In this document: one piece after another, positions 1 through 64,000 of the stretch | Position numbering within the stretch: the stretch's first letter is position 1 | Layout of the letters: the number at the start of each line of letters is the position of its first letter | Origin: a virus | Virus record (IMG/VR): IMGVR_UViG_3300032163_000005 | Span: 30,024-94,023 of that record | Strand: one strand, 5' to 3' | Length of the DNA stretch: 64,000 bases | Translations under genes and position numbers: made by a program | Notes under the pieces: generated by a model | Told to the model about the DNA's origin: nothing | Databases searched by the model: none | Seen by the model: only the letters and a program-made list of their open reading frames with translations

Positions 1-21
1 CTGCTCGAAGACGCGGTACCT

Positions 22-702
22 GTGACCGAAGCAGCGAGGATCGCTGCGAGCTGGCGGAGCTTGGTACTCACCCGCACCAATGATGCTGATCCAAAGCGTG
101 TGGAGAGCTTCCCGAAGATCAATTCTGATGGCACGGGACGCACGTGCGCATTACCACTTGGCGCTGGTCATAGGCTCGTTGGACGCGACATCACCAAGCC
201 TTGCTCACATCTTCGCGCCATCGAGATTGAGCGCGTCGTGGGTGGTTCAGGACTCGTGAACGTGAAAGCGCTTTGGGATGTCCTTACGCCACACATCACA
301 CCCGTTGCCATTGAAACGATCCGACCGTCCGATGCTGTTCTTTGCGGATCGGCGTTCGTTCTCGAAGTGCTTCGACTTCTCGAGCAAGGCATGGACGATG
401 ATGAATCATGGCCCGCCATCCGGATCCTCGTTGCGGCGTGTTGCTATCGGGGTCTGACGCGCGACGAGACGATACGCGCAATGAAACGGTATGTGCGGTG
501 TGGGATCCATCGCGCGACACACTGCCAAAGCGAGCGTGGAATGAGGCAGCTCGATGCTGTCGTGCGTTGCCAGATCAACCACTTCGAGCGCGGACTTGGC
601 GAAGGAACCTATCGAGCTGGGATAAAATCTCGAGAGCTCAATCCGATGCTCGATGAGCTCGCTTCTCTTTCAGAGGTTGACCAACCTCGAGTGGCTGCAT
701 AG
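22..702 (+). CDS. hypothetical protein (start uncertain, may be truncated by window edge)
   Basis: 226-aa ORF, no recognisable motif. Confidence 0.35.
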   Translation: MTEAARIAASWRSLVLTRTNDADPKRVESFPKINSDGTGRTCALPLGAGHRLVGRDITKPCSHLRAIEIERVVGGSGLVNVKALWDVLTPHITPVAIETIRPSDAVLCGSAFVLEVLRLLEQGMDDDESWPAIRILVAACCYRGLTRDETIRAMKRYVRCGIHRATHCQSERGMRQLDAVVRCQINHFERGLGEGTYRAGIKSRELNPMLDELASLSEVDQPRVAA

Positions 703-978
703 ATTCGCGTTGGGACCAATCGCGTGGGGCATACACGCAAAACGCACTCACACTGCGTTTCCTTAGGGTGGAAACCACAACGCCCCGCACACTCGGTTCC
801 CAGCTAAAGGCTGCCCTCTCGAAGGGTGGCCTTTCTGCGTTGGAGCATCACGTGTGCTGTTCCCTTGCCCACTTCCACCACCCGTGTGGGATGCCGTGGT
901 GTCAGTGTCTCGTTGCGGACCTGCCGGTCAAGCACCGTTGCCTATGCATCTCAAAGGGATCTGAGCTATCCGTGCGAT

Positions 979-1239
979 ATGAATCCTAACACCACGAATC
1001 CCCTCATGCGCATCCTTGGCTCTTCTAAAGCTCTCATCGTGCTTGCTGTTGTGACTGCTGCCTTCGGAGCGTTCTTCGCCGGCAAAGCCCAGTGGGACCA
1101 AGTCGAGAGCATGGTGAAGTATCTCGTTGGTGCGCTCATCCTCGGGCAGAGCGCAGAAGACGCCGCCAAGCACATCGCCGGACGTGGCTCTCCCGTTGCC
1201 GCTCACAAGCCAACGCCTGACGAAACCGTGAAGCCTTAG
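979..1239 (+). CDS. small two-TM membrane protein, holin-like
   Basis: From ATG 979, 86 aa with two hydrophobic segments (ALIVLAVVTAAFGAFFA; YLVGALILG) and a charged C-terminus. Confidence 0.45.
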   Translation: MNPNTTNPLMRILGSSKALIVLAVVTAAFGAFFAGKAQWDQVESMVKYLVGALILGQSAEDAAKHIAGRGSPVAAHKPTPDETVKP

Positions 1240-1637
1240 CGCTTGGGCGGGAGCTCAGAAGGATCGACGCGCCCAATGGCAGGTGGCGTGTATCGGCGCC
1301 CTTCGATCTTCTGCAGAATCTGATCGGTCGTTCGAATCAGGTGTTGGAGCTCCACCTTTGTCACCATCGTCCGCTTGATCTCTTGGACATCATCGTCGAT
1401 GTTGCCGTGCGTCTGCTTCACGAGTGAGATCTCACCATCCTGACGAATGGTCGCTTTCTCTTCGGTGTGAAGGCGTGTGTCGACCGCAGCCGCGAGGGAT
1501 CGAACGTCTTCGATGCGACGATCGATGTCCTTCTCTCGGTTCGACCATGCGTAGCGCGCAGTCGTGAGCCAAGCTGCAAAGCCGAGTGACGCGATGGTGC
1601 TCAGAACACTGAGTACCGTGGTGAGATCAACCTGCAT
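1236..1637 (-). CDS. membrane-anchored coiled-coil protein (possible lysis accessory)
   Basis: N-terminal TM helix followed by a heptad-rich region; last gene of the tail operon. Confidence 0.5.
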   Translation of the reverse strand: MQVDLTTVLSVLSTIASLGFAAWLTTARYAWSNREKDIDRRIEDVRSLAAAVDTRLHTEEKATIRQDGEISLVKQTHGNIDDDVQEIKRTMVTKVELQHLIRTTDQILQKIEGRRYTPPAIGRVDPSELPPKR

Positions 1638-1642
1638 CTCCA

Positions 1643-3493
1643 CTAAGTACAAGGTTCATCGATGAGGTACAAATCGAAGCCCACACCGCCCGCTTTTACC
1701 TGATTGAGAGCTTGTCTTGCACGCCCATAAATCGCTGACGCGCCCACAGGAAACCCATCAAAGAAGATAGGAGCTCCCCATGCGTTATTCGGGCCCGCAT
1801 CGAACGCGAATCCAAACTCTCCGACACTGAGATTCGTGAGTCCTACGAGAAAATACGCTCGGAACGAGGCGTAATCGAGGACGTATCGGAATCGGTTGTC
1901 GACGATTCCCGCCCCAATGACCGGACTTGCCGAGCAAACGAACATGGCGCCGCTCGTGAGCCCACGAACACGGTACGAACCGGGTGGTGTGAGTACGGTT
2001 GGCGGTTTGTTCTGCGTTGCAATGAACGAGAGAACGCCGCCGAGGATCCCACCGAAAAATCCGCCCACCACGAAGAGGAGTGGTCCCGCAGGAATGAACT
2101 GCTCAAGCACGATGCGTTCATTGGCGAGGAATGTTCCTGTGAGCACACCCGCGATAGTGAACGTGTCCGTGTCGAGTGCATCTTGATCAAGGAAGAATCC
2201 GGGAAGCTTGGACGTGCCGACTTCTCGAAAGCACCAAGGAATGGTGCCAAGAGAGCGATTGAGGGATCTCTTGATGGCATTGGGCGTCACGACGTCTGCA
2301 GGAACAGCAATGCGCTGCCTGTAGAGCACATCTGATTCTTTGGTCGCGCGATCGATCGCGCGTTCAGCTCCGAGCTCATCGAGCCACCCTGCGAGACCAC
2401 CATCAGGCGCCAACACGTTGGTGACCGTGAGATTCCAATCGGCTTCCCACTGCAAGATGCGCCAGGCAGCCGTCCCTGTTTCACCCACCCACGTTTGCGG
2501 GAAGATCAGGGACGCAACCGTCAAGGTCGCCGCGCTCACAACTCCGGTGACCAGCGTGGTGGCAATGACAGACGCCGGATTGCCTCTCAGAACGACGAAC
2601 GTAAGGTTTTTGACACCTCCCACGGTCCGGAAGCCCAAAAGCCGTCCACGAAGCACCTCAGGACCGCCATTGGTGAAAGAAATCTCCTCCCCAACCTGGA
2701 ACGTTCCCGCGAATGCCGATCCTTGAACCGATTGGGTGAATTCAAGCTCCACCATCGAGCCGAGCCCATTGGGCACATCGGGCGGATAGAACGTCTTGAT
2801 GCGCGCAATGTTGCCGGCGTTGGCGCCCACAGTGAGAAGCAATTGCTGTCCAACGTGCTCCGACACAAACATGTCGGCCTGGTTGGCTGCGCGGATGAAG
2901 ACACCACAGACCTGCGGAGCGACGAGCCCCACGGGCGTCACGAAGAGAACATCTGCCAGATCGTTCTCGAAGTTGTACCCAACTTGCGGGATGACGACGA
3001 TCGTATTGGGTTGAGGGTCATTGTAGCTGTACCCCGCCTTTTCGGCTTCGGCAGGGATTGTGAACGGTCCACTGTCGCCAGGCTGGAAGACGAGATCATC
3101 CGTTAGGACGTACAGAAGCCCCGTGAGAACTTCTTCGCCAATGTTCTCACCCCAATCAACGATTTGATGCGCGGCGAAGATTGTTCCTGCTGCGAGCCTG
3201 AGAGGAGCTCGTTGCAAGAGCGTTCGCGCGAACGTAAGCGTAACAGTTGCCTTGGCCTCTCCCGCCGCTGATGGGTTGGTCTGTCCACTCCAAGGCAGGA
3301 TGAACATGGCTTGCGTGGTGATATCGATGGCGCGTGAGATGCGTTCGAAGACGTGCCACGCTTGCGCAAAGACCTCGATGCCGTGCCCATCGCCCGCGCG
3401 CTCGAGTGGTTCACGGTACTCACGATCGACGATGCTTCGCCAAATCGCCTGGAAATCATCGAACGTCAGAGCTCCGGTTTTGGGGGTCGTCAT
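1643..3493 (-). CDS. baseplate wedge / tail protein
   Basis: 616 aa directly downstream of baseplate J; WLDELG..R.I.R...ESD..YRQRI motif typical of wedge proteins. Confidence 0.65.
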   Translation of the reverse strand: MTTPKTGALTFDDFQAIWRSIVDREYREPLERAGDGHGIEVFAQAWHVFERISRAIDITTQAMFILPWSGQTNPSAAGEAKATVTLTFARTLLQRAPLRLAAGTIFAAHQIVDWGENIGEEVLTGLLYVLTDDLVFQPGDSGPFTIPAEAEKAGYSYNDPQPNTIVVIPQVGYNFENDLADVLFVTPVGLVAPQVCGVFIRAANQADMFVSEHVGQQLLLTVGANAGNIARIKTFYPPDVPNGLGSMVELEFTQSVQGSAFAGTFQVGEEISFTNGGPEVLRGRLLGFRTVGGVKNLTFVVLRGNPASVIATTLVTGVVSAATLTVASLIFPQTWVGETGTAAWRILQWEADWNLTVTNVLAPDGGLAGWLDELGAERAIDRATKESDVLYRQRIAVPADVVTPNAIKRSLNRSLGTIPWCFREVGTSKLPGFFLDQDALDTDTFTIAGVLTGTFLANERIVLEQFIPAGPLLFVVGGFFGGILGGVLSFIATQNKPPTVLTPPGSYRVRGLTSGAMFVCSASPVIGAGIVDNRFRYVLDYASFRAYFLVGLTNLSVGEFGFAFDAGPNNAWGAPIFFDGFPVGASAIYGRARQALNQVKAGGVGFDLYLIDEPCT

Positions 3494-3516
3494 GCGCTTC
3501 AGTCCACCTTAGAGAT

Positions 3517-3540
3517 TTTAGACAGATCGATCTGTCTAAA
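3517..3540. repeat. 24-bp perfect palindrome TTTAGACAGATCGATCTGTCTAAA, copy 1
   Basis: Exact palindrome, intergenic between baseplate genes. Confidence 0.95.
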
Positions 3541-3564
3541 CCTGTAACTCTACGAAACCACGAA

Positions 3565-4680
3565 TCAAACCACCGTAATATTGGCCAAAGTCGTTCGGAT
3601 CGTCTGCCCTGTTGTGGGCACGAGGTCACCGGTTGGCGTGACGATGGTGCTGTCGTTCACGATGAGTCCATCCTCGACGTAACGCTGCAAAACAGAGTTG
3701 AGCTCCGCGCGGTAGAGCGTCCCATTGACCGGAAGGCTGTTCACGAAGACTTCAACAGCGGCTTTGATGTTGTCAGTGAGTGTCGCTGTGTCGATGTTGG
3801 CGCGGAATGTCAGATGAAGGCTGATGTTGACGATGAGCGGAACAGATGTGGACACGAGAACCTGGATGCCCCCCGCGCGATATTCGTTGAGCGCGGCGTA
3901 AACGAGACTCGCGAGTTGATCAGAAGCAACGCCCGACGAATCAGAGATGAAGAGCTGAACAAGTCGCGCTGGCTGCCCGCCTGTCGACAAGACTTCGATC
4001 GCCATCGCTGAGACGACACCAGGAACCGTCTTCGCACCAAACTCGATGGCTGCGAGAATCCCGCGTCGTGCGGTCCGCCAGAAATCTCGCAAACGGTTTT
4101 TGAACGTCTCGTTGTCTTCGGCATCTTCACCACCCGCTGTCGCCGCTGCGTTGATGACAGTGAGCGTGCGATCGAAGAGATCACCGGGACTCGAGAACCG
4201 TCGAATGTTCTCTTTGTCGACCTGCGTTGCTTTACCTGCGACCACGGCGCGAACATCGGCGCGTGATACAAGATCCAACACACCAAACGATGCCGTCGTT
4301 GTGGTGATGTACTCAACGCCTGTAAGCGTTCCAAGCTTCGTTCCAATGGGAACCGACCCTGCTCCACCCGCCACTGTCACGCGCGAGATGGTGACCTCTC
4401 CAAGCGCAGGAGAGGCGCCCTTCCTGAGCTCTTGGTAGCGATCAAACGCGTACCGATCCAGGTCTTCATCCGTCTCGCACCCATCGAGCGTGAGAGCGGC
4501 TGTTCGTCCACCGAGTTGCGCGATGCACGCCGCTGCGAGGATGGCTGAAGTCCCCGCGATGATGTTGGACTCCGAGCCTTCGATGTTGACCTGGTTGGGA
4601 TCGATCTTTGTGTTGCGCGACGTGACATAGTCACGTGCGAGCGTAAATAATTGGCTGCGCGTCGGAAGGTCGGGAGGCAT
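3565..4680 (-). CDS. baseplate J-like protein
   Basis: GGEDAEDNETFKNRL and VPGVVSA motifs, 371 aa, synteny. Confidence 0.9.
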   Translation of the reverse strand: MPPDLPTRSQLFTLARDYVTSRNTKIDPNQVNIEGSESNIIAGTSAILAAACIAQLGGRTAALTLDGCETDEDLDRYAFDRYQELRKGASPALGEVTISRVTVAGGAGSVPIGTKLGTLTGVEYITTTTASFGVLDLVSRADVRAVVAGKATQVDKENIRRFSSPGDLFDRTLTVINAAATAGGEDAEDNETFKNRLRDFWRTARRGILAAIEFGAKTVPGVVSAMAIEVLSTGGQPARLVQLFISDSSGVASDQLASLVYAALNEYRAGGIQVLVSTSVPLIVNISLHLTFRANIDTATLTDNIKAAVEVFVNSLPVNGTLYRAELNSVLQRYVEDGLIVNDSTIVTPTGDLVPTTGQTIRTTLANITVV

Positions 4681-4697
4681 GCCCCGACCTTATCAGC

Positions 4698-5579
4698 TCA
4701 CCCCGCTGTGTTGAACGGAACCTCGAAATTGGACGGCGCGCCTTGCTTCGGTGTGACGAAGATCTGAAAGCGCACGATGTTTGGGTTCTGTCGATCGATG
4801 ATGGCTTTCACTGTGGCGTTGGCAACGTCTGGTTCTTGAAGGATCTGCACTTGTGCGTCCGCCTGTACTGCGGCGAGACGTGCAGCGACAAGGAGCTGTT
4901 TGCCGAGATACGGAATGCCCACGCCGTATCCAGGAAGGTGCGCGAAGGCATTCTTCTTCGTGATGAGTCGTCGAATAATGCGCTTGCGCATCTGGTCACT
5001 GCCTTGATCAAACGAGTAGTCACCCGTGGAGTCTGTTCGGAGCGTCCCAAGAAGTGACTCGAGCCCCGGAGCTCCCGAGAGAAGCGTTCCGCCGAGAGAT
5101 TGAGGATTGGCGATGTCGCGTGATTGCTTCGCCGTGTCGAAGCTCGGAGGCACGATTTGTTTGAAGACCGCGGGGATGGAGAGTGTATCGCCAGGGATGA
5201 ATTCGGTGAGATCTTCGTTGTAGACCGCGTTCACATCAAGTGTGTATTGAGCGGGATGTGAGGTGAGCGGACGATCGAGTGTGAGATCAACGTAATGTCC
5301 AACATTGATTGGATCGACATCGCTGAGCTCTACGCGAACGACGGTTGCAAGCCGAGCTACTTGCCCATCTGACCCCATGGTTGATGTGTCAGGAGTTAGC
5401 GACCATTTATTAGGAGTGCTCGCATCGAACGAATCGAGAAGCCCGTTCAGAAAAACACGTTGGTTGAACGCAACGCGAATGACGTTTTCACGGATAGCGA
5501 GGGCGGCAACAAGCGCAAAGGTGGCGTCATCATCTCCCCACGGAAGATCCCCCCACGGACCACTTCCCCAACCTGGCAT
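4698..5579 (-). CDS. baseplate protein with C-terminal gp25/gpW-like domain
   Basis: C-terminal IIRRLIT...HLPGYGVGI...QEPDV pattern; start placed at MPGWGSGPWG. Confidence 0.65.
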   Translation of the reverse strand: MPGWGSGPWGDLPWGDDDATFALVAALAIRENVIRVAFNQRVFLNGLLDSFDASTPNKWSLTPDTSTMGSDGQVARLATVVRVELSDVDPINVGHYVDLTLDRPLTSHPAQYTLDVNAVYNEDLTEFIPGDTLSIPAVFKQIVPPSFDTAKQSRDIANPQSLGGTLLSGAPGLESLLGTLRTDSTGDYSFDQGSDQMRKRIIRRLITKKNAFAHLPGYGVGIPYLGKQLLVAARLAAVQADAQVQILQEPDVANATVKAIIDRQNPNIVRFQIFVTPKQGAPSNFEVPFNTAG

Positions 5580-5581
5580 TG

Positions 5582-5932
5582 TTATTCTGCCATCCGAAAA
5601 CAGATTTTGAGTGTTCGGCTCGAGATCTCTCGAGTCATGATGACACACCGTGGCGCTGTGACTGTCACAGAGATCATCTCTTTTTTTGCGTCGAGACCTC
5701 TGAGCACAGCACACCGCTTCTTGGTTTTTTCCATCTCTTTCTTGGTCGCTTCTTCATCAATCTTGAATCCGGAGTTTAACCAATTCGTCACGGAGCCTCG
5801 GAAGTACCTTTCAGTTTCTTCCGAGCTCGCATCATCATCCACACTGAATCCGCGGTTTTGATGTTCGCTAATAGCCGTATCAAACGTCTCGTGATCTCCG
5901 AAACGATGTTCATCTTCCCAATCAACAGGCAT
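5582..5932 (-). CDS. hypothetical protein
   Basis: 116-aa ORF coupled to neighbours. Confidence 0.5.
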   Translation of the reverse strand: MPVDWEDEHRFGDHETFDTAISEHQNRGFSVDDDASSEETERYFRGSVTNWLNSGFKIDEEATKKEMEKTKKRCAVLRGLDAKKEMISVTVTAPRCVIMTREISSRTLKICFRMAE

Positions 5933-7161
5933 TAGATGCCTCCATTCGTCAGTTCGGCCCAGTCGTACACAACGAAGGCATCAACGGTTTCACCTCCTGT
6001 GGTGAGTGTGGCAACTAGATTCCCATCCGCCCCCGTAACAGAAAATGCGACAACGCCGCCGCTAGATCCAGCGAAGACATTGATCTGTGAGTCTTGGTCG
6101 ATGACACAAAAGCCAGACGTGTCTTGATGAATAGTGAGGATATGTGTCTGCGAAGACTGACCTACCGCATCGGTCCTCTGGAGAACGACCTTCGCGAGAA
6201 TGAGATACATTCTCCCGTATTGTGTTATGAGCTGGCCGCCCAAATTGTCCAAGAGAACGACGGGTGCACCGGTCGATAGGCCTCTGACCATGTATTGCGA
6301 TGCCTGTCGACGTGCGATCGTACTGAGGGGGCCATCGGCATGGGCCATCTCGCCCGAGCGTCTGGCCGTCCCATAGGATCCACCAGGAACACACCCGCCA
6401 GCGTTGGCAATCACACTATTGCCTTGACCACCGCCGACAAACCCCAAAGTTATGGCAACGGTATTACTAGTTCCTCCCGCCACGACGCCGTCCACACCAT
6501 TGCATTCATTCGCACGCCCACCACAAATGGTAGCTCCGGTGGAGCCCGCTTCGTGACGATCACCACCCGATATCGTCACGTAATCGCCTACGGCGCCTGC
6601 TGTCCCACCAGAGCTTCGTGACGCGAAGTTGACGATGCCTGTCTTCGTGTTGTTGATTGGCGACTGATTTGTCTTAGTCGAGCGGAGGTTTTGCTGTGAT
6701 CCGCCGCCATCAAAGATGACAGCCGCTGCACCACCGATGCCGGCAATCAAAAATCGGAGAAGCTCCTCGAGATATTTCGCCCATCCACGCGTCTGCCCCC
6801 CGAAATTGAATGCGGATGCTTTGGCTTCGAAGGGTGGAATGATGTAGCCCGAAGCTTCGGTCACCTGAAAGACGCGGCGATCGGTGGAGGACACCCCTTG
6901 CGCATCTCGGACAGTGAGCTCGAGAAGGTACCCGCCGCGAACATCAGGAGCGAATGAGAATGTTGGCGATGAGGATACGAGCCCCGGTCCTGCGACCGTA
7001 CTGCCTGGCGGCTTGTCGATGACACTCCATGCCCACGTCACCACTCCTGCGTTATTGCCATTTGAGGCAACAACCGTGGTTGTGAGAACTCCGATCAACG
7101 CCTGTCCCGCAGGAGGTGTACTCAATCCTTGAACAAGCTTGATCTGTGCGAGAAGAGCCAT
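5932..7161 (-). CDS. tail fibre/appendage protein with PKD/Ig-like N-terminus
   Basis: TWAWS..DKPPGS...F.PDV.G.Y.L.LTV.D PKD-like motif; Gly-rich GG..N beta-helix-like repeats. Confidence 0.65.
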   Translation of the reverse strand: MALLAQIKLVQGLSTPPAGQALIGVLTTTVVASNGNNAGVVTWAWSVIDKPPGSTVAGPGLVSSSPTFSFAPDVRGGYLLELTVRDAQGVSSTDRRVFQVTEASGYIIPPFEAKASAFNFGGQTRGWAKYLEELLRFLIAGIGGAAAVIFDGGGSQQNLRSTKTNQSPINNTKTGIVNFASRSSGGTAGAVGDYVTISGGDRHEAGSTGATICGGRANECNGVDGVVAGGTSNTVAITLGFVGGGQGNSVIANAGGCVPGGSYGTARRSGEMAHADGPLSTIARRQASQYMVRGLSTGAPVVLLDNLGGQLITQYGRMYLILAKVVLQRTDAVGQSSQTHILTIHQDTSGFCVIDQDSQINVFAGSSGGVVAFSVTGADGNLVATLTTGGETVDAFVVYDWAELTNGGI

Positions 7162-7173
7162 CCCGAAGTCTTA

Positions 7174-7446
7174 TCAGACGTCGGACGAATCAGGTGAGAC
7201 GTCGAAGCAGGCGACCTTCCCACCGCCAAACTCGAGCCCCGCGCTCACGCTGATGGGGGCGGATGGATCGCAGGAGAGCGCAAAGCCAAACTTTGGGAAT
7301 GGGAGCGCAAACGCGGGTAGCGCGAAGTTGAACCCAACCTTGAAGGATGGGAGCTTGATCGAGAAGTTACAGAGCGATGCGTTGACAGATGGTGCGTTGA
7401 ACGATGCATCTGCCGATGGGAGATCACACGCTTTGCCTTGTGCCAT
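7174..7446 (-). CDS. small hypothetical virion protein
   Basis: 90 aa from ATG 7446, downstream of the spike gene. Confidence 0.45.
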   Translation of the reverse strand: MAQGKACDLPSADASFNAPSVNASLCNFSIKLPSFKVGFNFALPAFALPFPKFGFALSCDPSAPISVSAGLEFGGGKVACFDVSPDSSDV

Positions 7447-7465
7447 GCTCCCCAGCGTAGCGCGT

Positions 7466-8581
7466 TTAGTACATGAAGCCGGATCGACCGATACCAGGAA
7501 CGAATCCTGTTGGGTCGATTGACGATCCGCTTGCTTGTGCAGCAAGAGCCGCACTGACCCCACCAAAAATTGGCGTGAAGGTGAGAGGCCACGTGAAGTA
7601 ACTCCCGCCTGCTGTCGTGGGTGTGCTTGGAGTAGGGCTCGCTGCGAGGAGAAGCATCGCAGACAGCGCTGTGTCGAATGCTTGAGGGAACGGACTTGGA
7701 ACGGTGGAAAGAAGCTTGCCCGCCGCTCCGAGCTCAGATGCCAACGTCGTTGATCCTTGGGGACCTGCAAGGAGGATCGTCCAATTGATCAAGAGCGAGA
7801 GAACCTGCTCGAGCGTCACCGCGTGTTGAAGAGCTCCGCCTGGCACAACACCAAGCCCTGACATAACACCAAGCCCTGACGTGCCAATGGAAAGCGTGCC
7901 GCTTGTCGTGAGGATCGAAGAGACCGCATCAAGAAGAAAGCTCGTGACGTTCCCTGCAGTCAGAATGATCTGTTGTTCGGCCACGAGCATTTGCATGCTC
8001 GTTGAACCATCCGCGGTCGACATGCCCACGGCATCCGCGCCCATGAAGAAGCGTGAGCCATCACCATCGTTGAAGATGACCTGTCCCGTTTGGTCGATGC
8101 CGAACTGAGCTCCCGTAACTGCACTCCGAACGAGGTAGCTCGAAGACGTCTCGAGAATGAATGGCGTGCGCATTCGCCTGAACGCGAACGTGTTCTCAGT
8201 GACGTCCTGCCCCGCAACCACGAGCGGAAAGGTGTCGAGCTCGTTGTTGAGGCGTCCGACGATGACGGGCGCTGCGTGCGTGTTGCCTTCTGGAATGACG
8301 ATGATGACTTCATCACCTTGAAGGAATGGCGCCCAGTCAGCCTCTCCAATGCCTCCGACTCCTCCGGCAACACGGCATGTGATGGGGATGCCCGAAGGAT
8401 GAAGCAGAACAGAGATCAGCGGGCCTTCTGGAAACGGCAAGCCTTCTTCGTCTTTGAATCGAACGCTGTGTGAGTCGGGAGAATCTTCAGCGATGGTGCC
8501 GTAGCTCACCCAACTTCTCGTATCGATGCCTGGTCCTTTGACGGCTTGTCGAAGTAGCGCGAGATCGAGGAAGTTGTGCAT
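7466..8581 (-). CDS. baseplate spike / gpV-like protein
   Basis: OB-fold signature P..GDEV....EG.....P.IVG followed by beta-rich repeats; synteny. Confidence 0.75.
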   Translation of the reverse strand: MHNFLDLALLRQAVKGPGIDTRSWVSYGTIAEDSPDSHSVRFKDEEGLPFPEGPLISVLLHPSGIPITCRVAGGVGGIGEADWAPFLQGDEVIIVIPEGNTHAAPVIVGRLNNELDTFPLVVAGQDVTENTFAFRRMRTPFILETSSSYLVRSAVTGAQFGIDQTGQVIFNDGDGSRFFMGADAVGMSTADGSTSMQMLVAEQQIILTAGNVTSFLLDAVSSILTTSGTLSIGTSGLGVMSGLGVVPGGALQHAVTLEQVLSLLINWTILLAGPQGSTTLASELGAAGKLLSTVPSPFPQAFDTALSAMLLLAASPTPSTPTTAGGSYFTWPLTFTPIFGGVSAALAAQASGSSIDPTGFVPGIGRSGFMY

Positions 8582-10296
8582 TACTTCTTGCCTGTCGGCA
8601 TTGTGGTGCCGTCGTCGAGCGGGGCGTCTGCGCGCGCTTCGACGTAGTTGATCCCACTGAGATCAATTGAGACGCCTTCATCGATATCCCACGTCACGCT
8701 CATCTGTTTCAAACGGAAGACACGCTGAAACCCTGCATTCGTGTAGGCCTTTGCTGCCTTCTCCGCGAAGTCTTGCGTGTACCCAATCGATTTGAGCCGC
8801 GTGATCGTGCGTTGTGCGTTCGAGAGATCATCTTCAATGACGCCTTGAACAGTGTAGGGACCACGATCGATGATGATTTTGAAGTTGTCGCCAAACTTCA
8901 TGTCGAGCAAATCAGGATCAGACGCGTCGCCTCCGAAACTCGACATGTTCTTGGTCTTGAGCTGAATGAGGAGCTCGTTACGAAAGACGTTGTTGTAATA
9001 GTCCTCCGCAATGCGCTTGAGTGTCGGTTCGTCTTTGACGCCCGCTACGAGAACCACTTTCCAATGCTGTTCTCCCGCGCCACCAGGCAGAGGATGTGTG
9101 GGACGATCCTTCTTCTCAGGGAATCGCGCTACCAGCGTTTTCTTTCGTCCTGGAAAGGAGCATCGACACTCAATGCCCTTTGCTTCTTGATGCGTGTACT
9201 TGTGGCTCACCTTCATCTCTGAGATGTTGCGACCCCACACGAACGTCCGAACGTCGTAAGCGCCACTCTCTCGAATACGAGGAAAATAGGGATCACCCTC
9301 TCGCGGCGTTGCTCGCCCATCGAGAAGCGACGTCGCACGTTGGATGATGATGTGCAGATCCTCGACACGGATCGTGTGGCCGGTCATCTTGACCACAACA
9401 TCGAGGTAATCCCACACGGTGTTATCGTCACCGCCCCCGCCCTGACTCGGGGGTCCTAGGTTGGCATCGTGCGCAGCATTGTTGAGCACATCTTTGAGAA
9501 CAGGAATTTTTGAACGTTCGAGCTCCGCAGGCCGATACTCCACCGTCATGCCAGCAAGCTGAGGAAACTGCTTCAGGTATTCCGCGATGGCTTCATCGAT
9601 CGGCTTTTTGATGTCGATCTTTCCACCCATGGGCTGTTGTTGCTTCAAGAGAAGTCGCGTGTAGTCCGTACATTTGAGACTGATGATGGGTTCATCGTCC
9701 GTCCAGCTCATCTCCCACTCATCGACCCATCCTCGAAATCGGCGGTTTGATCGAATCACCCCGCGTTGGTCACGGAATGTGTCTTGAATGAGATTCATCG
9801 GAATGTGCGCGCCTTCGGTCGTCTCGCCTTGGATTCCTCTCGCGAATTCATTCGCGGGGATGGTGCCTAGGTAGAAGTCAACCGCGCACGACCGGATGAT
9901 GCGTGGATCAAGCGGCATGTCGAGCCACTTGATCTCAAGATCAAGCTGGTCTCCATTCTGGATCCCATTGACATGCCATGTGGCTTTCTTCGGGATGATG
10001 CCTTGGATGTCGCTCGTGAGCTCGTCGATACTCGTGGTGCCCACAGATGTCTTGGTCGTGGGTGTCGTGGGACCTGCGAGCAAGAATCGTTTGACGCCTG
10101 TTGGCGCGCTTGGATCATCCACAACCTTGAGTGCACCACGTGGGTCCTTGTTGCCCTTGATTTGTGTGATGGGCTTGAGGTCTCGAATCTTCGCGATATC
10201 TGCCGATCCACTGTATTTGAATTCGTCAAAGCGAATCGCAAGCGTGACGCGTGCACTCGGATAAAGGGTCTGTGGTTCGTACTCAAGCGGCGGCAT
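8581..10296 (-). CDS. baseplate hub (gpD/gp27-like)
   Basis: F.GWVDE...I.L.C.DY...L motif; lies between LysM protein and spike. Confidence 0.7.
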   Translation of the reverse strand: MPPLEYEPQTLYPSARVTLAIRFDEFKYSGSADIAKIRDLKPITQIKGNKDPRGALKVVDDPSAPTGVKRFLLAGPTTPTTKTSVGTTSIDELTSDIQGIIPKKATWHVNGIQNGDQLDLEIKWLDMPLDPRIIRSCAVDFYLGTIPANEFARGIQGETTEGAHIPMNLIQDTFRDQRGVIRSNRRFRGWVDEWEMSWTDDEPIISLKCTDYTRLLLKQQQPMGGKIDIKKPIDEAIAEYLKQFPQLAGMTVEYRPAELERSKIPVLKDVLNNAAHDANLGPPSQGGGGDDNTVWDYLDVVVKMTGHTIRVEDLHIIIQRATSLLDGRATPREGDPYFPRIRESGAYDVRTFVWGRNISEMKVSHKYTHQEAKGIECRCSFPGRKKTLVARFPEKKDRPTHPLPGGAGEQHWKVVLVAGVKDEPTLKRIAEDYYNNVFRNELLIQLKTKNMSSFGGDASDPDLLDMKFGDNFKIIIDRGPYTVQGVIEDDLSNAQRTITRLKSIGYTQDFAEKAAKAYTNAGFQRVFRLKQMSVTWDIDEGVSIDLSGINYVEARADAPLDDGTTMPTGKK

Positions 10297-10305
10297 CGCA
10301 CCAAT

Positions 10306-11604
10306 CTAGAGCGAACTGGGGTGATTGCCGAGTGCTGGGATGATGAGCACAGCACCAGGCAGAAATGATGGCTGGTAAAGCGGAAGCTTGTTCGCTCGAA
10401 GGATGTCGGATCCGTGGTCGGGCGTCTTGTAATACTGAATCGAGACCTTCTGAGGTGTGTCGCCTTCATGGCAAACATGGACGCCGAGAACCTGTCCCGC
10501 CCGCGTCGTTTGCGACTCTTGGACCGAGATGACGGGAGCTCCTCCACGCTGCACGAGTGGAGCTCGAAGACGAAGCGCCAGATCTCGCGAAGATTCGGCT
10601 GTGAGTCGTGCTTGCTCGGCAACAGACGCGAAATAACGATTCGCTCGAAGCAGTGATGCCACGCGCGTCTTGTTGGCTTGAACCTCGGGTGGTTGTCGCC
10701 CAAGCGTATCGATCAAGTTGATCGCGATGGACTGCGTGTTTTTCGCAAGATTGATGAAGCTGCCCGTGATGGCCGCTGGCTGCGTTCGAAACGTGTTGAT
10801 GACTGAGCCAAGCTGTTTGATCTGCGAGACGTTCTGTTGGATCTGCCGATTGAACGAATTGACGGCTTGAAGTGGTGCGTTGGCGAGGGCTTCGAATTGC
10901 CCAAGCGAGAATTTGACTGCGCTTTTTCGAACGTCTTTTTTCGCCTTCACGATCGATGACTCAAGCGCGAAATTGATGCCTGCTGCGTTCACAAGAAGTG
11001 CGTTCGAGGCTGCATCGAGATCTTCATCCGATCGAACGCTGACCACGCGGTCTTGAGTGCCGCCACGTGATGCCCAGTTGAATTCAACAGTCCATCCAAT
11101 GTCCGTGTGACGGATGAATGAAAAGTGCGCGTTCTTGATCAGGCCTTCGCGAAGGATCTGCGTGTTCTTGAGTTGAGAAAACCCGCTTGCGCTGTTTCCT
11201 TGGCCTTCGTTCGCATTGACAGACCACGTCACGCGAAGCCGAATACCTGAACGACCAATGAGCTCGAACGCCTCTCGGAGGCCTTGTGGATCGATGATTG
11301 AAACTTCGGCGCCTTGATCGTTGGTGAACCGACATGGGGTTCTGCTGAGACGCGTACGACGCCAATCGCCTTGCCACGTGGAAGGGAGCTCGCGTGGTCC
11401 TAGGTTTTGCTGCGTCGCCTCAACGGGGTTACCTGGATACCATGTGGTGATGACGTTGTTTTCGAAGGCCCACTCCGAGCCCATGAAAGGAAGCCCCGAT
11501 CCCAAGAGCACGATGCGACGTGGCTTCTTTCCCGGTCCTGCAGGACCAGTCTCCTCGATGATCAACGTAGAGTCGTAACCGAGGGTTGTTGGATCGAAGG
11601 GCAC
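10306..11604 (-). CDS. tail initiator protein with C-terminal LysM/gpX-like domain
   Basis: C-terminal EGDTPQKVSIQYY......ILRANKL.....PG.VLIIP. Confidence 0.75.
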   Translation of the reverse strand: MPFDPTTLGYDSTLIIEETGPAGPGKKPRRIVLLGSGLPFMGSEWAFENNVITTWYPGNPVEATQQNLGPRELPSTWQGDWRRTRLSRTPCRFTNDQGAEVSIIDPQGLREAFELIGRSGIRLRVTWSVNANEGQGNSASGFSQLKNTQILREGLIKNAHFSFIRHTDIGWTVEFNWASRGGTQDRVVSVRSDEDLDAASNALLVNAAGINFALESSIVKAKKDVRKSAVKFSLGQFEALANAPLQAVNSFNRQIQQNVSQIKQLGSVINTFRTQPAAITGSFINLAKNTQSIAINLIDTLGRQPPEVQANKTRVASLLRANRYFASVAEQARLTAESSRDLALRLRAPLVQRGGAPVISVQESQTTRAGQVLGVHVCHEGDTPQKVSIQYYKTPDHGSDILRANKLPLYQPSFLPGAVLIIPALGNHPSSL

Positions 11605-11607
11605 GAA

Positions 11608-11814
11608 TCACGCTCCGCGTTCCAACATACTCCGCGCCCACAACTTGAGGGGGTTGGGCTTGCCGCCCTTCACGTTGGGCGCATCCTGACCGGAAGGTGA
11701 GAGGCTTTCGGATTCGTCCTCCAAATCGCTTGGAGAGACGTCTTCATCGAGGGGTTGTCGCGCTCCGCTACGGGGGTTCAGAGCCGTTTTGCCGATCATG
11801 GTGGGCATTGCCAT
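11608..11814 (-). CDS. small protein with C-terminal PLKLWA motif
   Basis: 68-aa ORF between tape measure and LysM genes. Confidence 0.6.
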   Translation of the reverse strand: MAMPTMIGKTALNPRSGARQPLDEDVSPSDLEDESESLSPSGQDAPNVKGGKPNPLKLWARSMLERGA

Positions 11815-11835
11815 ACCCCAAAGCTATCACGTGCC

Positions 11836-13653
11836 CTATGTTGACGTGCGCGCTCCCAGTCGGGCAAGACCGTGTTGCGCGATATCGGTTCGGAACACGA
11901 TGGCCACACGCTCTGGATCTTCGTCTTTGAAATCCTGATTCACATTGATCGAGCCTGTGAAGGTCTGATTGATGTTGGGAGTTTTTCCGATGGGAAGTTT
12001 TGCCTTGGTCGCTTCCGTGCGGCTCGTTTCAACCTGTTCGGCGATGTTGCTCAAACCAAGGGAATTAAGCTTGGCGATGAACGCATCAAGACCTCCCTTG
12101 ACAACATTGTCGCCGCCTTTGACCAATGCATCTTTGAGCTTTTCGCTTCCGTCCAGAAATGTTGCAGCCGCTTTCATGGATTCCGCATCATTGAAGCCGG
12201 ATGCTTCCTCCCATGCTTTGGAAAATGCTGTTGCATTGCCGCCGATCGCCGCACGAGCTTGGGCATTAACGTCTTCCATAATCATCGCGTGATTTTTCAT
12301 CGCGAATTGCATGTCCTTGTCGAAGTCTTCGAGAGCTCCACCTGCATCTGCATAGGCAGCGCGCGCAGATACAACTCCCGCTTTTTTCTCAAACCCAACG
12401 GCACCCTCTTTTGAGCGTACCCCTGCCATCGCAGCTTCTTTGCCTTTGGATAGTGCCTCTTGTTGTGCAGCGGCCTTCCCACCCTCTCCGAGCTTCGAAG
12501 CCTTATCAATCACCGATCCCAAAAAACTGCCCGCTTGCTGAACGCCTTTCACGGTCAGCAACATCACGTCTTTCATGGCCCTAGCAACATCTCTAAAAGA
12601 TTTCGCAAGAAGACCGCGATTGTCATAGATGTATTGAAACGTTGTTCGAAGATCGGCCATTGGTCCTGTCGTGGCGTTCATTTCAATCGCCATACTTTTC
12701 GCGATGCCCATGAGCTCGTCAACAAATGGACCTGCAGCTTTGACTCCGAGAGCCATCGTGTTACCGAAATTCACCGCAATGCTTCCAAGAAGCGCGTGAT
12801 TGTCCTGCAACCATCCATGAACTTTGCCCATAACCGGACCGATGGCTTTGACAATCGGAGCGCCTGCAGCCGCGGCTAGCCGATCAACGAAGAGCTCCAT
12901 TCCCTTGGTCATCTCTCCAATACCAAGAGGAACATCCTTCATCTTTTTACCCATTGCAGCGACAGCCTTTTCCGCCAACTTCATCTGAGCTTCTGGCGAC
13001 ATCTTTTGCATCTGTTGCGCGACAGATTTGGCGTTGCCCTTGAGGAGATGAGTTGCTGAAATCATTCCGACGATTGGATTTTTCGCACGGATGATTCCCA
13101 TCTCAATGGCTTCGAAAGCTTCGGAGATTCCCTCGGCGCCTTGTGGAATGGCGCGACCTGCCGACGCCATGGCTTCTGTGAGCTCGACCGCTTGATCAAT
13201 GGTCTTTCCACCACGTTCAATCACGTTAGTAAATGTCGCCATCATCGCATCTCGAGTTTGTCCCGATGCAAAGGCAACGCTCTCGAGTTGATCTTGAAGA
13301 TCGCCAGCAACGTCCTTCATGTCTTTGAAGGACGTTCCGGACTCATCAAGCAAAGTCAACGTTCCGGCAAGCGCTTTGACTTGAGCAGCGCTCTCCATGT
13401 ACGCGCTTGCAGCGCCAGTCGCGGCACCGATCATTACTGAGCCAGCGGCTACCGCTGCACCTGCGGCAACACCTAATCCGAGCTTCGCGGCGTCACCAAC
13501 TCCACCCCAAATCTTTTTTCCTTCGAGAACGCCGCCATGCCATTTCTTCTGGCTCTTGTTGACATTGGAGATTCCATCTCTGAGCTTTTCAGTCTCCTTC
13601 TTTGCATTGGAGTCAATGACGAGCCGAACGTGAACTTCTGCAGCTTCAGTCAT
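11836..13653 (-). CDS. tape measure protein
   Basis: 605 aa, Ala/Gly/Met-rich helical sequence, follows the tail chaperones. Confidence 0.85.
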   Translation of the reverse strand: MTEAAEVHVRLVIDSNAKKETEKLRDGISNVNKSQKKWHGGVLEGKKIWGGVGDAAKLGLGVAAGAAVAAGSVMIGAATGAASAYMESAAQVKALAGTLTLLDESGTSFKDMKDVAGDLQDQLESVAFASGQTRDAMMATFTNVIERGGKTIDQAVELTEAMASAGRAIPQGAEGISEAFEAIEMGIIRAKNPIVGMISATHLLKGNAKSVAQQMQKMSPEAQMKLAEKAVAAMGKKMKDVPLGIGEMTKGMELFVDRLAAAAGAPIVKAIGPVMGKVHGWLQDNHALLGSIAVNFGNTMALGVKAAGPFVDELMGIAKSMAIEMNATTGPMADLRTTFQYIYDNRGLLAKSFRDVARAMKDVMLLTVKGVQQAGSFLGSVIDKASKLGEGGKAAAQQEALSKGKEAAMAGVRSKEGAVGFEKKAGVVSARAAYADAGGALEDFDKDMQFAMKNHAMIMEDVNAQARAAIGGNATAFSKAWEEASGFNDAESMKAAATFLDGSEKLKDALVKGGDNVVKGGLDAFIAKLNSLGLSNIAEQVETSRTEATKAKLPIGKTPNINQTFTGSINVNQDFKDEDPERVAIVFRTDIAQHGLARLGARTST

Positions 13654-13943
13654 CGCTCCTCCATCAATACATTCTCTTCAGAGACCAATTTCGCAATGAA
13701 ATTCGTTGCCTCAATGAGATCGGTGACTGGGAGATTAGCCCACTGCGTCCACGATTGTCTGCCGTAGCGCGCGCAAAACGCTTTCTGTTTCCTACGTGTA
13801 TTCAAAAGCGCAACGGGATCGATTGCGACTCGCAAATGCCACGACGCATCACTCCACGACTCACACCACGCACCAAAAACAGGCGATGAAAGAAGATCGC
13901 GCTTAGTTACTCGGCCGGCATTGAGATCGTTGAAGTGATGCAA
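13650..13943 (-). CDS. tail assembly chaperone, -1 frameshift extension (gpGT-like)
   Basis: In the -1 frame relative to 13907..14428, no good start of its own, abuts the tape measure gene. Confidence 0.75.
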   Translation of the reverse strand: MHHFNDLNAGRVTKRDLLSSPVFGAWCESWSDASWHLRVAIDPVALLNTRRKQKAFCARYGRQSWTQWANLPVTDLIEATNFIAKLVSEENVLMEER

Positions 13944-14428
13944 TTGGAGAAAAAATCAAGTTGATCATCATCGGGCAACGTGTGGGCCTTGATGTAGTAA
14001 TGAATGACGAGCTTTCTACACGCGCTTCCAATTTCATCCCAGAATGCGCTGATGTTCGCACCCATACCAGGGGTCATGGTCCAATTGACACGCTGCCCAT
14101 CGATGTAGCGAATGCATTGCTTCGCCATCTCGTGAACCATACGACGATCATCTCCACGTGCACGTTGCGCCGCTTGATGCTCTTCGAGCTCCGTGAGTTG
14201 CCAACACACAATTTGGCGTTCACCCTTTTCAGGAGCAAGTGTCCATGAAGGACGAAATCGCATGATGACGATCTTCCGACCTGGTGGCGCTTTCATCTGA
14301 GCAGGTGTGACAAACCACTCAGGTATGACGTTACTCGTATCTTTCGTTAGAGCGGTTCCCATCCGTTCGAGAGGCGATTCCTCTTCCGGCATGTCCGCTT
14401 GCCCGTTCTCTTCGACTTGTTCGACCAT
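13907..14428 (-). CDS. tail assembly chaperone (gpG-like)
   Basis: Between tube and tape measure; contains in-frame GAT TTT TTC near its end. Confidence 0.8.
   Translation of the reverse strand: MVEQVEENGQADMPEEESPLERMGTALTKDTSNVIPEWFVTPAQMKAPPGRKIVIMRFRPSWTLAPEKGERQIVCWQLTELEEHQAAQRARGDDRRMVHEMAKQCIRYIDGQRVNWTMTPGMGANISAFWDEIGSACRKLVIHYYIKAHTLPDDDQLDFFSNCITSTISMPAE
13949..13955 (-). other. -1 programmed frameshift slippery heptamer T TTT TTC
   Basis: In frame; a -1 slip joins the downstream ORF (..DFFLQLHHFND..). Confidence 0.8.
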
Positions 14429-14548
14429 GAGTCCCTCCGTAGCGAAGGAACCTTATCATGCACGTTTTCGATGAGGGCCTTTCTTCCGAATGGGCTGCGT
14501 GAACGCTCGTTCGATTAACCAACCAACAGCACTCGGTTGGGTTGTTGA

Positions 14549-14989
14549 CTAACTAGAAGTGGCTATGGCCCTTTCACATTCGAAGTCGAGCTTGACCGAG
14601 ACGTACTCGGCGCGATCCGGGAAGTCGTGTGGAATCTCCCCAAACTTCACGTCCGCAAACAAGAAGGTCGGCGTCTGTCCGTTTGGGAACGAGAGGACCG
14701 ACGTGATGTTGAAGATGACGTCGGGTGTGTTTCGTTGCGCTCGATCAAGGATCGCTTGCTCGAATGCGATGAATTCTTGGTTATGGAGGTGAAGCTCCAT
14801 CGAACCCTTCACGCCCTTGTAGATCTCATCTTTGCGTTCTGACTTCTCACCAAGGTAACCCTGAGACTGAATCTCGAGTTGATGTGCGAAGTTGAAGTTT
14901 CGAACATCCACGAGTGAGGCTTCGAGAGCCCCATCTCGAACGATGAGCACAGAAGTTTCTTGTCCTCGAATCCTACTCTCAGCAGCCAT
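14549..14989 (-). CDS. tail tube protein
   Basis: 146 aa, beta-rich, immediately after the sheath gene. Confidence 0.85.
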   Translation of the reverse strand: MAAESRIRGQETSVLIVRDGALEASLVDVRNFNFAHQLEIQSQGYLGEKSERKDEIYKGVKGSMELHLHNQEFIAFEQAILDRAQRNTPDVIFNITSVLSFPNGQTPTFLFADVKFGEIPHDFPDRAEYVSVKLDFECERAIATSS

Positions 14990-15036
14990 TGATGACCTCT
15001 TATCCTCGGTTCTAGTGCATCTACAACACTAGATGA

Positions 15037-17613
15037 TTAGGCCGCTTGGGGCAGTTGTTCTGTGACCGTGACCGATTCACCAATCTGCGTCTCGAGCACG
15101 AGTGCATCGATGGATGAGAGCGTCCTCACCTTGATGATGAGTCGGAATATGCCGAGCGCCAACGTGTCTGGCGTGTTGCCGCTCTTGGGATCAAGCGTGT
15201 AGCCCGCAATCCGTTGAAACGCCGGATTGTTTGCCGAGAGCAAGCTGTCGAGGAACCCACGAAACTCCGACGTGATGGCTTGGCGCCTTTGGAAGGTGTT
15301 GAGCTTCTTTCCGAATGCTCGGCCCCTTCGTGCAAGCGTGTCCTGGATGAAATCTGCCATACGACGACGCGCGATGTTGCGGAGCTGAGGGAAGGTTCCC
15401 GGATCAACACTCGTGACGCCGCTCTGGAAGATGAGAACGCCATCATCAATGCGTGGTGCACAGATACCGTTTGCTCGGAACAGCTTGTAGTCGTCCACCG
15501 TGTAGTTGGCTGCGTTGGACGAGCTCTCGAGCGCAACAACCGCCGAGGTGAACGATGTGAGCTGGCCGGGGTTCTCTTCCGGCGCGAGCTGACTAAGGAT
15601 CGACGCAAGGAAGCCGTCTGAACCGAGGTCCACAAGACCATCAGCAGTGAAGCCTGCACCACCGCTGAGACCCCGCCGCGCGATAAGCGGAACGAGGGAT
15701 CGGACGCCTGGATACGTGTAAACAACACGTTGATCGCGATACGCGCCCACGCCCGGTTCCGCCACACGCGAGAGTGCTTGCGCTCGAGATGTCCCAAGTG
15801 GTGGTCGGACCATTCCCATTCGCCCAAAGAGATTGCTCGATGCGCTGAGCACATTCTCTCGAACCTTGCGACGAAGCGCGTTCGACTGACGTGCGCTGTA
15901 GATGATGTTCGCTTCGCGTGAAGGCTGTTGTGGATCAAGCGTGGCATCTAGAGCCGTCGCGTACTGCGAATCGATGGCCGCTTCGGAGAGCGCCGCGGTG
16001 ATGAGTTGCGGATTGACGACGTCGAAGCTCCCGAGGTCGGGTGGTTGATCCACCACAACGATGGTGCCTGCTGTTCCTGAAAGCCCCGATCCATCATCGA
16101 GTGCATGACGAACCTTGACCGAGAACGGTCCGGCATTCGCGGTGTAGACCGATCCGATGAGCGTCGGAGCATCGAACCGAAGCGTTTGCATCGTGACGAA
16201 GACGCGCGTGTTGAGCGCATTACGAACGACCGTTCCCGCGGGAATGTTGCCCGCCACGATCGCTGGAACGCTGATGGTCTGAACGATGAGCCCAAGGTCA
16301 GAGAGGACCGAAGCGGGAGCTCCGACCACGCGAACCTGTCCGCCATTCTTCCGACCGCGGAGAAGCATGTGAGTGGCATCGAGCGATGTTGCCATCGTGA
16401 AGCCCGCCGCCGTGTTGATGTTCGCGATGACGGTTGCTTGGGATTGCGCCGCTGCGATCGTCACGTTGAAGTTGGCTTCATCATCCACGCCAAGCGAGAG
16501 CACACCCGTTCCAACAGTCGGGAATGTCTGCGCTGTTGATCGAAGGTTTGCGATGCCATCGTTCGATCCTTCTTGCGTGGCAACGAATCCAAGAGCCGTC
16601 GCTGTCGTGGCCGGTCCCACTTCGATGTAGTCGCCCGAGGCCACGAAGTTTTTGCTGACGCGAAGACGGCCCGAGGAATCTTGTTCGACGGTCGTTCCTG
16701 TGATCGCTGCCTCAACGATCACCTTGATCTCATTGAAGACGACTGCATCGATGTCCGACACATTGCCTGTGCCTGCGGTCGTGGCGAGCGTGAGATTGAG
16801 CGCTGTGAGAACGCTGGCCGTGCCTGCGACGATGCGCACTTGACTGCCCGTTCCGCGCCGAATGGCCGTGAACGTGATGATGTTGCCGCCACCATCCGAC
16901 GCAAACGTGAAGCCTGCATACGCGTTAATGCGCGCGATGACCTGCAGTTTTGTCTGATCCGCTGCGAGAAACGTCACGATGAAGTTGGCCGCCGAGTCGT
17001 ACCCGAGCGTGAGTGTTTCACCACCCGTGAAGAGTGTTGGGTAGACGCCCGCACCGCTGTTGACCGTTGCAGCCGTCGCGCTGAATGTCGCGCTCACTGG
17101 GCCAGCGCCAATGTCGAGAGCAAGAACTTGCGCGGGTTCGAGGTTGTACGCGAACGATGCAAGCCCTGTTACGAACGCGCGTCGTTGAAACTCGACAGCT
17201 CCCACACTCGTGTCCACGCGAAGACAGAGGAGCCTCTTGAACTTCTTTCCGTTGAGCTGAACGAACGCATTGCCGTTCCAGAATTCATCAACAAGAGCTC
17301 CGTCTACGCGACGCTTCCGCGCTGATGGGTTGTTGCCTGGTACACCGCCGTAACGGTATCCGAGCTCCCCAAGGGAGTTGACGAAGTCGGTCGTCCCTGT
17401 TGGTTCGACCATGCGGACGTTGTTGTCCATCCCGTTGGCGTTCCCGCCCGTCGCAAACTCGCCATCTTCGTACTCGCCAGCACAAATGACGGTCCCCGTT
17501 CCGACGCCGGAGATGGACGCAGGAGGGTCCAAATCCAGAATATTTACGGACTCAATTTCGAGAAAGACCTCGTTTCCTGGGTCCGAAAGGAACCTTCTTA
17601 AAAAAACACTCAT
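15037..17613 (-). CDS. tail sheath protein
   Basis: C-terminal GI......G....SGVT.....RNIARRRMADFI sheath motif; 858 aa with inserted domains. Confidence 0.9.
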   Translation of the reverse strand: MSVFLRRFLSDPGNEVFLEIESVNILDLDPPASISGVGTGTVICAGEYEDGEFATGGNANGMDNNVRMVEPTGTTDFVNSLGELGYRYGGVPGNNPSARKRRVDGALVDEFWNGNAFVQLNGKKFKRLLCLRVDTSVGAVEFQRRAFVTGLASFAYNLEPAQVLALDIGAGPVSATFSATAATVNSGAGVYPTLFTGGETLTLGYDSAANFIVTFLAADQTKLQVIARINAYAGFTFASDGGGNIITFTAIRRGTGSQVRIVAGTASVLTALNLTLATTAGTGNVSDIDAVVFNEIKVIVEAAITGTTVEQDSSGRLRVSKNFVASGDYIEVGPATTATALGFVATQEGSNDGIANLRSTAQTFPTVGTGVLSLGVDDEANFNVTIAAAQSQATVIANINTAAGFTMATSLDATHMLLRGRKNGGQVRVVGAPASVLSDLGLIVQTISVPAIVAGNIPAGTVVRNALNTRVFVTMQTLRFDAPTLIGSVYTANAGPFSVKVRHALDDGSGLSGTAGTIVVVDQPPDLGSFDVVNPQLITAALSEAAIDSQYATALDATLDPQQPSREANIIYSARQSNALRRKVRENVLSASSNLFGRMGMVRPPLGTSRAQALSRVAEPGVGAYRDQRVVYTYPGVRSLVPLIARRGLSGGAGFTADGLVDLGSDGFLASILSQLAPEENPGQLTSFTSAVVALESSSNAANYTVDDYKLFRANGICAPRIDDGVLIFQSGVTSVDPGTFPQLRNIARRRMADFIQDTLARRGRAFGKKLNTFQRRQAITSEFRGFLDSLLSANNPAFQRIAGYTLDPKSGNTPDTLALGIFRLIIKVRTLSSIDALVLETQIGESVTVTEQLPQAA

Positions 17614-17630
17614 GTGGATCTCTCCCTAGA

Positions 17631-17651
17631 CGACGAAACGCGGTTTCGTCG
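17631..17651. promoter_or_regulatory. perfect 9-bp stem hairpin just upstream of the sheath RBS
   Basis: CGACGAAAC-GCG-GTTTCGTCG. Confidence 0.45.
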
Positions 17652-17695
17652 AAAGGTACACGTGCTTGGGGGATTGCGGCAATGATCGCGATTCG

Positions 17696-18535
17696 TCACT
17701 CCGAATCCCGCGGTCCGAATGGATCGCAGGGATCGGGAACGAACGGTTTTTCAGCGTCAATCAAGAGCTGAATGCGCGGATCAGTGGGTTGTGGGTCTTG
17801 GAGCTGAATGAGGTCGTTCGTCTGCGGATCAGCATCCACTGCAACTTCGGCCTGAACGGTGACCGGTAGATAGTTGACCAAGCTCACGAGCGTGAACCGC
17901 ATGTCGAGCGTGAGTCTGGCGCGTCGTCGGTTCAGAACATTGTCCGGTTCATCGAAGAGCTCGCGCTGTTCGAGCGAGAACGAAACGAGCTGATTGAAGT
18001 AGTCGGGCACTCGAAACCGAAGGGCGTAGCTCTGCTCAGATGGTGAGAACGCCGCTTCGAGTCCAGCGAGGATGGCGCGTCGTTCCGCCTTTTTTGCACA
18101 CCAAATCTCGATGACGAGATTCTCTATGTACTCGGATTGCCACTGAATTACGGTGCCTTTGGCATAGACATCGCGCGAGTCTTCTTGCAGGTAAGTGGAG
18201 AATCCGATCGTCTCGTACGCAACCGGCACGTTGCCCGAGATGAACGCGATGGATGGGAATCGAAGGTCCGACTCGTTGTCTGGCCACTCGATGTGGATGT
18301 CATCGAGTGGGATCTGAAAGTCGATGGGAGCTCCGCGCTTCTTCGTGGTGCGGTCAACGTCACCTTCACGGAAGAATGTGAGCTCGGAGATGTAGCGTGC
18401 GAGGATGCGAAGACATGCTGTGCGACCATCGGCCGCGGGTGGGGGCGGATTGGGCTTGGGCGGAAATCCGACAGCTCCCCAAGGAGTACCTTGAAAGAGC
18501 TTCAGAAGGCCGTCTGAGAGCTTGGGGATGCCCAT
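17696..18535 (-). CDS. tail terminator/completion protein (putative)
   Basis: FPSIAF and L.IEIW motifs; position before sheath. Confidence 0.6.
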   Translation of the reverse strand: MGIPKLSDGLLKLFQGTPWGAVGFPPKPNPPPPAADGRTACLRILARYISELTFFREGDVDRTTKKRGAPIDFQIPLDDIHIEWPDNESDLRFPSIAFISGNVPVAYETIGFSTYLQEDSRDVYAKGTVIQWQSEYIENLVIEIWCAKKAERRAILAGLEAAFSPSEQSYALRFRVPDYFNQLVSFSLEQRELFDEPDNVLNRRRARLTLDMRFTLVSLVNYLPVTVQAEVAVDADPQTNDLIQLQDPQPTDPRIQLLIDAEKPFVPDPCDPFGPRDSE

Positions 18536-19071
18536 TACTTGAAGCTCTTTCCAAGAGCTCGTTGGAGCTCCTTCTTGAGGTAGCCTTCAAGACCTTGAAG
18601 CCCCTGCTCGAGGATCCGAAGCCCGCCTTTGCCACCTGCCGATCCGCGATTGAAGATGCCCTTTTTCCTCATGCTATGCGCGATGGCGAATGCAACGCCA
18701 CGAGCGGCGTCAGTCGCGCGTTTACCCTTACCTCCAACCAACCCCTTTCGCTTGGCCCATTTCGCGAGCGCATCGATCATCACGCGACCTGGTTTGACGT
18801 TGGCTGCGCGTACGCCGCCCTCGATAAGCGGCGCTTGTACTGACGCGTTGATGATGTCCGCACCTCGTTTGGTAGACCGAACACGCCACGCTGCGCGATA
18901 GATGCCGCGATCTACAGGTGGAGGTTTTTGCGCGGGGATGAGTCGTACCTGTATGTCTTGAACGATGTGAAGAGCTGCAGCATGGATGGCAGTGTGTGCG
19001 GCTTTCTCAAACCCCTTCGTGATGTGGATTTGAATCTGCCCTGCTTCGTTGCTCTCGAACCGCTTGGACAT
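18535..19071 (-). CDS. neck protein (HK97 gp10-like)
   Basis: PPVDRG.YRAAW, A..IE.G, L.KWAKRK, AFAIA.S..KKG motifs. Confidence 0.75.
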   Translation of the reverse strand: MSKRFESNEAGQIQIHITKGFEKAAHTAIHAAALHIVQDIQVRLIPAQKPPPVDRGIYRAAWRVRSTKRGADIINASVQAPLIEGGVRAANVKPGRVMIDALAKWAKRKGLVGGKGKRATDAARGVAFAIAHSMRKKGIFNRGSAGGKGGLRILEQGLQGLEGYLKKELQRALGKSFK

Positions 19072-19102
19072 GGTTCAGAGCATAGCGCGGCATCAATGGG
19101 AT

Positions 19103-19747
19103 ATGAGCAAACGAGAATGTCCGGTTTGCCTTCGCATTCGGCGAGCATGCATTTGTCGTTCAACGCGCTGTGAAGACTGCAACCTTCCCAACCGTGAGTG
19201 TTGGTGCCGTCACTTCGATCCCAACACCAAAATTCTGACATTTGAAGAGTCGGAGAAATTCCCTGCGTTGATCCGAGATTTGTCGGTCATTCAGGTTCAA
19301 CAAATCTCCGATGCTCTCGATCACCATCTCGAGCGCATTCTTGGTCCCGACGTCCGAGGAGCGTGCACCTACGCATACGATGTCGATGGCAACATCACGT
19401 TGCTTTGCTTGTTCTGGATCCAGTGGACTCAATCAGCTTCATCGGTAGAGAACGAGCGAACACTCTCAGTGACTCCCAAAGTTTGGCAAGATCGCAAAGA
19501 GATCATGCAAAAGGAAGGTGTTTCCTACCAACAATCCGCAGGGATCCCATCCGGTGTGCGTGGGTTTTTCGCGCGATCCGTTTTGGGAATCATCGAGAAA
19601 TTCGATGTCACGAATCTCAAACCAACATCGTTCCAAGAGTTGATCGATCTTCTACACGTCCTATACGACGCTTGCGAAGAGACCAAATTCATCGGGCACT
19701 GGCAGGACTCTGTGTTCTCGATTGAAACTGACTGGCATGAGGTCTAG
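19103..19747 (+). CDS. opposite-strand inserted gene with Cys-rich N-terminus
   Basis: CPVC..C.C..C.DC..C.C.H then globular region; fills the gap in the minus-strand operon. Confidence 0.6.
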   Translation: MSKRECPVCLRIRRACICRSTRCEDCNLPNRECWCRHFDPNTKILTFEESEKFPALIRDLSVIQVQQISDALDHHLERILGPDVRGACTYAYDVDGNITLLCLFWIQWTQSASSVENERTLSVTPKVWQDRKEIMQKEGVSYQQSAGIPSGVRGFFARSVLGIIEKFDVTNLKPTSFQELIDLLHVLYDACEETKFIGHWQDSVFSIETDWHEV

Positions 19748-19896
19748 CGCGGCGGATGGATACTCCGCTCGACGACGCTCTTCTCACCCGTCTTCGGATC
19801 GGTTCGTTGCTCGATGACCACGATGGGTGTCTTCGGCTTTGTCTTGATAAAGGCCGGCCGCCGACCTCGACCCCGAATCTCAATCTCACGTCTCAT
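19744..19896 (-). CDS. 50-aa basic protein (not in ORF track)
   Basis: MRREIEIRGRG...SIHPPR, ATGA overlap with the upstream gene. Confidence 0.5.
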   Translation of the reverse strand: MRREIEIRGRGRRPAFIKTKPKTPIVVIEQRTDPKTGEKSVVERSIHPPR

Positions 19897-20192
19897 TGAT
19901 CACCCTTCGGTTGCCACCAATCGGAACAATACGTTGTCGGAGACGCAGGGAGCTCCGCGCCGCCATTCCACTGTTGGAAGTTGGGCTCGTTACACGTTCC
20001 CTGTTCCCCATCAATCGCCACGAACCGACAATTGGAACATGACGATCCGCCTTCTGGGACGTTCATTCCGGGAAGGTGCCCTGCGGGAAGTGTGGCGGTT
20101 CCAAGGTTGACATCTTGTGCCAAAGGAAGACGCGCCTTTGAGTCTTGTGGTCCGCCCACCACCGACGACGCCCATTGCCGAATATCAGGCAT
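19893..20192 (-). CDS. HiPIP-like four-Cys protein with N-terminal DIRQWA motif
   Basis: CSNCRF..x..C...YCSDW pattern. Confidence 0.6.
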   Translation of the reverse strand: MPDIRQWASSVVGGPQDSKARLPLAQDVNLGTATLPAGHLPGMNVPEGGSSCSNCRFVAIDGEQGTCNEPNFQQWNGGAELPASPTTYCSDWWQPKGDQ

Positions 20193-20616
20193 TGCTCACG
20201 CTTTCATCGTACTGCCGTCGATGCATCCCATCCCACGGGCCATTCGATGTTGGGGTGTTGGCAACATACGCCGGAACAGACAATCCTTCACGTTGATACG
20301 CGAGTGCTCGATGATGCCCATCCACTACCGTCACTGTTTTCGCGTTCGGCTTCTGAATGAGGATGATCGGCTTTCTCCAACCATTCCGAATCTTCATCTG
20401 AAACGACTCGACACGCGATGGTTCTTTGGTCGCTGTCCAACTCTCGCGATCGGAGAAGTCGATGTCCGAAAGAGGCACGTTCGTTGGCCCTTTCCACGGC
20501 ACCGATCGCACCCATGAGCGAGCTTCGGGCGGATAGTCTTCAGCCAGCTCGACATAGAGCTTCTCACCAATCGCGTTGGTCTTGGCCGTTGCCCACTTTT
20601 TCAGATCAGATGCCAT
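20185..20616 (-). CDS. ParB/Srx-like domain protein with N-terminal DLKKWA motif
   Basis: PIIL......VVDGHHRALA. Confidence 0.75.
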   Translation of the reverse strand: MASDLKKWATAKTNAIGEKLYVELAEDYPPEARSWVRSVPWKGPTNVPLSDIDFSDRESWTATKEPSRVESFQMKIRNGWRKPIILIQKPNAKTVTVVDGHHRALAYQREGLSVPAYVANTPTSNGPWDGMHRRQYDESVSNA

Positions 20617-21280
20617 CACGCGATTCACTACTCAGATGCCCATCACGTTGCCGATCTTCACTCATGCGTTCGAGCGTGATCATCCATTGAAACTTCCCTG
20701 GATCACGAAATGGCGATGAGAGAAGTCGGAACCGCTTGCGCGTTGAGTTGGGTCTGTCTTCGACAATCTCGTAGAAGAATTCGAAGGGCTCTTCCACGCG
20801 ATCACGAACGCGCACGAATGGCTGCCCAATCATCTCCGAGCTCGTTCGCGCCAGTATGTCGGGTGGGAGTGCTTGCCCCGCGCCGATGTGCGGAGCTCCG
20901 CAAGCATCGAGATAGGGCTGTGGGGGTATCTGCTTGCCCATCAGAACGTCTTCCGTAAGCTGCCCAGTGATTTCCTCAACCCGGACGCTTCCGACTGGCA
21001 GAAGGCCTGCTGAGTAGGCTGAGAGGCTCACGCTGGTCAGATCGATGACCTTGGGCCTTGGGAGAATGGGAACTTGAGCAAGGATGGTTTCGTGGCCTTC
21101 CCCTCGCTCGAGTCCGCCCCATCGCGTCCAAACGAGAAGAACGACGTAATTCCTCAGACCGAAGCTCGTGAAGCGTTGACGAAGCTTGTCGACGGTTGGT
21201 TGCAGCCTCTCAACAAGCGGAGGACCGCACGCGCCACGTGTGGCGATGCAAGTCGTACAAATGCCGCATGCGCAAGCCAC
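20606..21280 (-). CDS. head closure/stopper protein (putative)
   Basis: Position between adaptor and neck; ends W.ITLER. Confidence 0.55.
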   Translation of the reverse strand: MACACGICTTCIATRGACGPPLVERLQPTVDKLRQRFTSFGLRNYVVLLVWTRWGGLERGEGHETILAQVPILPRPKVIDLTSVSLSAYSAGLLPVGSVRVEEITGQLTEDVLMGKQIPPQPYLDACGAPHIGAGQALPPDILARTSSEMIGQPFVRVRDRVEEPFEFFYEIVEDRPNSTRKRFRLLSSPFRDPGKFQWMITLERMSEDRQRDGHLSSESRDGI

Positions 21281-21550
21281 TTAGAACTTCTCCGGACCTT
21301 CGTGACTTGGTGGCCCTGACTTCGACCACAATCGCTGGAATGAAACGGGAACCGATGTTTTTTTGGACTTCGGATTTGCTCGTGGACGTGTGTGATCGAT
21401 TTCGATTTGCGTTCCCGACATCCCGCCGTTTTTTTGAACCGACTCAACGTGAAAATAGATGTCCTTGTCGCTGAAAGATTGGATGTACCACTCTCCAACC
21501 TGCATCGATCCGCCGCTCTGCGCAGCCGCCCATTGTTTGATCGCTGCCAT
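21281..21550 (-). CDS. small protein with N-terminal AIKQWA motif
   Basis: 89-aa ORF, tightly packed. Confidence 0.65.
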   Translation of the reverse strand: MAAIKQWAAAQSGGSMQVGEWYIQSFSDKDIYFHVESVQKNGGMSGTQIEIDHTRPRANPKSKKTSVPVSFQRLWSKSGPPSHEGPEKF

Positions 21551-21552
21551 GC

Positions 21553-21753
21553 CTAAGCCGCTTTCTTCCGACGTTCAGCCCACTGCTTCGCACGTTTGGC
21601 GGGCACGAGCCCATCATCAGCCATCTCGAGGTCGTGTGCCGCTTCTTCTCCCCCGGTCTCTTCACGTTTGGAAGCAGGCTTTCTGGACGTCCAAATGGCG
21701 TGCTTCTCATCAAGTTTTTTGATGGCCTCTGCCCACTTCTTGATCGGAAGCAT
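21553..21753 (-). CDS. small protein with PIKKWA and AKQWA motifs
   Basis: 66-aa ORF, tightly packed. Confidence 0.65.
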   Translation of the reverse strand: MLPIKKWAEAIKKLDEKHAIWTSRKPASKREETGGEEAAHDLEMADDGLVPAKRAKQWAERRKKAA

Positions 21754-21756
21754 GCA

Positions 21757-22044
21757 TCACTTACAGGAAGAATCTGCCCCAGCATCGCGCATTGCGTTTG
21801 CCTTGGCCATTCCCTTCTTCTGAGCTGAAACGAGATCTCGCACGAGCGGCCAAAGATCGTCTGCGAACCCGCACACCTTTTGAAGCTCCACGCCTTCGAT
21901 GGTGGGGTTCTCTGCGATGCACTCAGCGAGAAGCTTCTTCACCACGACATCCGTGATGGCTTTGGCTTCCGGCGAGCATGCGGCATTGCCGATACTCCAC
22001 CCCATCACCAGACCCAAAATCGCCAAGCACCAAAATCGTTTCAT
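21757..22044 (-). CDS. putative lipoprotein
   Basis: Signal peptide ending NAAC. Confidence 0.6.
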   Translation of the reverse strand: MKRFWCLAILGLVMGWSIGNAACSPEAKAITDVVVKKLLAECIAENPTIEGVELQKVCGFADDLWPLVRDLVSAQKKGMAKANAMRDAGADSSCK

Positions 22045-22048
22045 CGCA

Positions 22049-22468
22049 TCACCCCGCTACAGGCACGTTGATCCCACCATCGGCCGACAGAACCCATGCC
22101 CTCTTGTCCCACGGATTGCGAACGATGCCTAAGAGGTTCTCGAGCATGCCCAATCCGATGGAATAATACTGTGCGAGCTCGCGAAGCCGTTTTCGATTGA
22201 TCGTGATGGTGTCGAGCACTTCAACGTCCGCGAGATCAGATCCGCAGAAGACTTGGTTCTCAATCGCATCAAGCCGACAGAGGATCTGGCGAAACTTCTC
22301 AATCGCACCCGGTGTGCTCATGATGCGATCAAGCGCGCCTTCGATCATGAATGACGTCTGCATCGCCGCAGGAACGCCAAGCTGAAACGTCATCACGCTT
22401 TCCACGTTATGATAACCCAAATGGTGGCGTGCTCGGACTTTCTCCTCAGGGGTGACGACGGCCGGCAT
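22049..22468 (-). CDS. head-tail adaptor protein (putative)
   Basis: T.EEK.R.RHHLGY N-terminus; position after the capsid gene. Confidence 0.6.
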   Translation of the reverse strand: MPAVVTPEEKVRARHHLGYHNVESVMTFQLGVPAAMQTSFMIEGALDRIMSTPGAIEKFRQILCRLDAIENQVFCGSDLADVEVLDTITINRKRLRELAQYYSIGLGMLENLLGIVRNPWDKRAWVLSADGGINVPVAG

Positions 22469-22658
22469 TACGAGCTCTCTTTCACCATTGTGCGACCACC
22501 AAGCGAGACATCAAGACTGATGTGATTGATGGATGCACGCAAGAGAATGCGCCGATCGATGACGAGTTGATCTCCTTCGAGATGAAAATGATCCGTCACG
22601 CGCACGAAGTCATCTTCAGGCGTTCCGTAATGCGTGATCTTCTCGAAAGGAAATACCA

Positions 22659-22982
22659 TCACCCGCTCAAGATCTCTTCGAGATGGATGCCCTGTTGTTT
22701 GAGCGCGGCAAGATCGTGCGTGGCCTCTGAGACGCGCGACCCAACGCGGATCTGTACGGGCATCCCGCTCTGAACGAAGCGCCCTCCATTGGTCACACGA
22801 AAGACCTTGGGACGCGGGAGCTTTGCGAGCTCTTCAGGATCGGGTGGTTGGAACTGCGCCGCGAGATGCGATGCCGGCTTGTTGGCTTCGGGTTCTACAC
22901 CTGGCGCGCCACCGGGCATTGATGGAGCGTTCTCTTGCGACTCTTCCGCGACTTCGACTTGTGTTGGGACTCGGCGTGCCAT
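22659..22982 (-). CDS. hypothetical protein
   Basis: 107 aa with GAAGGA RBS. Confidence 0.6.
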   Translation of the reverse strand: MARRVPTQVEVAEESQENAPSMPGGAPGVEPEANKPASHLAAQFQPPDPEELAKLPRPKVFRVTNGGRFVQSGMPVQIRVGSRVSEATHDLAALKQQGIHLEEILSG

Positions 22983-23009
22983 TCCTTCACCTCACGAGGA
23001 ATGTACTCC

Positions 23010-23052
23010 AAAAAAACGAAGGGTGCTCACCCGTGGAGATGAACACCCGTCG
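23010..23052 (-). terminator. intrinsic terminator after the major capsid gene
   Basis: CGACGGGTGTTCA...TGAGCACCCTTCG followed by T7 on the minus strand. Confidence 0.75.
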
Positions 23053-23106
23053 CCCACCTGAACGCGCAACCCAAGGAGGAGTGCTTGGCTTACGCGTGAG
23101 AGTCTA

Positions 23107-24528
23107 CTACGCCGCGAATTCGAGCACCACTGCGCGACGGAATTGCTCCACTCCGTTTGGCGCAAGGATGTCCGAAGGCACAGGGAAGCTCGTGGAAGCG
23201 GTCCACGCGAGACCGACCTTCTGCTGCGCGCGATCGATCGGCGCACGGATGATGAGACGGATCCGTTCGGTCAAGATCTGAATGCCGTTGTTCACGACGG
23301 TGAATTCACCAATCTTGCCCGTGACGCCCGCCTCGCTCATGAACGCCTTTTGCTCATCGAGCCAGCGTTCATAGATCGAGCCACGCCCCGTGATGACGAC
23401 GCGACCAACGTTGATGCCGTTGCCATTGACGACTTCGGCTCCGAGCTCGCGCGCGTACCGCCCGATCGCACCTACGGGAGCTCCCGTTGCAGCAGATGTG
23501 TCGATGAGCTGTCCACTGTTGAGGAGCGCTGGGCTTTCCGTGTTCATGAAGAACATGACGCCAGAGAGCGTGCCGATAAAGCCTTCCTTGTAGATGACGT
23601 GCTCAGGCAAGCTCTGATTGAGGCGCTGGAACACGGGATCTGCGAAGACTTGCGCATTCGCCAGTGGCGAGATGTGCGCGTGGTAGAAGCCGTCCTCATG
23701 CGGCGGAACCGACGCGTTGCGAAGGAACGCAACGGCGTTGATGGCTTGCTGCAAGACGAATGTGTCTGCAGGACCGATGGCATCGATCGAATCGCCGCCC
23801 GATGCACGAACGATCCGAGGCGCCACGAGAGTTTTGATTGGCGTCCGCGTTGCAGCGAATGCCGTGCCGAGTGCCGCGCTGAGAAGCAATGTTCCTGGCC
23901 CATCGAGGTCCGCAGGATCCGCGGGAATGGTACCAATGACGTTCGCAGCCACGGCGCCGACACCAGTGCCCACTCGAATCGCGAGCGGTGACGTGGTGCT
24001 GACGGGGGTTGGACGTGCGCTGACTGTTGGATTCAGGACGAACCGGAACCCGTTGAGCGCAGCCACCTGAATGGTAGTCGCTCCCGCAAGGAGCGCCGTG
24101 TTCGCGACGGTCTGTCCTGAGAGGTAGTTCTTGAAGAGCGCGTTTCGTGCAACACGGTTCATTGTCTGACCTGCATTCAGGCCCAACGTGTGAATCTTGC
24201 GCATGAAGAGCGATGCGTTCGCTGTTGCGCTCGTTGGCATGTCGACGTCATCCGCCGATCCAAACTGATTGAGCTCCGCCGACCATTGCTCGTTGTAGGA
24301 GCTCTGGGGTGTGAGGTCCGCACCTGGTGTGAGTGGACTAACGGCGGGCGCGAGAAGTCCGGTTCGGGTCATGAAGACCTCATTACCGGTGTTCATCGGC
24401 CACTCTTCCGGCGCTGCTTCCGCGCGGAACGCGAGGTTCGGATAGAGCGAATCGTGGAACGCCCTCTCGATGAGACCGCGCTGGTTCAGATCGAGGATGG
24501 CAGGTGGAATGCCGAGAAAAAGAGACAT
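23107..24528 (-). CDS. major capsid protein (N4 gp56-like HK97 fold)
   Basis: 473 aa after scaffold; L.QFG, AGQTMNRVAR, Y.AHISP, G.IG.L.GV.F motifs; followed by a terminator. Confidence 0.85.
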   Translation of the reverse strand: MSLFLGIPPAILDLNQRGLIERAFHDSLYPNLAFRAEAAPEEWPMNTGNEVFMTRTGLLAPAVSPLTPGADLTPQSSYNEQWSAELNQFGSADDVDMPTSATANASLFMRKIHTLGLNAGQTMNRVARNALFKNYLSGQTVANTALLAGATTIQVAALNGFRFVLNPTVSARPTPVSTTSPLAIRVGTGVGAVAANVIGTIPADPADLDGPGTLLLSAALGTAFAATRTPIKTLVAPRIVRASGGDSIDAIGPADTFVLQQAINAVAFLRNASVPPHEDGFYHAHISPLANAQVFADPVFQRLNQSLPEHVIYKEGFIGTLSGVMFFMNTESPALLNSGQLIDTSAATGAPVGAIGRYARELGAEVVNGNGINVGRVVITGRGSIYERWLDEQKAFMSEAGVTGKIGEFTVVNNGIQILTERIRLIIRAPIDRAQQKVGLAWTASTSFPVPSDILAPNGVEQFRRAVVLEFAA

Positions 24529-24708
24529 GTGGATGACCTCCGAGAGTGAAGTGGTCTCCGAGCGACCAAGCTCGGGTCTTCCTTCACGTTCGCGTCACCC
24601 CGTTCCACCTTCTTACCGTGAGGCGTGCCTACGTATTTGGGGTTGTTCGACCGTTTAGCTGACAATCCGGAAGTTACACTCACTTCCGCGTATCGCGCAA
24701 ACGATCGA

Positions 24709-25620
24709 TTAGAAATTCCAACCGTTCTGCCTCTTGAAGTCACGCCATTCCTTGTCGTTGACGCTTCCCGCCTGTCCCGGCGCGAATGTCTTCGGCGCTG
24801 CAATCCCCGCAGGATTCACATTTTGCGGACGCTGAATGTTCGCACCATTCGTCAATGGTTGTCCTGGAATGGGTACTGCGGGAGTGGGTGCTACAACCGG
24901 CCCAGCGCCGCCAATGGCAGATCCGCCCGTTGATGGAATGGCCAACGCTCCATCTTCCGCAACCGCGCGCTGACACCACGCTTGAACCACGGCATCTGGA
25001 TCAGCGAGCTCTGCATCTGAGAGTCCTGAGATGTACTCTGCAAGATTCTTGAGCTCGTGCTTCATGTACCGCGGGTTGATGTGTTGCGCGACGATCGCAA
25101 CGACATGGTGGTCTTGCTCGGCCACTACACGTTCGGTTTGCACCTGTTCCGCGCGCGTCTCTGCTTCGACCGCACGACGTTCAGCCGCCGCAAGTTGTTC
25201 GGTGAGTCGCTGCGTTTCCGTGAGGTCAGCGAGTCGTCTCTCTTCTCGCTCCGCGCGCATGACACGAAGCTCATCGAGGTCCGCTCGAATCTGATCAACG
25301 TTGTCCGTTCCGAATCGCTCGCGAAGTTGTTTTTTCGCGTATCGATCGAGCCGTCCTTTGAGAGCTGTTGGCGGGAGCTCGATGAGATCGGCGTCGTTGG
25401 GGATGTCGTCAGCATCACCAATTAGCTTGCGCGTTGGGACTCGCCCCGCGGGAGCTGGAATGGGAACGGGGATGGCGGGCTGGGCTGGCGCAGCAACGGG
25501 AGGAGAGACGGGAGGTGGTTGCTGCGCTTGCTGTTGAACGGGCGGGGTTGGCGCCTGTTGTGGTGTGCTCGCGCCACCAGGGGGCTGTTGCCCCACTCCC
25601 GTATCTCCTTGCATCGACAT
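24709..25620 (-). CDS. capsid scaffolding protein
   Basis: Pro/Gln-rich termini with central coiled coil, upstream of the capsid gene. Confidence 0.75.
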   Translation of the reverse strand: MSMQGDTGVGQQPPGGASTPQQAPTPPVQQQAQQPPPVSPPVAAPAQPAIPVPIPAPAGRVPTRKLIGDADDIPNDADLIELPPTALKGRLDRYAKKQLRERFGTDNVDQIRADLDELRVMRAEREERRLADLTETQRLTEQLAAAERRAVEAETRAEQVQTERVVAEQDHHVVAIVAQHINPRYMKHELKNLAEYISGLSDAELADPDAVVQAWCQRAVAEDGALAIPSTGGSAIGGAGPVVAPTPAVPIPGQPLTNGANIQRPQNVNPAGIAAPKTFAPGQAGSVNDKEWRDFKRQNGWNF

Positions 25621-25646
25621 GGTTCTCTCCCTCGACTGATTTTGAG

Positions 25647-25670
25647 TTTAGACAGATCGATCTGTCTAAA
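25647..25670. repeat. 24-bp palindrome, copy 2
   Basis: Exact; adjacent 25675..25687 reads AATCAAGAAGTTA on minus, matching the IHF consensus WATCAANNNNTTR. Confidence 0.95.
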
Positions 25671-25696
25671 CTTGTAACTTCTTGATTTTGCGTGGA

Positions 25697-26383
25697 TTAC
25701 TGTGTGCCGGAATCGCCTGTGAGGAGCGCATCCACGTCCGTTGTGGGCACCGTTGAGAACTTCACACGTGCTTGCGTGACTGCATCTGCAGCCGCGAAAG
25801 TCACCGTCGACTTGTCCAGGTTGAGACGCGCTTGTCCCGCCGCGGGAGCTCCTGCACCCGGAACGAGAACGATCTTCTTGCCGACCGACGTGCCGATCGT
25901 CGCCTCGACTTCGAGAAGATTGATGACACCCTGCCCCGTGAACTGCGAAGGGAGCGTGAGGACGTTGGCGGCAACCGCGAGAGTTGTCTCCTGAATGTCC
26001 TGCTTCTCGGGCTGGTAGACAACATCGACGCTCGTGATGGCATCCGCGGCCAACGTAACGATGTCGCCATTGGGGCCGACTGCGATCTGTCCCGTTGCTG
26101 GCGTGGTGCCGTATGCGACCACGGCAAGCTCTCCCTGCCCCGCCGTCGCTGTCCGAGCGTACGCGCGATGAATGTTGTGAGCTTTCGCGTCATCCGGAAG
26201 AACGAGCGCGAGAAGCGTTGCGAGACTGTACGAGCTCGCCACAGGGGTCTTCTTGCGAAGGAATGTTGTGCCTGCACGCAACACAGAGCCAACCTTGATC
26301 GTCCGGAATTTGTCCGGAAGTGTGTTGGGGTTGGCGTTGTCGAGTGTCGACTTGAGAGAAGTTGCGCTGATTCCAATGGTCAT
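25697..26383 (-). CDS. virion structural protein (possible head decoration)
   Basis: 228 aa, Ala/Thr/Val-rich, GGAGG RBS, internal duplication (TPATGQIAV / APAAGQARL). Confidence 0.6.
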   Translation of the reverse strand: MTIGISATSLKSTLDNANPNTLPDKFRTIKVGSVLRAGTTFLRKKTPVASSYSLATLLALVLPDDAKAHNIHRAYARTATAGQGELAVVAYGTTPATGQIAVGPNGDIVTLAADAITSVDVVYQPEKQDIQETTLAVAANVLTLPSQFTGQGVINLLEVEATIGTSVGKKIVLVPGAGAPAAGQARLNLDKSTVTFAAADAVTQARVKFSTVPTTDVDALLTGDSGTQ

Positions 26384-26450
26384 GTGACGGTCCTCCGCGT
26401 GAACGAGAGAGGGATATCACCCGACGCGAGGATCGGGCTAGTGATGTCTA

Positions 26451-26487
26451 GCCGAGAGATGAAGCCCTCTCACTAGCTTTGATCTAC
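26451..26487 (-). CRISPR. solitary degenerate copy of the CRISPR repeat
   Basis: 26454..26479 GAGAGATGAAGCCCTCTCACTAGCTT is identical to the array repeat over 26 nt, followed by TGATCTAC versus GATCCAC; same orientation as the array. Confidence 0.9.
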
Positions 26488-26897
26488 AGGTTACCCGAGA
26501 CAACGTATTCGATGGTGCCCGACCCCTTGGCTTCGAGAAGCAGCAAATAATTCCCTGTTGGGAATTCGATGATGGCGAGACCTTGAACGGGAATGACGGC
26601 CACGACGTCTGGGCCTGAGTCCGCCTTGGTTGTCAGTCGGAGCTGAAATGGACTTGTTGTCCGAAGGAACAGGAAGTTTCCTTGCGTGACAGTTTCGCTT
26701 GTCCCGACACCATCGAGCGCTGCAAATGCCGATGGTGAATCGACTTGTTTCGCCGCAGAAAACGAAGCCGCCGCATTTTTCTGAATGGGATAGCTCGAGA
26801 AAGGAATCGTTGTCGTCCCTGCGGGGAACGCGCAATCACCCGCGCCAAGCGGTCCTTTGACGAGCGTTCCTGAGAGGACGATCGAATCCACGTTCAC
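26484..26897 (-). CDS. virion structural protein (putative)
   Basis: 137 aa, beta-rich, in the head operon. Confidence 0.6.
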   Translation of the reverse strand: MNVDSIVLSGTLVKGPLGAGDCAFPAGTTTIPFSSYPIQKNAAASFSAAKQVDSPSAFAALDGVGTSETVTQGNFLFLRTTSPFQLRLTTKADSGPDVVAVIPVQGLAIIEFPTGNYLLLLEAKGSGTIEYVVSGNL

Positions 26898-27229
26898 TCC
26901 CCCGAGAGCTTGAAGGGTTTCGCCTTCGGCTTGTCGACGATCTGTCCGATCTGCATCCCACGTTCATCATTGTCCGCCGTGTCGTCAGTCTGCTCGAATG
27001 GCAAATCTCCACCATCCGGAACAGAGCTCTCGTTGTAACGATCGGCAGGATCGCCAGCTTCTTGTGGGCGATTCTCTTTGGTGAAGTCGCGTCCACCATC
27101 CGACGTGTTTGATGTTGGCTCTTCAAGGAAGTTGTGAGCTCCCGAAGATGCACCCGTCGCTTGCGTTGCTCCCTTCGAGTCACCGAAAGGGGAATTCGCC
27201 GCATCACCCGGAGTTTTGCCTTCTGCCAT
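26894..27229 (-). CDS. disordered acidic protein ending KPFKL
   Basis: AGGAG RBS before MAEGK. Confidence 0.6.
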   Translation of the reverse strand: MAEGKTPGDAANSPFGDSKGATQATGASSGAHNFLEEPTSNTSDGGRDFTKENRPQEAGDPADRYNESSVPDGGDLPFEQTDDTADNDERGMQIGQIVDKPKAKPFKLSGE

Positions 27230-27280
27230 GTTCGTTCTCCTGTCCTGTCTCAACAGATGTACCCGGAGAATGCCCTCACG

Positions 27281-27490
27281 TCACTTGTTGACCTTGAAAG
27301 GCTTTCCGGATTGCTCGAGTGGCTCTGCTTTTGGCCACGGAATGCGCGGCGGATGATCGGGCACATCATTGATGCACTCTTCGTTGAGATGCCGATCATC
27401 CTTGGCAGGATTGAGATCGGCAATTTGCCGTTGAGGCTCCGCGTTTTGGTTGAGCGGAGCCGGCGTGGTGATCTTAAATGGCTTTGACAC
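27281..27490 (-). CDS. small protein with KPFK at both termini
   Basis: GTG start, SKPFKI...KPFKVNK. Confidence 0.5.
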   Translation of the reverse strand: MSKPFKITTPAPLNQNAEPQRQIADLNPAKDDRHLNEECINDVPDHPPRIPWPKAEPLEQSGKPFKVNK

Positions 27491-27517
27491 ACATCTACGC
27501 AAGCACGAGATCAGCGG

Positions 27518-28207
27518 CTACGCGAGGACGAAGTAGAATACATCCACGGAAAATGCTCCCGCGGTGATGGTTGAGAGGTTCACGGTGCTCGTGATGGTTG
27601 CGATGAGCTGAGCTGCGCTCTTCTTCTGTCCAACCCACCCTGTCGAATCTCCTGCAGGCCCATCACCCGCAGCGCCCACTGTTTTGAGATCAACACCTTT
27701 AATCGCACATTGCGTATCAGCGGCTACGCCGACGTCCACCGAGGTGACATCTGTATCACCTGCATTTTGAACCTTGGTCGCGACATCGACCTGAGCTCCG
27801 AGAAGACGAGCATTGCTCGGAAGCACTGTGTCGATGTTGATGGTCCCAGTCATGAACGCGCCGAGAGCCGCGATCATGGCTTGCGTCACCACCACGGTTT
27901 TCTTTTGAACGCGCGCTGTAATTGCCGGCGATGCCGATGCTGCGTCTGCTGCTTCAGTCGCTTTCTGCGAGGCATCGACCGCCGCTTGCATGATGTTTTG
28001 CATATCGGTTTCATTGATGCCCCGATTGACATGCGCGTTCGTTGCATTCGTTGCTGCAGTTGCAACCGTCGCATCTGAGCTCGGCCAAAGGAGAGCGCCC
28101 GCTGCCTGCAGTCCTGGAACGTCATCGATCGTGCTGTCGATGAGCGAGCCGGGAAGATTCTTCACCCCGGCGAATACGATGGTGTTGATGATGTAGTAGG
28201 TCGCCAT
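27518..28207 (-). CDS. virion structural protein (putative)
   Basis: 229 aa, AGGAG RBS; N-terminus resembles that of 36166..36786 (Y...N.I.F.GV....G......L/M..AG..L). Confidence 0.65.
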   Translation of the reverse strand: MATYYIINTIVFAGVKNLPGSLIDSTIDDVPGLQAAGALLWPSSDATVATAATNATNAHVNRGINETDMQNIMQAAVDASQKATEAADAASASPAITARVQKKTVVVTQAMIAALGAFMTGTINIDTVLPSNARLLGAQVDVATKVQNAGDTDVTSVDVGVAADTQCAIKGVDLKTVGAAGDGPAGDSTGWVGQKKSAAQLIATITSTVNLSTITAGAFSVDVFYFVLA

Positions 28208-28258
28208 GGTCAGAATCTCCTGTTCGAGGGAGAGGTATCAGAATGCGGCAAGAAGGAA

Positions 28259-28420
28259 ATGATGATGAACACGGATGCTCATGGGTGTTTGACCATCACC
28301 TTCTCTCGTGCACAGATCTACGCACTAATGCGCCGTTCGCGTCCTCGCGCAAAACATCGCGTGATCAAGAAATGGGTCAACGCGTTCTTCCGAAACTGCC
28401 AAGGTCCACAGTCGTCATGA
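28259..28420 (+). CDS. putative 53-aa opposite-strand ORF (not in ORF track)
   Basis: AGAAGGAA then ATGATGATG; MMMNTDAHGCLT...VIKKWVNAFF...; leader shared with the cas12 gene. Confidence 0.35.
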   Translation: MMMNTDAHGCLTITFSRAQIYALMRRSRPRAKHRVIKKWVNAFFRNCQGPQSS

Positions 28421-29387
28421 GAGGACGTGGTGGAGCTGCACCCTTTCGTTTCTCAAGCTTCCATCGCGCGTGAATCTCACCATCAGGCCGCCAAGCAAGT
28501 GTTGGCGGAATTGGCCATGATTGACGGTGTGTGACGACGATTTCACGATCGTTGGGACGATTGGGCGGATGTTGCATCAATCCAAACCACGTCTCGAATG
28601 GCTCGTTTGGACGACGGATCTCGCCATGGCACGCGATCGAATCGCTACCCGTCCGATTGTCGAACGTCGCGCAAAGAATCTTCACGAGATCTCCGAGTTG
28701 TTCGTGTGCTTCCTGCGTCGCTTCGAACGTCGCACGCCCATACGCGCCCATCGTCTCTGTACGAACGATGCGCTCTGACCAAGACGCGGGAGCTCCTTGC
28801 AAAAAGGGACTCGCATCAACAATCTGTTTGCGCGTGTCTTCGAACGATGAACGTGTGAGGAGATTCGTTCGAAGAATGTTCTCGAAGTGTCCAACCACGT
28901 TCATTCCGTAACGTTGAAGAATGCCGATTCTGGCTTTGTGCGGCTCGGCATCTGCTCCCTCGGCAGGTGTGCCACTTGAGGCAAGACGTCGGAGCACACT
29001 TGCACGAGCTCCCGATGTCGCGGCATCCATGATCGAGGATTCGTCGAGCGCGAGAGCTTGTGTCCCGATGCCCTTGTATTGCCGCTCGGCTGCGTTGAGG
29101 TAATCGACTGTTCCTGTAGCTGCGACGCTTGCCGCTTGCTCTGCGCCATCGATTGCGAGATCACGCATTCCAGGAAGCACAAGCCCACGAAGCACATCTC
29201 GAATCTGCGCCAACGTCGCGCGCATTCGAATTTCCGTGAACGTGCCTGTTGGAGGCATCGCACGAAGCCGCTCCACGAGTTGAGTCTCAGCATCTTTGAG
29301 CATTCCTCGCGTGTTGGTTGTTCCAACCCGTTGCGCAATTCGAATCGCCGTTTCGCGATTAGCTTGGATGGCTCCTAGAACGCTCAC
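28377..29387 (-). CDS. head morphogenesis protein (Mu gpF / SPP1 gp7-like)
   Basis: ERIVRTE..AY, DNRT....A.HG, HPP.RPNDR motifs; follows portal. Confidence 0.85.
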   Translation of the reverse strand: MSVLGAIQANRETAIRIAQRVGTTNTRGMLKDAETQLVERLRAMPPTGTFTEIRMRATLAQIRDVLRGLVLPGMRDLAIDGAEQAASVAATGTVDYLNAAERQYKGIGTQALALDESSIMDAATSGARASVLRRLASSGTPAEGADAEPHKARIGILQRYGMNVVGHFENILRTNLLTRSSFEDTRKQIVDASPFLQGAPASWSERIVRTETMGAYGRATFEATQEAHEQLGDLVKILCATFDNRTGSDSIACHGEIRRPNEPFETWFGLMQHPPNRPNDREIVVTHRQSWPIPPTLAWRPDGEIHARWKLEKRKGAAPPRPLMTTVDLGSFGRTR

Positions 29388-31198
29388 GATTCCTCAGGAT
29401 TGAGTCCTTCGTCTGGAACACCCTGATCCGGCATTACCGGTTGTGGCGGGCCCCCTGGCGCCACAGCGCCACCAATGCCAGGGAACATCTCCGCCTGCTG
29501 CCCCGCCATCTTGGCGCCTTCTTCCTCCATGCGCTTCTTTTCCTCAGTGGGCTGGACTCCAAAGGCCGCCGCTGCGAGCTCCACAGCCGTCTCTTCGCTC
29601 ATAAAGGCTTTTCCGCCAGTCGCCGCAGTGAGATTTGTCACCATCTTGGTTTGATCATCAGGCGTTGGTGGGAAGTAGGGGGGCCATTGAAGATTGACCT
29701 CTCCACCATCGCCAGGCTCACGCGGAATCTTGACAGGACGTGGCGGTAGCGGCGTTCCCGTTACAGGATCAACTAATGGGAGCTTGCTGATTGGATCGAG
29801 TGTCTGTGATTGCTCGATGCGTGGTGGAAGAAGAAGAACCGGAGGTGGTTGAATCGCGGGTTGGCCCATCTCATCGATCACGGGTTGGCCCATCTCATCG
29901 ATCATGGGTTTGGGCTCGCGAAGATTTCGACGTGCAACCTCGCCCATGTTGGTCAGAATGCGTTCAAGCGCTGTTCCATATTGCTCACGAAGTACATCTG
30001 TCTTTGAGAGCATCGGTGCATAGACCACCTTCATCGCGACGCTCGAGACGCCTTGCGCTGCGATGTCTGCAGGATCGGGAACCACGCACTGGGCCGTCTC
30101 GAGCACAGTGCGTCGAAACGATTCAATGAGCTTCGTTCCCGCTTCTAACGATGTGCCTGAGAGCTCGAGATAGTCCGCATCACCAGACTCGCCAACGACG
30201 AGCGCATGCTCAGATCCTTTGAGCACGCCGGAACGCGAGACGAGCTCAGGATCAAGTTTCAACTTGAGCGTTGGATCGAGATTGAGTGTGGCGCCTTTGA
30301 GCACAACAGACATGAGAATGTCCATTGCATCGAATTCCTGAAGGAGGCCTTCGTAATCTGGGAACCCATCAATCTCGTCAGAGGGAAGATTCTGAATCCA
30401 CTCGAAGTGAATGACACCATCGCCATGCGCGATGCTCTTTTGCTCGTCAATTTCCCAGAATGGATCCTTGTCCTTTTCGTAGAGCGCATCTTTGAAAATG
30501 ATATCAGCGTCGGGCGTCCAATCGCGACGAAACCAATAGTAGACCTTGATGAATTCCTTCTTGGAGCCATCCCATTGCACGCGAAAGAATGTGTAGATCT
30601 CCGTCACGTGATCAGGAATGAGAAGGCACCGATCGGCCCACGCGTGAACGTAGAGGTTCTTGGCATTGTGGACCTCGAACCGAGGGCGGCCTTTGTAGAA
30701 TGCCCACGACACACCCACCGTGCCCATGGATCCTCCGAGCGTGCGAGCTCGGATCATGTGCATTGGAAGTCGGCCTACGCGCGAAACAGTCTGCAAAAAG
30801 TCTTCGTCACGTTCGTCGCCATCAACATGGATCTGCGGAAACCGATTCTCGCCAAAGATGAGGCTCGTGAATGAGTCAACGATGACTTTCGAGAGGTGGT
30901 ACCGCGCGCTTGGGCGACGTGACGCGAGCGGAACAAATTGGTGAAACTTCTCCGCGCTGATGATGGGAACTGTTGATTGCGGACTGAAGACACGACCCTC
31001 GAAGTCGAAGCCCTTGTGATTGTGCTGCGAGCCTCGATAGTGCGCTTCGAGACGATCGAGCTCGTAGTACCGCTCACCCACGAGAAGAGACCGGGGCTGA
31101 ATGCCCGGCATCGTGGTGTTGCGAGCTCCGAAGCTTGAGAACGCGAGTGCATTCTTGCCATCGATCGCGATTGCGCCGGCTTGCGAGAGATTCGCCAT
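29384..31198 (-). CDS. portal protein (SPP1 gp6-like)
   Basis: HYRGSQ, SKVIVD.FTSLIFG, SSVAMK..Y.P...K, MS.ETAV motifs. Confidence 0.85.
   Translation of the reverse strand: MANLSQAGAIAIDGKNALAFSSFGARNTTMPGIQPRSLLVGERYYELDRLEAHYRGSQHNHKGFDFEGRVFSPQSTVPIISAEKFHQFVPLASRRPSARYHLSKVIVDSFTSLIFGENRFPQIHVDGDERDEDFLQTVSRVGRLPMHMIRARTLGGSMGTVGVSWAFYKGRPRFEVHNAKNLYVHAWADRCLLIPDHVTEIYTFFRVQWDGSKKEFIKVYYWFRRDWTPDADIIFKDALYEKDKDPFWEIDEQKSIAHGDGVIHFEWIQNLPSDEIDGFPDYEGLLQEFDAMDILMSVVLKGATLNLDPTLKLKLDPELVSRSGVLKGSEHALVVGESGDADYLELSGTSLEAGTKLIESFRRTVLETAQCVVPDPADIAAQGVSSVAMKVVYAPMLSKTDVLREQYGTALERILTNMGEVARRNLREPKPMIDEMGQPVIDEMGQPAIQPPPVLLLPPRIEQSQTLDPISKLPLVDPVTGTPLPPRPVKIPREPGDGGEVNLQWPPYFPPTPDDQTKMVTNLTAATGGKAFMSEETAVELAAAAFGVQPTEEKKRMEEEGAKMAGQQAEMFPGIGGAVAPGGPPQPVMPDQGVPDEGLNPEES
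29857..29904. repeat. 24-bp tandem duplication inside the portal gene
   Basis: CGGGTTGGCCCATCTCATCGATCA x2, encoding IDEMGQP twice. Confidence 0.9.
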
Positions 31199-31223
31199 AA
31201 GCCCACTCTAACGCAGAATGGGT

Positions 31224-32156
31224 TTAGTCCGCGGTCACTTGGCAATACGCATGATTGATGGCCGTCGTGTTCGACGGAATGGCCAAGTGTTGGACGTTCG
31301 TGAGCTTGCATGAGTCGGCGTCTGGATCGAGCGTGTAGTTTCCAGAACCCGAGCAATTCAGATCGTCACCTTGCTGCGTTTGCGGATTGAGGATGTAGAA
31401 GGCCGTGCACCACGGAACGACCGTCTTATCTCCCGTCGAGAGGATCGCATCGTAGTGCACAGGTCCAAGCGCACTCGCGTTGGGCGTTTCATCGTTTGAC
31501 CCATCGCCTTGTGGTGAGACACCGTTCAGCTTGTGCATGAAAGCAGAATCCGGGCAGTCTTCGGGATTCACGCCAGTACACGAGCCAGCGAGCGTGCAAT
31601 TGGTGATGCCGTTGTTGGGTGAGGCCATGACCACGAAGTCATTTACCTGCCGTGGTGGCGAACCTGCACCTGCAAGGAACCGCGCGTAGTATCTCCCCAC
31701 GATGCCACCTTGCGAATGCGTGACGATGTCGATGTCTGGGCATGTCCCCGCGTCCGCATCACACGGCACTTTTTCGTCGATGTACCTCTTGAGACACGCT
31801 GCGTAGCTCTCGTTTACGTACGTTGCACCCGTCCCATCGGGAGCGGGAAGCATTGCGCAAAACGTGTTCGATGTGCAGTACGCCGCGAGATCGATCCGGA
31901 AGAGATTTGTATTTTCAGTGAAGCCGCGTGAGCTCCAACTCGTGACGAGAGTGTTCCATCTCGAAGGGCTGTCGTTTCGGCCATGCACAAGAATGACTTT
32001 GTGTTGGGGCGTGACGTCCGGGCACGTCTTGCATGACGTTGAACCAGAGACGACTCGGCCAGTGGGTTCAGGGATCGTTCCGCGATTTCCACTCGCACAC
32101 GCAATCATCGTGATCATCGTGATCAACGCGATGAAGTAGATGAAAAAACGATTCAT
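31224..32156 (-). CDS. exported alpha/beta-hydrolase (lipase/esterase), probable lipoprotein
   Basis: Signal peptide ending MIAC; VILVHG; nucleophile elbow THSQGG; D.TV and QH catalytic candidates. Confidence 0.85.
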   Translation of the reverse strand: MNRFFIYFIALITMITMIACASGNRGTIPEPTGRVVSGSTSCKTCPDVTPQHKVILVHGRNDSPSRWNTLVTSWSSRGFTENTNLFRIDLAAYCTSNTFCAMLPAPDGTGATYVNESYAACLKRYIDEKVPCDADAGTCPDIDIVTHSQGGIVGRYYARFLAGAGSPPRQVNDFVVMASPNNGITNCTLAGSCTGVNPEDCPDSAFMHKLNGVSPQGDGSNDETPNASALGPVHYDAILSTGDKTVVPWCTAFYILNPQTQQGDDLNCSGSGNYTLDPDADSCKLTNVQHLAIPSNTTAINHAYCQVTAD

Positions 32157-32641
32157 GGCCGTTCCTCGGTGTAGACGATGCCAACTTTGTGCGTCGACGT
32201 GTTGCTCTCGATTTGCTTCAGATAGAAGCCTTCACCCGGATGTAGCACCACTGGCTTTTCTTCTGGGTATCTTGCGAGATCGAACCGGCACGCGTCTGGT
32301 GCTTGGAAAGCATTGGTTTGCACCACAACGGTTTCAACGAGTGGCTGCGAAGGATCTGTTGGCGTGATGGTCGTCGCGCCAGTCACACACGATGCCGCAC
32401 TCGCAGCATCATTCGAGTCCGCTTTCGTGGGCGTCTGTGCTGTTCCGCCCGCGAGTGCTGTCGCCATCCGAGCTTCCCAGCTCACAACCACCGTGGTACC
32501 CGATGAGTTGGGAATGTAGATGCTGAACCGTGTGATGCGAATGACGACGTTCGACCCCGCGGGGTTCATCACTCCGAGCATCACCTTGTTGGCGGCACCC
32601 GCAAGTGATGCTTGGACTCGATATGTGGCTAGAGCTCCCAT
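32153..32641 (-). CDS. virion-type beta-rich protein
   Basis: 162 aa, ends VLHPGEG...YTEE. Confidence 0.6.
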   Translation of the reverse strand: MGALATYRVQASLAGAANKVMLGVMNPAGSNVVIRITRFSIYIPNSSGTTVVVSWEARMATALAGGTAQTPTKADSNDAASAASCVTGATTITPTDPSQPLVETVVVQTNAFQAPDACRFDLARYPEEKPVVLHPGEGFYLKQIESNTSTHKVGIVYTEERP

Positions 32642-32644
32642 GAA

Positions 32645-33862
32645 TCATTGCTCGTAGAAGTCGAAGGACGCGAAGTACGTACGAGTCGATGCCGTGTCAG
32701 GATCAGCATAGGCCGTGATGCGAGAAGGCCCAACAACCTCAATCGATGTTCCATACACCCGATTGGATTGCGACCCCGTTGGTACTCTCAACGCGTCGCT
32801 GATCTGAATCTCTGCGCTGTTTGCGTTCGTGGGGTCTTTAGCTCGCAGGAAGAACCCTGTCGTGTCGTTGCCACCTTTGATCCCACCCACGAATCCTGTG
32901 ATGTTGGCCGTCTTGCCATTGGGAACGTAGTGGTGTGAGCCGAACGTCTTGTTATCACCAACCGCGACACTCCAAACAGCAACACCGCCGCCGCCTGTCG
33001 CTGACATAAGCGAGATGACGCCTGCGTTACTTCCTCCCGATCCAACCGTGAGGACTTCGATCTTCTCGATGAAGCAAATGTTGGTTGCGATCGTATTGAC
33101 GAAAGTGACGCCGTTGAGTGAAATCGTCTCAGTAAATGGCCCAGTAACGACGCCCGCCGCCAACGCATAATAAGTGACACGGACGGTTCGAGCTCCCGTT
33201 CCTGCAGCAGCATCATTGGCACTGGTTGAAAGGATCGAGCGCTGTGCGTTCGCTGTTTGTTCGGTGTAGGTTGTAGCGCGCACCGCAGTGACCGCGATGG
33301 CTGAGAGAACGACCTTCCCATCCGAGAATCCCTTGGTCGTTGCGACCGAACCAGGTGGGGCGATCTGGAATCGATTCGAGTTATCGAGTCCAACCGTTCC
33401 GTAAGCCCCATCCGTCCGCTTCCCCGTGATGACTGCTTGAATGAGCTGAGCAAAACTATCATCCGTGATGACGGTGCTGATTGGCTTCGTGATGGTGCCG
33501 ACGCCGCTCTGATGAAAGACCGTGTTCAGTCGGAAAGCTGTCTGCGCAACAACACCATTCGTGTAGACGATGCGGAAGTAGCGAGCGCGAACGGTGAGCG
33601 CGAATGATCGACCCGTGTTTGCGAGCACGTTCGAAATGTCGCTTTGATCAACATTCACACCATCACTTGACCACTGAAACGTGAGTCCGTTCGATGCCGA
33701 TGCCTGATCTGCGATGATTGAGACCGCGATGAACGCAAAGTCAGTCATCTCCTCGAATGCGCCAGTGAAGACGCCGCTGATTCCGAGGTTTGCTGTCGAA
33801 GAGTTGGCTGTTGAAACAGATCCTCGAATAGCTACGGGCTGTGTTGTACTTCCTTGCCCCAT
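32645..33862 (-). CDS. virion fibre/appendage protein (putative)
   Basis: STSANDAAAGTGARTV and YVPNGKT motifs; 405 aa. Confidence 0.6.
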   Translation of the reverse strand: MGQGSTTQPVAIRGSVSTANSSTANLGISGVFTGAFEEMTDFAFIAVSIIADQASASNGLTFQWSSDGVNVDQSDISNVLANTGRSFALTVRARYFRIVYTNGVVAQTAFRLNTVFHQSGVGTITKPISTVITDDSFAQLIQAVITGKRTDGAYGTVGLDNSNRFQIAPPGSVATTKGFSDGKVVLSAIAVTAVRATTYTEQTANAQRSILSTSANDAAAGTGARTVRVTYYALAAGVVTGPFTETISLNGVTFVNTIATNICFIEKIEVLTVGSGGSNAGVISLMSATGGGGVAVWSVAVGDNKTFGSHHYVPNGKTANITGFVGGIKGGNDTTGFFLRAKDPTNANSAEIQISDALRVPTGSQSNRVYGTSIEVVGPSRITAYADPDTASTRTYFASFDFYEQ

Positions 33863-34194
33863 CAGGAAGTGACCTCAGCGCCGAAGAGATTGAACGATAC
33901 GTTCACCGCGTCAGCTTGAACGCGAACAACATCCGCCGCGCCAAGTGAGATGCCGAGCACTGCGAGAAACGTATCGTTCTTGCCCAATGTCACGTCGAAG
34001 TAGAGATACTGCTTCGTCGCATCCGCAGCACCTGCAACGGCAACCGATACGCGAAACTTGATGGGGGCTGCAGTTTGGTTGCACACCGCAATCGATGAAC
34101 ACGCCACCTGCGTCAGAGCTGGAACGGTGTAGAGGTCCGTGAGCGTGTTCGCCGCTGGCGAGCTCTGGCCAAGAACCTTGAGAGTCTCACCCAT
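33862..34194 (-). CDS. small virion protein
   Basis: KVLGQ..P.A.T.T.LYTVP...FG.E pattern. Confidence 0.65.
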   Translation of the reverse strand: MGETLKVLGQSSPAANTLTDLYTVPALTQVACSSIAVCNQTAAPIKFRVSVAVAGAADATKQYLYFDVTLGKNDTFLAVLGISLGAADVVRVQADAVNVSFNLFGAEVTS

Positions 34195-34197
34195 CGC

Positions 34198-34482
34198 TCA
34201 ACCTCCCATCATGAGGAACGAACGACGAAACCCCGGCACAATAGAAACGAGCGTGACCGGCGTGGTGACCTTCTGATCTCTGAAGCGCATGTCTTGCCCA
34301 TTGCGTTCGATCCAGACGTTCTCATCTCGATTCGAACCATCCTGCAGATACACGCCCGCCGTCTCGATTGCATCTGTTTGCGCTGCAATGGGCTCGAGAT
34401 AGTCGACATCATCCGCAGGATCGCCTCCAAGAGCCGCAGACTCTCGCTTGAGGACTTGGACGCGATCCGGACCAACAGCCAT
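34198..34482 (-). CDS. hypothetical protein
   Basis: 94 aa ending FLMMGG. Confidence 0.6.
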   Translation of the reverse strand: MAVGPDRVQVLKRESAALGGDPADDVDYLEPIAAQTDAIETAGVYLQDGSNRDENVWIERNGQDMRFRDQKVTTPVTLVSIVPGFRRSFLMMGG

Positions 34483-34494
34483 GAATTCAGCCTG

Positions 34495-35745
34495 CTACGC
34501 CGCTTTTTTGCCCAAATCGGCAATGTCCACGAAAAGATCCGTCGCATTCTTCGCAAACCCAATGCGGATGACTCGCTTGTTTGCGGTAATGGCGGCGAAC
34601 GTTCCTACGCCGCCCGTGTCCTGCAAGTAGAAGGGGTCACCTGCAGTAGCCGCTGCGATAACGCCGGTTGCCACGCCCTCAGACACAATGGCGAGTGTAT
34701 CGTTGAGTGCCGCAGCCGCTGTTCGCGCAATGCCGACGATGCGTGATTTTGCATCGGAGTCCGCGCGACCTTTGGCAAGCTTGTCGTTGACACCCGCAGC
34801 CCACGCTACAGGGCTTCCCACCGTGATCGCCTCATTGGCGATGTAGTTCTCTTCCGTCTTCGGAGCTCGAATGACCTTCTCACCTGCAGCCGCCGATGAA
34901 AGCGATGGGTTGTTGCCCGCTGTGTTGGCAAGTGGGTCATTGAGAATCGCGAGTCCCGTTGCGCTGCGCTGCAAACCACCTGTTGCATCGACGGCCGCTC
35001 GAAGTTTACCCGCCGCCGTGTTGACATCGAATTCAAGACCCGACGAACCTCCTGCGGCACCTGCTGTCTGTGCAGCCGCTGCAGTATCGAGCTCCACAGT
35101 AATCGAGTTGGCCGTGTTGAGAAGGCCTTGATCGAACGTGAAGTTGGTTTGCGTCGTGAACTGCGTGAATTGAAGAGCCGTCGTATCGACGACGATAGGA
35201 TCGTTGGTGACGAGCACCCATCCGGTATCTGCGGATGTTGTTCCTTCAGTCACGAAAGTGAACATGCCCGCCGTGACTTCGGCGTTTTGATCGGCGTCGG
35301 TTGCGCGTGTGAGAATCGTTGAGAGTGCAGCGCCGTCCGCAAGCTGAGTGACAGTGTAGATGCCGTTCGAGAGATCAGGCGTGGTGTCCGTACCGCCATG
35401 CCCAGTAACAAGCACACGGTTGCCCACTGCGACCGTGACGCTGGTGTCAAAGTCGTTGTTGGTAACTGCTGTTGTGGGGCTCGTGAGCGTCTTTCCAACG
35501 CCTCCACCCGCAGCCGTCCACGTCGCGTAGCTGCCCGCCGTTTTGACGCGCACCGATTGTTTGATGTCCAAGCCTGTCGCAACACTGTCGACGTAGAACT
35601 TGGTTGCGGCATCTTGTGCGGCTGTTGGGTCCGCCATGTTGACGATCTTGCTCGTTCCCATGTCGAGCGAGTCAGCGCCACCACTCGTGAATTCCTCGAA
35701 GAAGCCTTCGGTCTGATTTTGGAAGATGAACTTACGCAATGCCAT
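34495..35745 (-). CDS. head/tail fibre protein
   Basis: ADPTAAQDAATKFYVD, GLDIKQSV, NGIY, LTRATDAD, FTFVTEG motifs; cement-like C-terminus. Confidence 0.7.
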   Translation of the reverse strand: MALRKFIFQNQTEGFFEEFTSGGADSLDMGTSKIVNMADPTAAQDAATKFYVDSVATGLDIKQSVRVKTAGSYATWTAAGGGVGKTLTSPTTAVTNNDFDTSVTVAVGNRVLVTGHGGTDTTPDLSNGIYTVTQLADGAALSTILTRATDADQNAEVTAGMFTFVTEGTTSADTGWVLVTNDPIVVDTTALQFTQFTTQTNFTFDQGLLNTANSITVELDTAAAAQTAGAAGGSSGLEFDVNTAAGKLRAAVDATGGLQRSATGLAILNDPLANTAGNNPSLSSAAAGEKVIRAPKTEENYIANEAITVGSPVAWAAGVNDKLAKGRADSDAKSRIVGIARTAAAALNDTLAIVSEGVATGVIAAATAGDPFYLQDTGGVGTFAAITANKRVIRIGFAKNATDLFVDIADLGKKAA

Positions 35746-36160
35746 GACCGACTCTCCTTCGTTTCTTACTTGGCTTCACGGCAGTCCGTTGGCCATCCGC
35801 CGTCAGATTGTAGAGCCTTCCCGTCTTATCGTCGAAAGCGCATTCTTTGAGCGAAACGCCGAACGCCTTCTCAATCTCAGCTTGGACGTTTACGAGCTCC
35901 GCATGGGATATGGAAATGGTGCTCAACATCTCCTTTTGCTTGGCAAGGAGTGTCGGGAGCTCGGGATGTTTGGCGATTTCCATTTGGATGCGTTGGCTCA
36001 CCATACTGAGCTCCACATTCGCCGCCCGATGCTCTGCTTCAAGAGCACGCCACTTCCAAAGCTGATCGCCCTTCAAACAAAGAAACCCGTCTTCGTCTGT
36101 CGTGCTCTCTGAAACCTTCGCGGTTCCATTCGCTTTGGCGATCTTCTTCTTGGCGACCAT
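35732..36160 (-). CDS. coiled-coil protein (possible fibre chaperone)
   Basis: 142 aa, helical. Confidence 0.55.
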   Translation of the reverse strand: MVAKKKIAKANGTAKVSESTTDEDGFLCLKGDQLWKWRALEAEHRAANVELSMVSQRIQMEIAKHPELPTLLAKQKEMLSTISISHAELVNVQAEIEKAFGVSLKECAFDDKTGRLYNLTADGQRTAVKPSKKRRRVGHGIA

Positions 36161-36165
36161 GGGGA

Positions 36166-36786
36166 TCAGGGAGTGAGCTTAGTGTACGTGATCGATGGTT
36201 TCACAAGAAACCGAGTGTCGTCGAGAGCCTGGCCTACGGATTGAAGGAAGATCGGTCGCGTTGCCGGAACACTTGGCATGATCTGACTCGTCGTATCAAG
36301 AAAATAAACTTTCTGCGGGGTGAGGGCGAGTCCAGGCACGACGATACCCCAGAGCATCACAGAGCACGTGATTGGATCCGACTTGCTGATGATGATTCCA
36401 ATCGCCGGCATTTTTGCCGAGCTGGCGACGTCCACCTTCGCCACTTGCGCGAGCCCAGCGACCGCAGGGCCAGTGACATATACCCAATCGTTCACGACAT
36501 CCGTGACCAGACAATTCGCTGAGATGATCAGAACGCCGCTAACCGACGTCGCCATGAATTCGGCGATGGCCGCGACGATGATGTCAATCTCCGCCTCACG
36601 ACGTCCGTGTGCGGATTGCTTGAGCGCGATCTTTGCGCGCGCTTCGACTATCGGATTAGGAAGCGGAATGAGTACGCCGCCCGCTTGGCGCATTCGCTCC
36701 GCGGTAACATCGTCGGTGACTTCACGTCCTGCTTTGAGCTCGACGCCTTCGAATGGAATTCGATTGGCGAGGATGTAGCGAGCCAC
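36166..36786 (-). CDS. virion protein with cement-like C-terminal domain
   Basis: MPAIGII...LTP..VYFL...QSVG.A motif. Confidence 0.6.
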   Translation of the reverse strand: MARYILANRIPFEGVELKAGREVTDDVTAERMRQAGGVLIPLPNPIVEARAKIALKQSAHGRREAEIDIIVAAIAEFMATSVSGVLIISANCLVTDVVNDWVYVTGPAVAGLAQVAKVDVASSAKMPAIGIIISKSDPITCSVMLWGIVVPGLALTPQKVYFLDTTSQIMPSVPATRPIFLQSVGQALDDTRFLVKPSITYTKLTP

Positions 36787-36805
36787 TTCTTCTCGCTATC
36801 ACGGA

Positions 36806-37075
36806 TTAGAAGCCGCCTCGACGCCGACGTGCTTCTTCGATCCGTGCGTATGCGCTGCCTGCTGGAAACGCTTCTCGTGGTGGTGGTGGAGTTGGTGGCG
36901 AGTTTCGAATCTCGTTCACCATGCGTTGCGCTTCAGGGCTCAATTTCACCGTTGGAAGAGGTTGATTGTCCTCTGAATCCGAGGACTTCTGAACTTTAGA
37001 CAGATCGATCTGTCTAAAATCCAAAAGCCACTCTCCAAGGGCGATGAGCTTCGATCCAAACCACATGCGAAGCAT
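36806..37075 (-). CDS. hypothetical protein containing palindrome copy 3 in frame
   Basis: 89 aa, contains FRQIDLSK. Confidence 0.5.
   Translation of the reverse strand: MLRMWFGSKLIALGEWLLDFRQIDLSKVQKSSDSEDNQPLPTVKLSPEAQRMVNEIRNSPPTPPPPREAFPAGSAYARIEEARRRRGGF
36995..37018. repeat. 24-bp palindrome, copy 3
   Basis: Exact. Confidence 0.95.
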
Positions 37076-37076
37076 G

Positions 37077-37547
37077 TCACACCGCGAGCGTGGTCAGATC
37101 TGCACCGATCCCAAAGATGTACTCACCATTGGGCGTCGCGTTGTCTTGGATCTTGATGAAGACCTCGATGGCTCCACTCGACGGCTCTTGGAGTGATGCT
37201 TGTGTCGGTGCTTGATCGATCAAACTGATGGCATCGAAGAAGGTCACCTGATTGAGCTTGAGCGTCTTCGAAGCTTCAAGGAGATACCACTTGCCCGCCG
37301 CATGATCGAAGAACCACGCTTCGCACGGGAGGTCCGTGCCCACTGCACCTGATGTTGATGCGTACGAGACAGCGATGCGATGCGATGGCCACCCCGAGTT
37401 TGAGTAGGGCTTGATCGAAAGCGCGTTGTCACGCCCGCCAGGTGGTTCCGTGGGCGGATTCGCAGCACCCGCTGATCCATCGTTGCCGATAACGGGAACA
37501 GCTCCCGCCCCGCCTTTTCGTCGAAGAAATACTTTGCTGAACTTCAT
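37077..37547 (-). CDS. hypothetical protein
   Basis: From MKFSKVF with GGAG RBS; overlaps the upstream stop. Confidence 0.6.
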   Translation of the reverse strand: MKFSKVFLRRKGGAGAVPVIGNDGSAGAANPPTEPPGGRDNALSIKPYSNSGWPSHRIAVSYASTSGAVGTDLPCEAWFFDHAAGKWYLLEASKTLKLNQVTFFDAISLIDQAPTQASLQEPSSGAIEVFIKIQDNATPNGEYIFGIGADLTTLAV

Positions 37548-38116
37548 TGCATTGTCTCCAACACTGAGATGGCCGCCCAAGCAACGCGGAGTCCAGGGCA
37601 CGAACCGAAGAGCGCGAAGCCATAGTGTCCATCTTGTACCGGATGAATGTTGGCTGTGCCGCCAATCGTCCACCCATCGTGCTTGTCGACTCGTCCGAGC
37701 TGACGAGCATCGGTGAAGGGAGCTCCGGGGGATAGCGCGGCTTGGTGCGTTGTCGCTTGCGATGAATCGTTCGCAAGACGAATCATCCCCACAAGGTCAA
37801 GTCCTTGTTCTCGAGCTCTTGGAAGCTGGGATGGTGGAGGAAGCACACGCGCCATCCAATTAATGATGCGGTTTGCCGGTCCTGCCCAAATGGTGAGCGG
37901 ACAGAAGAGACTTGGGTGAGAGGTCTCGAGCGGCCAGCCCGCACCCCACCCACGACGCATGTATCCACCAATGCCCGATCGCCTGAAGAGCGACGGTTGG
38001 CACGGGAGAAGGCAAACACCTCTCGCTTTGAGCGATTGCGCCTGCTGTTGATCGACGACTGAACCTTCCCAGAAGATGTCTTCTGGGTCCCACACAACGA
38101 CTTGAGGAGTGCCCAT
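37544..38116 (-). CDS. hypothetical protein
   Basis: 190-aa ORF in operon. Confidence 0.55.
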   Translation of the reverse strand: MGTPQVVVWDPEDIFWEGSVVDQQQAQSLKARGVCLLPCQPSLFRRSGIGGYMRRGWGAGWPLETSHPSLFCPLTIWAGPANRIINWMARVLPPPSQLPRAREQGLDLVGMIRLANDSSQATTHQAALSPGAPFTDARQLGRVDKHDGWTIGGTANIHPVQDGHYGFALFGSCPGLRVAWAAISVLETMQ

Positions 38117-38128
38117 GTGGGCACACTA

Positions 38129-38683
38129 TCACGGCGATGTGATTTGCTTGAACAGCCAAAGGGCTTTCAGCACGCGGTGTCGTGACTTCTTCGTGGCATC
38201 CTCATTGGTCGGGCATCCTTCACCACCACCAGCGTAATGCGCGAGTCGTTCTTCAAGAGGGCGAGCTCGGCAAACGGCAAACGAGATGTGCATGAGGCGA
38301 AGTCCAGATCGAATACACACATCGATGTCTGTCTGTACTGACTCACGTGTGATGCCGAGCTCTTTGAAGTTGGATTCGTTCACTTGCAACGCGCAAAACG
38401 AATGGGGCTTGGATCCTGTTGGGCACACACCAACCTTTGAGGGCACGAGCTTTCCATTTGCGATGCAATCACCTTCCGCATCTGGAATGAGACCCGACTC
38501 GAAGTCAGCGACCGATGCGATCAAGTCAGCAGTCTTCTCAGCTCCATGATCACCGCCAAAGAGTGGTGATGCGTTGGATGCATCGGCGATGGCCTTAGCT
38601 GTTCGTTCAAATGTCGAGCGATGCAATGCGTGTGGTTCGAGCTTCAACAAAGCCGCAAGAACCATTGCTTCTGTAACAGCCAT
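38129..38683 (-). CDS. lytic transglycosylase/lysozyme-like protein (putative)
   Basis: VA.FESG...A.G, LQV, L.HYAGG resemble SLT motifs. Confidence 0.5.
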   Translation of the reverse strand: MAVTEAMVLAALLKLEPHALHRSTFERTAKAIADASNASPLFGGDHGAEKTADLIASVADFESGLIPDAEGDCIANGKLVPSKVGVCPTGSKPHSFCALQVNESNFKELGITRESVQTDIDVCIRSGLRLMHISFAVCRARPLEERLAHYAGGGEGCPTNEDATKKSRHRVLKALWLFKQITSP

Positions 38684-38805
38684 AAATGATTCCGATGTTT
38701 AGAGCGCAGACCAGAAGTGAGGGCACTAGTCGGTCGAAGGCGGCTAGCAAGAAGGTCCTTCTGGTCTGCACGCCAAGAGCATTATCACGCTAGGCTTCCA
38801 GCATC

Positions 38806-39558
38806 ATGAGAGATGCCGTTCGAGATGCTTTCTATCGATTTAACGCGCCCATGGAAGGAGAAGTCCCGCATCTCTACGTGGACGTCAAAAATCTTGTGAG
38901 CATCGGCGTTGGCGCTCTCGTTGATCCGTTAGCTCTCGCACTTCACCTTCCGCTCAAACGAGCTGATGGATCGTTGGCAACGCGCGAAGAGATCATCACG
39001 GATTGGAATGCAGTGAAGAACGGGCCGGACTTCGCGCGTCTGGGCTATCGAGCCGCCGCAAAAGTGGTCAAGCTTCATCTCGAGCCTTTGGACCTCGAAC
39101 AGCTTCTCTTGGGCAAGCTCGCGCAAAACGATGCCTACCTCGCGCATCGATTCTCTGCGTCGAATAATGGGAACGAGCTCGGATTCGAAGCATGGCCAGC
39201 AGATGCCCAGCTTGGTGCGCACTCCCTTTCATGGGCATGTGGCCCGGCGTTCAAGTTTCCAAACCTCGAAGCAGCGTTACGCGTGATGGACTTCGAGACG
39301 TCTGCGATCGAATGCTTCATGCCCGAAGAGAAGACCATCAGTGGACTTCGACCACGCAACCGAGCCAACAAGTTGCTCTTTCAGAATGCGGCAATCGTGC
39401 TTGCAGAGCACCTTGATCCAGACGTCCTCTATTGGCCTCGTGATCTGACGAAACCAAGTGTCGATCCACAAGCGGACACGGAACCCGTGCCGTCCGTGAA
39501 GGTTGTTGACCAACCCATTGTTCATCCACGCGTGCCGCTTGGTGAGGATGACGATTAG
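38806..39558 (+). CDS. phage lysozyme-like endolysin (GH24-like)
   Basis: EG....LY.D....VSIGVG motif and ..RN.A..LF C-terminus. Confidence 0.65.
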   Translation: MRDAVRDAFYRFNAPMEGEVPHLYVDVKNLVSIGVGALVDPLALALHLPLKRADGSLATREEIITDWNAVKNGPDFARLGYRAAAKVVKLHLEPLDLEQLLLGKLAQNDAYLAHRFSASNNGNELGFEAWPADAQLGAHSLSWACGPAFKFPNLEAALRVMDFETSAIECFMPEEKTISGLRPRNRANKLLFQNAAIVLAEHLDPDVLYWPRDLTKPSVDPQADTEPVPSVKVVDQPIVHPRVPLGEDDD

Positions 39559-40022
39559 GCCGCGAGCATCACTTGGAGGCGAGCTCGGATAGCGTTTCGT
39601 TTGCGTGCAAGATCCTTCATCGTGACGTCGTCCGGATCAATCTCGATGTCGATGCCATCAGGGTCGACGGCAATGCGGAGTACATCGCCTATTGCACTCA
39701 CCATTCGAACCACTTCCGAGACCATCTTTCCAAGTTGAGATGGATCGGCTTGAAGTGGAAGTGTGAGGTCGATTCGAAGCACAATACAAATCCCGTCGAA
39801 GGATGATGCTTCAGATGAGATCTGATCGGGCGCGAGCTTCATCGGCACCATGACTGCACTCGGGGCAGGAACAGTGTTGACTTCACGTCCCATAAACGCT
39901 GGATTCTGGTCCATGCGTTCTGCACCGTGAGGCTTGCCGGCGATGGGTGCATGTCCAGCACTCCTCAAACGCTCCCATGTCGATTCCGTGACCGGATCAA
40001 ACTTGCGTCGTTTGCTCGCCAT
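39555..40022 (-). CDS. hypothetical protein
   Basis: 155-aa ORF. Confidence 0.55.
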   Translation of the reverse strand: MASKRRKFDPVTESTWERLRSAGHAPIAGKPHGAERMDQNPAFMGREVNTVPAPSAVMVPMKLAPDQISSEASSFDGICIVLRIDLTLPLQADPSQLGKMVSEVVRMVSAIGDVLRIAVDPDGIDIEIDPDDVTMKDLARKRNAIRARLQVMLAA

Positions 40023-40025
40023 TGC

Positions 40026-40565
40026 TCATTCTCCTTCAAACGTCATCGCTACACCGCCGCACGTCATGAGCAAATGATTTGCGATCACCATCGCGTCAAT
40101 CTCGTCATCCGTCCATGTCTTGGTGACGCCGCCAAGACGCCTCACATTGCGAAGGGTGTACTCCTTCACTTTCTTGCGTGGGAGTTTTTGGAGAAGCGTT
40201 TTTCGTGCTTGGCTCGCCACAATGCTCTCAGTGACGATATCGAGGTGATCGAGGAGCCTGGTCTTGACCACTCCTCCGAGCTCTGCGAGCGCGTGTGCTG
40301 ACGATGAACGCGCTGCGAACGCATAAGCCTCGGTCGCCACATGCGTTGCCTTGTGGTGGATGCAAAAGAGCTCGATGTCATGCGCGATCTGAATCAAGCG
40401 CTCGAGTCGATCACGTGTTGTTGCATCTTGCGTGAGCGATGCTCCGAAGACCGCTGTGACAACCTTGGTGAGATCTTGCCCCCATCCAATAGGAATGGCG
40501 CACACGGCGGCTGCGCGGAGCGAGAGATCAAGACCGACCACCACTTCTGTTCGGAGTTTTCTCAC
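40026..40565 (-). CDS. RuvC-like Holliday junction resolvase
   Basis: VVGLDLSL, ATE.Y, LAELGGVVK, DEIDA motifs. Confidence 0.85.
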   Translation of the reverse strand: MRKLRTEVVVGLDLSLRAAAVCAIPIGWGQDLTKVVTAVFGASLTQDATTRDRLERLIQIAHDIELFCIHHKATHVATEAYAFAARSSSAHALAELGGVVKTRLLDHLDIVTESIVASQARKTLLQKLPRKKVKEYTLRNVRRLGGVTKTWTDDEIDAMVIANHLLMTCGGVAMTFEGE

Positions 40566-40776
40566 GACTTGCCGATTCTCTCGTATCGCGTCTTTGGATG
40601 AAGTCCCACCGAAAGTCCCTCACTTTGAAGGCACGTGAGCGCAAAGTCTTTCATTTGGCATCCGGCGCACACGGGAATCTTGTACGTCGTGTCTTGGAAA
40701 CTCGTTGGAATGTTGCACAACCGAAGATCATCTTCGGTGACTTGAACGCGGCATCGGGCTCCGACGAGTCTTCGCA

Positions 40777-41268
40777 TTACCGGGGATTCCGCGTCAGATG
40801 CTTCCACATCTCCACTTCGGTCTTCAACGCAGCGATTGCGCCACATGCAATGCCGTACTTGTTTTGAAGCTCTCGAAATTCCGAAGCCTCAATCAATGCA
40901 GATCCGACCGTTCCATCACTACCAAGAGCAAACGCCAAAGGCTGTGCACGTTCAGCGATCTGCACCGCAACATCGATGACATGACGTTTCCATGCACGTA
41001 GCTCTTTGAGCTCGTGAAGCCATCCCGGCTCACCATTGCGCGGTCGTTCATTGGGTCGGTTTCGCTCAACCCAATCCTCCATGTCGCCAGCGCACTTTCG
41101 AGCTTCCGCGACCTTGGCAGGATTCTCTTTCTGCTCTTCACGAATGTTGGCCCACTCCCTCACGAGAAGAGGTGCGTGTCGATCACGAGCGAGGAGCACG
41201 AACATCGGCTCATCAGGAGCAGCGTTGGCGTAACAGTCAAACGAGCCTGGATTGTTCTTCGTTCCCAT
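40777..41268 (-). CDS. conserved phage hypothetical protein
   Basis: DEPMFVLLARD..AP..V..WA motif. Confidence 0.65.
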   Translation of the reverse strand: MGTKNNPGSFDCYANAAPDEPMFVLLARDRHAPLLVREWANIREEQKENPAKVAEARKCAGDMEDWVERNRPNERPRNGEPGWLHELKELRAWKRHVIDVAVQIAERAQPLAFALGSDGTVGSALIEASEFRELQNKYGIACGAIAALKTEVEMWKHLTRNPR

Positions 41269-41426
41269 GCTCGGTCATTGCCGCCACATCACGAGCCCAC
41301 TTCTCATCGAGACGATTCTCTATCCACGATGCGCACCAACCAACAATCTCACGTGATTCTGATGAGAGGACGGTTCCAATTTGCATCGTTGCGCAATGCC
41401 GCAAATAACAAACAATGTTTTCACGT

Positions 41427-41594
41427 TCATTTGCCATGTTTGGCTTTCGCCCACTGTTTTATGGGCTTCACCTTCTCAGGAAGCTTCTTTCCCTTCGATG
41501 CCTCATCGAATTCATCGATGACATCTTGAGGGATCTCACCCGCGTCTGCTTTGGCGTGCATTGCGGCGGCTTGTGCCTTTGATTTGTACGGCAT
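41427..41594 (-). CDS. 55-aa protein with C-terminal PIKQWA (not in ORF track)
   Basis: MPYKSKAQAAAMHAK...KLPEKVKPIKQWAKAKHGK. Confidence 0.7.
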   Translation of the reverse strand: MPYKSKAQAAAMHAKADAGEIPQDVIDEFDEASKGKKLPEKVKPIKQWAKAKHGK

Positions 41595-41598
41595 GAGG

Positions 41599-41838
41599 TC
41601 AGTCGTCTTTGTCGACGCCCGCCGCCTCCATGAATTTCTTCCGCTTCAACCCCGATGCCTTGAGCGCGCTCTCTGCCTGTTCGAGTTTTTTCTTGGTCGC
41701 GTCTGTTGGAGCTGCAGTGTGCGCTGCGTGCGCATCGACATACCGCGAGTGGAGCTCCTTGTGCGCGGCTTCACCGGGCATCTCGCCCCCTGCTCTGTAT
41801 GCCGCCCACTTCTTGATGTCACTTGGCATTGGATACAC
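41599..41838 (-). CDS. small protein with N-terminal DIKKWA motif
   Basis: 79-aa ORF. Confidence 0.65.
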   Translation of the reverse strand: MYPMPSDIKKWAAYRAGGEMPGEAAHKELHSRYVDAHAAHTAAPTDATKKKLEQAESALKASGLKRKKFMEAAGVDKDD

Positions 41839-42241
41839 ATCTCACTGTGCCACATGCGCGGATTTCCGCGATCCCTGCAGCGGCTGCGATGCATGCTGGT
41901 TTGAGCGTGTACTTGCCGGAATTCTCAGCATCGCGACATAGCGCATAGCAAGTCTTCCCACCTGTTGGCGTGTTGGCTTCGGGACATGGCGCCGCTTTGA
42001 GCTTGGCGCATGCCCTCACACAATCCGGAAACTTGGCCTGTCCAACCGTTGGGTCTTCACCGTCTGACGCGTCCTGCGTGACGATGGGAAAGCCCCCATC
42101 GTCCGAAGGTTGAACGACGGGAGGTTGTGGATCGGGACTGTTTCCGGGACATCCCGCGCATCCAGCGATGATTATCGCTATGAAAACGAAGAGTTGTGAG
42201 TTTAGACAGATCGATCTGTCTAAACGGCTTGAGGATGCCAT
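41819..42241 (-). CDS. Cys-rich lipoprotein; palindrome copy 4 lies in its 5' end
   Basis: Hydrophobic stretch ending IAGC; eight further C-terminal Cys. Confidence 0.6.
   Translation of the reverse strand: MASSSRLDRSICLNSQLFVFIAIIIAGCAGCPGNSPDPQPPVVQPSDDGGFPIVTQDASDGEDPTVGQAKFPDCVRACAKLKAAPCPEANTPTGGKTCYALCRDAENSGKYTLKPACIAAAAGIAEIRACGTVRCVSNAK
42201..42224. repeat. 24-bp palindrome, copy 4
   Basis: Exact. Confidence 0.95.
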
Positions 42242-42807
42242 TAGAACCTCGGGGGACCGGGATGGGGCGGAGGTGGAGCGCCTCCTGCGGGTGGAGCGCC
42301 AGGGGCTGGTGGAGCGCCAGCAGGAGGCATTCCAGGTGGCATCGCTGCTTTCGCTGTTTGTTCGGCTTGATGGACGAAGAACGTCGCGACCGCACGCGGC
42401 TCAGGCAACGTTTGCCAGGCTTGGCCGATCTGCACCTTGGCCTGTTCCCACTTCATGGGATCGATCCACGTGGGTGGCGGATCAGGCGCATTGCCTTGGA
42501 GCTCGGCTTGCTGTTCGGGTGTGAGCCACGTGAGCTGTGCGACTCGAATGTCTGGCGGCGCTACGGGTGCGGCTGTTGGCGGTGGATGCGGAGCGGGAGG
42601 AGCGGGAGGAGCGCCCGGTGGAAGAGCAGCGGGATGAGATGGAGGAGCTCCGCCTGGTGGTGCAGCGCCCATGGGTGGCTTGGGTGGCCCACCTGGTGGA
42701 GGAGCTCCGCCTGGCGCGGGTGGTCCGCCAGCCTTGGGAGGGAACCCCTTTCCAGGTGGCTTCTTGCCAAGCTTCGCGTTTGCCCACTGCTTCAACGGAT
42801 CGGCCAT
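42241..42807 (-). CDS. Pro/Gly-rich protein with N-terminal PLKQWA motif
   Basis: GGAPP repeats flanking a P.W.D..KW..AK core; AGGAG RBS. Confidence 0.7.
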   Translation of the reverse strand: MADPLKQWANAKLGKKPPGKGFPPKAGGPPAPGGAPPPGGPPKPPMGAAPPGGAPPSHPAALPPGAPPAPPAPHPPPTAAPVAPPDIRVAQLTWLTPEQQAELQGNAPDPPPTWIDPMKWEQAKVQIGQAWQTLPEPRAVATFFVHQAEQTAKAAMPPGMPPAGAPPAPGAPPAGGAPPPPHPGPPRF

Positions 42808-42842
42808 TTGAGCTCCTTCGGATTCGTCTCAAACGATTGCTA

Positions 42843-43715
42843 TCACACCGCGCCGACTTGAACGACGTAACAGTCACTCACGACGTCTTGCGCGAGCCAT
42901 TCTTCGTCCGCGAAGAAGTAACCGTTGTTGCCCCATCCAGGACCCCACGAGTTAAGGATCTTGAATCGACGACGACCATCCGGAAGCGTGGTGTACCCGA
43001 TCGCCAGAAGCATGTGTCCGCCAACAGCCTTGCTCGCGTCGTAGAACGGCATCGGATCGAGACAGTTGTGATTCTCTTCGCTGGGCTCCCAACCCATGAA
43101 CGTGCCATCCACGAGCGTGGCGAATGGCACGGGGTAGCCTTGATCGATTGCGTGCGCCATCTCTACGGTTCGCGCGAGTCCGCTTGGAACAATGCGCCAC
43201 CACGAGCTCAATCGAAACGCGCTCGCTTGTTGGAGCACATCCCAAGGGAGCTCCTTGTTGACCATTTTGAGATCAAAGGGCCACTTGGCCTCATCGATCA
43301 CACCAATGTCGCGAAGCGTCTTGAACGCGAGACGTGGCATCGAGCCACCATCCGTGAGGGGATCCTTCTCTGAGAAGCGACCAAAGACACGCGCCATCGC
43401 ATAGATCGCCAGTCGACTTGGAAATGGAGCGATGAGCCCCATCTTGCGAAGCCTGATGTCAATGGCATTCGCAACCGCGTTGGCTACGCACGACGACGAA
43501 TCGAGTTGATCGCAAATCGTGTGCACCCACTGCTCGAGTGAAGCTTCACCCGAGAGATTTCGTGGAGCTCCGAAGAGCGACGTCGCGCGATAATCGCGAT
43601 CGTCTGGCGGATCTGCGATGTGTCCGAGACCGCGTTTCTTCTTGGGCGCGGAGCTGTCCGGAGATGGGTGTTCGGCTTGCTCTGTTTCGCTATCCGGTGC
43701 TTCGTCGATCGCCAT
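42843..43715 (-). CDS. papain-like C1 cysteine protease
   Basis: DQ..SSSCVA (Gln/Cys), GGH (His), ILNSWG..WG..GY (Asn). Confidence 0.92.
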   Translation of the reverse strand: MAIDEAPDSETEQAEHPSPDSSAPKKKRGLGHIADPPDDRDYRATSLFGAPRNLSGEASLEQWVHTICDQLDSSSCVANAVANAIDIRLRKMGLIAPFPSRLAIYAMARVFGRFSEKDPLTDGGSMPRLAFKTLRDIGVIDEAKWPFDLKMVNKELPWDVLQQASAFRLSSWWRIVPSGLARTVEMAHAIDQGYPVPFATLVDGTFMGWEPSEENHNCLDPMPFYDASKAVGGHMLLAIGYTTLPDGRRRFKILNSWGPGWGNNGYFFADEEWLAQDVVSDCYVVQVGAV

Positions 43716-44127
43716 TCGGCGAGCCTACCACGGCTTTCAGGCATTCCTTGATCAGCGTTCGACGCCCATCGGATTCGTCTTCGCCCTTACGAATGGTGTG
43801 CGCGAGTTGATAGGGGATCTTTATCGCTTCCCATCGTCCATTGATGCGTTCGTACTTCTCTTTCGTCCACGTCGCATTGAACGTCACGAAATCCAATCCT
43901 TCGGTGCGTTCTATCTCGAAGTCCGGCCAGAGTGCGCGACATCTCGAGAAGTTGCATCCGGCATTACCCGATTCGCGCGTCATCTTCGCGAGCTGTTCTT
44001 GGCGGTACTTCTCCCAACGTTCGAAACCGACCTTCGTGCTGTACGACGTGGGATCATCATGCGCGATGGTCTCTCGCTTGTTGAACGCCAAGAGCGATCG
44101 ATCGGGGAAGTAGCCTTTTTCGGTCAT
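43690..44127 (-). CDS. hypothetical protein
   Basis: 145-aa ORF in operon. Confidence 0.5.
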   Translation of the reverse strand: MTEKGYFPDRSLLAFNKRETIAHDDPTSYSTKVGFERWEKYRQEQLAKMTRESGNAGCNFSRCRALWPDFEIERTEGLDFVTFNATWTKEKYERINGRWEAIKIPYQLAHTIRKGEDESDGRRTLIKECLKAVVGSPNGDRRSTG

Positions 44128-44471
44128 GTGATTCCGTGGATGCTCCGCTCAAATTCCTTCGTGAACCATGCGAGCTCTTCAGACGTTGGAAGTCCATCTT
44201 CAGGATGCTGCGCTTGGAAGTGGAGCTCGAAGATCTTCACTCCGCCAGGTGCAAAAGCAAGGCACGCGATGCCTTCCGCGAGATGGTTGAACACAACGGC
44301 CGTTTGACCAGGCTTCTTTGATCGAAACAGGATGATGTCGCCCTTCTCAGCCACGACTTGAGCACACTCTCGAGCCCGCACAAGAATGCGCGACCACGGC
44401 TCTTGAGCAAGCCTCGCCATGTAGAGAGGCACGCTAACTTGAAGTGCCGTTCGGAGAAGCGTGAGACTCAT
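44124..44471 (-). CDS. hypothetical protein
   Basis: 115 aa, ATGA-coupled. Confidence 0.55.
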   Translation of the reverse strand: MSLTLLRTALQVSVPLYMARLAQEPWSRILVRARECAQVVAEKGDIILFRSKKPGQTAVVFNHLAEGIACLAFAPGGVKIFELHFQAQHPEDGLPTSEELAWFTKEFERSIHGIT

Positions 44472-44682
44472 CGATGCATTTCCTCTTCATGAAAATCACA
44501 CACACCGTCTGTCGTGGCTGGACGGCGACATTTCGGTTTGAAACATCGCGTGTTTCGCCATCGTACCCACGCTGATCGATTCGATTCTTGTGCGACTCGC
44601 TGCAACATTTCCGGAGCATAGCCGCCGTGGCTTTTGAGGAATTCAACATAGCTCGGGTTTTCTCGTCCGCTTGATCCACGTT

Positions 44683-45183
44683 TCATCGGATTGACTCCCG
44701 AAGATGACCGATGCCATCCGGAAAATGATGTCTGTAGAAAACGCCAAATGGCTCTGTCTTTTGGAGCTCCTCAAGTGTCATCCAAGAGATCTCCGTTCCC
44801 TTTTCGACTTGTCGCACCTCGCCACGAAGTACCGATCCAAAGAAACAGTGAACCTCACGTCCACTCTCGCTCGCTGAATAGCCTCGAAACATCCATACAA
44901 GCTCGATAACGTCGAGTCCGGTCTCTTCGCGGAGCTCGCGTGCAGCGGCTTGCCGTGGTGACTCACCCACTTCGACTTTGCCACCCGGAATGCAGTACCC
45001 GCCGTAGTTGCGATTCGAAACCGCGAGGATTTCACGGAATGGATTGATGACAAGCACGATGCCGGATTGCTTCACGCAATTCACGCAATGGGTCATGCCG
45101 CCAAAAGTCACGTACTCGCCCGTTCCACCGCACTGTTGGCAGACCTTTAAGATGTGATTGGCGATGTGTAATTCATCAAGCAA
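44683..45183 (-). CDS. Nudix hydrolase with N-terminal Zn-finger-like Cys pairs (start uncertain)
   Basis: Nudix box GGKVEVGESPRQAAARELREETGL. Confidence 0.88.
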   Translation of the reverse strand: MLDELHIANHILKVCQQCGGTGEYVTFGGMTHCVNCVKQSGIVLVINPFREILAVSNRNYGGYCIPGGKVEVGESPRQAAARELREETGLDVIELVWMFRGYSASESGREVHCFFGSVLRGEVRQVEKGTEISWMTLEELQKTEPFGVFYRHHFPDGIGHLRESIR

Positions 45184-46042
45184 TGAACGCCTCCGTATTC
45201 TCGAGACGCATTTCAGAAATCTTGATGGCAAGCTTGCTCGAGTCGATTCCAATCGCTCGCCTTCCCATGCTCTTTGCCGCCACAAGTGTGGTTCCAGATC
45301 CACAGTAAGGATCAAGCACCGTGTCACCTTCATACGTGAGCGTCCCGATGAGTTGTCTGAGAAGTTTGAGCGGCTTCTGTGTTGGGAATCCCGATCGCTC
45401 TGTTGAAACCGGAGCTATCACACCGATGTCCCAAACGTCACCCAACGGAACACCTTTCGAGGGTTCGCTCGTCTTGGAGCTCTTGGTGCGGTGACCGTGC
45501 TCATCAAAGAGCGCTTGCTGCTTCGTCGTTCCCCATTGCTCGAGTGTGGATGGCGCGAGTGGTTCATAGAACTGAACGAATCGAGGTGGCGTGGTGATGT
45601 CCTTGCGATACCTGAGAAGCACATCATGCACACGTTGGAAGTTGGGCGTCTTCGTGGGCCATCGGCGGTAGCGCCAAATGATCTCGCTCGCGAAATGGTC
45701 CTCACCAAAGATCTCATCGCAAAAGCACTTGATGTAGTGGCTCATCTTCGGATCGCAGTGGATGACCATCGAGCCATCGTGCGAGAGGAGCTCCCAAATG
45801 AGCCGTACCCGTTGGGTCAAGTGATCGAGGTAATGTCCACGATCGAGCCAACGATCATCAAACGCGAGTGACCCGTCCTCCATCACATACTTCTTCTGAC
45901 TCATGAACGGCGGATCGAGGTAAACGAGCTGAGCTCGCGTTCCCTCTTTGAGCATTCGCGTCATCGCTCGGATGTTGTCCCCGTGAATGAGTATTGGGGT
46001 CGTGATTTCGATTCCTTTGGTCGCAAGAAGTCGTCTGGTCAC
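45176..46042 (-). CDS. DNA methyltransferase (N6-A/N4-C, beta class)
   Basis: YLDPPF, FPTQKP, LDPYCGSGTT in beta order. Confidence 0.92.
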   Translation of the reverse strand: MTRRLLATKGIEITTPILIHGDNIRAMTRMLKEGTRAQLVYLDPPFMSQKKYVMEDGSLAFDDRWLDRGHYLDHLTQRVRLIWELLSHDGSMVIHCDPKMSHYIKCFCDEIFGEDHFASEIIWRYRRWPTKTPNFQRVHDVLLRYRKDITTPPRFVQFYEPLAPSTLEQWGTTKQQALFDEHGHRTKSSKTSEPSKGVPLGDVWDIGVIAPVSTERSGFPTQKPLKLLRQLIGTLTYEGDTVLDPYCGSGTTLVAAKSMGRRAIGIDSSKLAIKISEMRLENTEAFIA

Positions 46043-46382
46043 GTTGAAGCCTCCGCTCTTCCTTCTTTGCCGCCGCTCGCAGAGAACTTCGTATGCGTTC
46101 GCGAGCTTTCACATCTTCGCGTGCTCTGTATTCGTGATGGCGTTCGAGCTCTCGAGCATGATGCCGCGTGCGATAGGTCGCATCGGTGAGCTTCTTTGCT
46201 TCGAAGTCTCGTCCTTCGCGACGCGTCTTCTCGAAAACCTTGGGCCCGACTGCTTTGGTAATGGCGTTCGCATGCCTGTTCCCAAGATGCCCGAGGCATT
46301 CGTACGTGGGAACAATGAGCGGCTTAAACATCGCCGCAATCTCTTCGATGTCGAGCATGTGGTGCGCGGAGCTTAGCCCAGG

Positions 46383-46682
46383 TCATTGCTCGAATCGTTG
46401 CCGCGCTCGTTGCATGTCTTCCTGAAACATGCGGGAGATTTCGTCAGGGTCGGTCGTTTTCATCACGTGATTGATGACGAATTTCATCTTGGGATCGAAG
46501 GCCGATTGCTTCTTTCGCTCGTCGTCTTGCCGCATGCTGCGAATCCAATTGGAGATCCCCCATCCCACAACGAGAAGTGCCAAGATCCACGTCACGCCGA
46601 TCGCACGAGCGAGGTAGCCAAGCATCGCTGCTTCGATGCAACTTCCAACGAAGATGAGAGACCATCGTTTCCACGAGCTCAT
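46383..46682 (-). CDS. two-TM membrane protein
   Basis: Two hydrophobic helices. Confidence 0.55.
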   Translation of the reverse strand: MSSWKRWSLIFVGSCIEAAMLGYLARAIGVTWILALLVVGWGISNWIRSMRQDDERKKQSAFDPKMKFVINHVMKTTDPDEISRMFQEDMQRARQRFEQ

Positions 46683-47203
46683 GTGCCGTTATTACCGCCA
46701 TTCATTGGTTGATCGGGAACTTTCCAGCCCGCTGCATCAAGATCCACCACGCGAGCTCGAATTGAAGGCTGGCCTCGAAGATGTGCGGCGGTAGCGCGGT
46801 GATGTCCATCATGCGCAAACAAGCGTCCTCCGACACGAACAATCGTGGGCACGTCCACAAGCCCACCGTGACCAGGCGCACGAGTCCCCATCGGAATGAG
46901 TCCAGGATTGTCGTAGTGCGCCTGTAACCGTTCAGCGTTGACGTGCCGTTGAAGCCCATAGAGCTCCGAGAGCTTTACGTCTTGGATGGCTGCTTCTTCG
47001 GCGCGTTTGAAGATGCCTGAGCCTCTGATCTGCCTCAGGTACTCATTGCGATCGGCAAGCTTGAACGGATGCCTGACGATGCCTGGTTTGTCACCAGGTG
47101 AGAGAGTGAGCGTGGGATCAGGACGATAGTTCTGAACCGTTGCCCGAGCCCACGTCCTGAGCTGTTGTGCCCTCGAGATGCCTTCTTGTGTCCCCTGATT
47201 CAC
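46679..47203 (-). CDS. ParB/Srx-like protein with N-terminal QLRTWA motif
   Basis: P.IVR......HDGHHRATA. Confidence 0.7.
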   Translation of the reverse strand: MNQGTQEGISRAQQLRTWARATVQNYRPDPTLTLSPGDKPGIVRHPFKLADRNEYLRQIRGSGIFKRAEEAAIQDVKLSELYGLQRHVNAERLQAHYDNPGLIPMGTRAPGHGGLVDVPTIVRVGGRLFAHDGHHRATAAHLRGQPSIRARVVDLDAAGWKVPDQPMNGGNNGT

Positions 47204-47243
47204 AATTCACGAGTGTGGCCGCGAATCACGAAGGCTTCAAGAG

Positions 47244-48878
47244 TCAGAGCTCGATTCCTTGCACCCACGCCTGATAGTTCGCCAACGTCGCGCTGTACGC
47301 GGTGATACCCACGCCGTGAATGGGCGAATCACCAACCTGCCATCGAAGCCGCCGCGTAACAACGCTCGCAGGATAGGGAAACGAGAACGGAATCCAATCG
47401 GTGACTCTGTACGTCGCTCCAAGTGTGACAGGCGCACCCGAGCTGTTCGCTAGCAACCCGCCAGTCACTCTTGGGCCAGCATAGGGACCTGTTTCTGCGA
47501 CGTTGGCGTACGAAATAAACCGATGGTCGATCACTGTGGTGGTCGTCGCCCCAATCGTCGCTCCCAAAACTTCAATTTGAATCAGCGCAGAGTTGACGTT
47601 CGCCGGAAGCAATGTCGTTGGATAGTCCCAGCGTGCGTTGCCGACTCCTGCGGTCGTTGCGTCGAGCGTCGCAGACAAATCACCGAACACGATCTTCTTG
47701 TGCGCCGCAAAGAAGTGATTCCAGGTGGTTCCGCTCGAAGGAATCATCACCGCAACGCAAACGGCTTCTTCCGTGAGGACGGTTCCTCCAAGTCCCGCCG
47801 CTGTTGGAATGGCGATGGGCGCCAGTGGAGCTCCGAACACATCAGGCTCTTGATACGAGACGACGAGCATTCCTTTGAGGCCACGACTTGGAAGGCGAGC
47901 ACTTGGATGAGCCGCGTACATCGACCAACGCGGAAGTCCCTTCGGAACGCACACGTAAACGAACACGTTTCCGGTCAACGCTTCAGTGATGGCTGTTGAC
48001 TGATTCGTTCCACCACTCGCGATGTCGATTTCCGAATTGTCGACGCCCGTGCCCGTGTTGCCACGTCGAAACTTGCCACCCAAAATGCGCCCGTTGATTT
48101 GAGCTCGAAACCATCCCGTGATGAGAAAGCTCGTGGCTGAAACACGAACACCCGACGCTTCGAGACTGTCGAGATACGGCGTGCTGAATCCCGGTGCTTC
48201 ATTGCGAAGCGCGTGAACGCGATCCTCAGCAAGCGGCCGAACATCCCAAAATGTGATGTCATTGTTGCTCGCGGCTGCATTAGGGACACTCGCAACACAT
48301 AGCTGTGTCCAGCCAACGACCGCTGCAGGATAGCCCGCACCACCAACACCCGCGCGCACACGAAACTCGAATCGATCTTCGCTCTCCTTCGTCACAACAG
48401 CAGGCGTGAAGAGCTCAGTGATGGTGTTGTAGATGTCGCGCGAATCCGTGACTGTCGTTGGAACAGGATTCACTCGGCACTCGATGACATCGATGCGAAT
48501 CGATCCAGAGACGTTGGGTGTGATGACCAGCACGCCAGCACCAACACCCGTGACCTCACGAACGAGCTTGTAGTTGCTCGAGTCCGTCGATCCATCACTA
48601 TGAAGGAAGCACGCCACGCCAGGATCGATCTGAATCTCGAATGAACCCGTTTGAGGTTTCACCAGAAGACCGCCGAAGATCTCCATTGAGGTTGGAAGTC
48701 CATCTGGCGCGGGAAGGAAGCTGAGAGACGGATCAATATCGCCTCCCTGCTTCACCGCGAAGAGACGAAAGAGCGCCTCTGAAATCGATCGCTGTTGGAA
48801 ACTCTGCGCTCGATTGAGGTCAGTCGAGATTGCGCGTTCAAGGTTGTTGTAAACGAGCGAGCGGCCACCGGATGACAT
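47244..48878 (-). CDS. virion structural/fibre-like protein
   Basis: 544 aa, beta-rich; N.SG..RID.I...I.DVR pattern typical of fibre attachment regions. Confidence 0.55.
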   Translation of the reverse strand: MSSGGRSLVYNNLERAISTDLNRAQSFQQRSISEALFRLFAVKQGGDIDPSLSFLPAPDGLPTSMEIFGGLLVKPQTGSFEIQIDPGVACFLHSDGSTDSSNYKLVREVTGVGAGVLVITPNVSGSIRIDVIECRVNPVPTTVTDSRDIYNTITELFTPAVVTKESEDRFEFRVRAGVGGAGYPAAVVGWTQLCVASVPNAAASNNDITFWDVRPLAEDRVHALRNEAPGFSTPYLDSLEASGVRVSATSFLITGWFRAQINGRILGGKFRRGNTGTGVDNSEIDIASGGTNQSTAITEALTGNVFVYVCVPKGLPRWSMYAAHPSARLPSRGLKGMLVVSYQEPDVFGAPLAPIAIPTAAGLGGTVLTEEAVCVAVMIPSSGTTWNHFFAAHKKIVFGDLSATLDATTAGVGNARWDYPTTLLPANVNSALIQIEVLGATIGATTTTVIDHRFISYANVAETGPYAGPRVTGGLLANSSGAPVTLGATYRVTDWIPFSFPYPASVVTRRLRWQVGDSPIHGVGITAYSATLANYQAWVQGIEL

Positions 48879-48890
48879 GGGGCGAGCCTA

Positions 48891-49640
48891 CTAGGGATCG
48901 ATCGTTTCGTCGAAGAGCTTCATCGTCCGTGGGTGGAGCTCACTCAAGATGCCGTGGAGTGCGTTCGCGTACTGCCTGATTTCCCATTGCGCGTGCTTGT
49001 CCATCCGAAGCTTGAGGAAGCCGAGCCACCCGCGAAGGTTTCCTGTCGCGCGCATCTTCGAGTAGCGACCAACGGGAAGAATGCATCGCGCGAGCTCCTT
49101 TGGGATGCCATTGTCGAGCGCATCTTTGTAGAGGTCTTCACATTCTTCGTACGTCGACTGCAACGCATCGCGGAAATCTTGCGCGCCTTCTTCCGTAATG
49201 ACATTCGATCCATAGACCGATGCTTGTTGTTTGTTGAGGCGAGCACCTTCAAGCATCAACCGCTCGATTGTCGGGATGTAGTTCAGATCGGGAAGTGGCG
49301 CGTAGCGAGCACTCGCCTCGTTGTACCCAAATGGGACTCTGTGACGATGCCACTCACGGAACACGAAGATGGGTGCTTGCACTTCGATGGTGACGCCCGC
49401 CATTTCGAAAGGCGTCTCATGTTTGTTCTTCCAAAGATACGCGAGGAGCTTCTCATCACCTGCAACCTGTTGCGTGACCATGCGCCCTTGTGGTCCTGCC
49501 ACATTCTCTGTTTTCGGACCCCAACCCTCAAACCCCTTCTGTGTGCTCATACGCGCCGCTTCAATGATGCTCTCGTCTGAACCCCATCGATCCACGAGCG
49601 AGATGTATCCATGATCGAGGATCTGAATCTTGTGCATCAT
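48891..49640 (-). CDS. thyX: FAD-dependent thymidylate synthase
   Basis: HETPFE, REWHRHR...NEASARY, ELAR..LP, LR...HAQWEIR. Confidence 0.95.
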   Translation of the reverse strand: MMHKIQILDHGYISLVDRWGSDESIIEAARMSTQKGFEGWGPKTENVAGPQGRMVTQQVAGDEKLLAYLWKNKHETPFEMAGVTIEVQAPIFVFREWHRHRVPFGYNEASARYAPLPDLNYIPTIERLMLEGARLNKQQASVYGSNVITEEGAQDFRDALQSTYEECEDLYKDALDNGIPKELARCILPVGRYSKMRATGNLRGWLGFLKLRMDKHAQWEIRQYANALHGILSELHPRTMKLFDETIDP

Positions 49641-50038
49641 TTGGCAGCCTCCTTCTCCATCCTTGCCGCCCTGAGCTCGTGCGCCTTCTTCATCGCATTC
49701 TCGAATCGTTCGTCAAACGCATCCTTGTTCTGGAACGATTCAATCTGCAGCAAAAAATGAAGACAACACAGCGCATGGGCAAGATGTGAGAGACCCGATT
49801 CTTCATCCACTGAATCAGCACCATCTAACGACGACTGTTGTTGTATCCGATAGGCCGAGAGATGCCTGAGGAGAGCTCCGTAGTAACGTTCTTGAGCATC
49901 GGAAACTGTGCGCCAGTTGCCTGCTTCGTACTTGATCGCGCCATACGTGAGGACTGCGACGAGCTCTCGTTGTGCATGCTCTCCGATCAAATCATAGCGG
50001 AGCTTATCTTGGTCGTGCTTCATTCCTTCGGTGCTCAT
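49637..50038 (-). CDS. dATP/dGTP diphosphohydrolase (DUF5664-like)
   Basis: K.D..K.RYDL, GA.KY...NW, A..RH, D.ESGL.HLAHA. Confidence 0.85.
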   Translation of the reverse strand: MSTEGMKHDQDKLRYDLIGEHAQRELVAVLTYGAIKYEAGNWRTVSDAQERYYGALLRHLSAYRIQQQSSLDGADSVDEESGLSHLAHALCCLHFLLQIESFQNKDAFDERFENAMKKAHELRAARMEKEAAK

Positions 50039-50833
50039 GAGTCGAGTCTCCCGCTCTTCATCGATGCATCCCAAAGAGCAGCGAGCTTTCGTTGGAGACC
50101 TTCGAGATTCGATGGCCACTCACTAACATCGTGCCCCGCTCTGAGCTCTACATCGTGCAAGTAGACAAACGCGTTTATGGACGTGGTGAACATCGAGATG
50201 GCCGCCGAGTGCATTGCGAGTCCGACGTCTGGTTGGTGGTTGCTGTTCGCAATCTCAGTGAGCTTCTCGAGCATGCCTTCCGCGTGATCCTTGAGCTCTT
50301 GGTACATTGCGATGGCTTCTTGATCCGTCATGGCGCTTTCCATCCTGGATTCTTCCAACCCGCACACGCTTGAATCTCGAGAATCTGATCAATCGAAAGC
50401 TGTCTCACATCAGTCGGCCAGCCTTTGAGCAATGCGTAGGCACGCGTGAAGTTGAATCGGTGTTGGATGATCTTCTGTTGCGCCTCCATCTCCTCCTGCG
50501 TGCCACTGAAGAAGATCCGTTCGCCTGTTGGCAATGTGTAGATCGGCATGTCCGAATCATTGCCGCTTCGGGATCGGTGAGAAGCCGTCACGATGCGTGT
50601 GCACTGTCGCGAATCTGAGGATCCATTGTCTGACCGCACCTGTTGGACAGCTCACTTGATGCGTGGCGTTACAGATTGTGCATCGCATCCTCACCATCTG
50701 CGGTTCAGCCTCACCAGTTTGTGGATCGACCTGCCGTTCATCGTACTGACCTTCAACATGCGGCGCCCAATTTGGCGAATATGAGCCCATTTTATGTCGT
50801 TTCCGTAATTCGAGATAGATGCATCATGCACGA

Positions 50834-51433
50834 TTAGCCCACGTGATGCTTGGCCCATTCGTGAGCTTGCCTTCTCAGATCGATGTTGAATCGATCATCA
50901 CGATAAGTGGGGTGCATGATGAACGTCTTCAACGTGAGAAGGTCATACTCGAGAAGCGCATCCCTGAGAACCTCGAGAAGACTGTGTCTGCACTCATGGC
51001 AAGCACACGTCTCTTTGGTCGGATCAAAGCCTTCCTCATGACGATCTGGAAACAAGCGTCGTGGAAGCGTCTTTTCCATTCTCATAAACTGCTGTGCGAG
51101 CTCATCGAGATGTTTGGGTACCGGCCACGCCGTGACAGTGATGTGGGTCGTGGATAACAGAAGCTCATTCGTGTACACCGCAGCCACGAGCTCCGCTTGA
51201 AGCTTCTCAAGAACGTTTGGTGAGATGATCTTGAGCGCGTGGAAATGAATGGTTGCTTGTGAACCAAACACACAAAGAAACCCGACACCCCTCGAATAGA
51301 CCCAGTACGCCTCTTGCCCGAACCACTTCTTAAGTGACGTAGTGAGAATGTGGATGGCGTGGTCGAGTGGTTGGATACGCGTCACTTCGAAAACTTTTGC
51401 CGCACTACACGTCCAAGCTTCGTGGGGATCCAA
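50834..51433 (-). CDS. hypothetical protein
   Basis: 199-aa ORF. Confidence 0.5.
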   Translation of the reverse strand: MDPHEAWTCSAAKVFEVTRIQPLDHAIHILTTSLKKWFGQEAYWVYSRGVGFLCVFGSQATIHFHALKIISPNVLEKLQAELVAAVYTNELLLSTTHITVTAWPVPKHLDELAQQFMRMEKTLPRRLFPDRHEEGFDPTKETCACHECRHSLLEVLRDALLEYDLLTLKTFIMHPTYRDDRFNIDLRRQAHEWAKHHVG

Positions 51434-51925
51434 TCACCTTGCGCCTATCTTGGCAGGATGGGGCTTACGTACGGCACAATCTCTTTGATCGCCTTCGAGA
51501 GCTGTTCAAGGTGATCCTCGACACTCTCGAGCACGTTGCGCTCACCACTGAATGGCGAGTCGTGCGGTCCTTCGGCTGCTTTGAAGAGCATGCGCGTGAA
51601 CCTGACGTGCCTTTGCGCCTTCTTCAGAGCTCGAACAAGATCTTTCTTGTCCTGCCTCGTGAGATAGCCGTCCTTCTTGCTCATGTGTTCTCTGGTTTCC
51701 CGATGACGCCCACTTGAAGATCAAGCTCCACACCCATCACCTCAACCCAAGCCGTCACGTATTGAGAACGACCGTTGACCTCGGCTTGGATCTTCACACT
51801 CCTCACATCGAATCCGCATGGTTCGACTGTGCCGTCCTCATAAACGAATTCGAGCGTGACATCTTGACCCTTGGGACGAAGAGGCCAGGGAACATCTGCG
51901 GTCCTGATTCGTAGACGGCGCTGCT

Positions 51926-52438
51926 TCAAAATCCGGTTTCCTTTCGACACTCCTCGCAAACCGCGATCTTGACTGGGCCTTGGGTGAATCCGTTGTTGGT
52001 TGCCACGTAGTACGACGCACCGCAACCTGAGCACACGGTGGGTGGGAGATTGGCCTTCTCAAGTGTCTGCTGCGCCTTCTTGATGTCTTTGAGCAAGAGG
52101 GGCTTGTGGCGAGCTCTCTCAAGCCACGCATGCCACCTGAGCCGCCACGTAATGACCCCACGATGGGCTTTTCGAATGAGGGACCACCCTGGACGTCGTT
52201 CCAGGGTCTCAAAGGCCAGAGCAAGCCAATAGAGCTTCTGATGAGGCTGTGAGAGCCTCTTCCAGATCGACTCTTTGAGCGTGAAGTCCACCGCACCCGA
52301 TTTGTGGAGCTGCCTTCGGTGCTTGTTGATGAGCCACGCTGCCGTCTTAGGCCCGAACGCCTCGCGCCAAAGCGTCTGAGCATCGAGCTCGATAGGCTCG
52401 GCTTCTTCGGCTGCGCGCTGAACGAGGTGCTTTCTCAC
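51926..52438 (-). CDS. hypothetical protein with C-terminal Zn ribbon
   Basis: CSGC...CEEC. Confidence 0.55.
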   Translation of the reverse strand: MRKHLVQRAAEEAEPIELDAQTLWREAFGPKTAAWLINKHRRQLHKSGAVDFTLKESIWKRLSQPHQKLYWLALAFETLERRPGWSLIRKAHRGVITWRLRWHAWLERARHKPLLLKDIKKAQQTLEKANLPPTVCSGCGASYYVATNNGFTQGPVKIAVCEECRKETGF

Positions 52439-52628
52439 GCAATCACATCTTCCGCTACATACTTGATGATGAGGACGGTCGTGTTGAAGGTTACTTCCAT
52501 AAGCGTTCTTGCCATTTTAGCCGTCTTGATATCCGAATAAATTGCGGCGGCGGATCCATCACAACGCCGCAACAAATAAACTGTCGGAGGAGCTGGCTTG
52601 AGTCCGAGTTTCTTCTTGGTGGCCATGA

Positions 52629-53627
52629 TCACCCCGACACGAAGCGCGAGCTAACAGGATGCGATTGGCTTGCTTCGAATGCCTCGATGGCATCCTGGAT
52701 GTATCGATAGGGTCCGCCGCCCACGTCACGAACAGTACATCCCGCCGCGTTCGTGTGACCTCCACCGCCGTACTCTTTGCAAAAGGCTTTGCAGTCGAAG
52801 GCGCCTCTCGAGCGAAGGGAGAGTTGGAGATCTTGGTGCCCATCCCACTGATGATCGAACGTCACCACGAGGTCCGCTTGATCGCCAAGTACATCAGCGG
52901 CGTCCGTAGCAAACTCGTTGTGGAAGCCACCCGGCATCGTCCACACCTTGGTCTTCTGAGCTGACTCGAAGAAGCGCGCTTGCTTGACCACGTGATTCAC
53001 ACGATCGAGATGACGTTCTCGAATGCCCATCCCAAGCTTGATCGCATTCCGCCATTCCTTGGCATCATTGAACCGGGGCTCTTTCAACTCCCAGTGGTTC
53101 CACGGCATGAACTGAAGCGCTGCACTGAGATTGCAGGCAGCGGTCCATGTTGGGTGATGGCGTTGCCACGTGTCGCGAATGCCGACGAGCAATGCAAACC
53201 ACTTGGCGTTCTCTTCCGCCTTGAATTCCTCCGAACAAGGTTCGCCCGAAGAATTGGCGTAGAGCGGTTTCCACACGTGCTCGAAGGCGAGCACAGCACC
53301 GCTGACACCAGGATCATCGAATTCGTCCGCGAAGACTCCTCGCTCTCCGAACCGACCGATGAGATCTTTGACGCCCTTGTGATGGTCAAGAACGATGGCG
53401 CCAGCATCGATGAATTCTTGTGCGCGATCCTCAGGAGGAACGATGTCGCAGAAGAGCATGTTGGGTCCAGCGGGCAGAGCTTTGAGCTCCCTTGACTGGT
53501 AGCCCATGAATGCAAGTGCAGCATCAGGGAGGATGTCTTTGAGAAGGATCGCGCTCGCGACGCCATCGGGGCAGTGTGCGTGCGTGATGATGTGCTTGAC
53601 GTTGTTGATCGCTTCGATGGGAATCAT
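52629..53627 (-). CDS. DHH/DHHA1 phosphoesterase
   Basis: H..CPDG..SA, LDHH, SLRS, GGGHTNAAG. Confidence 0.92.
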   Translation of the reverse strand: MIPIEAINNVKHIITHAHCPDGVASAILLKDILPDAALAFMGYQSRELKALPAGPNMLFCDIVPPEDRAQEFIDAGAIVLDHHKGVKDLIGRFGERGVFADEFDDPGVSGAVLAFEHVWKPLYANSSGEPCSEEFKAEENAKWFALLVGIRDTWQRHHPTWTAACNLSAALQFMPWNHWELKEPRFNDAKEWRNAIKLGMGIRERHLDRVNHVVKQARFFESAQKTKVWTMPGGFHNEFATDAADVLGDQADLVVTFDHQWDGHQDLQLSLRSRGAFDCKAFCKEYGGGGHTNAAGCTVRDVGGGPYRYIQDAIEAFEASQSHPVSSRFVSG

Positions 53628-54133
53628 TGTGGAACCAACTCGCGCAAGGGTTTGATCGCATCTTCGACTGCTGTTGTACCAACATCAAACAGTGATTGAT
53701 ATCCATCCCATTGGTGCACAACATCTCTCGCACGTTCGCGAAGCATCACAAGATCAGCAAGAGCTTGATCACGGTCCTGCCGAACAGACGCGAGTGTTAA
53801 TTGCGTGCGTGCATGCTCTTCGGTTTCACGTGCGAATCGATTCATCCAAAGACGAGCACCAACAAGCTCGCGCTTGAGAGCTCGCGCTTCATCGATGAGC
53901 TCAGTGCAGCGTGCTTGTGTCTCTTTGAGCGATTGATGAAGAATGCTAGCCACACGAATGCGCGCACGTTGGCCAAGAACAACCTTGGCAAGCGCGACGG
54001 CCGCTGGATAGTAGCCACGCGCCTTGTCAGCGAGCACTTCTTTGGCGAGCACTGTTGCTTCGTCATCACTGAGGTGCACGATCGTCGTAACCGCGCCGTC
54101 CTCTGTACTGATCACTGATTGCTCTTCGGTCAT
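53624..54133 (-). CDS. coiled-coil hypothetical protein
   Basis: 169 aa, ATGA-coupled. Confidence 0.55.
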   Translation of the reverse strand: MTEEQSVISTEDGAVTTIVHLSDDEATVLAKEVLADKARGYYPAAVALAKVVLGQRARIRVASILHQSLKETQARCTELIDEARALKRELVGARLWMNRFARETEEHARTQLTLASVRQDRDQALADLVMLRERARDVVHQWDGYQSLFDVGTTAVEDAIKPLRELVPQ

Positions 54134-54397
54134 GGTTGCGCATCCCGCCCCGGTTCTTGCCGCTCATCCAGACGCTTTTGCAATTCTTGGAGTTGTTGAA
54201 CGAGGGATTTGTTTTGCTGGATGAGCAAATCGATATGGCGTCGTTGCTGCGCGAGAAGGTTCCCGTACATCGTGGTCATTTGGAAGACCGCGTTGTGAAC
54301 GATCGCAGCATCGAAGTCACTCACCACGGCTGCGCTGGCCTCAGGGAAATCCCCGCTTTTTGTAGCTCTATCCCTAACAAATTCATGAGTTTCTGAG

Positions 54398-54421
54398 TTT
54401 AGACAGATCGATCTGTCTAAA
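54398..54421. repeat. 24-bp palindrome, copy 5
   Basis: Exact; overlaps the stop codon of 54417..54830. Confidence 0.95.
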
Positions 54422-55244
54422 CTTTCCTGCGTGCAATTCGGTGGAATTCTGAGGTGAGAAAGACGTCAATGCGCGCCTCTTGCAAAGGAATCGTTGCCGC
54501 CTGACTCACAAGAATCGCACGCACTCGTTCAATCACTCGTCTGGCCGCCAACACGAACCCGAGCTCATCGCCCGTGAGGATCGCGAATTCTTCCCCCGTA
54601 TCGATGAAGGCATCTCCACTCGCGAGCTCAACGACGATCTTGTCTTCGATGCGTTGTCCTTGTGGATTGACATAGTCGCCCGACCAAATCTCTTTGACTT
54701 GGTCGATGGTGCTTGTTGGCCGATGGAGAACCCAATCATCCGTCTTCATCAAGTCCCCCGGCCAGCACCATGCTTGGCATCCCCGCTGGTCCGTTTTGAC
54801 TGCTTTCATGGAGCATCGTGTAGACAGCACGCATCATCGCGAGCACGTAGATACGTGCATGGTGATCACGCTCGCGACGACGCTCTTTCGCACGGTCATC
54901 CATGTATCTGCTCGTCTGCTTCTTGATGGTTCGAAGTTTCATTCTTCGCATGGGAACATCCCGAGATCTTTGCCAGCACATCATCATCACTCTTTCAAAG
55001 GAGCCACATCCTCAGGTTTAAGAAGAGCGATGCATATGCCGCCGCTCCAAACTTGCCACCATCCTTCGATGGTGTGTGGTCTGAGTCTTGGCGAACCATC
55101 ATGTGGTTCCAAAAGACGTTCAGGAATCCGAAGAGCACATTCTTGAAAATAGGCGAGCTCTTCACCAAAGCGCTTGTATGCCTTCATGATGCGTTCGAAA
55201 TCGAGCTCTGCACGTCGCAATGCTGAATTACCCACGCACCATCA

Positions 55245-55661
55245 TTACCGCTCTTTCGCGCTGGCCTCGACCATCATACGAACCTGTCGATCGTGGAGCT
55301 CATCGATGGTCAGCGTCTCAGGAACCACGCGTCTGAGTGCCTCGGGAAAAGCAACAGGATCGGACTCTCGCCATTTGCGATCGAGCATGTCAGCTATGAC
55401 ATCAGGCGGGAGGTCATCACGAAATGGTTCGGGGTCACGTTCGACGTTCTCGTACCCGCGCACCCATCCTTCACGCCATGATTGCTTTGCGAGGTCTGTT
55501 GTGAAATCAGCCCATTCAGCAATCGTGGCGTTTGGATGAAGAGCCGCGAATGCCAACGCTTCATGCCTGAGTCTCTCAGGTGGGTGCGGGCCTTCGTAGT
55601 ATTGATCGAGTCGTTTCTCAACGAATTTCCGAGCCCACTTCTTGACGCGGTCTGAGATCAC
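55245..55661 (-). CDS. hypothetical protein
   Basis: 138 aa, coupled to the upstream gene. Confidence 0.55.
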   Translation of the reverse strand: MISDRVKKWARKFVEKRLDQYYEGPHPPERLRHEALAFAALHPNATIAEWADFTTDLAKQSWREGWVRGYENVERDPEPFRDDLPPDVIADMLDRKWRESDPVAFPEALRRVVPETLTIDELHDRQVRMMVEASAKER

Positions 55662-56176
55662 TTGACGAAGAAAACACGCCGATTTGATGCCGACCCAATC
55701 GTGCCGATAAATTCGTACCCATCGTCATCGACATGCACGCTGTTGTGCGATCCCAACCGAGTGGGATCTGTCGGCATAGTCATGACAGCTCCACGTTTGA
55801 GATGATCACGAAGATCATCAGGAATGGTCACACACAACCGTTGGAACACCGGATCTTGAAAGAGATCACTGTGTTGCTTCGGCGTGATGTCGACACGCTT
55901 CCATCCGTGGAAGTCTCGCGATGGCCCGTTGATCAGATCTTGAAGCGTACACCCGTGATTCTCGATGGCCGGTCGGAGGAATTTTTCGCGAGTGGCCTCA
56001 TCGTATCGATCGAAATCCTTTCGATTCATTGCGAGAAGACCTTGTCCTTGCGACGTGACGGCAAACAATCGCCATCCGTTTGAAACCGACGTCTCATAAG
56101 CAATGTCAGACCCACGAACCAGTTTGTACACATCCCTACCTGCGAGCTCTTGATCAATCTCTAAAAACATCGTCAT
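55658..56176 (-). CDS. hypothetical protein
   Basis: 172 aa with GAGG RBS. Confidence 0.55.
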   Translation of the reverse strand: MTMFLEIDQELAGRDVYKLVRGSDIAYETSVSNGWRLFAVTSQGQGLLAMNRKDFDRYDEATREKFLRPAIENHGCTLQDLINGPSRDFHGWKRVDITPKQHSDLFQDPVFQRLCVTIPDDLRDHLKRGAVMTMPTDPTRLGSHNSVHVDDDGYEFIGTIGSASNRRVFFVK

Positions 56177-56210
56177 GGAATCACCTCACCTCTTCTATTC
56201 TTTGCCGCCA

Positions 56211-56879
56211 TCACCGCACCTTGCAGCCAAGAAGCGTCGCAATGAGGTCACCCGTCTTCTGACCTGATGTCTCGGCTTTGTCAGCAAGCGTCTTTTTCAC
56301 TGCGTCCCTGAGCCTCACATCGTTGAAGCTAAGACTCAGGGTAACCGAGCTCCCGAACGTCGTTGTGGTGTCTGTGGGGAGCGGGGGAATGGCATCCACG
56401 AGCCTCAGTAGGTTGTCTGTCTCGGATTGCTCGAACCCCATGAACGATGTCTCTTCCAACGTGAGGGGTTTCTCAGTGTGAAGACTCGCGAGAAGCTGCC
56501 CGAGTAGGCGCGCGTCAAATTCACCGCCCACGTTGTTAAGCATCACATTGAGCTTCTTGGCTTCGCGATCCTCAATGTCGAGAACGATGCATGGAATCGC
56601 AGGAACCTGGATCCCCATCTCAACGCAGAGCTCTGTGATGGCCTTCACACGTTGGTGACCGCCGATGATGCCCATTCCCTTCTTCTGCACGCAGATGGGA
56701 TCAAGGAATCCGAATGTCTTGATCGACATCTTGAGCGCGTCGAAATCCTTCTTCGAGATGGTCCTTGGGTTGTAAGCCTGAGGATTGATCTTCCGAGGAA
56801 GGACGAGAACCGGCGTGTGAATCACGATGGCCTCGTTGGTAGGAAGTGCTTCGAGCTTCACGACAGAACGACGGGGCAT
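56211..56879 (-). CDS. ParB N-terminal domain protein (terminase-linked)
   Basis: YNPR, SI..FGF.DPI, IIGGHQR, LN..LN...GEFD. Confidence 0.88.
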   Translation of the reverse strand: MPRRSVVKLEALPTNEAIVIHTPVLVLPRKINPQAYNPRTISKKDFDALKMSIKTFGFLDPICVQKKGMGIIGGHQRVKAITELCVEMGIQVPAIPCIVLDIEDREAKKLNVMLNNVGGEFDARLLGQLLASLHTEKPLTLEETSFMGFEQSETDNLLRLVDAIPPLPTDTTTTFGSSVTLSLSFNDVRLRDAVKKTLADKAETSGQKTGDLIATLLGCKVR

Positions 56880-56898
56880 GCTTCGGTTCTACCGCGCA

Positions 56899-58599
56899 TC
56901 AACGCATGAGGACAGAGCTCAATCCCTGAGCATCCTTCTGTTCTGACGTGAGCAGACCCCATTTGCGCGCCATCTCACGAGCAAAAAACGAAGACATGAT
57001 GACGTCTGGGATGTGGTCATTGTCTGGCTTGTACTGCAGACAGTGATTGATGAATGCTTCCACCTCAGGATGCACACGCCCAAATTCATCGTTGGGGATG
57101 AGCCACGCGCCATTTGAGAATTCCGTGAAGATGGTCTCAACACCGTAAAGCGGATCGGCTTTGCGCTTCGCCGTCGTCACATACGGACGAACAGGAATCG
57201 AGAGGTCACGCTTGCGGATGAATTGTTGGATGAACCCTTGAGCCGCAATGTCCTCTACGACGATGACGCCACCAAAGAGCTTGTGCTTGAGAATGCACTT
57301 TTCAACGATCACAGGACCTGAGAAGTGTCCTGTCTCGATGTCAAGAATACGCCTTCGTCCATCTGGCAGAACCGCGAATGTGAAGAGAGCGGTCTTGTCG
57401 TGGTGCTTCTCTGTCTTCACTGCGAGGTCCACGCCCGTGAAGACTGCAAGCCCCGCTTGCTTTGCATCGTACGCGTTGAGTCCACGTCCAGGTTCAGGCC
57501 ACTCGGTTACAAACCCGTAGACATGGGCTTTACGAGCGGCTTCTTTGCATCGTTCAATCCACTCCACTTTGCATCGCGCTTCTTCGTCTGAGATCGCCGT
57601 GCACATGTACGCGCGGTTCCACTCACGTAGCGGCGTGACGCGTTTGAGCTTCTGAATGTACTCGGGTGAGAAGACCTCAGGCCAGAGTGGAGCTCCTCTC
57701 GCGTGCTCCCGAAGCCTGAGAGTCATATCCTGAGGATTGTCTGTTCGTGGTGCGACGCTTGGATGATCCCAATACTCGAATGGGCGACCAAGCTGTTTGG
57801 AAATAAGCGCATCTTCCGCGTCATCTTGAATGCGAATCGTCCCATCGATGCTCATGCGCATCGTTGCCCAACCGCGCCGCTCAAATTCATGAACCGCATC
57901 TCGTGGGTTCCAAGGTGTATTGAGCGCGAGGACTCTTGTTTCAGCGGATGGCTCAAGTCGCGTTAGGACCGATGAATCGAGCCATGCAATCGTCTTTGAG
58001 CACCCCTCAGACGTGAGCGTGTTCTCTTGGCTGAGAACATCATCGATGACGATCCAATCAAGACGTGATCCTGCAATCGCACCATCAAGCCCAAGAGCTT
58101 TGAGTGAAGCATCGCGAATGCCCGCTGGCCGATCAACAGTGATAGCCGTTTGCGTCCATGGCTCTCTCGTGCGCTGCGACGGCGCTAGATGCGGAAAGAC
58201 CAAGCGGAGCTCAGCCGATTGGATGATGTAGTCGCTCACCATGCCAAGCACCTTGGAAGCCTGCTCTTGTGTGGCCGAGACGATCGCACCGCGAAGAGAT
58301 GGGTTTCTTCCGAGGAGCCAAAGCGTGACCGCCGCAGACATGAACGTCTTCGCATGACGCACTGGCACGATAAGAACCGCGCGCTTGTGGTGGAGCAAAA
58401 ATGAGAGCGCGACCTTTTGGTGCTCTGCGAGTTGGAGAGGCGTGCGCTTTGTCTCGTGCTTCATCACGAGCTCGAAGAACGCGCCGCAATCCTCTCGAGC
58501 GAGACGAGCCCAGAGATCCAACACTGCACGTGCCTTGTGCACGCGCGCAGAATCGATGGTTTGTGGACCGGATTGCGTCATCTTTTCGCGAGGTTCCAA
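56899..58599 (-). CDS. terL: terminase large subunit
   Basis: Walker A variant PVRHAKT, Walker B WIVIDD, NTPW coupling motif, nuclease GVDLA...D.TA; true start may be ATG 58581. Confidence 0.92.
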   Translation of the reverse strand: MEPREKMTQSGPQTIDSARVHKARAVLDLWARLAREDCGAFFELVMKHETKRTPLQLAEHQKVALSFLLHHKRAVLIVPVRHAKTFMSAAVTLWLLGRNPSLRGAIVSATQEQASKVLGMVSDYIIQSAELRLVFPHLAPSQRTREPWTQTAITVDRPAGIRDASLKALGLDGAIAGSRLDWIVIDDVLSQENTLTSEGCSKTIAWLDSSVLTRLEPSAETRVLALNTPWNPRDAVHEFERRGWATMRMSIDGTIRIQDDAEDALISKQLGRPFEYWDHPSVAPRTDNPQDMTLRLREHARGAPLWPEVFSPEYIQKLKRVTPLREWNRAYMCTAISDEEARCKVEWIERCKEAARKAHVYGFVTEWPEPGRGLNAYDAKQAGLAVFTGVDLAVKTEKHHDKTALFTFAVLPDGRRRILDIETGHFSGPVIVEKCILKHKLFGGVIVVEDIAAQGFIQQFIRKRDLSIPVRPYVTTAKRKADPLYGVETIFTEFSNGAWLIPNDEFGRVHPEVEAFINHCLQYKPDNDHIPDVIMSSFFAREMARKWGLLTSEQKDAQGLSSVLMR

Positions 58600-58600
58600 G

Positions 58601-58624
58601 TTTAGACAGATCGATCTGTCTAAA
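58601..58624. repeat. 24-bp palindrome, copy 6
   Basis: Exact; fills the terS-terL gap. Confidence 0.95.
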
Positions 58625-58626
58625 AT

Positions 58627-59313
58627 CTATCCCCGGTGGGCAGCGCCATTTGTTCCGCCGTTTGACATCGTCGAAGGATTGGGAGGTTTGGGCAGGAGAG
58701 TCGTGAGCGGTTCTCCGAGCTCCTTCGCCTTGCCCTCTGCAAGCTCCATGATGCGATCGAATGATTGCTCGTAATGCGCCATCTGCTCAGGCGTGAGGGA
58801 TGCGATCACCTCCGCAATGGCATGACGATGAACAGCGTCCACCTCGATGCGCACAGGTTCGTAGTTGCCCTGGATACGCGCGATCATGTCTTCGTAGCGT
58901 GACCGAGCCATGTGGTCGGGTTTCTCGAGCCACTTGCCATTTGGCCCACGCACGCCTTTGCATTCTCGAAGGGCTTTGGTGATCCTTCGAGCTTGCTGCG
59001 TCTTGGTGTATGGCCGCTCGGTTTCAGCGTCCTCGAGAAGCTTTTGCTGTGCTCGTTCACGTAGCAACGTGACACGATTACGACCGATGACGTGATCGAT
59101 TTTGCCCGCGTTGTAAGCCTCTTCAAAGACCTTCACAATCTCGCGGTCGGTTGCGCCTTCAACCCATGCATCCGTCACAAGCTGCATCTGTCTCACAACT
59201 TGGTGAGCCGTAAACCGCTTCGCAGATTTCTTTTCAGCGACGGCTTTCTGCGCCATCGCACGCGTTGTTTCAACCCGTCGATCGACAGTACCCGGCATCT
59301 TTCGCTTCGACAT
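58627..59313 (-). CDS. terminase small subunit (putative)
   Basis: 228-aa helical protein directly upstream of terL. Confidence 0.6.
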   Translation of the reverse strand: MSKRKMPGTVDRRVETTRAMAQKAVAEKKSAKRFTAHQVVRQMQLVTDAWVEGATDREIVKVFEEAYNAGKIDHVIGRNRVTLLRERAQQKLLEDAETERPYTKTQQARRITKALRECKGVRGPNGKWLEKPDHMARSRYEDMIARIQGNYEPVRIEVDAVHRHAIAEVIASLTPEQMAHYEQSFDRIMELAEGKAKELGEPLTTLLPKPPNPSTMSNGGTNGAAHRG

Positions 59314-59382
59314 GCACTCGAGAACTTACCTCAAACGGCGGTCTTCCGTAAACGACTAGGCCTCCCCCGGTAATCCAGAGCC

Positions 59383-59862
59383 GTTGAGAGATGAAGCTCT
59401 CTCACTAGCTTGATCCACCGGTGTTCCTGTCGAGGGGACCAACTACTTCCACTACTCGTTGAGAGATGAAGCCCTCTCACTAGCTTGATCCACGGATCAC
59501 CCACTCGGGATCGTCCGCGTCGAGCGCAAGTTGAGAGATGAAGCCCTCTCACTAGCTTGATCCACGAAACCCAGTGCGAGGCGAACGTGTGGCGCAGATC
59601 GTGGTTGAGAGATGAAGCCCTCTCACTAGCTTGATCCACCTTCTCGGGCTCGAGCCCCATCGCTTCGGCCTCTTCGCGTTGTTGAGAGATGAAGCCCTCT
59701 CACTAGCTTGATCCACAGATGGATGCTCGCCGCGTTGGTACACGCAATTGCTTGTTGAGAGATGAAGCCCTCTCACTAGCTTGATCCACCCGATTCGCGG
59801 AGTGTCCATCTCTCACCCTCTTGAACGTTGAGAGATGAAGCCCTCTCACTAGCTTGATCCAC
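59383..59862 (-). CRISPR. CRISPR array, 7 x 36-nt repeats GTGGATCAAGCTAGTGAGAGGGCTTCATCTCTCAAC, 6 spacers of 36-41 nt
   Basis: Repeats start (plus coordinates) at 59383, 59458, 59530, 59604, 59681, 59754, 59827. TGAGAG/CTCTCA stem. The single variant repeat at 59383 marks the trailer, supporting minus orientation. Confidence 0.98.
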
Positions 59863-59881
59863 CAGTCCTGCAAATCATTCA

Positions 59882-61375
59882 TCATTCCGCAGCATTCAAC
59901 TCCGGTTCGCGAGAGGTGGCAACCATCCGAAGATGATCCCCCGTTCCGATTCCATCAGCATTCTTTTTCTCTTTTCGTTTTGATACTTTGCGCGTGCGAG
60001 CACGAGGGGGGTTTCCATCACCAATCCACCGCTCGCTTTGATAGCGGAGAACCCGTGCGGCATTTTCATCCTGATGATGCTCGGCCCCGCACTCACATTT
60101 CCAGCGAAGCGCTGGACCAACCTTTTCTGCACGAATCAACCCGCACGATGAACAAGTCATTGTAGTGAATGCACTTGGAAGCCAATCAACACGAGCTGCC
60201 CCAAACCGTTGCAGGATGACGGTTTGGAGAATGTGTATGGCCGCACTCGAGCGCCATCGTTCAAGTGATGCTGTGTCGCCTTCTCCGACCCAAGCTTGCA
60301 TGGGCATGTCTTCAAGTGCGACGTATCGATATTTTCGCGCAAGTGCATCTGCGAATCGTTGGTAGGCATCAAGTCGGCGTCGAATAGCTCGATCTCGGAC
60401 ACCTGCTTCGATGTCTTCGAGATGGCGATCACGTTCCCGCCACCACAGTGCACCTAGATCTTGAGTCGTGAGCGCGATCCGTCGCATGCGCTCTTTGTCC
60501 TTCCAACGAAGCGCATGCTGCGCACCGGGAAGCTGTGCTTCCGATACATGTCGTTTGGCTTCGTCAAAATTGACATCTCGTATGCTCCGGATCGAATCGG
60601 AATATTGGAACGCCCGGATCGTATCGATGTGGAGAGACCCGACATCAACTACACCGTTCTCTTCTCCGTCGTAGGTCGCCACGAGCATGCCGAGCTCACC
60701 ATTTCTTCGCCAACCGACGTCTACACCGACAATGCCCAACCCAATGTCCTTTTTCCTATCAGGCTCAAATTCGATGGTGACCAACGCTTCCCAACGAAAT
60801 CGATGTCCCGAGCGCGTTCGTTGAACAGCAACTTGTTTGACAACAGCGCCATCCGGGAAATCCCGATGAAGTTTGATGGGCCATGTGATCGTTTGGCCAG
60901 CCGCCAGCGCGCCAACATGGATGGTGAGCTCGGCGTGTCGTCTGGCATTGAGGCTTGTGAGAGAAATACGTTTGCTCGTCGTCCAATCCAACGCTGGAAA
61001 TTGAGCTCGCGAATGAATCTCTCCGCCAATGGATCCTGTGCCATCCCAATGCTGCATCTTGATTGGATCAAGACGACTCGCTTTGCTCGCTGAGAGCATT
61101 GCAGCCTCAATAAGCCAATAAGTACCCGCGTCGAGTAGATGACCCCTACGTCGTCGTGCCCCCCGGATCCTCTCATTCTGAGTTTGATGAGTGAACGCCA
61201 TGACATGAGATGCATCATCCTTGCTCTCAAGGAGTGTGCGAAAATCTCGTTTGGCCGCGTTGTAAATCCGTCGCAACTCTTCACGATAGAGCCACGCTTG
61301 CCCGAGCAATTGAAGGGCCCGGTCCATTTCTTTGGGAGCCCGGCATCCGAATTTGTAGACCCTATTTTCAATCAT
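59882..61375 (-). CDS. cas12: compact type V CRISPR effector, Cas12m (V-U1)-like, 497 aa
   Basis: RuvC-I VGVDVGWR, RuvC-II VALED, Zn finger CSSC...CEC, RuvC-III QDENAA; WDGTG and LHR.FP motifs recalled from Cas12m; AAGGA RBS before ATG 61375; array 19 nt downstream. Confidence 0.85.
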   Translation of the reverse strand: MIENRVYKFGCRAPKEMDRALQLLGQAWLYREELRRIYNAAKRDFRTLLESKDDASHVMAFTHQTQNERIRGARRRRGHLLDAGTYWLIEAAMLSASKASRLDPIKMQHWDGTGSIGGEIHSRAQFPALDWTTSKRISLTSLNARRHAELTIHVGALAAGQTITWPIKLHRDFPDGAVVKQVAVQRTRSGHRFRWEALVTIEFEPDRKKDIGLGIVGVDVGWRRNGELGMLVATYDGEENGVVDVGSLHIDTIRAFQYSDSIRSIRDVNFDEAKRHVSEAQLPGAQHALRWKDKERMRRIALTTQDLGALWWRERDRHLEDIEAGVRDRAIRRRLDAYQRFADALARKYRYVALEDMPMQAWVGEGDTASLERWRSSAAIHILQTVILQRFGAARVDWLPSAFTTMTCSSCGLIRAEKVGPALRWKCECGAEHHQDENAARVLRYQSERWIGDGNPPRARTRKVSKRKEKKNADGIGTGDHLRMVATSREPELNAAE

Positions 61376-61433
61376 CACATTCCTTCTTGCCGCATCATTT
61401 ATTTCGTCGTACCAAGCTTGATCTTGATCGCTC

Positions 61434-61622
61434 TCACTCTTCCGCCTCCTGCATCTTCGCTTCGAAGTCCCTGAGCTCCGGTGCTGGCTTGTGATTCGTT
61501 TTGAAGATCTCGCAGATCCACTCGAACGCATCTTGATAGGTGCCATCACCCGCACGAACAATGTCTGCGACTCGCGCCCATGCTTTGGCGTTACCACTGA
61601 GAATGCGCTGTTCAAAATTCAT
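61434..61622 (-). CDS. small hypothetical protein upstream of cas12
   Basis: 62 aa, ATG start. Confidence 0.55.
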   Translation of the reverse strand: MNFEQRILSGNAKAWARVADIVRAGDGTYQDAFEWICEIFKTNHKPAPELRDFEAKMQEAEE

Positions 61623-61761
61623 GGTGTGTCATTCGCTAGGGGGAAAAGGGACTTCACGAATTGGAGATCCGCGAGATATTCGACGTCGCGTTTGACGTCC
61701 TCTCGCGTTGTCGCGAGCACACGTGTCCACGGTGTGGCTACAAGAACGTGGGAGGCAAGAA

Positions 61762-61968
61762 ATGAAGTTCGTTGTCACGATCGAAACTGAAAACGCCGCG
61801 TACGCACTCGCACCACGCGATCTTGTCCCGCTGCTTCGCGAGCTTGCAAAGAACCTCGGCGAGCAGTCGGACTACGAAGCGGCCAGCATTCACGGATACG
61901 AGGGGCGGATTCGGGACGCTCAGGGCAACACGATCGGTAAGTGGTCCTGGGAAACGGGAAAGCGCTAA
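61762..61968 (+). CDS. small hypothetical protein
   Basis: GGAGG RBS, MKFVVTIETENAAY...IRD.QGN.IG.W. Confidence 0.6.
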   Translation: MKFVVTIETENAAYALAPRDLVPLLRELAKNLGEQSDYEAASIHGYEGRIRDAQGNTIGKWSWETGKR

Positions 61969-62168
61969 GTCAGCAGCAAGAAACTCAGGACGCCTCCGCA
62001 GCGACGATGGCGGCAGCCTCCCAGGGACCGTGGCGATCCGTGTAGTACATGTCGTAACCCCGCATCCGCTCCTTACTGGTCGGCGGACGACCGGCGATCT
62101 CCATAAATTTGTCGAGGAACTCCTGATGATGTCGCTGCATTCGCTGATCGAACGTTTCTCCTCGCCCT

Positions 62169-62561
62169 TTACTTCGTATTTTTCGCATCACGATTCCTTT
62201 CCACGATGAGGCGATCACGCCACCGGGCAAGCGGCTCGCCAGTGATCTCGCTCGTGCTCACGTTATCGACGAACGCGAGGGCTTCGGGGCGTGACTCGAA
62301 GTAGTAGCGCTGTCGAGTCAAACGGTCCCGAACACGCCAAGGGCGGTCGGCCGCTCGCGTCGCGCTCGGATCACGTGACGTACGACCATGCGTTCGGAAT
62401 GTTGTCTTCGAACGTGCGCTTTGGAGCGCAATAGAACGTGCCGCGTGAACTTCTGAATCTGTCATCTTTGCCATGACCATCACCTCTCGCTGCCTCTCGT
62501 CTTCGGCTTCTCGCCGCCCGAGAGGGCTTCGTGGCGCGGGGGCAACCCGCTTCGTTCTCAT
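62169..62561 (-). CDS. early hypothetical protein (start may be downstream at about 62480)
   Basis: Follows the promoter at 62577..62604. Confidence 0.5.
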   Translation of the reverse strand: MRTKRVAPAPRSPLGRREAEDERQREVMVMAKMTDSEVHAARSIALQSARSKTTFRTHGRTSRDPSATRAADRPWRVRDRLTRQRYYFESRPEALAFVDNVSTSEITGEPLARWRDRLIVERNRDAKNTK

Positions 62562-62576
62562 CTCTCCCACACCACT

Positions 62577-62604
62577 ATGATAGCTCACCCTAGGTTTCTG
62601 TCAA
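62577..62604 (-). promoter_or_regulatory. sigma70-like early promoter
   Basis: TTGACA-16nt-TATCAT, then GTGGGAGAGATG. Confidence 0.7.
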
Positions 62605-63070
62605 GGTTTCTTTTGAGGAGACTTGCGGTCGGTCTTCCGACGCTTTTGGTTTCTGTCTGCGCCGTGCTTGGCGTACCAGCGTGCGAACACCGCAGCCCTG
62701 GCGCACTTGTGCTGGCAATAAATAGGGATCTTCGCAGTTGGTCCGCAGCGCTCCACCGGACGCCCGCATGAAGGACACGGTGGACGTGTACGCGCTCGAA
62801 GGACGCGCTGCTCGAGACGCCGTGCGCGTGTGGCCGCGTTCTCCTTCGCACGCCACGCGGGGGCCGACCTCACGCGCTGGTAGTAGTCGTGCTGCCGCTC
62901 GAGTCGACGCACGCCCGATCGGATCGCCGTGAAGAGCTCTTGCGCCCGCCACGTGATGGCGAGCTCTTCGAAGTCGTCGAGAATGTCTCCCCTCAGATTG
63001 ATCCACGCCATCACGCTGCCTTTTGGAACGCCGCACTCTGGACTCAAATCGAGCTCTGCGAGAACCGATT

Positions 63071-63364
63071 TCACGACCAACCTGCTTTCCAACCCTGACG
63101 AGCTCTGTAAACCGAAAGCCACTTCTCCGCGCGTTCGTACGCCGTCTTGGGGAACACGAAATCTTCGCGCTCATGATTCTCTGGATCGTACGCAAGGTAG
63201 GCGATTGTCTTGCCCTGGTAGGTGCTCACGACCACTTCGACTTGAGCCGAACCAAGCGCACGTGCCATGCCGGCTTTTTCCGCCGCCGCGTAAAGCGCCT
63301 CGTTCGCTTTCTGCTCTGCCGTTTTTGGTGCCACCTTCATCGTCCGAACCGTCTTCATCGTCAT
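63071..63364 (-). CDS. early hypothetical protein
   Basis: GGGAG RBS then MTMKTV; follows a promoter. Confidence 0.6.
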   Translation of the reverse strand: MTMKTVRTMKVAPKTAEQKANEALYAAAEKAGMARALGSAQVEVVVSTYQGKTIAYLAYDPENHEREDFVFPKTAYERAEKWLSVYRARQGWKAGWS

Positions 63365-63379
63365 CTCTCCCACGCATCT

Positions 63380-63407
63380 ATTATGGCCATGGGAGAGTTT
63401 CTGTCAA
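63380..63407 (-). promoter_or_regulatory. sigma70-like early promoter
   Basis: TTGACA-16nt-CATAAT; shares CCTTGACAGAAAC and GTGGGAGAGATGA with the 62577 promoter. Confidence 0.7.
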
Positions 63408-63414
63408 GGATTGT

Positions 63415-63966
63415 TTAGCTAGCGACTTGAAGCGCTTGCGCTCGTCGCGCGTCCCGTGTGGCTTGTTTGCCGTACGCATGCCCGCCGAGTACCAGGTCAA
63501 TTGGCGTGCCATATTTGGCGAATCCAAGAAGCTCGCACATCGTCTCGATGGCCGTTCCCCCGAGGCGTCGTGCCCACACGCCCCATGTCATCTTAGAACC
63601 TTCCGTGTGGCCTTCGTGCCACTTGATCATGGCTTCGAGTAACGTCGGAATCTTCTCCAAGTCCTTGATCGTGTAGCCCTCCTTTTTGAGCCAGTCGCGA
63701 TCAACGTCCGTGAGCTTGCGAGATTTCGCAGCCAAGAAGAGCTCGAACACGAGACCTTGGACGAGCACCGCTTGATGAATCATCGCATCGATGTCTCCTG
63801 CCCAACGCGCGGGCTGCGAGGCTACGTGGCGAGCTTCCGAATGGATGACCGACCCCATGGCCGTCGCGCCGATGTAGATGCACATCGAGGCGACCATACT
63901 ATCCTTACCCGTGTAGGAGTGAGCCACCACGAGCCGACTCGAGAGACGAGCGCCCTCAAGCTCCAT
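63415..63966 (-). CDS. hypothetical protein
   Basis: 183-aa ORF. Confidence 0.5.
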   Translation of the reverse strand: MELEGARLSSRLVVAHSYTGKDSMVASMCIYIGATAMGSVIHSEARHVASQPARWAGDIDAMIHQAVLVQGLVFELFLAAKSRKLTDVDRDWLKKEGYTIKDLEKIPTLLEAMIKWHEGHTEGSKMTWGVWARRLGGTAIETMCELLGFAKYGTPIDLVLGGHAYGKQATRDARRAQALQVAS

Positions 63967-64000
63967 GGGCTCATAGATTTGGCACTCCTCGCGTGGGTGC

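Follow-up and report, generated by a model that had tools for sequence, protein, structure and literature searches.

Organization of the effector locus

The window, meaning the whole analyzed stretch of 64,000 nt, corresponds to bases 30024-94023 of a 94,023-bp IMG/VR virus record that has direct terminal repeats and was rated 100% complete by CheckV. Its minus strand carries a cas12m-like gene encoding a 497-aa effector, together with a CRISPR array whose first repeat starts 19 nt past the effector stop codon. Genes for the large terminase subunit (TerL) and a ParB-like protein adjoin the effector locus, and neither Cas1 nor Cas2 was found in the whole 94-kb virus genome. The features discussed below are located as follows.

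59882..61375, minus strand: cas12m-like effector gene, 497 aa plus stop codon, from translation
61076..61327, minus strand: reduced REC lobe, residues 17-100, from the secondary structure of the AF2 model
60719..60721, minus strand: RuvC-I Asp219 (GVDVGWR), from codon check and alignment
60311..60313, minus strand: RuvC-II Glu355 (ALEDM), invariant in alignment A1 and paired with the Glu of MsCas12m
60089..60154, minus strand: TNB zinc finger with C408, C411, C427 and C429 (Pfam PF07282, E 4e-9)
60068..60070, minus strand: RuvC-III Asp436 (HHQDENAA), invariant in A1 and paired with the Asp of MsCas12m and of PDB 23vw
59885..60019, minus strand: C-terminal tail, residues 453-497, a basic linker followed by a conserved end motif
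59383..59862, minus strand: CRISPR array with seven repeats (36 nt each) separated by six spacers (36-41 nt each), oriented like the gene
59566..59603, minus strand: spacer 4, encoding in the crRNA sense HDLRHTFASHW, a conserved tyrosine-integrase box
26451..26486, minus strand: solitary CRISPR repeat copy within the structural-gene module, at a distance of 33 kb from the array

The start codon of the effector gene is the ATG at 61375, and 24 homologues start at the same M..NRVYKFG strand in the alignment. We rejected a start at the TTG at 61615, which would give a 577-aa reading, as the 80-codon extension is unconserved and overlaps a separate 62-aa ORF. The only Pfam match of the protein is the Cas12f1-like TNB zinc finger, a CCCC finger that is present in nearly all relatives and that splits the C-terminal RuvC domain. 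An AF2 model built on the family alignment reached a pLDDT of 85.9 and a pTM of 0.74.

A first-pass annotation, made from the letters of the DNA, had described an acidic RuvC triad, about 110 residues ahead of a WDGTG motif and a basic tail of about 50 residues after RuvC-III. All three descriptions hold. The triad consists of D219, E355 and D436, with each codon position checked; WDGTG starts at W110, so that 109 residues precede it; and the tail comprises 45 residues with 11 K/R and 7 D/E. The tail is disordered in the AF2 model (pLDDT 33-55) and ends in the motif IATGD..MVVT.R.P...AAE-COOH. The terminal AAE was found in 40 of 48 proteins of the family, and 33 of 141 other V-M-like clusters have a ..AE end.

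A search of 5.8 billion proteins recovered about 45 relatives from metagenomes with the same build and 45-61% identity, nearly all of them 490-540 aa long. Because these relatives retain the anatomical features described above, the features are not due to chance. A clear break in E-value, from 1e-45 to 1e-31, sets the clade apart from every other V-M-like cluster, and the identity of the 497-aa protein to any relative outside the clade is at most about 34%. IMG/VR yielded only distant relatives (23-30% identity), and no close relative was found in the GTDB genomes scanned. The protein is an unusually small and well-conserved variant of the known Cas12m family.

Assignment to type V-M

By sequence, fold and repeat RNA, the 497-aa protein is a member of type V-M (Cas12m), in keeping with the relationship to Cas12m seen in the first-pass annotation, and Cas12m chains ranked first in both the sequence and the fold comparisons with the PDB. 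The best sequence match was PDB 23vw (577 aa), deposited as a "CRISPR-associated DNA-binding protein Cas12m", with an E-value of 1.6e-21 in the single-sequence search (phmmer) and of 7e-45 in the family-profile search (hmmsearch). UnCas12m4a (614 aa; PDB 23vu/23vv) also matched, the corresponding values for 23vu being 4.5e-13 and 3e-22; a literature search for "Cas12m4" found no paper. These closest solved sequences have D-E-D at the aligned positions and share WDGTG with the 497-aa protein, although about 80 more residues precede this motif in 23vw, and in the alignment with them the short-REC family lacks about 38 residues of the REC hairpin. TnpB matches in the same searches were marginal only, and MmCas12m2 and GoCas12m were unmatched at E ≤10 for the single sequence and E ≤0.01 for the family profile.

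The fold of the AF2 model was compared by VIA-align. Against Cas12m2 (8hhm) it reached the highest score, Z 23.5, over 444 aligned residues with an rmsd of 3.1; GoCas12m scored Z 22.0, a further chain of these two proteins Z 21.8, and the MmCas12m2 and GoCas12m chains overall ranged over Z 21-23.5 with 432-445 residues aligned. Chains of Cas12f, a tracrRNA-dependent dimeric effector, scored lower than Cas12m (Z 17.5-18.5), and those of the phage-encoded, thioredoxin-dependent Cas12p only Z 13.9-14.3; the three-helix REC lobe of the 497-aa protein has no beta insertion to compare with the thioredoxin-binding REC insertion of Cas12p. MmCas12m2 (PDB 8HHL/8HHM/8HIO) and GoCas12m (8PM4) share with the 497-aa protein the bilobed WED/REC/RuvC/TNB build and a crRNA pseudoknot with a stem, and possibly a 5'-TTN PAM, whereas their triad is H-D-D instead of D-E-D.

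TnpB is the transposon-encoded ancestor of Cas12. The ISDra2 protein (PDB 8H1J/8EXA) has a REC lobe close in size to that of the 497-aa protein and shares its core fold (Z 20-20.7); both also have a YKF-type strand at the N-terminus, a zinc finger and a D-E-D triad. However, just 339 residues aligned to TnpB at Z 20.7, about 100 fewer than the 444 aligned to Cas12m, and TnpB is associated with omega-RNA and transposon ends instead of a CRISPR array. We rejected an identity as TnpB, since the scores of the curated models NF040570 (35.3 bits; cut-off 100) and NF038280 (30.8 bits; cut-off 350) are far under their cut-offs and a CRISPR array, not an omega-RNA, follows the gene. Casdelta (867-936 aa) was dismissed on size.

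MsCas12m of Allomeiothermus (Meiothermus) silvanus (WP_013159911, 536 aa) offers a comparison at the level of the whole locus, and its gene was recovered by tblastn of plasmids on pMESIL02 of Allomeiothermus silvanus. The two proteins share 30% identity over residues 163-443 (WED, RuvC and TNB), the CCCC zinc finger and a D-E-D triad with all three catalytic positions aligned. The MsCas12m array likewise lies beside the effector gene without cas1 or cas2, and its similar repeats of 36-38 nt have the same layout, with a stem and a GGCTT-type loop. In contrast, the core of the 497-aa protein, with the tail set aside, is about 85 residues smaller; its segment from RuvC-I to RuvC-II is about 30 residues shorter, and MsCas12m lacks the 45-aa basic tail ending in AAE. 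MsCas12m is also plasmid-borne, whereas the 497-aa protein is phage-borne.

Distribution of phage-borne Cas12m loci

Phage-borne Cas12m is not unique to this genome. At least 10 IMG/VR contigs (L001-L010) contain Cas12m-like genes of typical length with D-E-D, and CRISPR arrays were present at two of the three contigs checked. A 2026 preprint describes the 610-aa MvCas12m of myxophage MV-1 (bioRxiv 10.64898/2026.09.14.751636). MvCas12m and L001-L010 are, like the present system, phage-encoded and D-E-D, with an adjoining array and without adaptation genes or tracrRNA; they differ from it in their length of 575-650 aa and their full-length REC lobe (156-183), and have 23-30% identity to the 497-aa protein. 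The locus context of the metagenomic homologues was available from three loci only (L011-L013). None of the neighboring genes in the window (TerL, ParB and small ORFs) had homologues in L001-L013, indicating that the effector cassette moves between unrelated elements.

CRISPR array, repeat RNA and spacers

We analyzed the structure of the repeat RNA using 23 repeat variants from this window and the three homologous loci. The repeat can form a 6-bp stem and a 5-bp pseudoknot with 96.8% of positions paired across the variants, and 7 of the 11 base pairs show changes on both sides, that is, compensatory covariation. Slid controls gave 34-50% pairing, and none of 500 shuffles matched the observed pairing or covariation score. 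This repeat matches the crRNA scaffold of Cas12m2, which consists of a pseudoknot and a stem (PMC10442227). No anti-repeat, as a sign of a tracrRNA, was found within about 4 kb of the locus (8 kb around the locus searched), and a search of IMG/VR found no exact copy of the repeat core. The solitary repeat copy has a 24-nt core identical to that of the array repeat, where none is expected by chance, and lies in the intergenic gap before a 228-aa gene (25697..26383).

Only spacer 4 gave hits among GenBank phages, in the form of weak matches to phage integrase genes; the other spacers had none. Near matches to this spacer, with 1-3 differences in the first 33-36 nt, were found in integrase genes of one IMG/VR contig and three MAGs, one assigned to Kofleriaceae, one labelled a deltaproteobacterium and one unclassified. 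All four imperfect protospacers are flanked on the 5' side by TTC. Cas12m proteins use T- or C-rich 5' PAMs, and this flank would fit a 5'-TTN PAM, but TTC is also the conserved Phe codon before the integrase box. No spacer matched the phage's own genome outside the array.

Conservation of the catalytic triad

We further analyzed how the acidic triad is distributed among relatives. D-E-D was found in 162 of the 186 nearest relatives (best matches of at least 400 aa). Among full-length members of the clade the proportion was 40 of 41, the sole exception being a D219-to-N replacement, with E355 and D436 invariant; outside the clade the triad was kept less strictly, in 115 of 136. This stricter retention within the clade runs against a non-cutting protein and would fit a retained catalytic role.

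Another position behaves differently. The aligned TnpB sequences carry an Arg before W-x-C in the zinc-finger domain, a residue that is catalytically important and matters for cleavage in Cas12f and Cas12a; in the clade it is unconserved, with R in about 3 of 24 members. The strict retention of the triad and the unconserved zinc-finger Arg pull weakly in opposite directions with regard to activity.

Published assays bear directly on what the triad means. The first-pass annotation had treated D-E-D as a departure from the characterized, non-cutting Cas12m proteins, a premise that fails both on the frequency of the triad among relatives and on the behavior of characterized D-E-D members. Bigelyte et al. 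chose eight Cas12m orthologues, four of them D-E-D, and those four gave no dsDNA cleavage in an IVTT assay (PMC11013384). Purified MsCas12m (536 aa, D274) likewise showed no cleavage of target DNA or RNA and no collateral activity, and its D274A mutant was unaffected in pre-crRNA processing (PMC11013384). Omura et al. divided Cas12m into clades by RuvC triad, with D-E-D occurring in clades 3 and 4, and found that conversion of H-D-D to D-E-D in Cas12m2 did not restore cleavage (PMC10442227). Because D-E-D is the family's default and the characterized D-E-D members bind DNA without cutting it, the triad says little about nuclease activity.

Given these results, we consider it rather unlikely that the 497-aa protein would be, as the first-pass annotation had suggested, an active RNA-guided DNase whose D-E-D RuvC cuts target DNA, in a clade that never lost, or has regained, nuclease activity. 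The near-invariance of the triad in the clade speaks for such an enzyme. The "gradual inactivation" described across V-M by Altae-Tran et al. (PMC10691335) implies that some members may be active, and Omura et al. suggested DNA hydrolysis as a possibility for clades 3 and 4 (PMC10442227). For a lytic phage, a nuclease would also be the more effective weapon against rival DNA. However, every D-E-D Cas12m assayed, both the four in IVTT and purified MsCas12m, failed to cut, and the PDB entry of 23vw, the closest D-E-D relative with a solved structure, names it a DNA-binding protein. The Cas12m2 conversion, the unconserved zinc-finger Arg and the low information content of a default triad also argue against it.

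Size and probable reduction of the REC lobe

The first-pass annotation had also described the effector as a miniature with a truncated REC helical insertion, to be checked by alignment with Cas12m. The truncation was confirmed, and the alignments did not show the insertion whose presence would have refuted it: of the sickle-like REC2 coiled coil (approximately residues 53-120 in Cas12m2), only a hairpin stub is left in the 497-aa protein. In the AF2 model, the lobe consists of three helices (residues 17-50, 56-76 and 83-100), the first two of which form a short hairpin where Cas12m2 has its long coiled coil. The best structural match was an intermediate Cas12m2 state in which residues 53-120 are unmodelled (PMC10442227). 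In clade members that have 25-30 additional residues, the insert sits at the tip of this first helical hairpin.

As a measure of the REC lobe, we counted the residues that separate the WDGTG position from the N-terminal strand. This measure is 103 in the 497-aa protein and 98-151 within the clade, compared with a median of 169.5 in 136 non-clade relatives; MsCas12m has 141, and outgroup TnpB aligned in the same way has 99. The long coiled-coil REC2, which reads the PAM-distal heteroduplex and which Omura et al. regarded as characteristic (PMC10442227), is thus absent from the 497-aa protein. However, short and long REC forms are separated by at least 22 state changes on a tree of 177 proteins, and still smaller relatives of 437-465 aa are nested within long-REC groups. 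Because REC2 presence varies in this way within the family, its lack does not exclude membership in Cas12m.

To investigate the origin of the short lobe, we removed the REC columns and constructed rooted trees, for which three TnpB sequences from plasmid and phage records served as outgroups. The clade was supported at 99-100 in the FastTree and IQ-TREE LG+C20 trees. In both it grouped with long-REC proteins of 594-702 aa, with support of 93 in FastTree and of 88 and 69 under LG+C20, and its earliest branches have REC measures of 120-151, the 103-residue forms being derived tips. Under IQ-TREE LG+G4, TnpB attached to the clade with a support of just 34, leaving the root unsettled. As to whether the lobe is INTERMEDIATE or reduced, these trees with their unsettled root mildly favor secondary shrinkage from a long-REC Cas12m. 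The description of the protein as an intermediate between TnpB and Cas12m is therefore not favored, since two of the three trees nest the clade among long-REC Cas12m and the third does not settle its position.

It accordingly seems rather unlikely that the clade split off before the REC2 insertion and keeps the TnpB-sized lobe of the first CRISPR-associated Cas12m. Such an origin would fit the near-identity of its REC measure with that of outgroup TnpB, the position of the clade near the root in all three trees, the direct join with TnpB under LG+G4 and a structural match to TnpB (Z 20.7) nearly equal to that with Cas12m (Z 23.5). Against it, the low-support join involves two long branches, and the site-heterogeneous model, like FastTree, makes the clade sister to the 594-702-aa long-REC proteins. 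The longer lobes of the earliest clade branches and the repeated appearance of short REC within long-REC groups also argue for reduction.

Proposed role of the effector

Taking these lines of evidence together, we propose that the 497-aa protein is a phage-encoded and secondarily miniaturized type V-M effector, which would act as a crRNA-guided, non-cutting DNA binder and silencer of competing mobile elements; we assign this reading a probability of about 0.6. The effector would bind crRNAs made from the adjoining array, whose 5' handle would be the pseudoknot and stem derived from the repeat, without a tracrRNA. The complex would then find complementary dsDNA beside a short 5' PAM, possibly TTN, open an R-loop and stay bound, such that transcription or replication of the target would be blocked and the DNA would not be cut. 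The targets would be other mobile elements competing for the same host, for example through their tyrosine-integrase gene. Binding without cleavage is what we infer from the characterized relatives, as we infer the PAM and the biological targets from spacer 4. The D-E-D triad might be kept since the RuvC pocket holds the displaced strand via a metal ion, or for another non-cutting role.

One consideration is structural. The truncation of REC2 removes a portion of the structure that clamps the displaced strand and the PAM-distal duplex in Cas12m2, and the behavior of the 536-600-aa orthologues may therefore not transfer to the 497-aa protein. More speculatively, and in our view doubtfully, this could be a natural, CRISPR-associated Cas12m lineage that has remained catalytic with a TnpB-sized recognition lobe and a core of about 450 aa; alternatively, the loss of REC2 might be offset by dimerization or by a partner bound via the AAE peptide. 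If a catalytic reading were true, this would be the first cutting Cas12m and among the smallest single-crRNA, tracrRNA-free effectors.

Another possibility is regulatory. That the effector mainly regulates the phage's own genes at the RNA or DNA level, by recognizing repeat-like units in phage transcripts or promoters and with immunity being secondary, appears improbable. In its favor, the solitary repeat, 33 kb away from the array, is located in a structural-gene leader; in homologous loci, repeat-like units separated by very short spacers occur immediately upstream of the cas gene as well as at other places; and in other CRISPR types, regulation by stand-alone repeats and mini-arrays is known (bioRxiv 10.1101/2023.03.03.530964). 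Against it, the array here is regular, its spacers of 36-41 nt do not match the phage itself, one of them matches a foreign integrase gene, and no repeat unit lies upstream of the cas gene in this window.

Implications for Cas12m and its phages

As a compact DNA binder that naturally does not cut, Cas12m is a valued platform for base editors, CRISPRi and epigenome editors; its characterized members range from 536 to 614 aa. On present evidence, the 497-aa protein does not offer a new nuclease; as a non-cutting binder, it would provide a more compact scaffold, its core measuring about 450 aa. The clade shows that Cas12m tolerates the loss of most of the REC2 coiled coil while its arrays are still kept. 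In the proposal of Omura et al. (PMC10442227), it was REC2 that enabled a TnpB-like protein to function in adaptive immunity; the heteroduplex length read by a short-REC protein, and whether such a protein acts as a monomer, would be directly relevant to this idea. The present locus also adds to the evidence that phages commonly carry adaptation-free Cas12m-type systems for conflicts between mobile elements.

Conserved C-terminal peptide and the upstream ORF

The C-terminus of the effector and the region directly upstream of its gene contained the following features:

Window 59885-60019: conserved C-terminal peptide of the effector (residues 453-497), also present in many relatives
Window 61434-61622, minus strand: 62-aa ORF directly upstream of the effector gene

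The effector ends in a basic linker followed by the conserved peptide, whose final residues are ..TAR....(N)AAE-COOH. Of the 48 family proteins, 40 carry this peptide, as do 33 of the 141 other Cas12m-like clusters, but the characterized MsCas12m lacks it. The peptide was disordered in the predicted structure, and it may represent a docking or regulatory peptide. The 62-aa ORF, which gave no family match, overlaps the spurious N-terminal extension in the long ORF call of the effector.

Among the wider relatives, five Cas12m-like proteins of just 437-465 aa (P0097, P0116, P0142, P0169 and P0080) were placed within long-REC clades, and some of them carried N-E-D or N-D-D triads. The recognition lobe shrank repeatedly within the Cas12m-like superfamily.

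CRISPR repeats outside regular arrays

Repeats or repeat-like units were located apart from regular arrays both in the window and at three homologous metagenome loci:

Window 26451-26486, minus strand: single CRISPR repeat copy, 33 kb from the array
L011:300-386 and 3877-4025: repeat-like units
L012:327-1064: repeat-like units
L013:9503-10491: repeat-like units

The solitary repeat lies in the gap preceding a 228-aa structural gene (25697..26383); its 24-nt core is identical to that of the array repeat, but its 3' end differs (..CTCGGC versus ..CTCAAC). On the late transcript, this copy might serve for processing or binding, or it might give rise to a crRNA-like RNA.

At the homologous loci, the start-to-start spacing of the units was 38-62 nt, and the "spacers" are therefore merely ~2-26 nt. 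The units in L011 and L012 are immediately upstream of the cas gene. The array in L013 has degenerated, and its repeats show compensatory stem changes. These irregular units resemble the regulatory mini-arrays of other CRISPR types.

Spacer 4 and possible host range

Spacer 4 (window 59566-59603; matching loci L020-L023) matches the most conserved tyrosine integrase box in sense orientation. The MAGs with its nearest genomic matches were Myxococcota or "deltaproteobacterial", a hint as to which hosts the phage or its rivals may infect.

Other phage-borne type V-M systems

CRISPR arrays were also located beside Cas12m-like genes on two IMG/VR phage contigs:

L005:7485-7814: CRISPR array
L006:10317-10648: CRISPR array

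Each contig encodes a Cas12m-like protein of typical length (575-640 aa) with a D-E-D triad and its own array, the repeats of which are similar to that of MsCas12m. Given the arrays and D-E-D genes on these contigs, phage-borne type V-M systems seem to be common, at odds with a recent "first report" claim.
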